Positions 1 through 22,090 of a stretch of 22,090 nt of DNA are shown here, in pieces. The translations under genes were made by a program, and so were the position numbers. Below the pieces are notes generated by a model. That model had not been told where the DNA came from, ran no database searches, and saw only the letters and a list, made by a program, of their open reading frames with translations. Every line of letters starts with the position of its first letter. Position 1 is the first letter of the stretch. Source of the DNA: Cyanophora paradoxa CCMP329 (lineage: Eukaryota; Plantae; Glaucophyta); the NCBI GenBank assembly GCA_004431415.1, contig QPMI01000385.1, positions 1-22,090 on the forward strand. The letters are read 5' to 3'.

Positions 1-37
1 GCGCTGAATGGCCAGGGGATCTAACGGAGAGATGTCC

Positions 38-2507
38 TCAATCACTGCTTGACGCAAGCTGACGGCAATTTTGAAAGCTGAGAAAACGCCGAGTGATGGT
101 CGCCCAGCACGCTTCTTGTGAACCATCAGGAAACTCAAGCTGCCATTCAATCTGCGAACTCTTGAGTGTGTGCCACCTGCTCAACAAGGCAGGATGAACA
201 AACCTGTGCTTGAAGAAGGGAGCCTACCATTGGCCCAGGACGGATGTTTAGCCTGCGGCAGATCTGCTCACCCTGCCGGGCAAGCGAGTGGTCAAAAAAG
301 TCAAAACACCTAAGCTTAAAGAAAAAGGTACTTACATCGTAGTGCGGCTTCAAATCCCAGACTCCAACAAGACCAAGAATCACGACGAAGGCACGGAATC
401 TCTCGTACAGCTCCTTTAGGCGGGAGATGGCGAGCTGTTCATCAGAGTCTCCATCTGCCACGAGCTCAGCGTTGACATAGATACATTATGCGATCATATC
501 GTCACACCATGCATGTGGTCCGAAACGTGAACCATATCGTGCGCGAGGGCGAGATCGAGTGCATCTTGCCATGAAGCGCCAACTTTGCGAAGCACCAGTC
601 CTAGCATCGACGTGAGCATATTGATGGCATTCAATTGTTTAGAAAAAGAATCGAGCACCTAATTCCACACGAGAGAGCGCTGCCCCCGACTCGAGCCTGT
701 GGACAAGCTTGCGAAGTGATGCCGCTGACTCCATCAAGTGAGCCACTTCTTGAGTCTCTGATGCAGATCGCTGGCACAAATGCACTTCAGTGACAGAGCA
801 TTACAAGAACAGACAAGGACAGACCCGAAGGGAGTTCTGCACGAGGTAATTAGTTACTGGTATGCACTTCCTCTTCTCCTTGAAAAAGAACTCCTTCATC
901 GGGTACATGAAGGATGCCAGGAGCAATGTGCTGTGTGCAGTGTACACTGGCTTTGGGCGATGCCGGATGAGCCTGGTCGTGCACTTAGCAAACAGGCGCA
1001 AAATTTGACACGAGGGGCGCACGAAAACATCATAGCTGCATGATGCACACAAGCTGCTTCAAGTGGTCTGCGTGCATCGTGGCCTGCGCCGAGGGTCGAT
1101 GGGCGCAGAAAAGAAAAAAGGAAGAGCTGCGCACTCTCTGGGAGGCCATGGCTACAGGTCGGAAAAGCGAAAACAACGGGGAAAAGATCGAGATCGCAAA
1201 TGCTGGCCAGAGCCCGGACAGGGTGTGGGCCTGTTTTCGAAAACATCAATGAATATACGCAGTGACGCAAAAACCATCTCACCGGCAAGCATGCCCGAAA
1301 CTTCAATCCCAATGCGCTCTCGGCTAACCTTCTGCTCAAGTGCAGACTGATTGCCACTGTCAGCAGAGGAACCATTGAGCAATAATCGGGGAACGTGCGC
1401 ACGTGCACTTCGGGATCCCGAGCAGCCGAGACAAGCTCCGGGTCGAGCGAGAAACGGAGCCGGCTTGCGAATCGGATGGCGCGCAGAACACGCAGGGGGT
1501 CGTCTAGGAATGTCACACGCGGAGCTAGTGGAGTACGGACGATGCCCGACGAGAGGTCTCGAAGACCCTGCGAGATCGCGTCTAAGGGAAGAAAAGTTCG
1601 ATTCGAGTCGCGTGGCAGCTGCCAGACCTGCCCCGTGAGATCCTCAATCGCGCCCTTATTGATATTGTAGAAGAGGGCATTGATGGTCAGATCTCGTCTA
1701 AATGCGTCTTCCTTCGCTGTTCCGAGTGTCTGCGCCGACCGGGAGGTAGTCAGCCGAGCTCGCGCTGGCGCCGGCGCCGGAGGGTGCACCATGGCTGGAA
1801 TACGGGAGTTGCAGCTGTATTCCTCGCAACGGAGGTTTACGAAATCAATGTGCAAGCCGAAGATGGGCAAATGAGCGGTCTCCAGATGCTTCGACTGCTC
1901 CGGGTTCGAGTGGATGACGCCGATCGAGTGTGTCATCTCGCCCTTCTGGCGCAGGTAGAGATTCACCATTTCGGCGAATTCGACCCCAAGCATGTCATCC
2001 AGGGCAATATCGATGTCGGGGCTGCTCATTCCGAGCAGCTGCGGAGAATCAGATCTTTGACGTTGATTGCAGGAGATGCCCTCTGCGCACCTTGTCCCGG
2101 ACCCAGCCTCCAGCGACCCGCATCTGCGTCTTAAGGTCGTAGTGGCGCGCCACTTCCAGCAGAAGCTCGAACACATCCCGCTCCTTGGGGGTGAGCTCAA
2201 TTGTCGAAGCATCAGGGCGCCGAGGCGGGGTGAGCTTCTCCAGCGCTGCATACACTATTTCTGGTCTTGCCTGCGTCGCGCTGGCGCTCCCCGCGTGACA
2301 GCAAGGGGGCGCTGCGGCCCAGCGAGAGGGCTCAGGCTGTGCGACCCACAACCGCTGCCTCCGCACGCCGCGGGTCGCCGGTCGGCTGTTCAAGAGGGGC
2401 TTTGAATGCCTCAAGGGCATCAGGGACGCTTCCCGACCGCTGGCCGCCGACAGGGTGCGTCCGGCCGCGCAGACGTCCGGGGGGCAGCAGGTGGCGAAGA
2501 GCGCCAT
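38..2507 (-). CDS. CCA1: CCA tRNA nucleotidyltransferase (class II, fungal/plant type), ~12 short GT-AG introns, N-terminal extension
   Basis: Spliced translation gives VAGGWVRDK|LLGMSSPDIDIALD, NPEQSKHLETA, IDFVNLRCEEY, EDAFRRDLTINALFYN, TFLDDPLRVLRAIRFASR, KVSRERIGIE, VWDLKPHYD|GEQI and IEWQLEFP. Introns include 2039-2090, 1730-1789, 1568-1627, 1347-1402 and 601-658. Stop TGA at 38-40. The 5' exon structure is less certain. Confidence 0.95.
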
Positions 2508-2704
2508 CGCCGGCGCCGTTTACAACACTGACGCGCAGAGTCCAGTTAGGCCGTCGCTGCGCTTGGAGCAAACACGAATCGGCCTGCACGCGGCACGCTG
2601 TCGTTGCAGTGTACCCCGACAGCCAACAGCGGCCAACTCTGACGAAAGTCAACCAGACAGCGTGTGGCGGCGTCCCTCAGCGCAACTTTGGCCGCGTGAA
2701 CGCC
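2508..2704. promoter_or_regulatory. Short divergent (putative bidirectional) promoter between CCA1 and the LOG2-like gene
   Basis: Head-to-head ATGs at 2507(-) and 2705(+), 197 bp apart; positional inference only. Confidence 0.55.
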
Positions 2705-3970
2705 ATGGGCAGCAACGCCTCGAGGTCTCGCCATTCTGGGAGCGAGAGGGAATCGGGCAGCGGCGACAGGGGTGGGCGGCGTGGCCACAGCAGCGCCGCA
2801 AACGGCGGGAACGGCCCCGGAGTGCACCCGCCGGCCGGCGGAGCGGCGCAGGCTCCCGCAGGAGGCCCTGTGCCTTACCCGCTGCCGCACCAGTACTACG
2901 TGCGCGCCCGAGCCGCTCAGACATTCCACATTGTCGATCTCTAGCCCTGAAGCTGAATGACGCCGCGCAGAATGGCCTCTACAGCGGACAACCTTTCCTT
3001 GTTGGTGGCCACCGCCTCATCCCAGCCAACCAGCTGCCGTCCTTCTTCCTGGAGGGCATCCGCCCTGACCTCGCTTTCCTTCCTTTCCAGCAGCAGCCCC
3101 GCATCCCTCAGCCGCCGCCGCCCCAGATGCAGCACACATGCACGATCCGGAACGACGTGAACCTCAAGAAGAACTCTTTGAAGCTCGTGCGGGACGAGGC
3201 CAACCCAAATCTGTATCGTGTAGAGTTTCAGTTCGACGCCGCGACGGAGTGTACAGTCACCGTCTTCTTCGTGGCCGTCGAGACAACAGAGGCGAACTCG
3301 CCCGCCACCTACAAGTGTGTCTACGACAACCGGCAGCCGCACACACGCACCTTCCCGAAGGGACTGGGCCAGTTCTACGCGCAGGCTGCGGACGAGGGCG
3401 TGAATGTCGCTTTGTTCAAGGAGGACGACCTCATCTTCACGCCGGGCCCCAACGCCAACCAGTACCCGGTCGTCATCAGATTAGAAACACTGGCGGGCTC
3501 CTCGAGTGACTCCTCGTCGGAGGGTCGGTCGGGCGTTCAGTCGCAGTCGACCTTCGCGACGCTGGCGAAGCTGCCGGAGGGCGGATGGGGCATCAAAGTC
3601 CTTAAGCAGAAGATCCTCGTTGGTGGCGTCTCGTACGAGCTACAGGAGATCTACGGCATCGAGCAGAACGCGGAGGGCGACGGCGGCGAGGCGGCTGACA
3701 GCGGCCGCGAGTGCGTCATTTGCATGTCGGAGCCGAGGGACACGACGCTCCTCCCCTGCCGGCATATGTGCATGTGCAACGAGTGCGCGAAGGTCCTCCG
3801 GTACCAGACCAACAAGTGCCCCATCTGTCGATCCCCCGTCGAGTCCCTCCTCCAAATCAAGGTCAGGCCTGCTTATCATTATTTTCCGAGGAGGGTACAA
3901 TTACTTACACAGAAGCCACTTGCAGGTTAGCAAGAAGGACGGCCCCGGGTCAGGAGGCCCCTCTGGCTAG
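2705..3970 (+). CDS. LOG2/LUL/MGRN1/RNF157-family RING E3 ubiquitin ligase; exons 2705-2899, 2971-3861, 3926-3970
   Basis: N-terminal MGSNAS (myristoylation-like), DAR2-type region (TIRNDVNLKKNSLKL, YPVVIRLE, IKVLKQKILVGGVSYELQEIYGIE), RING CVICMSEPRDTTLLPCRHMCMCNECAKVLRYQTNKCPICR. GT-AG introns 2900-2970 and 3862-3925 preserve frame. Confidence 0.95.
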
Positions 3971-4157
3971 CACCACTTCTCGTCCCCGCCCCGCCACAGT
4001 GACAGTTGCTCTGCTCTTTCGCTCTTGTTTTTCTCTCCTCCCAATGCCCTGCCCCCGTTCCCGGCCGCGTCCTCCTTGTCGATTCTCCTCTTTCGCCTTC
4101 TCTCCCCTCGTTGCTGTTCGCACATCCTCAACTTGTGTGCTTTCTCTCCATGTGAGG

Positions 4158-7100
4158 CTAGCTTAACGGCCGCCGCGCACGCAGTGCGCCTTGCAGGCGA
4201 GGCAGTAGGGGCGGGGCCGGGACATTGGTGGCGGGTTGGGGTGCGATCTCGAGGAGGGTCCGGGTGAGCGCCTCGAGTGGGGGCGATGGTCCGGCCTCGA
4301 GGGCCGCGAGCAGTTCCTCTTCGACGGCGAGCGGACTCGCCGCGCCTGCCCCGCAGGCAGCCCACAGCAGGTGCGCGAGGGCGGCGGCCCCGTGCGGCCC
4401 CGCGCCCGGCGCGAGCTGAAGGACGCGCCGCACGAAAGGGGCCCCTGCTGAGGAGGCGAGCCCGCTGGCGGAGGCGGCGGCGGCGAGGGCGGCGGTGGCG
4501 TCCCCGGGGCCCTCCCCCGTGAGAGCAAGCGCCACGCCGGCCTCCGCGATTGCCCCGCCCGCCGCCGCCGCCGCCCCAGCGTCCAGAGGAGCGGCCCCCT
4601 GCGCCGCCCGGCCGGCGGCCTCCAGAGCCGACCGCATCCGCGGGAGCCAGCCGCGCGCCCCCGGCGAGTGAACGGCAGGCTGCTGGGAGGCCTCACCCGC
4701 CGCCGGCAGCTCCCCAGGCGGACGCAGGCCGGAGCCCTGAGCAGGACGTGAGGCAGGCACGGGAGGGGCGGGTGGGGCAGGCAGGCCTGGGCGGGGGGCG
4801 CCTTCGGTCGCGAGGCGCCGGCGAGGGCGAGCACGAGGCGGAGGGCGCCTGCGAGCTCCCCCGGCGCGCTCCGCCCCCGGCACAGCGTTCCCGACGGCGC
4901 CGCGGGCCCCACCACCGGCTGCGGCCGGACTCCACCGCTGCCACCACGGGCGGCTCCAACTCCGCCCCGGTGGCGCCTGGGTCGCCGCCTTGCGGAGCTG
5001 GCCCTGGCGTAAGGCGGGGCGCGGCGCGCGGGGTGCGCAGGCGTGCCTTGGCGATGCGGTCGGTGAGGGCGGCGCGGACGGCGGCGCGGGCCGCGTCGGC
5101 GGCGGGGCGGCGGGTGGCGGCGGCGGCGTGCTCCTGCGCGAGGGCCACCGCCGCCTCCACCGCCGCCCGTTGCTCCCCTGCGCCCCGTCCTCGGCCCGCG
5201 CGGCGCGCCCGTGGCGGACGCCGCACCGAAGGGGCGAGGGCGGAGACGGACGCGCGGATGGCGACGCGGGCGCGCTCGCGGGCCGAGCGCTCGGCAGCCG
5301 CCGCGGCCTCCGCCTCAGCACGGGCGACTGCGGCGGCTGCGGCCTCCTCAAAGGAGGGCGGGAGGTCGCCCCCGGCGGGCAGCTCGCCGCGAGCTGCCGC
5401 AGCGCCTCGAGGGGCCCCGCGAGGCGCGGCCCGCACGCCTCCGCCGCCGCCCACGCCACGGCGCTCGGCACCGCCGCGTCTGCGGGGCGCTCGGGGGGCG
5501 GCGGGGCGGGCGGCGGGTGGGGCGGGCACCGAGGACGAACTGGAGGAGGCGGTGGAGAGCCGGCCGCTGCGCGAGGAACGCCTCCTGCAGCAGCGCCCGC
5601 CCGGGGCGGCCCCACTGCGCCCTGTCTCGCGCCCCGCCCGAGCCAGATGACGTCGGGCCGGCGCACCCCGAGGTCCTCCCCGGGGGTCGGTTGCACGGGC
5701 CGAATCTTGCGCTGCGGGCCGCCCGACCCCGCCGGCAGCCCCGCTCCTCGGCCGGGGGAGTCGAGGGAGAGGCCAAGGCCGGGGACGGCGCGGCGGCGGC
5801 GGGCGAGGGCGGCGGCGGCGGAGCGAAGGCGGTGGAGGGGCGGGCAGCAGTGCCGCGCGAAGCGGGGACTCACGAGAGCCGCCCTCGCGTCCACCGAGTC
5901 CGGAGGCGGTGGGCCAGGGGCGAGCGGCTCCTCGGGCGGGGGTGCGTTAGCGGGGGCGAGGGCGAGGCGGGCGGCCCAGGCGTCGACGAGGGCTCCGCAC
6001 GCGACGCTGGCCGGCCCAAAGGCGCTTTCCGCGGGGTCCGCCAGCCGCCCCAGCCGCCGCGCCGCTAGCACGGCCCGGCCCCCGCCCGCACAACCGCCGC
6101 GTCCCTGCGCCGCGCTCGATGCCGGAGCGGGTCCGGGCGGGCGGACGGACCGGGCGGCGGGGGCGGCGAGGAGCGGGGCGAGGAGCTCGGTGGCCCAAGG
6201 GATGGTGAGGAGGAGCGAGCCACGCGCCGCCGCCCGCTGCACCGCCCCGCACACGTCCACCGGCAGCGCCCGCGGCCTGCGCCCCGCTCGCCGAGGGCGC
6301 GGGGCGGACGGGCGGGGCGGGGGCGGGGGCGGGGGACCCGTCGTGCGGGGCGAGGGGGCGCGGGGCGTGGAAGTAGGGGCGGCGAGGACGGCCCCGAGGG
6401 CGGCCGCCAGCACGCGCAGGAGGAGCGCCCGGTCGGGGAAGTCCCGCTGCCCCTCCCTGAAAGGGGGCGTCACCTCCGGCGCGAGGCGGCGCGAGATGGG
6501 GGCGCGCACGGGGGCGCGGGGGCGGCGGGGCCGGGGCGAGCGGCGGGGTCGAGCTCCTCGAGGGCGGCCGCGAGGGCCGCCACCGCGTGCACCGTCAGCC
6601 GGTGGCTGTCGCACGCCTGCCGCCCCCTCAGGCCCCGCGTGCACAGCGGCGGCGCGCGCGGCGGGCCTGCAGGAACGCGAAGAAGGCGCGCGGGGCGGCC
6701 GCCGCGCCGGCTCCCTGCGCCAGCGCCTCCCCGGCCGCCTCCCACGCCCCGAGCTCCCCAGCGCCCGCCCCGCCGGGCCCGCCTCCCCGCCGGCGCACGC
6801 GCCTCCGGAGGCAACGCGGCGGGGAGCCCGCGGCCGCGGCCGGCGGGAGGGCGCGGAGCGCGAGGGAGGGAGACGGGCGGGGCGGCTGGGGCGGGGCCGG
6901 GGAGGGCCGGGGGCGGCGAGGCGGTCGGCGAGGGCTCCGATGCGGCCGGCGTCGGCGAGGCGGGCGAGCTGCGGGTCGCGCTCGTCTGCGCGGCGTCAGC
7001 GGGCGGCGGGCGGCAGGGCGGGCGGCGGGCCCGCCTGGACAGGAGAGGGCGACGAGTCGGGCGACGAGCTCGCGGGCGAGCCACGGGACGTTCACCTCCA

Positions 7101-8674
7101 GCGCCCCCGCCAGCACCCCGCGCGCCTGCGCGCCGCTCGCCCGTCCAGCCCCGCCGCCCCGCGCCCCGCGCACCCGCCCCGCGAACGAGGTCGCGTCCGC
7201 GGCCGCCCCGGGGCAGCCGCGGGGCCGGCGTGCGCGGCGAGCAGCGGCCCCGACTCGCTCATGAGCTGCGGCGGGATGAGAGGCGGGAGGGCGGGGCGGG
7301 GGCGGGGCCGGCCTGGAAGACCGCGTCCCGCAGCCGCTCCCGGTTCGTCGCCTCCCGCGCCGCCCCCGGCCCCTGCCCGCCCCGCCCCGCCTCCCGTCCC
7401 GCACCTGCCGCCCGTCAGAGCGGCAGCGAGGCGGGCGGGGCCGGCGTGCCGGGACCGGGCTCGAGGGCGGGAAGGCTGTACAGGCCGAGCGAGCGAGGGG
7501 CGCGGTGGGGAGGGCCCCGGGGGCTCCTCGGGGCGGGGGCGGCGCGGAGGAGGGCGGCGAGGCGCGGGGCGAGGGCGGCGAGGAGCGGGTCCTGTGCGAC
7601 GAGGGCGGGCACGCCGGCCCCCGCGTGCCGCAGCACCGCCCCCGCCCCTCCAGCGCCCGCGCCGCGAAGTACGGCCCGTCCCCGGCCCCTCGCAGCAGCC
7701 GCCCCCGCACCGGCGGCGTCCGCGCGGGGCGCGCCGCGAGGAGCCGCAGCAGCAGCTCCAACTGCGCGACCGCCTCGCCGCCGCCGCCTCGCTGCGCCTC
7801 CAGCAGGCCCGCCGCCGCCTCCGCCGCCGCCACGTCCAGCGCCGCGCGGTCGCTCAGCTGCCCCAGCAGCGCCTCTGCGTCGGCCGCCGCGAGAGCCTCC
7901 TCCGCCGACGCCGGCGCCGAGGGCGAGGGCGAGGGCGGCGCGTGCGCCTCGCGCGTCAACGGAGCGGCGCGGGGGGGCGTGGCGAGCGGCGGGGCGTCCT
8001 CAAAGAGTTTGCGGGGCGCGACGGCCTTGACCCAGGGCGACTGCGACGGCGGGCCGGCCGCGCTCGCGGGGGCCGCGCTGTCCGGCGTGGCGAGCGACCG
8101 CGCACTCTGCAGCGAGGGCCCACGGCCAACGCGCAGGTCGCCCTCGTCGCTCGCTCGACGATCAAGCGCTGGCTCAGCCGCTGCTCGGCTGGCGGGCGGC
8201 GGTTCAGGCGCCTCCGGGGCAAAGCGCTCGTCCTGCGGTGCGGCGCCGTTCGGCAGCTGCGTGGGTCGGATGCGCTTGCTCTGCAGCGATGTCATCGACG
8301 AATGTGCCGCTTTTCACGCGCAATCGAACCTGCTTCGCGCCTGCAGGTGCCGCCGACGGCTTGGCGGCGCTCCGGAGCGACGGGAACTCCTCTCGAGGTG
8401 CGGCGCATGCTGGCACTGCTTCTGCTGCAGCCCCTGGCGCCAACCCACCTGCGCGCTCCTTAAGACGGGTCGCGCATTCGAAATCGCAGACCGCGCACGC
8501 GGAGAGCTCGCAACAAGATTCGCCTCGGCCTCAACGAGCTGCAGCAGGCTCTCGGCCTCCTCTCGCCACGATGCCGCCAGCTTTGAATTTGATCTGACTA
8601 ATACCTGGAGACGGCCGAGATTCCAGCTCTACGCTGACTACTCAATCGCAGCTTAGCGCGCTGCAGAGCGGCAT
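4158..8674 (-). CDS. CDAN1: Codanin-1 (CDAN1/discs lost) homolog, multi-exon, with apparent 1-nt frameshifts; start codon and 3' end approximate
   Basis: Collinear motifs matching my recollection of Codanin-1: EEFPSL..KRIRPT, AQLELLLRLL, PYFAARALE, NRERLRDAVFQ, GRIGALADRL, FFAFLQACDSHRL, LRVLAAALGAVL, LLLTIPWATELL, RKIRPV, LQEAFLAQRPALHRLLQFVL. Confidence 0.8.
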
Positions 8675-8784
8675 CTCTTCGCAAGACGGCCGGGCCACTC
8701 TGAGCGAGCTGCCTCAGAGCTGGGCCACGGGGATACTGGAACCTTCGATTTCGGCAAGGGGAGCACAGTTTACGTTTGCACGCA

Positions 8785-9600
8785 ATGAGCGACGGCGAAA
8801 AGGGCGAGAAGCCAGGTGCGCTGCGCTGCGCACGCGCTGCAGAGCGCCGGCGAGCGTCTGAGCGCGCGGCGAGCAGTGGGCAACGGCGGCCGCGTCGAGG
8901 GCAAATACGAGTGGACGCAGTCGCTGCAGGAAGTGTGGGTCAGCTTCAGACTTCCCTCGGCGGTCACTTCCAAGCAGTGCGACGTCAAGATAAGCAAAGA
9001 GCACCTGCGGGTCGGCCTCAAGGGCCAGCCGCCCATCGTCGACGTGCACCTCCGCATGCGACTGCTGCGGCAACCGCTCATGCTCGCGTAGGGCCCCCTG
9101 CACAAGACGGTGAAGATTGAGGAGAGCTTCTGGCAGCTCGGTACGCGCAGAACCTTCATCGACGGTGCAAGCGAATTCCGACGCTTCCGCGCAGAGGAGG
9201 GGAAGATTATCACAGTCATTCTGCAGAAGATTAACACTATGGAGTGGTGGAAGTGCGTCCTCCAGGGCGACCCAGAGATCGACACGACGAAGGTGGAGCC
9301 CGAGAACTCGAAGCTTTCCGATTTGGACGGCGAGACGCGCGCGATGGTCGAAAAGATGATGGTCCGTCTCCACAATCTCAGGCTGCATGGCCACCTCGCT
9401 TATAGCAAATGTGCGCTTGCAGTTCGATCAAAGGCAGAAGGCGGCAGGACTCCCGACCAGTGAGGAGATGCAAAAGCAGGAAATGCTCAAGAAGTTCATG
9501 GCTGCAGTGCGTTGTCTGCTCCTCGACCTTTCGGCAACGGAACTGATTTCACTTCAATTAGCATCCAGAGATGGACTTCTCAAATGCAAAGGTCATGTGA
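8785..9600 (+). CDS. NUDC: NudC-family co-chaperone (CS/p23 domain + NudC C-terminus), 178 aa; exons 8785-8815, 8877-9043, 9092-9140, 9195-9361, 9423-9506, 9562-9600
   Basis: [54 protein letters not shown]|[21 protein letters not shown]|[10 protein letters not shown]. Five GT-AG introns; exon sum 537 nt is in frame. Confidence 0.96.
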
Positions 9601-9971
9601 GTTGTAGCTATTCCCCTACTGTAGTATCTATGACAGAGCATTGACTTTGAGCTTTGAGCATTTGGACACGAATTCAAACCGCAAGTCCCGCCGGTTCGGG
9701 CTACAAGTGTGGGAATGTACACTGCGGCCGCCGCAGCCGCGGGCCCAGCCCACCAGCAAGCTGGCCAGCTGGGCCCTGCATGGCCCCCTAAGGAGAGTGA
9801 TGCGCCTCCCTACGGACACTCTAGCTAGCTGTAGCTACATGTGCCCGCACGGCGAGTGTGGCATCGCGTCTTGTGGCGGCAGGGGTCATCTCAGGGCGGT
9901 GGCGGGAGCTCCTACGGGCCCTGGGAGCCCGACATGGAGTCAGCCTGCCCCGGGGGCAAAAAGGGGTCGAC

Positions 9972-10014
9972 GTCCGACGGTCAGATCGAAATTGAACGGT
10001 CTTGACCGTCGGAC
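9972..10014. repeat. Inverted repeat / hairpin (12-bp perfect arms)
   Basis: GTCCGACGGTCA (9972-9983) and TGACCGTCGGAC (10003-10014), with further imperfect inner pairing AGATCG/CGGTCT. Confidence 0.85.
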
Positions 10015-10059
10015 ATCCAAATTTAAAGGATCAAAGCAAACGGCCCAGTGAACGTTAAA

Positions 10060-10129
10060 CGGCTTCAAGTGAGGGGTAGGCTTCATGATCACTTAAGGTT
10101 TGACTCTGCGGCTTCAACTGAGGGGTAGG
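10060..10129. repeat. 21-bp direct repeat pair, 28-bp spacer
   Basis: CGGCTTCAAGTGAGGGGTAGG (10060-10080) and CGGCTTCAACTGAGGGGTAGG (10109-10129), 20/21 identical. Confidence 0.85.
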
Positions 10130-10599
10130 ACTCCGGGGGAAGTGAATCAAAGACGTACATCGACGTCGACGTCTCGGAGGCCCGGGCCTAACCATTTTTA
10201 TCGAAGGCTCAGCTCGAGCTCAGCCTGGCAGAGGCTCATGATCAGCGGCTCAGCGGCTCCTGTCGTGTCCCCCCTAGGCCTCGCGATCGAGCTCACCCGG
10301 CCGGCCACGCAGGGCCCGGCCAGCCCAACCGTGAGAACGGCCGGCTACTACTAGGCTAGCTTAATTATACTTATGATCATGATAAGCTTAATTATATAAG
10401 CTACTAGGCTAAGCTTGCCAGGTTGCTGCAGCTGTGCATGCGCACTGCGGTAGCTGGTGGACTGCATGGGCCTGGTGTCCTGGCCCTGGCCCGCGGCAAG
10501 GGCGCCACAGTGTACAACCCATATTTGTAGCCGAGGGGAACGTTGCTATTTACTTCTTATCCAAATGCTATTTACACAGGGAGAGAAAGGAAGCACGTG

Positions 10600-12673
10600 C
10601 TAGGAGTGGTCGGCAGAGCGAAGCCAGGAAAGCCAGTCTGTGAGGAAGGGGACCAGGGAGTCGCGGGGCAAGGAGGCCTTGTAGTCCCCCTCGCCCACGT
10701 ACGTGAGTAGGCTCACGGGAGGCGCGGCCTGGCTGTGCGCTGCAAGCTCCGACGGCCTCTCGATCAAGTAGCCTGTGAAGCTCGTCGTGCCCCGCTGGAA
10801 GCCAGGGCGTATGGGGTGTGGAAAGACGCTTTGGGGCAGGGACCGTGCCACACAGAGGTAGGCCCCGCTCTCGGGGTCCACTCTGCACTGGCAAATCTGC
10901 GGGCGGAAGAACGCTCAGCAAGTAGAACGCAACGCATTGTGCTCTCATGCGGCCCACCTCGACGTAGTCGCAGTTCCCCACAAGCGGGGCGCGGTAGGCG
11001 GAGTACAGGACCTCACCATCCCCCCCGGAGTTCAAGACCCGGAACTCCAAGCACGGCTTCTCCCAGCCTTGCCTCAACTGCAAGACGCTGATCATGAGCT
11101 GATCGAACGATCGCGGTACCGAATATGCAAGAACAGAGCGCACAGAAGGATCTGTCAGCAAGTGGAAGAGCCGCTCGACATCCAGCTTCAGCAGGGCAAT
11201 CAGTTTGACTGCTCCATCACTCTTAACCCAGATAGTTTCCTCCTGTCCCTTGTGTAACACTCTCCAACTGGGATCTTGACTCGTGTCTTCAAGCAAACGC
11301 TCGAAATCGTTCGTATATATGTCCGGCACTGCTGTGGCAGCTTCTGCATTGGTTCCTTGAACGCGTTGGTTTGAAGAGCCTGCACGTGATGGATCTTCTC
11401 CAGGTGCTGCTGATTTACCAAAAGGGTGAAGAACTGTTGCGAATGCGGCAAGAGGGCCAGAAGAGCTTCCGATGTCTCCTGCAGCAAGGTGCATCTGCGT
11501 CACGAGGTTTCAGACAGAGAAGTCCACTGGATAATCGATCCTGCACGCACCCGAGAGCGTGCAAATCGCACGGCTGACGGGAGCACAGAGGACTGGAGGA
11601 ACTGTCCCATGGATGCGAGTAACTGTAAGCCTGTGTCAACTTTCTTCTGAGCCCCGGGGGGGGGGGGGGGGGGGGGGAACAAAGGAGAGAGGGGAGGGGA
11701 GGGGAGGGGAGGGGTGGAGTGGGGGGAGGGGGTGGTGCGCGCGCAGGAGCGCACAGCATTTGACTGGTACATCATCTTGGAAGTCTTGCTATCGGAGGGA
11801 GTGTGAAGCTCCGTTGCTGGCATTGCTCGGGGAGAGGCTGGAGTCAGGTGTACTATGCCACCAACCCCTCGAGCTGCATCAGTGCTCGGGTTCGGCACAG
11901 TCTCTGTCATGAACTCACTGTGCTGCAGGTGTCAGCCACTAGCAGGATTTGAATACCCACTGGAGGGCACACTGAGACGCAATGAGGGAGGCGCTTTCGA
12001 GGGAACCGCAGCTCAAGGTCTCCAATCCCTGCGTGGCGCCCGGCCACGTCATCAGGTGGCTTGCTACAAAGGTGTCAAAAAGGGTGCACCTGGCGAGCTC
12101 GGAGCATGATAAGTCCCGCGTATAGCTGGCAGATGAGCAGCAGGAGCGATCCGAAGATAAGCAGGTCGTCAGTGAGGCCCTGTGCCCGCCGCTCGGACCA
12201 CACTTTTGCGTCGCAGGCGATGGGACACGTACCAGGAAGTAACCGCTCATGAAGCGCAGCTTCAGGACGACGTAGAGGATGCTGCCGCCTGTACCGACCT
12301 GGGGGGGGATGAGAACGTCCAAGGCGGGGGGCGGGGTGGGCGTTCGATCAGCGGACTGTGCGAGGTCGACCGGTCCAGTACGTACACAACCGTGAGCACG
12401 CTGTCTCGGAAGAGCGACAGGACGACCAGGTCGAACAAGGTCCTATCGGGGCTCTTGATCGAAAAGCCATAAAGGATGAGGGCTAGGATAGGGCTCGCGA
12501 AGGTGACGTAGGCGAAAGCCAGCGTTGGCTTCATCATGAAGCGTATGAGCAGAGGACCGAACGGCAAGGAAGGGGCGTGCGCTCACGGGGAGGAGCCCCT
12601 CTAGGTCAACGAAGCGCGCCCCGCCCGTCGCCCGCAGAACGGCGCTGAGGGTCAGGTTTCTTCGCGCGGCCAT
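10600..12673 (-). CDS. Membrane protein with N-terminal hydrophobic (MENTAL-like) segments and C-terminal START lipid-binding domain (STARD3-like architecture); middle exons uncertain
   Basis: Exon 1 12673-12587, intron 12529-12586. Hydrophobic segments LAFAYVTFASPILALILYGF, TLFDLVVLSLFRDSVLTVVY, GSILYVVLKL and LLIFGSLLLLIC. START-like SWRVL..LFHLLTDPS|LRQGWEK..VLYSAYRAPLVGNCDYVE..YLCVARS..PGFQRG..TGYLIE..LTYVGEGD. Stop at 10600. Confidence 0.75.
11656..11732. repeat. Poly-G and (GGGGA)n tract inside an intron of the START gene
   Basis: Run of ~22 G at 11656-11677 followed by GGGGA repeats. Confidence 0.9.
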
Positions 12674-13223
12674 GATAGAGTCCTGTAAAAAATCATCAGC
12701 GGCTCACAGCGCGCGTACAGAAGCACAGAAGGCTGACGTGGAAATCCATGGAAGCGCTCAAGCGCTGTCAGGTGGCTGCGGCGCCTGTCCCGCGCGGCCC
12801 GACGGCCGCCGCAAACCGCACCGCCACCCGAGCCTCTTTTCAAGCTCCTGATCCCCTCGCGCCTCTCTCTCAAGAAGTGCGTGCGGTTGTCGGGCGAACA
12901 CCGGTCGTACGCAACGTCCGTGCTGCCCGTGCCGCTCCTCGAACTCCGCAAGATTTTGCTCCGGCTGCGCGACGCTCGATCACAGAGCTTCGCGACGACC
13001 TCGGGTGCCCTGGCTGTGCGCCGAAAATTCGACTCCCGGTTCGACTCTCGCGGAGGGCACTTGCTCCCCGCTTTCTCCGCGCGAGCCGGCCTGCAGCTGG
13101 CCGCTTTCCCCGCGTTCTCCCGTGGACGTCTCGTATTCTTTCACTTCGATCCTCTCGGGTGCAGTGCGAAAATCCAGACCTTGATAGCCGCCAGCGGGGG
13201 CGCACCCCGCGCGGTCAGAGGAA

Positions 13224-15465
13224 ATGGGAGATGATCGCGGAGGGCAGAAGGTTCTTTATATGCGCTCGGGCGCCGTGCTTAAGCTTGTCTGATCCAGTCG
13301 CAGCGGGGCGGTTCGCTTTTCTCCCGGCTCCTGGGCTCCTTCTCGAACTCCAGCAGGAGTCAGTCTGCAGCCTCAGCATCTTCGGGGGGTATTGTGAGCT
13401 TGGGCTCATCAAGCGTCGTGGCAGCTCGTCAGCCTACGAGCTCCTCTTCCCGCAGACCCGCGGGGCCCGCAGCAGCGGGCCCCTCCTCCGAGGCGCCCGC
13501 GTCTCAGCCTTCCGTGCATGCATCAGCATCACGCGCGGCCCGGCACTCAGAGGCGCCGCGCTCCTCGTCGGCTGCCCCTTCTCCGTCCGCCACGCGCTCC
13601 TCGAGCGTGAGCCGCCCCGCGCCGGGGGCGGCCTCGCCATCGCACACCCGCAGCGCTGCTGCGCCGTCCCCGCAACCGCGGTCGCGGTCAGCAGCAGCAC
13701 AACCGGCGGCGGCTGGGCGCCAGGAGGGGTCGGGGGCAGCACCGGTCTCGGAGCTTCGGCGGCGGCTGCAGGAGGCGGGCCTGGACCCGCAGATGCTCGC
13801 AGCTCTGGCGCTCGTCGAGCAGCCCGACTTCGATCCACGACGACTCACCCGCGACGTGCCCGCCCGCCGGCACCGCCCCGCCCTGCCTGCGCGCGCGCGC
13901 ATGACGGGCAGGGGACGCAGCAACTGCGCCAGCTTCAGGCGCTTCTCCAGTTCGGGGCGGGGGCGGGCCGGGCCCAGGCGACGGCGGGGGCGTCGCGGAC
14001 AGTGACCCTCACGGCGGCGCAGTCACTACGGGCCGTGCCCCGGCGGAGCGCCCCAACGCGCGACCCCGAGCAGGCGGCCGCCGAAGAGGCGGCGCGGCAA
14101 AAGGCAAGGGGGGGGGGCTACGCGCGGGGCTGCCAGGGCGTGGGGTGACGGGGCGGGCGGCAGGAGCTGGAGCGGGCGCGGCGGAAGCTCTCGCTGCTGC
14201 CGGTGTACCGCTTCGGGGCGGCGAACGTGTCGACCTCGGGGGAGGGCAACGAGTGCCCCATCTGCATGCTCGCCTACGAGGAGGGCGACCAGGCCCGCCC
14301 CGCCCCGCCCCGCCCCGCCCCGCTCCGCCCCGCCTGAGGCGGCGCAGGTGCGGACGCTGCCCTGCTTCCACCGCTTCCACGCGGATTGCGTGGGTGTGCC
14401 TCCCTTCCCGCCCCCCCACCCCCACCCCCCCCCCCCCCACCCCCCACCTCCTCCCCCCCGCCCCGCCGTCCCCCGCCCGCCCCCGCGTCCCCCGCGTCCC
14501 CCGCGTCCCCTGCCCACGCGCCCCTCCCAGGCACTTGGCTCGTCGGCGGCTCCGCCGTCAAGAAGACCTGCCCGTGCGCCCGCCCGCCCGCCGGCCCCGG
14601 TCCACCGCTGCCTTTGCTGACCGGCCGCGTGCAGGTGTGCAAGTTCGACCCCTTCGTGCGCCGCCCCGCCCGGCCCGCGCCGCGCCGCCGACTCCGGGCA
14701 GGTGGAGGTCGTCGTGCTCCCCGCCGCCCGCCCTGCCTCCTCCTCCCGCCGCCCCGCCACAACCACCTCCCGCACCCGCCCCGCCATCTCTTCCCGCCGG
14801 CCCCACCGACCCGCCCCGCCCGGGCCCGCCCCGGCGGCCGAGGGCGAGGCCCGGCCCCGGCCCCGGCGGCGAGCGGCAGCGAAGCAGCGGCGGCGGCGGC
14901 GACGGCGCGTGGGCCGGGGCCGGGCCGGGCCGGGCCGCGGGGCCGGGGCGGGGACGACGGCGGGGACCTCATGGGCGCCCTCTTCGGCTTCTTCTCCGAC
15001 GAGGCCGCCCCCGCCCGCCCCGCCGCCCCGCGCCCCGCGCCCCGGCCCTCTTCCCCGTCCCCACCCCTCCCTCCTCCCCGCCCCGCCCCGCCCGCGGCAT
15101 CGGCGGCCTCGCCCGCCGGCGGCCCCTCCGCCCCGCGGGCGCCCGTGGCCCTTCCCCTTCCCGGGCCCAGTACGGCGGCGCCGCGCGCGGTGGCAGGGCC
15201 GGCACCCGGCGAGCGGGCCGCGGGGCGGGGGAGGCGGGGCGGGGCGGCGGGGCTCGGAGGCGACGAACCCTTTCTCAGACGACTTCGACGAGGAGGCGGC
15301 CTCGCGCAGCGCACCCCCGCCCGCCCGCCCCGCACGACCCCTTTCGCCCCGACGCCCCCTGATCCCTCCGCCCCACCCCCGCACCGCATTCAGCAGCGCC
15401 AGTCCTGTTCGCACTGTCGCCTACGATCCGCCCCCGCAACGCGCTGCAGGGCGCCGCCGGCCTGA
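13224..15465 (+). CDS. RING-H2 zinc-finger protein (probable E3 ligase) with low-complexity flanks; 3' end approximate
   Basis: ATG 13224 and intron 13251-13303 join MGDDRGGQK to the 13394 ORF frame. Spliced RING: CPICMLAYEEGDQ|VRTLPCFHRFHADCV|GTWL..KKTCP|VCKFDP (needs +1 C at 14571-14573). Confidence 0.85.
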
Positions 15466-18359
15466 GCCCGCACGACGCCGGCGCGCGGGAGGGTGGGCGC
15501 GGGAGGCCCCGGGCGCTGCGGGGCGGGGCCGGGGGCTGGGATCTCCCTCCATGGCGCTCCACTCGATGTCGGGGCCCAGCCCTCCGACCCCGCTCCCGCT
15601 CCGGCCGCGGCCGGCTGCAGCTCGCGGGCTTCCCCGGCGCGGCGCCGCGCGGGGTCGGCGGCCCGGGCTCGCCGGCCCCCGCGGGCGCGGGCGGCGGCGG
15701 CGAGGAGGCGCGCGGCGGCTGTGCAGGAGGGGCGCAATGAGAGGGGGAGGGCGGGTTGACGGGGCGCGGGTGGGCGGGAGGGGGCACCGGGGCGGGGAGG
15801 TGGCGGGCGAGCTCGGCGAGGGCCGCCTCGTCGATGTCGGTCTCGGGGCGGCCTCGAAGGCGGGGGCGAGCACGCGCGCGTTGAAGCGCGCCAGCCACGG
15901 CTGCGACCGCGCGTACGCCTCCCCAGCAGCCTGCCCGCCGCCATCAGCCCCCGCCGCCCCGCGCGCCCCGGCGGGGGCGGGGCCGGCCTGGCGGGGGTCT
16001 GGATGAGGCGGTCGGCGGCGGCGGAGGCGGCGGCGGCGCCGGCGGAGAGGGGGGCGGGGAGGCGGAAGGGGAGCGGGGGGTCGGAGATGCGGGAGACGAT
16101 GATGGCGCCCCAGTCGCCCTCCATGGCCTTCATGACGGGCAGCGTGGCGCCCCCGAGGGCGAAGATCGTGAAGAGGATGATGGCGAGCGTCGCCGTCTGG
16201 ATCTCCCCGCGCGCCTCCGACCGCAGGTTCAGCGAGAGCGCGTACGCGATGGCGCCCCGCAGCCCCGAGAAGAACATGCTGCCCCGCGTCAGGCCGGCCT
16301 TCGGGGCGGGGCTCCCGGGCCCGCGGGGCGCGGGGCGCGGCACATGAACTGGTCCTTGGGCTCGATCTTCTCGGCCCGGTAGCGGTTCAGCAGCCACGCG
16401 CACGGGAAGACGTTCGCCGCCCGCGAGGCCACGCATAGCAGGATGCCCCAGAGGATGCTGGGGGAGGGGCATGAGGCGGGGCGTGCGGGCGGGGTGGGCG
16501 CCCCCGCACAGGGAGGAGGGCGCGAGGCGCATGGTGGCGAGGGTGAGGCCTGCGGGGCGGGGGCGGGGGCGGGTGAGGGGCGGCGGGGGCGGCGGGGGGC
16601 CGGGGCGGGCCGAGGTAGGCGAAGACGAAGGTCTCGGAGAGGAAGGCGGCGACGCGGAAGGTCGACGAGGCCGCCACCCCTGCCGCCCCCTCGCGCGCCG
16701 CCCCCGGGGCCCGCGGGGCGGGGCGGACGGGAGGAGAGGGAGAGGTTCGGGTGCGCGTAGTGCGCCATCGTCGCCCCCGCCGAGAGGATGCCCAGGATCC
16801 CGCTGCGCCCCGTCAGCCGCCCCGGCGGGGGCCGAGCCCCGCCCCGAGCCCCACGCGCCTCATCCCCACCCCCTCGCAGAAGGCGAACGGCCTGCGCGCG
16901 TCTCTGCTCAGCCGACGGCGCGAAATGGGGCGTGGCCGGCAGAGGCGGTGGGCGCGCCAGTAGCTGGGCGGGGGTCAGGGGGGCGGGGGCGGGGGCGGGG
17001 CGGGCGGGGGGCGGACGCAAAGAGGACGAGGACGGCGAGCTCTGCGGGGCGGTGAGCGGGGCCGGCGGGCGAGGGCGGCGGGGGCGGGGCGCACCGAGGG
17101 AGGGGTAGCGGCGGAGGGAGGAGTGCTTGAAGAGGGCGGAGGCGGCGAGGGCGGTGGCGACCCCCACGGCGGTCGAGCCGAGGAACGACCACAGGAACTC
17201 CCCCAGCGGCCGCAGCGGCGAGACCCCTGCGCCTCGCTCGCCTCGCGGGGCGGGGCGGGACAGGGCGGGGCGGGGCGGGGCGGGGCGGGGCGGGCCCTCG
17301 GGGCGGGTGGCGAGGTCGCCGAACAGGTGAAAGAGGGCGATCGCTGCGCCGCCTCAGCGCGGCGGAGGCGGGGCGGGGCGGGGCGGGGCGGGCGGGCGGG
17401 CCGACGGCGTCGTTAAGGACGGCCTCGCCAAGGACCAGCGTGTAGAGCACCTCGTTCACCTGCCCCGGGGTTAGCCCAGCGGCCGCCGGCGCGGGGCGGG
17501 GCGGGGCGGGGGCGCCTTAAGATGCTGGAAGATGGCGAGGGTGGCGACGGGGTCGACGGCGGCGAGGAGCGCCCCGAAGGCCATCGCGTCGAGGAAGCGC
17601 AGCCGGAAGCTCACGCGCGCCAGCCCCAGCAGCCACAGCGGGATCCCTGCGCCCCGTCACCCCCGCCCCGGCCCCCGGCGCGGGGCGGGGCGGGGCGGGC
17701 CGAAGGAGAAGCAGGTGAGGCAGGTGCCCGGGATGGCGAACATGAGGATGGAGCCGGCCTGCCGCACGAACCGCCCCTGCCCGCCCCGCGTCAGCCCGCG
17801 CGCGCCGGGGCGGCCGGGGCCGGGGCGGCGCCTTAGAAAGGGAGAATCCTGCATGCAGAATGATGAAGGGTATGCAGAGCAGGAAGAAGGTCTGCGCCGC
17901 CTCAGCGCACAAGCGACGCGGGCCCCGCGGCGGCGGGGAGCGGCGGGGGGCGCCTACATCCGGGTTGGGGAGGACGGCCGAGACGGAGGCCTCCGCATCA
18001 TGGCCGGCGAGGCGCGCCGTAATCCCCGCCTGCGACCGCGCCCGTCGGCGGCCGGCGCGCCGGGGCCGGGGCGAGGCCGGCGCACGGCGAAGCCGAAGAG
18101 GATGGAGCCGATGGAGTCGGGGAGGGAGCGGAGGCGGGAGCGGAGCATCGCGTAGACGAGCAGCACGCAGCAGAGGAGCACGAAGGTCGCGATCGCCAGG
18201 CCCAGGCCCTGCCCCGCCTGAGGCGCCGCCGGCCGCCGCGGTCGCGCAGGGGCACCAGCCGCGCACCTTCACGCTGTCGTCACCAAGGGCCTCCGACTCC
18301 CCCGCGCCCGCTGGCGGCCCCGCATCGGCCCCGCCGCCCGTTTCCAGCTCCGAGCTCAT
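15421..18359 (-). CDS. Na+/H+ exchanger, CPA1 family (NHE8/intracellular NHX-like), ~18 introns; C-terminal tail and stop approximate
   Basis: Spliced: LPDSIGSILFG, TFFLLCIPFIILHAGFSLSK|GRFVRQAGSILMFAIPGT, FGALLAAVDPVATLAIF, LYTLVLGEAVLNDAVAIAL, FAYWPFAFCEGVGMSGILGIL, FLSETFVFAYLG, RAANVFP, FSGLRGAIAYAL, TATLAIILFTIFALGGATLP. Confidence 0.93.
16958..16963 (-). other. 6-nt microexon (CTACTG) of the Na+/H+ exchanger
   Basis: Flanked by introns 16964-17016 (GT..CTGAC..CAG) and 16892-16957 (GC..CTGAG..CAG); restores F-A-Y-W-P, matching the family FAY(L)P pattern. Confidence 0.8.
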
Positions 18360-18751
18360 GCGCCTTCGCTCCGCTGCACGTTCGCGTTCACAGGGAGAAG
18401 TGGCGCTCCGGCGCGTGGGCGGCCGCGGTCACTGCCCGCCAGTCTCCGCCAACGGCACTGCGCGCGCGGGAATGTCGTTGCAAGTCTACGCGCCGCTGCG
18501 CCGCTGCACGCACGGGGGGCAGCTGTGCGGCCTACGGTCAAGCGGCTTGGGTCTCGGCTTCAAAGACGCGACTCTCCGTGCGACGTACGTATTGTACACG
18601 TGGCGTACAACGCCTGCTGTGCCTGGCCCGCGTACGTATACGGGCGCCTCTCGAAGTTTCACCCGAGCGAACTGCAGTATTCGCATACCCCCTCCGAAGT
18701 GGGGCGGCACTGCAGCTAGCGCTGGATCAATTTTGCAATCTAATTGCAGCA

Positions 18752-18811
18752 AATTGCAGCAAAAGCAAACATCGGCATATGCAAATGTCTAGATCTGCTT
18801 TTGCTGCAATT
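18752..18811. repeat. 16-bp perfect inverted repeat in an AT-rich patch (possible MITE remnant)
   Basis: AATTGCAGCAAAAGCA (18752-18767) and TGCTTTTGCTGCAATT (18796-18811), 28-bp spacer. Confidence 0.85.
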
Positions 18812-19224
18812 AAGTCTATAGGGCTTTAATTTTGCTCCCTTCGAGCCGCTGAGCTTCGCTGCAACTTAATTGCACTGCACTGCGGCACTACTACTCAGTG
18901 TGACTAGGCTAGTACTGCGCATGCGGCAGTTGAAATCAATCGCAAGCTGTTACGCACTGTGCATGCGCGCGGCATACATGAATATATAGCGACCGTTGGA
19001 CGTGCAATGCAAGCCCTATATATATAGCTAGATCTCCCTATATAGCTAGCTAGCTATAGATCTCGATCATCAGATCATCGGATTGAAAAGGATGGCGCAT
19101 ATGCATGCACAGCGGGGTCCGAGGCTCGTGATCATGATAATGACTGGAATGAGGAAAACTGATCATGAATTGGGCAACTGCAAAGTGCGAATTTCCTGAG
19201 AGCTAGCGGGTGGCCATGGGGCCC

Positions 19225-20990
19225 CTACGGGAGGAGTGTGGGCGTATTTGGAGAGCTGGCGGGCGATCTGGCGTGGGCTGCCGCTGAAAGGATGATGTCG
19301 GCTGCCTTGGCTGCTCCGTCACCCTCCTCACGCATCTTCTGTGCTGCTGCCTCGACCCGCTCGCGGATGGGGCCCCCGTCTTCGCCCAGCAGGTCGAGGA
19401 TGGCGCGCTTGAGGCCTGCACCCTTCGAGCCGAGACTGGAGAGGCCACACGGGCTCCGCCCGAGGCCAGCCCGCAACACGCAGCCCGCCCAGAAGGGCTG
19501 GTCGTTTGCTGAAAAGTCTGCGGGGAGAACGATGAGGGGGCGCGCTGCCCGCACGGCCGCGTGAACTGTGCCCGCTCCGCCGTGTGTCACGATGAGAGCG
19601 CAGCGAGGGAAGAGCCAAGAGTGCGGCGCAGGCTCCTGGAGCAGGAAGAGCCGCTCCGAGTTGGCCCGCAGGGCTCCGAGAACGGCTTCTCCATACAGAA
19701 CAGCGGAGCCGGTAACGGTCGCGAGGTGCAGGATGGATCTGTACATGTTTCGCTGTCAAAAACAAGAGCAACTTGAGGGGGGTCGGCCTAGCGACGTACC
19801 GAACGCCTCGCTCTGCGAGGGCCGCGAGGGCAGTCGCGACAGTCCCCAGCACGGTCTTCGACTGCTCCATTGTGAACGTGCCAAGCATCGAGCCGAAGCC
19901 ACAGTAGACAGGTGGCTCCCCAGCAGAAAGGAAGTCGGCGAGGGCCGGCGGGGGCGTGAACGGTGCCTCGGGGACGAGCGCTGATCCGACGACGTGCTCG
20001 TTGGGCGGCCAGTCGGCGGGCCGCTGCACTAAAACAGAGCTGAAGAGGTGCACTGTTGGAAGGGCCCTCGCGCGATACAGCTGAGCGGGGCTTTCGGTCA
20101 TCGGCTTGAGGCCTACCCCCGCCCGCAGCTCGTCAATTAGGGGGCGGTTGAGGAGCCATCCAGCCGCGTGGAACATGCGCCATTTCGCCAAGGCGGCGAA
20201 GCCAAACCAGACACGGGCGTCGCCAAAGCCGACGGGAGGGGCGAACTCGCGAGTCTCGCAGAGGGGTGAAAGGTGCGCCGCGCAGAAGGGCACCTGCGGC
20301 GCGCTTTGAGAGATGGCGCAGTCTCGCAGTCAGGCGCTGGGCGCACGTCCCCGATGGCAGAGCAGATGGAAGGTCCAAACCAGACGGGCTAGCGCGTGGT
20401 GAGCGGGAGGGCGCGGGCTGCGAAGGGCGGTGAGGGGGGATATTCTCACGAAGCTCGAGAGCACGACCAAGTCCGGCTTGAAGGCCCTCGCGGCGGCGAG
20501 CGCCCCCGAAAACCACTCTTTCATCAGGCGCCGCATGAACACCTTGCTTGCGGCCATCGCGCTCAGCCCCTTGGCGCGCTGCGCGAGCTTTTATTTAGCA
20601 CGGCGGTCCGGTCTGTGCTGTGCGGAAGAAACGGGTGCGTACGTGCCAGGCGATTCCCTCTGGCCATTCGTACAAAGCGACCTCCCCGCTTGTGCCGATG
20701 TCGGCGAAGCGCACGCCTTGCTGTTGAAAAACCGCGTTACTGAACACGCTGTGGGTCGCCTGTGTGGGATCAGTGCATATCAGCGATGCACTCAGGCACG
20801 TATGCAATGTTAAGCAACACGCACGAACATAACGTCGCATCCCTTCGCCGCGAATGCCCTGCCGAGGCCGCAGAAGGGCAGCACATCCCCTCTACCGCGG
20901 TGGCGTCAAGTGCGGCCGCGGCCGGCAGTGGACGCGTGGATTATAATCTTATTCGCACCGCGTGCCGCAGGAGAGGATGAGGATCTTCAT
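19225..20990 (-). CDS. UDP-glycosyltransferase, sterol 3-beta-glucosyltransferase-like (GT1; GT28_N + C-terminal UDPGT), 6 GT-AG introns
   Basis: MKILILSCGTR|GDVLPF..ATH, RPADWP..HVVG, LADFLSAGEPPVYCGFGSM, APHSWLFPRCALIVTHGGAGTVHAAVRAARPLIVLP..DQPFWA. Confidence 0.92.
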
Positions 20991-21185
20991 CGCTCCGGCG
21001 GCTGCGGCCGCGTAGTATTGTAGGACAGGGGAATTCGAATCGCCGAGTCGCGCGCCCCCGCTGCTGCGTTGTCCGCGGCTTTAGCTAACCGTCAGATCGA
21101 AGCTGGGCCGATAGGCTGATCCGATTTAGCAGCCTGTCAGGCCACTCGAGCATGCTTGAGCTCGGCTACGGCGATCGCTCTGTCT

Positions 21186-21265
21186 GTTGAGCTCGTATGC
21201 GTGCCGAGTCGTACGTACTGGTGAACCCCCTCGCGCGCGATCGTATGCGTTGAGCTCGTATGCGT
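21186..21265. repeat. 17-bp direct repeat plus partial third copy
   Basis: GTTGAGCTCGTATGCGT at 21186-21202 and 21249-21265; TCGTATGCGT also at 21241-21250. Confidence 0.8.
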
Positions 21266-21485
21266 AAGGGGGGGTACCCCCTCCCTTGCTCCCTGGTGAA
21301 TTGGTACCGCGGTGCGGCGTACTTTCTGTGTTAGCAATTTTCGGCCTTGGGAAAGGAGAGGCCCTTGCAATTGGGTCTGTGCCTGTCCTCTGGCAAACTT
21401 CAATAGTATACCCCGTCAAACTGTCCATCAAGTGTACCCGGCCCCGCGGCCGATCGCGCGAACGATATATATCATCGATCGGTCC

Positions 21486-21536
21486 GATCATCGGTCCGAT
21501 GATATCGATCGCGATCGATATCATGATCCGATGATC
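21486..21536. repeat. Long palindrome (26-bp perfect core, 9-bp outer arms)
   Basis: ATGATATCGATCGCGATCGATATCAT (21499-21524) is self-complementary; outer arms GATCATCGG (21486-21494) and CCGATGATC (21528-21536). Confidence 0.9.
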
Positions 21537-21586
21537 AAGAATCAGTAACGAAGTGCCCCGGGCCCGAGCTGGGCTTGCACAGGCCT

Positions 21587-22090
21587 TCAAGGCTTGGAGC
21601 TCGGAGGGCTCGCCTGCGATGCTATATAGCTAGGCGATCGTGAAGGATGCCATGATGCAGTGGGGGGAGGGGGGGGGGGGGGGGGGGGGGGGGAGGGTGT
21701 GTGTGTGGGGGGGGGGTGAGGGTGTGTGTGGGGGGGAGGGGGGGGGGGGGGGGGGCAATCAGCGGGCGGGCCCTGGCCGGGTCGCGGTCCGGGGCGAGGG
21801 CCTCCTTCATGCGCTCGCGGAGGTCGGCCTTGAGGTCCGCGAAGGAGCGGAAGAGGAACTCCGTCGCCGACCCGCTCCGCGCCAGGCCCCGCCCGGACCC
21901 CTTCCCGCTGCCCCCGGCCCCACCCGACCCGGGCCCCGCCCCGGGCCCCTCCTCCCCCCGCTCCGGCGTCCCCACCGCCCCCGTTGACCCAGCCCGCTGC
22001 ACCTCCAGCCCTTCGCCAGCCCCCGGAGGCGAGGCGTCCGGAGGTGGTGAGGCGGGGCCGGGGGCGGGGCCAGGCACGGGGGGCTCGGGG
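21587..22090 (-). CDS. 3' end of an unidentified gene running off the window
   Basis: Coding-like frame ..LARSGSATEFLFRSFADLKADLRERMKEALAPDRDPAR, then a C-rich intron-like tract and a possible last exon ASPPSSKP* ending at 21587. Confidence 0.5.
   Translation of the reverse strand, partial: PRAPRAWPRPRPRLTTSGRLASGGWRRAGGAAGWVNGGGGDAGAGGGGARGGARVGWGRGQREGVRAGPGAERVGDGVPLPLLRGPQGRPPRAHEGGPRPGPRPGQGPPADCPPPPPPPPHTHPHPPPTHTPSPPPPPPPPPPTASWHPSRSPSYIASQASPPSSKP

What the first reader, a model, noticed from the sequence alone, without database searches (positions are those of the whole stretch)
15931..17831. Half of the Na+/H+ exchanger introns are GC-AG, and GC donors are confined to hyper-GC domains
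Seen: restoring conserved CPA1 motifs requires GC donors for minus-strand introns 17777-17831, 17647-17700, 17460-17515, 17344-17401, 17227-17295, 16892-16957, 16803-16858, 16550-16610 and 15931-15987 (9 of ~18). More occur in the RING gene (14104-14163, 14293-14347) and Codanin-1 (7266-7312, 6986-7034, 6617-6666). Several contain no GT at all. All 25 introns I mapped in the moderate-GC CCA1, LOG2-like, NudC and UGT genes are GT-AG. Known: GC-AG is ~1% of introns in most eukaryotes and usually has a near-perfect GCAAGT context; high GC-donor use is reported in some haptophytes and dinoflagellates. Here the donors are GCCCGC, GCGCCG, GCGCCC, GCCGGC, GCGGGC, GCGCGC, GCGCGT and GCAAGG, mostly with very poor pairing to canonical U1. 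Inference: local GC pressure converts GT to GC and the spliceosome tolerates it, possibly through variant U1/U6 or relaxed +2 recognition.
Basis: partly seen in the sequence, partly recalled or inferred. Interest (0 to 1): 0.85.

Follow-up and report, generated by a model that had tools for sequence, protein, structure and literature searches.

The report
GC-start introns follow local GC
In the alga Cyanophora paradoxa, half the introns of a Na+/H+ exchanger gene lying in ~80% GC DNA begin with GC instead of GT, while 26 introns in neighbouring ~60% GC genes all begin with GT; frequent GC-start introns are already known from GC-rich algae, but this contrast between neighbouring genes points to local base composition as the cause.

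Summary
The window is Cyanophora paradoxa contig tig00001668 (EukProt genes g9547-g9554).

**Exchanger gene.** An eighth (16892-16957, beside a 6-nt micro-exon) is required by five homologues, one clustering with a glaucophyte transcript. The ninth (15931-15987) could not be verified and leaves the wrong frame. That gives 8 GC-AG among 16 well-supported introns.

**Other listed introns.** One RING-gene intron (14293-14347) is validated by RING-profile continuity. The three Codanin introns are unverified.

**Local-GC contrast.** All 26 introns I could map in the moderate-GC genes are GT-AG (START 11 from the public model; NudC 5, CCA1 4, UGT 6 curated by hand). Fisher p = 1e-4. Every GC donor follows an exonic G. 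GT and GC donors share one consensus, G-Y-S-C-G-C, in both compartments.

**Reading.** These look like ordinary U2-type introns whose +2 T has drifted to C under regional GC pressure. Intron interiors have C:T of 13.5 against 1.6.

**Limits.** U1 and U6 are not in the window.

**Novelty.** GC-AG abundance in GC-rich algae is published, and this scan has already noted it elsewhere in this genome. Only the local-GC dependence is new.

The parts
15393..18359 (-). CPA1 (NHE8-like) Na+/H+ exchanger gene, public model tig00001668_g9553.t1. Local GC is 0.75-0.81 and GC3 is 95%.
17777..17831 (-). GC-AG intron, AAG|GCGCCG, 55 nt, contains no GT
   Evidence: In the public model. The junction FSLSK|GRFVRQ is gapless against the transcript-derived orthologue. 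No GT alternative.
17647..17700 (-). GC-AG intron, TCG|GCCCGC, 54 nt, with an in-frame TGA
17460..17515 (-). GC-AG intron, AAG|GCGCCC, 56 nt, contains no GT
17344..17401 (-). GC-AG intron, TCG|GCCCGC, 58 nt. It splits the NDAV|AIAL motif.
17227..17295 (-). GC-AG intron, AGG|GCCCGC, 69 nt
16958..16963 (-). 6-nt micro-exon CTACTG. It supplies Tyr-Trp and completes the preceding Ala codon.
   Evidence: All five homologues have two residues here, and P0002/P0130 have YW.
16892..16957 (-). GC-AG intron, CTG|GCGCGC, 66 nt, in frame and stop-free. The public model reads through it.
   Evidence: The 22-aa insert is absent from all homologues. Also recovered by my frame-aware dynamic-programming exon-chain finder.
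16803..16858 (-). GC-AG intron, GAG|GCGCGT, 56 nt
   Evidence: The only GT alternative would delete 10 conserved residues.
16550..16610 (-). GC-AG intron, TCG|GCCCGC, 61 nt, contains no GT
15931..15987 (-). Candidate GC-AG intron, CAG|GCCGGC, 57 nt. Unverified.
   Evidence: Signals are good, but the frame after splicing does not match the homologous tail frames.
18209..18266 (-). GT-AG intron, AAG|GTGCGC
18030..18085 (-). GT-AG intron, GCC|GTGCGC
17892..17957 (-). GT-AG intron, GAT|GTAGGC
17042..17094 (-). GT-AG intron, TCG|GTGCGC
16964..17016 (-). GT-AG intron, TGC|GTCCGC
16680..16728 (-). GT-AG intron, CCC|GTCCGC
16458..16509 (-). GT-AG intron, CCT|GTGCGG
16279..16343 (-). GT-AG intron, CAT|GTGCCG
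14293..14347 (+). GC-AG intron in the RING-H2 gene (g9552), CAG|GCCCGC, 55 nt, contains no GT
   Evidence: RING profile continuity (positions 13|14) and a frame change across the intron
14104..14163 (+). Probable GC-AG intron in the RING gene, AAG|GCAAGG, 60 nt, with an in-frame TGA
   Evidence: The upstream exon was not independently verified.
10603..12749 (-). Control: START-domain gene g9551 at local GC 0.55-0.63, with 11 introns, all GT-AG
   Evidence: Public model P0128 mapped with unique canonical junctions
8785..9603 (+). Control: NudC gene, 5 GT-AG introns (8816-8876, 9044-9091, 9141-9194, 9362-9422, 9507-9561)
   Evidence: Hand-curated from the sequence and frames. The exon-chain finder recovered four of them.
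19228..20990 (-). Control: UGT (GT1/GT28-type) gene, 6 GT-AG introns, open frame from the ATG
864..2251 (-). Control: CCA-adding enzyme gene, 4 GT-AG introns (2090-2039, 1789-1730, 1627-1568, 1022-973)
4161..8295 (-). Codanin-1-like gene g9549 at 81-86% GC.

Best explanation
These are ordinary major-spliceosome (U2-type) introns of Cyanophora paradoxa. Its genome-wide donor consensus is (A)G|G-Y-S-C-G-C.

Some gene bodies carry a strong regional push towards G+C. It may be mutational bias or GC-biased gene conversion; which of the two is not known. There, the weakly selected T at donor position +2 has been replaced by C in about half of the introns. The replacement is seen only where the last exon base is G, which keeps at least three potential base pairs with U1. 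In neighbouring genes of moderate GC the same pressure is roughly eight times weaker, and T is retained.

Shown here:
- the exon-intron structure;
- the donor sequences;
- the association with local GC and with G at -1.

Inferred:
- that the sites are spliced as drawn in RNA;
- that composition is the cause;
- that U1 is canonical.
For: **Structure of the exchanger gene**
- Seven GC-AG introns are in the public BRAKER1/RNA-seq-guided model.
- An eighth is required by five homologues.
- The spliced product is gapless against P0130, the MMETSP-transcript member of P0002's cluster, across all these junctions.
- Five of the eight are not multiples of 3 and a sixth carries an in-frame stop, so they must be removed.
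- No frame-keeping GT-AG alternative exists for seven of the eight.

**Contrast with neighbouring genes**
- All 26 introns in four moderate-GC genes of the same window are GT-AG.
- Fisher p=1e-4.
- Allowing GC donors adds nothing to coding-chain scores in CCA1, LOG2-like, NudC and START.

**Composition and donor code**
- GC3 is 95% against 71%.
- Intron-interior C:T is 13.5 against 1.6.
- G at -1 occurs in 10/10 GC donors, 2/8 GT donors in the same gene, and 12/23 GT donors elsewhere.
- Potential U1 pairs number 3-6 for GC donors and 3-7 for GT donors.

**Literature**
- GC-AG fractions of 39.6% and 22.2% are reported in the GC-rich algae Aureococcus and Micromonas pusilla, both with a canonical U1 5' end (PMC3033335).
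- Mammals show a small excess of GC donors in GC-rich regions (PMC2490688).
Against: - No reads were laid, so no junction was seen in RNA from this locus. No same-species transcript-derived protein was found either.
- The public model of the most GC-rich gene in the window (Codanin-like, 81-86% GC) has ten GT-AG introns and no GC-AG. If that model were right, GC content alone would not predict GC donors. However, it contains Pro/Arg/Ala-rich read-through stretches and barely matches its own Pfam domain.
- A single-constraint model predicts about 2.4 GC donors among 23 moderate-GC introns, and none is seen (P=0.08). A likelihood-ratio test rejects a common constraint weakly (p=0.04 for all donors, p=0.017 for -1G donors).
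- The sample is one 22-kb window.
- My exon-chain test is not specific in hyper-GC DNA. Decoy dinucleotides CC and CG also raise the scores.
Confidence: 0.8

Rival explanations
1. Context-dependent donor recognition. In hyper-GC genes the intron start is defined largely by something other than +2, for example the C-rich island that follows the donor, or exon/intron GC contrast. T and C would then be equivalent there, while +2 T stays strictly required in moderate-GC genes. The compartments would differ in constraint as well as in mutational pressure.
For: - The contrast is sharper than one shared constraint predicts: 8/10 against 0/12 among -1G donors, with likelihood-ratio p=0.017.
- Positions +7 to +26 of hyper-GC introns are 64% C and 3% T.
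- An earlier scan note describes introns that start C-rich and end G-rich (s1-577344).
Against: - Numbers are small.
- The neutral proxy (intron interior C:T) may itself be under selection.
- The same GYSCGC consensus and similar intron lengths hold in both compartments.
- There is no functional test.
Confidence: 0.12
2. A variant snRNA reads GC donors: a changed U1 5' end or U6 ACAGA box, or a second U1 paralogue.
For: - The donor consensus GYSCGC pairs poorly with a canonical U1 at +3, +4 and +6.
- A pan-eukaryotic survey found only U11 among the minor snRNAs in C. paradoxa. That hints at divergent snRNAs in this species (PMC10639083).
Against: - No snRNA gene lies in the window.
- GT donors share the same consensus.
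- G at -1 compensates as expected for canonical U1 pairing.
- The U1 5' end is canonical in Aureococcus and M. pusilla.
Confidence: 0.05
3. Artefact. The C at +2 is an assembly or polishing error, or the true junctions are elsewhere and the gene models (the public one and mine) are wrong.
For: - The locus shows at least one likely 1-nt frame problem near 15845.
- Public models here have clear errors.
- No reads were examined.
Against: - Ten independent errors all falling at +2 are not credible.
- Five introns contain no T-bearing GT at all, and no frame-keeping GT-AG alternative exists.
- Junctions are colinear with a transcript-derived orthologue.
- Earlier follow-ups in this scan report RNA support for GC-AG at other loci of the genome. 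These are unchecked notes.
Confidence: 0.03

Closest known systems
Abundant GC-AG introns in GC-rich algae: Aureococcus anophagefferens 39.6%, Micromonas pusilla CCMP1545 22.2%, Chlorella 7.7% (Iwata & Gotoh 2011, PMC3033335)
   Same: - Very GC-rich nuclear genome.
- Tens of percent of short U2-type introns start with GC.
- The authors tie this to genomic G+C and find a canonical U1 5' end.
   Different: - That work compares whole genomes and calls the origin an enigma.
- Here the contrast is between neighbouring genes of one genome (0 of 26 against 8 of 16).
- The organism is a glaucophyte, for which I found no published statement on GC-AG frequency.
Canonical GC-AG introns of animals and plants (about 1% of introns, donor AG|GCAAGT)
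   Same: - GC...AG termini.
- Loss of the +2 pair is compensated by consensus elsewhere in the donor. Here that is an invariant G at -1 (10/10).
   Different: - The frequency is 50% in this gene.
- Compensation does not come through +3 to +6 (AAGT). Only one donor, 14104 (GCAAGG), looks classical, and the rest are GCSCGC.
Slight excess of GC donors in GC-rich regions of mammalian genomes (Churbanov et al. 2008, PMC2490688, reply to reviewer)
   Same: A within-genome dependence of GC-donor frequency on local base composition.
   Different: The mammalian effect is 0.23% against 0.17%. Here it is 50% against 0% over a few kilobases.
U12-type (minor) introns
   Same: Non-GT donors occur, and C. 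paradoxa is reported to have 77 minor introns (PMC10639083).
   Different: The donors here lack the [AG]TATCCTT box and the TCCTTAAC branch site. They share the consensus of the GT-AG majority.

Membership tests
U2-type GC-AG spliceosomal intron | The intron begins with GC and ends with AG, and its removal restores the reading frame and the conserved protein sequence. | tested here: met
   - Eight introns in the exchanger gene and one in the RING gene meet this.
- Junctions are unique among canonical solutions.
- They are gapless against the orthologue.
- RING profile positions 13|14 are continuous across the junction.
U2-type GC-AG spliceosomal intron | The lost +2 pair is compensated by a strong consensus at other donor positions. 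| tested here: met
   - G at -1 occurs in 10/10 GC donors against 2/8 GT donors in the same gene (Fisher p=0.007).
- At least 3 potential pairs to a canonical U1 remain.
- The classical +3 to +6 AAGT is not used, apart from a partial match at donor 14104.
U2-type GC-AG spliceosomal intron | A branch-site-like motif (CTRAY) lies a short distance upstream of the 3' AG. | tested here: inconclusive
   A strict CT[GA]A[CT] is present 14-18 nt upstream of the AG in 6 of the 17 listed introns. The others show variants such as GTGAC, CTGAG, CTCAC and CTCAT.
U2-type GC-AG spliceosomal intron | The junction is observed in RNA. | not testable with these tools
- No same-species transcript-derived protein was found.
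U12-type intron | Donor box [AG]TATCCTT and branch site TCCTTAAC. | tested here: not met
   None of the 17 exchanger-gene donors has this box. All fit G-Y-S-C-G-C.
CPA1 Na+/H+ exchanger (Pfam PF00999) | A significant match to the Na_H_Exchanger transmembrane profile, with the conserved TDPV and NDAVAI motifs. | tested here: met
   - P0001 matches PF00999 at E=2.1e-49.
- Exon 6 alone gives E=4e-5.
- The motifs are invariant in alignment A1.

The most novel reading that the evidence does not exclude
The compartments differ in how the donor is read as well as in mutational pressure. In hyper-GC genes with G at -1, position +2 is effectively free (8 of 10 are C). In moderate-GC genes it stays strictly T (0 of 12). 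This would point to a context-dependent 5' splice-site code, or to very strong GC-biased gene conversion overriding splice-site selection. Cyanophora would then offer a natural titration of selection at the most conserved intron position.
Probability: 0.15. Interest if true: 0.65.

Novelty: new member of a known kind. Interest (0 to 1): 0.4.

Why it matters
**Annotation.** Gene finders that forbid or penalise GC donors mis-annotate hyper-GC Cyanophora genes. Two of three public models checked here have errors:
- g9553 carries a 22-residue read-through and what looks like an out-of-frame tail.
- g9549 is padded with translated introns and has almost lost its Codanin domain.

**Evolution.** Iwata & Gotoh called the abundance of GC-AG introns in some GC-rich algae an enigma. 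Adjacent genes in one nucleus share one spliceosome and differ only in local composition. Going from 0% to 50% GC donors under those conditions is close to a controlled experiment in favour of compositional pressure acting on a weakly selected site, with G at -1 as the permissive state. A genome-wide version could measure the selection coefficient on +2 T.

Tried and rejected
- **Reads.** The RING intron that overlaps them (about 14394-14530) was left unexamined.
- **Same-species transcript-derived proteins.** I looked for proteins that would span the junctions, using exon 16 by reference and P0001:97-264. None was found; the best hit was 46% identical.
- **Exon-chain finder.** I wrote a frame-aware dynamic-programming exon-chain finder that is neutral between GT and GC donors. 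It recovers the exchanger gene and shows that GC donors add nothing in moderate-GC genes. A decoy control showed that CC or CG 'donors' raise scores almost as much in hyper-GC DNA (exchanger gene 229 and 220 against 268; RING gene 49 against 50). I therefore rejected it as evidence for the RING and Codanin introns. It also mis-called a GC donor in the UGT gene, where hand curation found two GT-AG introns around a 14-codon exon.
- **Codanin-like gene.** The public model P0129 has no PDB relative and only a sub-threshold Pfam hit. Its contig is not on record. No homologue was found for its 127-aa exon.
- **snRNA genes.** Rfam found no U1 or U6 in the window.
- **AUGUSTUS and GC-AG hints.** I could not confirm from the literature whether AUGUSTUS predicts GC-AG only when RNA-seq evidence hints at it. 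I therefore do not claim read support for each annotated GC-AG intron.
- **Joined models.** I never joined my own spliced models for a search. Exons were searched by reference, and the stored public proteins were used for whole-protein comparisons.
Full report
**What the window is**

The 96-residue exon at 15990-16277 (minus strand) is 100% identical to EukProt protein EP00741_Cyanophora_paradoxa_P009862. That protein is tig00001668_g9553.t1, 636 aa, PF00999. Two more public models from the same contig were recovered:
- g9551, a START-domain protein (P0128);
- g9549, a Codanin-like protein (P0129).

The published assembly paper describes a 67.6% GC genome with 9.2 introns per gene, mean length 86 bp. 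It was annotated with BRAKER1 from STAR-mapped RNA-seq. The paper says nothing about GC-AG introns (PMC6704402).

The window alternates between moderate GC (51-66%) and two hyper-GC stretches, 4500-8000 and 13500-18500, at 75-86%. These stretches roughly coincide with gene bodies.

**The exchanger gene**

Three-frame translation shows the classical CPA1 motifs scattered over all three frames in blocks of 10-45 residues. Exact mapping of the public model gives 15 introns, each with a single canonical solution.

This inserts 22 Arg-rich residues into a transmembrane helix. All five homologues lack the insert. P0002 is the closest homologue, and its cluster also holds the MMETSP transcript-derived P0130.

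Apart from that insert, P0001 and P0130 align without gaps across every GC-AG junction. Further points on the eight verified GC introns:
- Five have lengths that are not multiples of three.
- One more carries an in-frame TGA.
- Four of them contain no GT at all; the unverified 15987-15931 is a fifth.
- Seven have no frame-keeping GT-AG alternative within 30 nt of either end. The one alternative would delete ten conserved residues.

I therefore accept 8 GC-AG among 16 introns in the conserved part of the gene.

The ninth intron (15987-15931) has a good donor, branch site and acceptor, but it keeps frame 0. The tail of the orthologue matches the other two frames (WLARFNARVLAPAF, then ETDIDEAALAELARHLPAP). 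These two segments are themselves out of frame with each other near 15845. A 1-nt assembly indel or a different junction is likely, so this intron stays unverified.

*RING-H2 gene (plus strand).*
- The exon ending ...CPICMLAYEEGDQ has 13 residues from the first Cys.
- The next exon, VRTLPCFHRFHADCV, starts at zf-RING_2 profile position 14.
- The two exons lie in different frames, and the 55-nt intron 14293-14347 (CAG|GCCCGC) has no GT. That intron is validated.
- Intron 14104-14163 (AAG|GCAAGG) contains an in-frame TGA and has no usable GT donor. I could not show independently that the exon upstream is coding.

*Codanin-like gene.*
- The model is not trustworthy. Several 'exons' are Pro/Arg/Ala-rich stretches that look like translated introns. 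Codanin-1_C is only a sub-threshold hit (E=0.063), and there is no PDB relative.
- These three introns are neither confirmed nor refuted.

**The moderate-GC genes**

| Gene | Local GC | Introns | Basis |
|---|---|---|---|
| START (g9551) | 0.55-0.63 | 11 GT-AG | public model, each junction unique |
| NudC | 0.54-0.64 | 5 GT-AG | hand curation from frames |
| CCA-adding enzyme | 0.52-0.61 | 4 GT-AG | see below |
| UGT | 0.61-0.66 | 6 GT-AG | open frame from ATG to the end |

- For NudC, the family motifs, including the C-terminal [10 protein letters not shown], are recalled from memory of the family.
- For the CCA enzyme, one intron is validated by contiguous PolyA_pol profile positions 84|86. 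Another is an in-frame 60-nt intron between EDLTGQ and GLRDL.
- For UGT, the model includes a 14-codon exon that my automatic finder missed.

The total is 26 GT-AG and 0 GC-AG. In my frame-aware exon-chain test, allowing GC donors (or any decoy dinucleotide) changed nothing in CCA1, LOG2-like and NudC, and GC donors added nothing in START.

**Statistics**

- 8/16 against 0/26 gives Fisher p=1e-4. With public models only, 7/15 against 0/11 gives p=0.01.
- GC3 is 95% in the exchanger gene against 71% in the moderate genes.
- Intron GC is 0.90 against about 0.60, and intron-interior C:T is 13.5 against 1.6.
- If selection on +2 T were the same everywhere, the ratio of 1.0 seen at +2 in the exchanger gene implies a 0.074 penalty on C. 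That predicts about 11% GC donors in the moderate genes: 2.4 expected among the 23 moderate-GC introns used in that calculation, with P(0)=0.08.
- A likelihood-ratio test for a shared penalty gives p=0.04. Composition explains most of the contrast, and possibly not all of it.

**Donor code**

GT and GC donors, in both compartments, share G-Y-S-C-G-C, for example GTGCGC, GTCCGC, GCCCGC and GCGCGC.

The base at -1 differs by class:
- All ten accepted GC donors follow an exonic G.
- Only 2 of 8 GT donors in the same gene do (p=0.007).
- 12 of 23 GT donors in moderate genes do.
- Among -1G donors the compartment contrast is 8/10 against 0/12 (p=1.4e-4).

Counting positions that could pair with a textbook U1 5' end gives 3-6 for GC donors and 3-7 for GT donors, with the same floor of three. 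This fits a simple pairing budget: T at +2 can be lost when G at -1 supplies a pair. That is an inference, because no snRNA gene lies in the window.

**Comparison with what is known**

- Iwata & Gotoh (2011) reported 39.6% GC-AG introns in Aureococcus, 22.2% in Micromonas pusilla and 7.7% in Chlorella. They linked this to genomic G+C, found canonical U1 5' ends, and called the origin an enigma.
- Churbanov et al. (2008) found a marginal excess of GC donors in GC-rich mammalian regions.
- I found no paper stating the GC-AG frequency of Cyanophora.
- Earlier notes of this scan report 25-50% GC-AG introns with the same consensus at several other loci of this genome, one with RNA data. The basic phenomenon was therefore already found by the scan on other DNA. 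Those notes are unchecked, and I did not use them as evidence.
- What this finding adds is the local-GC dependence and the -1G rule. Both hold in this window.

**Limits**

- There is no read evidence.
- The sample is one window.
- The hyper-GC sample rests on one well-resolved gene plus two RING introns.
- The neutral proxy is crude.
- My own spliced models were never joined for a search.

**Verdict**

The compositional reading is well supported. The variant-snRNA idea is untested and not needed. This is a new example, with a useful within-genome contrast, of a phenomenon already known in GC-rich algae.

Noticed in passing
window 16958-16963 (-): A 6-nt micro-exon (CTACTG) lies between a GT-AG intron and a GC-AG intron. 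It is required to give the Tyr-Trp that all homologues have at this point of a transmembrane helix.
   Followed up: partly
window 15790-15990 (-): The exchanger's C-terminal tail matches the orthologue in two different frames that abut near 15845 (FEAAP, then ETDIDE). This suggests a 1-nt indel in the assembly or an unrecognised junction. After 15990 the public model g9553 continues in a third frame, which looks like junk.
   Followed up: partly
window 4161-8295 (-): The public model g9549 (Codanin-like, 1070 aa) contains long Pro/Arg/Ala-rich stretches that look like translated introns. Its GC2 reaches 0.88 in one 'exon', and it matches Codanin-1_C only at E=0.063. It needs re-annotation with GC donors allowed.
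   Followed up: partly
window 4000-8500 and 13500-18500: The hyper-GC stretches coincide roughly with gene bodies, and GC drops from 0.76 to 0.54 within 500 nt at the exchanger's 5' end (about 18500). The RING gene climbs from about 0.65 at its 5' end to 0.83 at its 3' end. The cause (recombination, transcription, or gene age) is unknown.
   Followed up: no
window 20347-20388 (-): A 14-codon exon (PVWFGPSICSAIGD) of the UGT gene is flanked by two GT-AG introns, one of them with a TAG acceptor. An automatic finder replaced this arrangement with a spurious 135-nt GC-AG intron.
   Followed up: yes
window 21440-21560 (-): A GATC/ATCG-rich, partly palindromic stretch (repeated gatcgat, atcggaccgatgatcggaccgatcgatg) lies about 500 nt upstream of the UGT start codon. 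A run of more than 25 C lies at 21660-21695.
   Followed up: no
   Followed up: no
all 16 exchanger introns: All 16 acceptors are CAG, usually GCAG. Intron 5' halves are 64% C, and the 3' ends are G-rich. This agrees with an earlier scan note on introns that start C-rich and end G-rich.
   Followed up: partly
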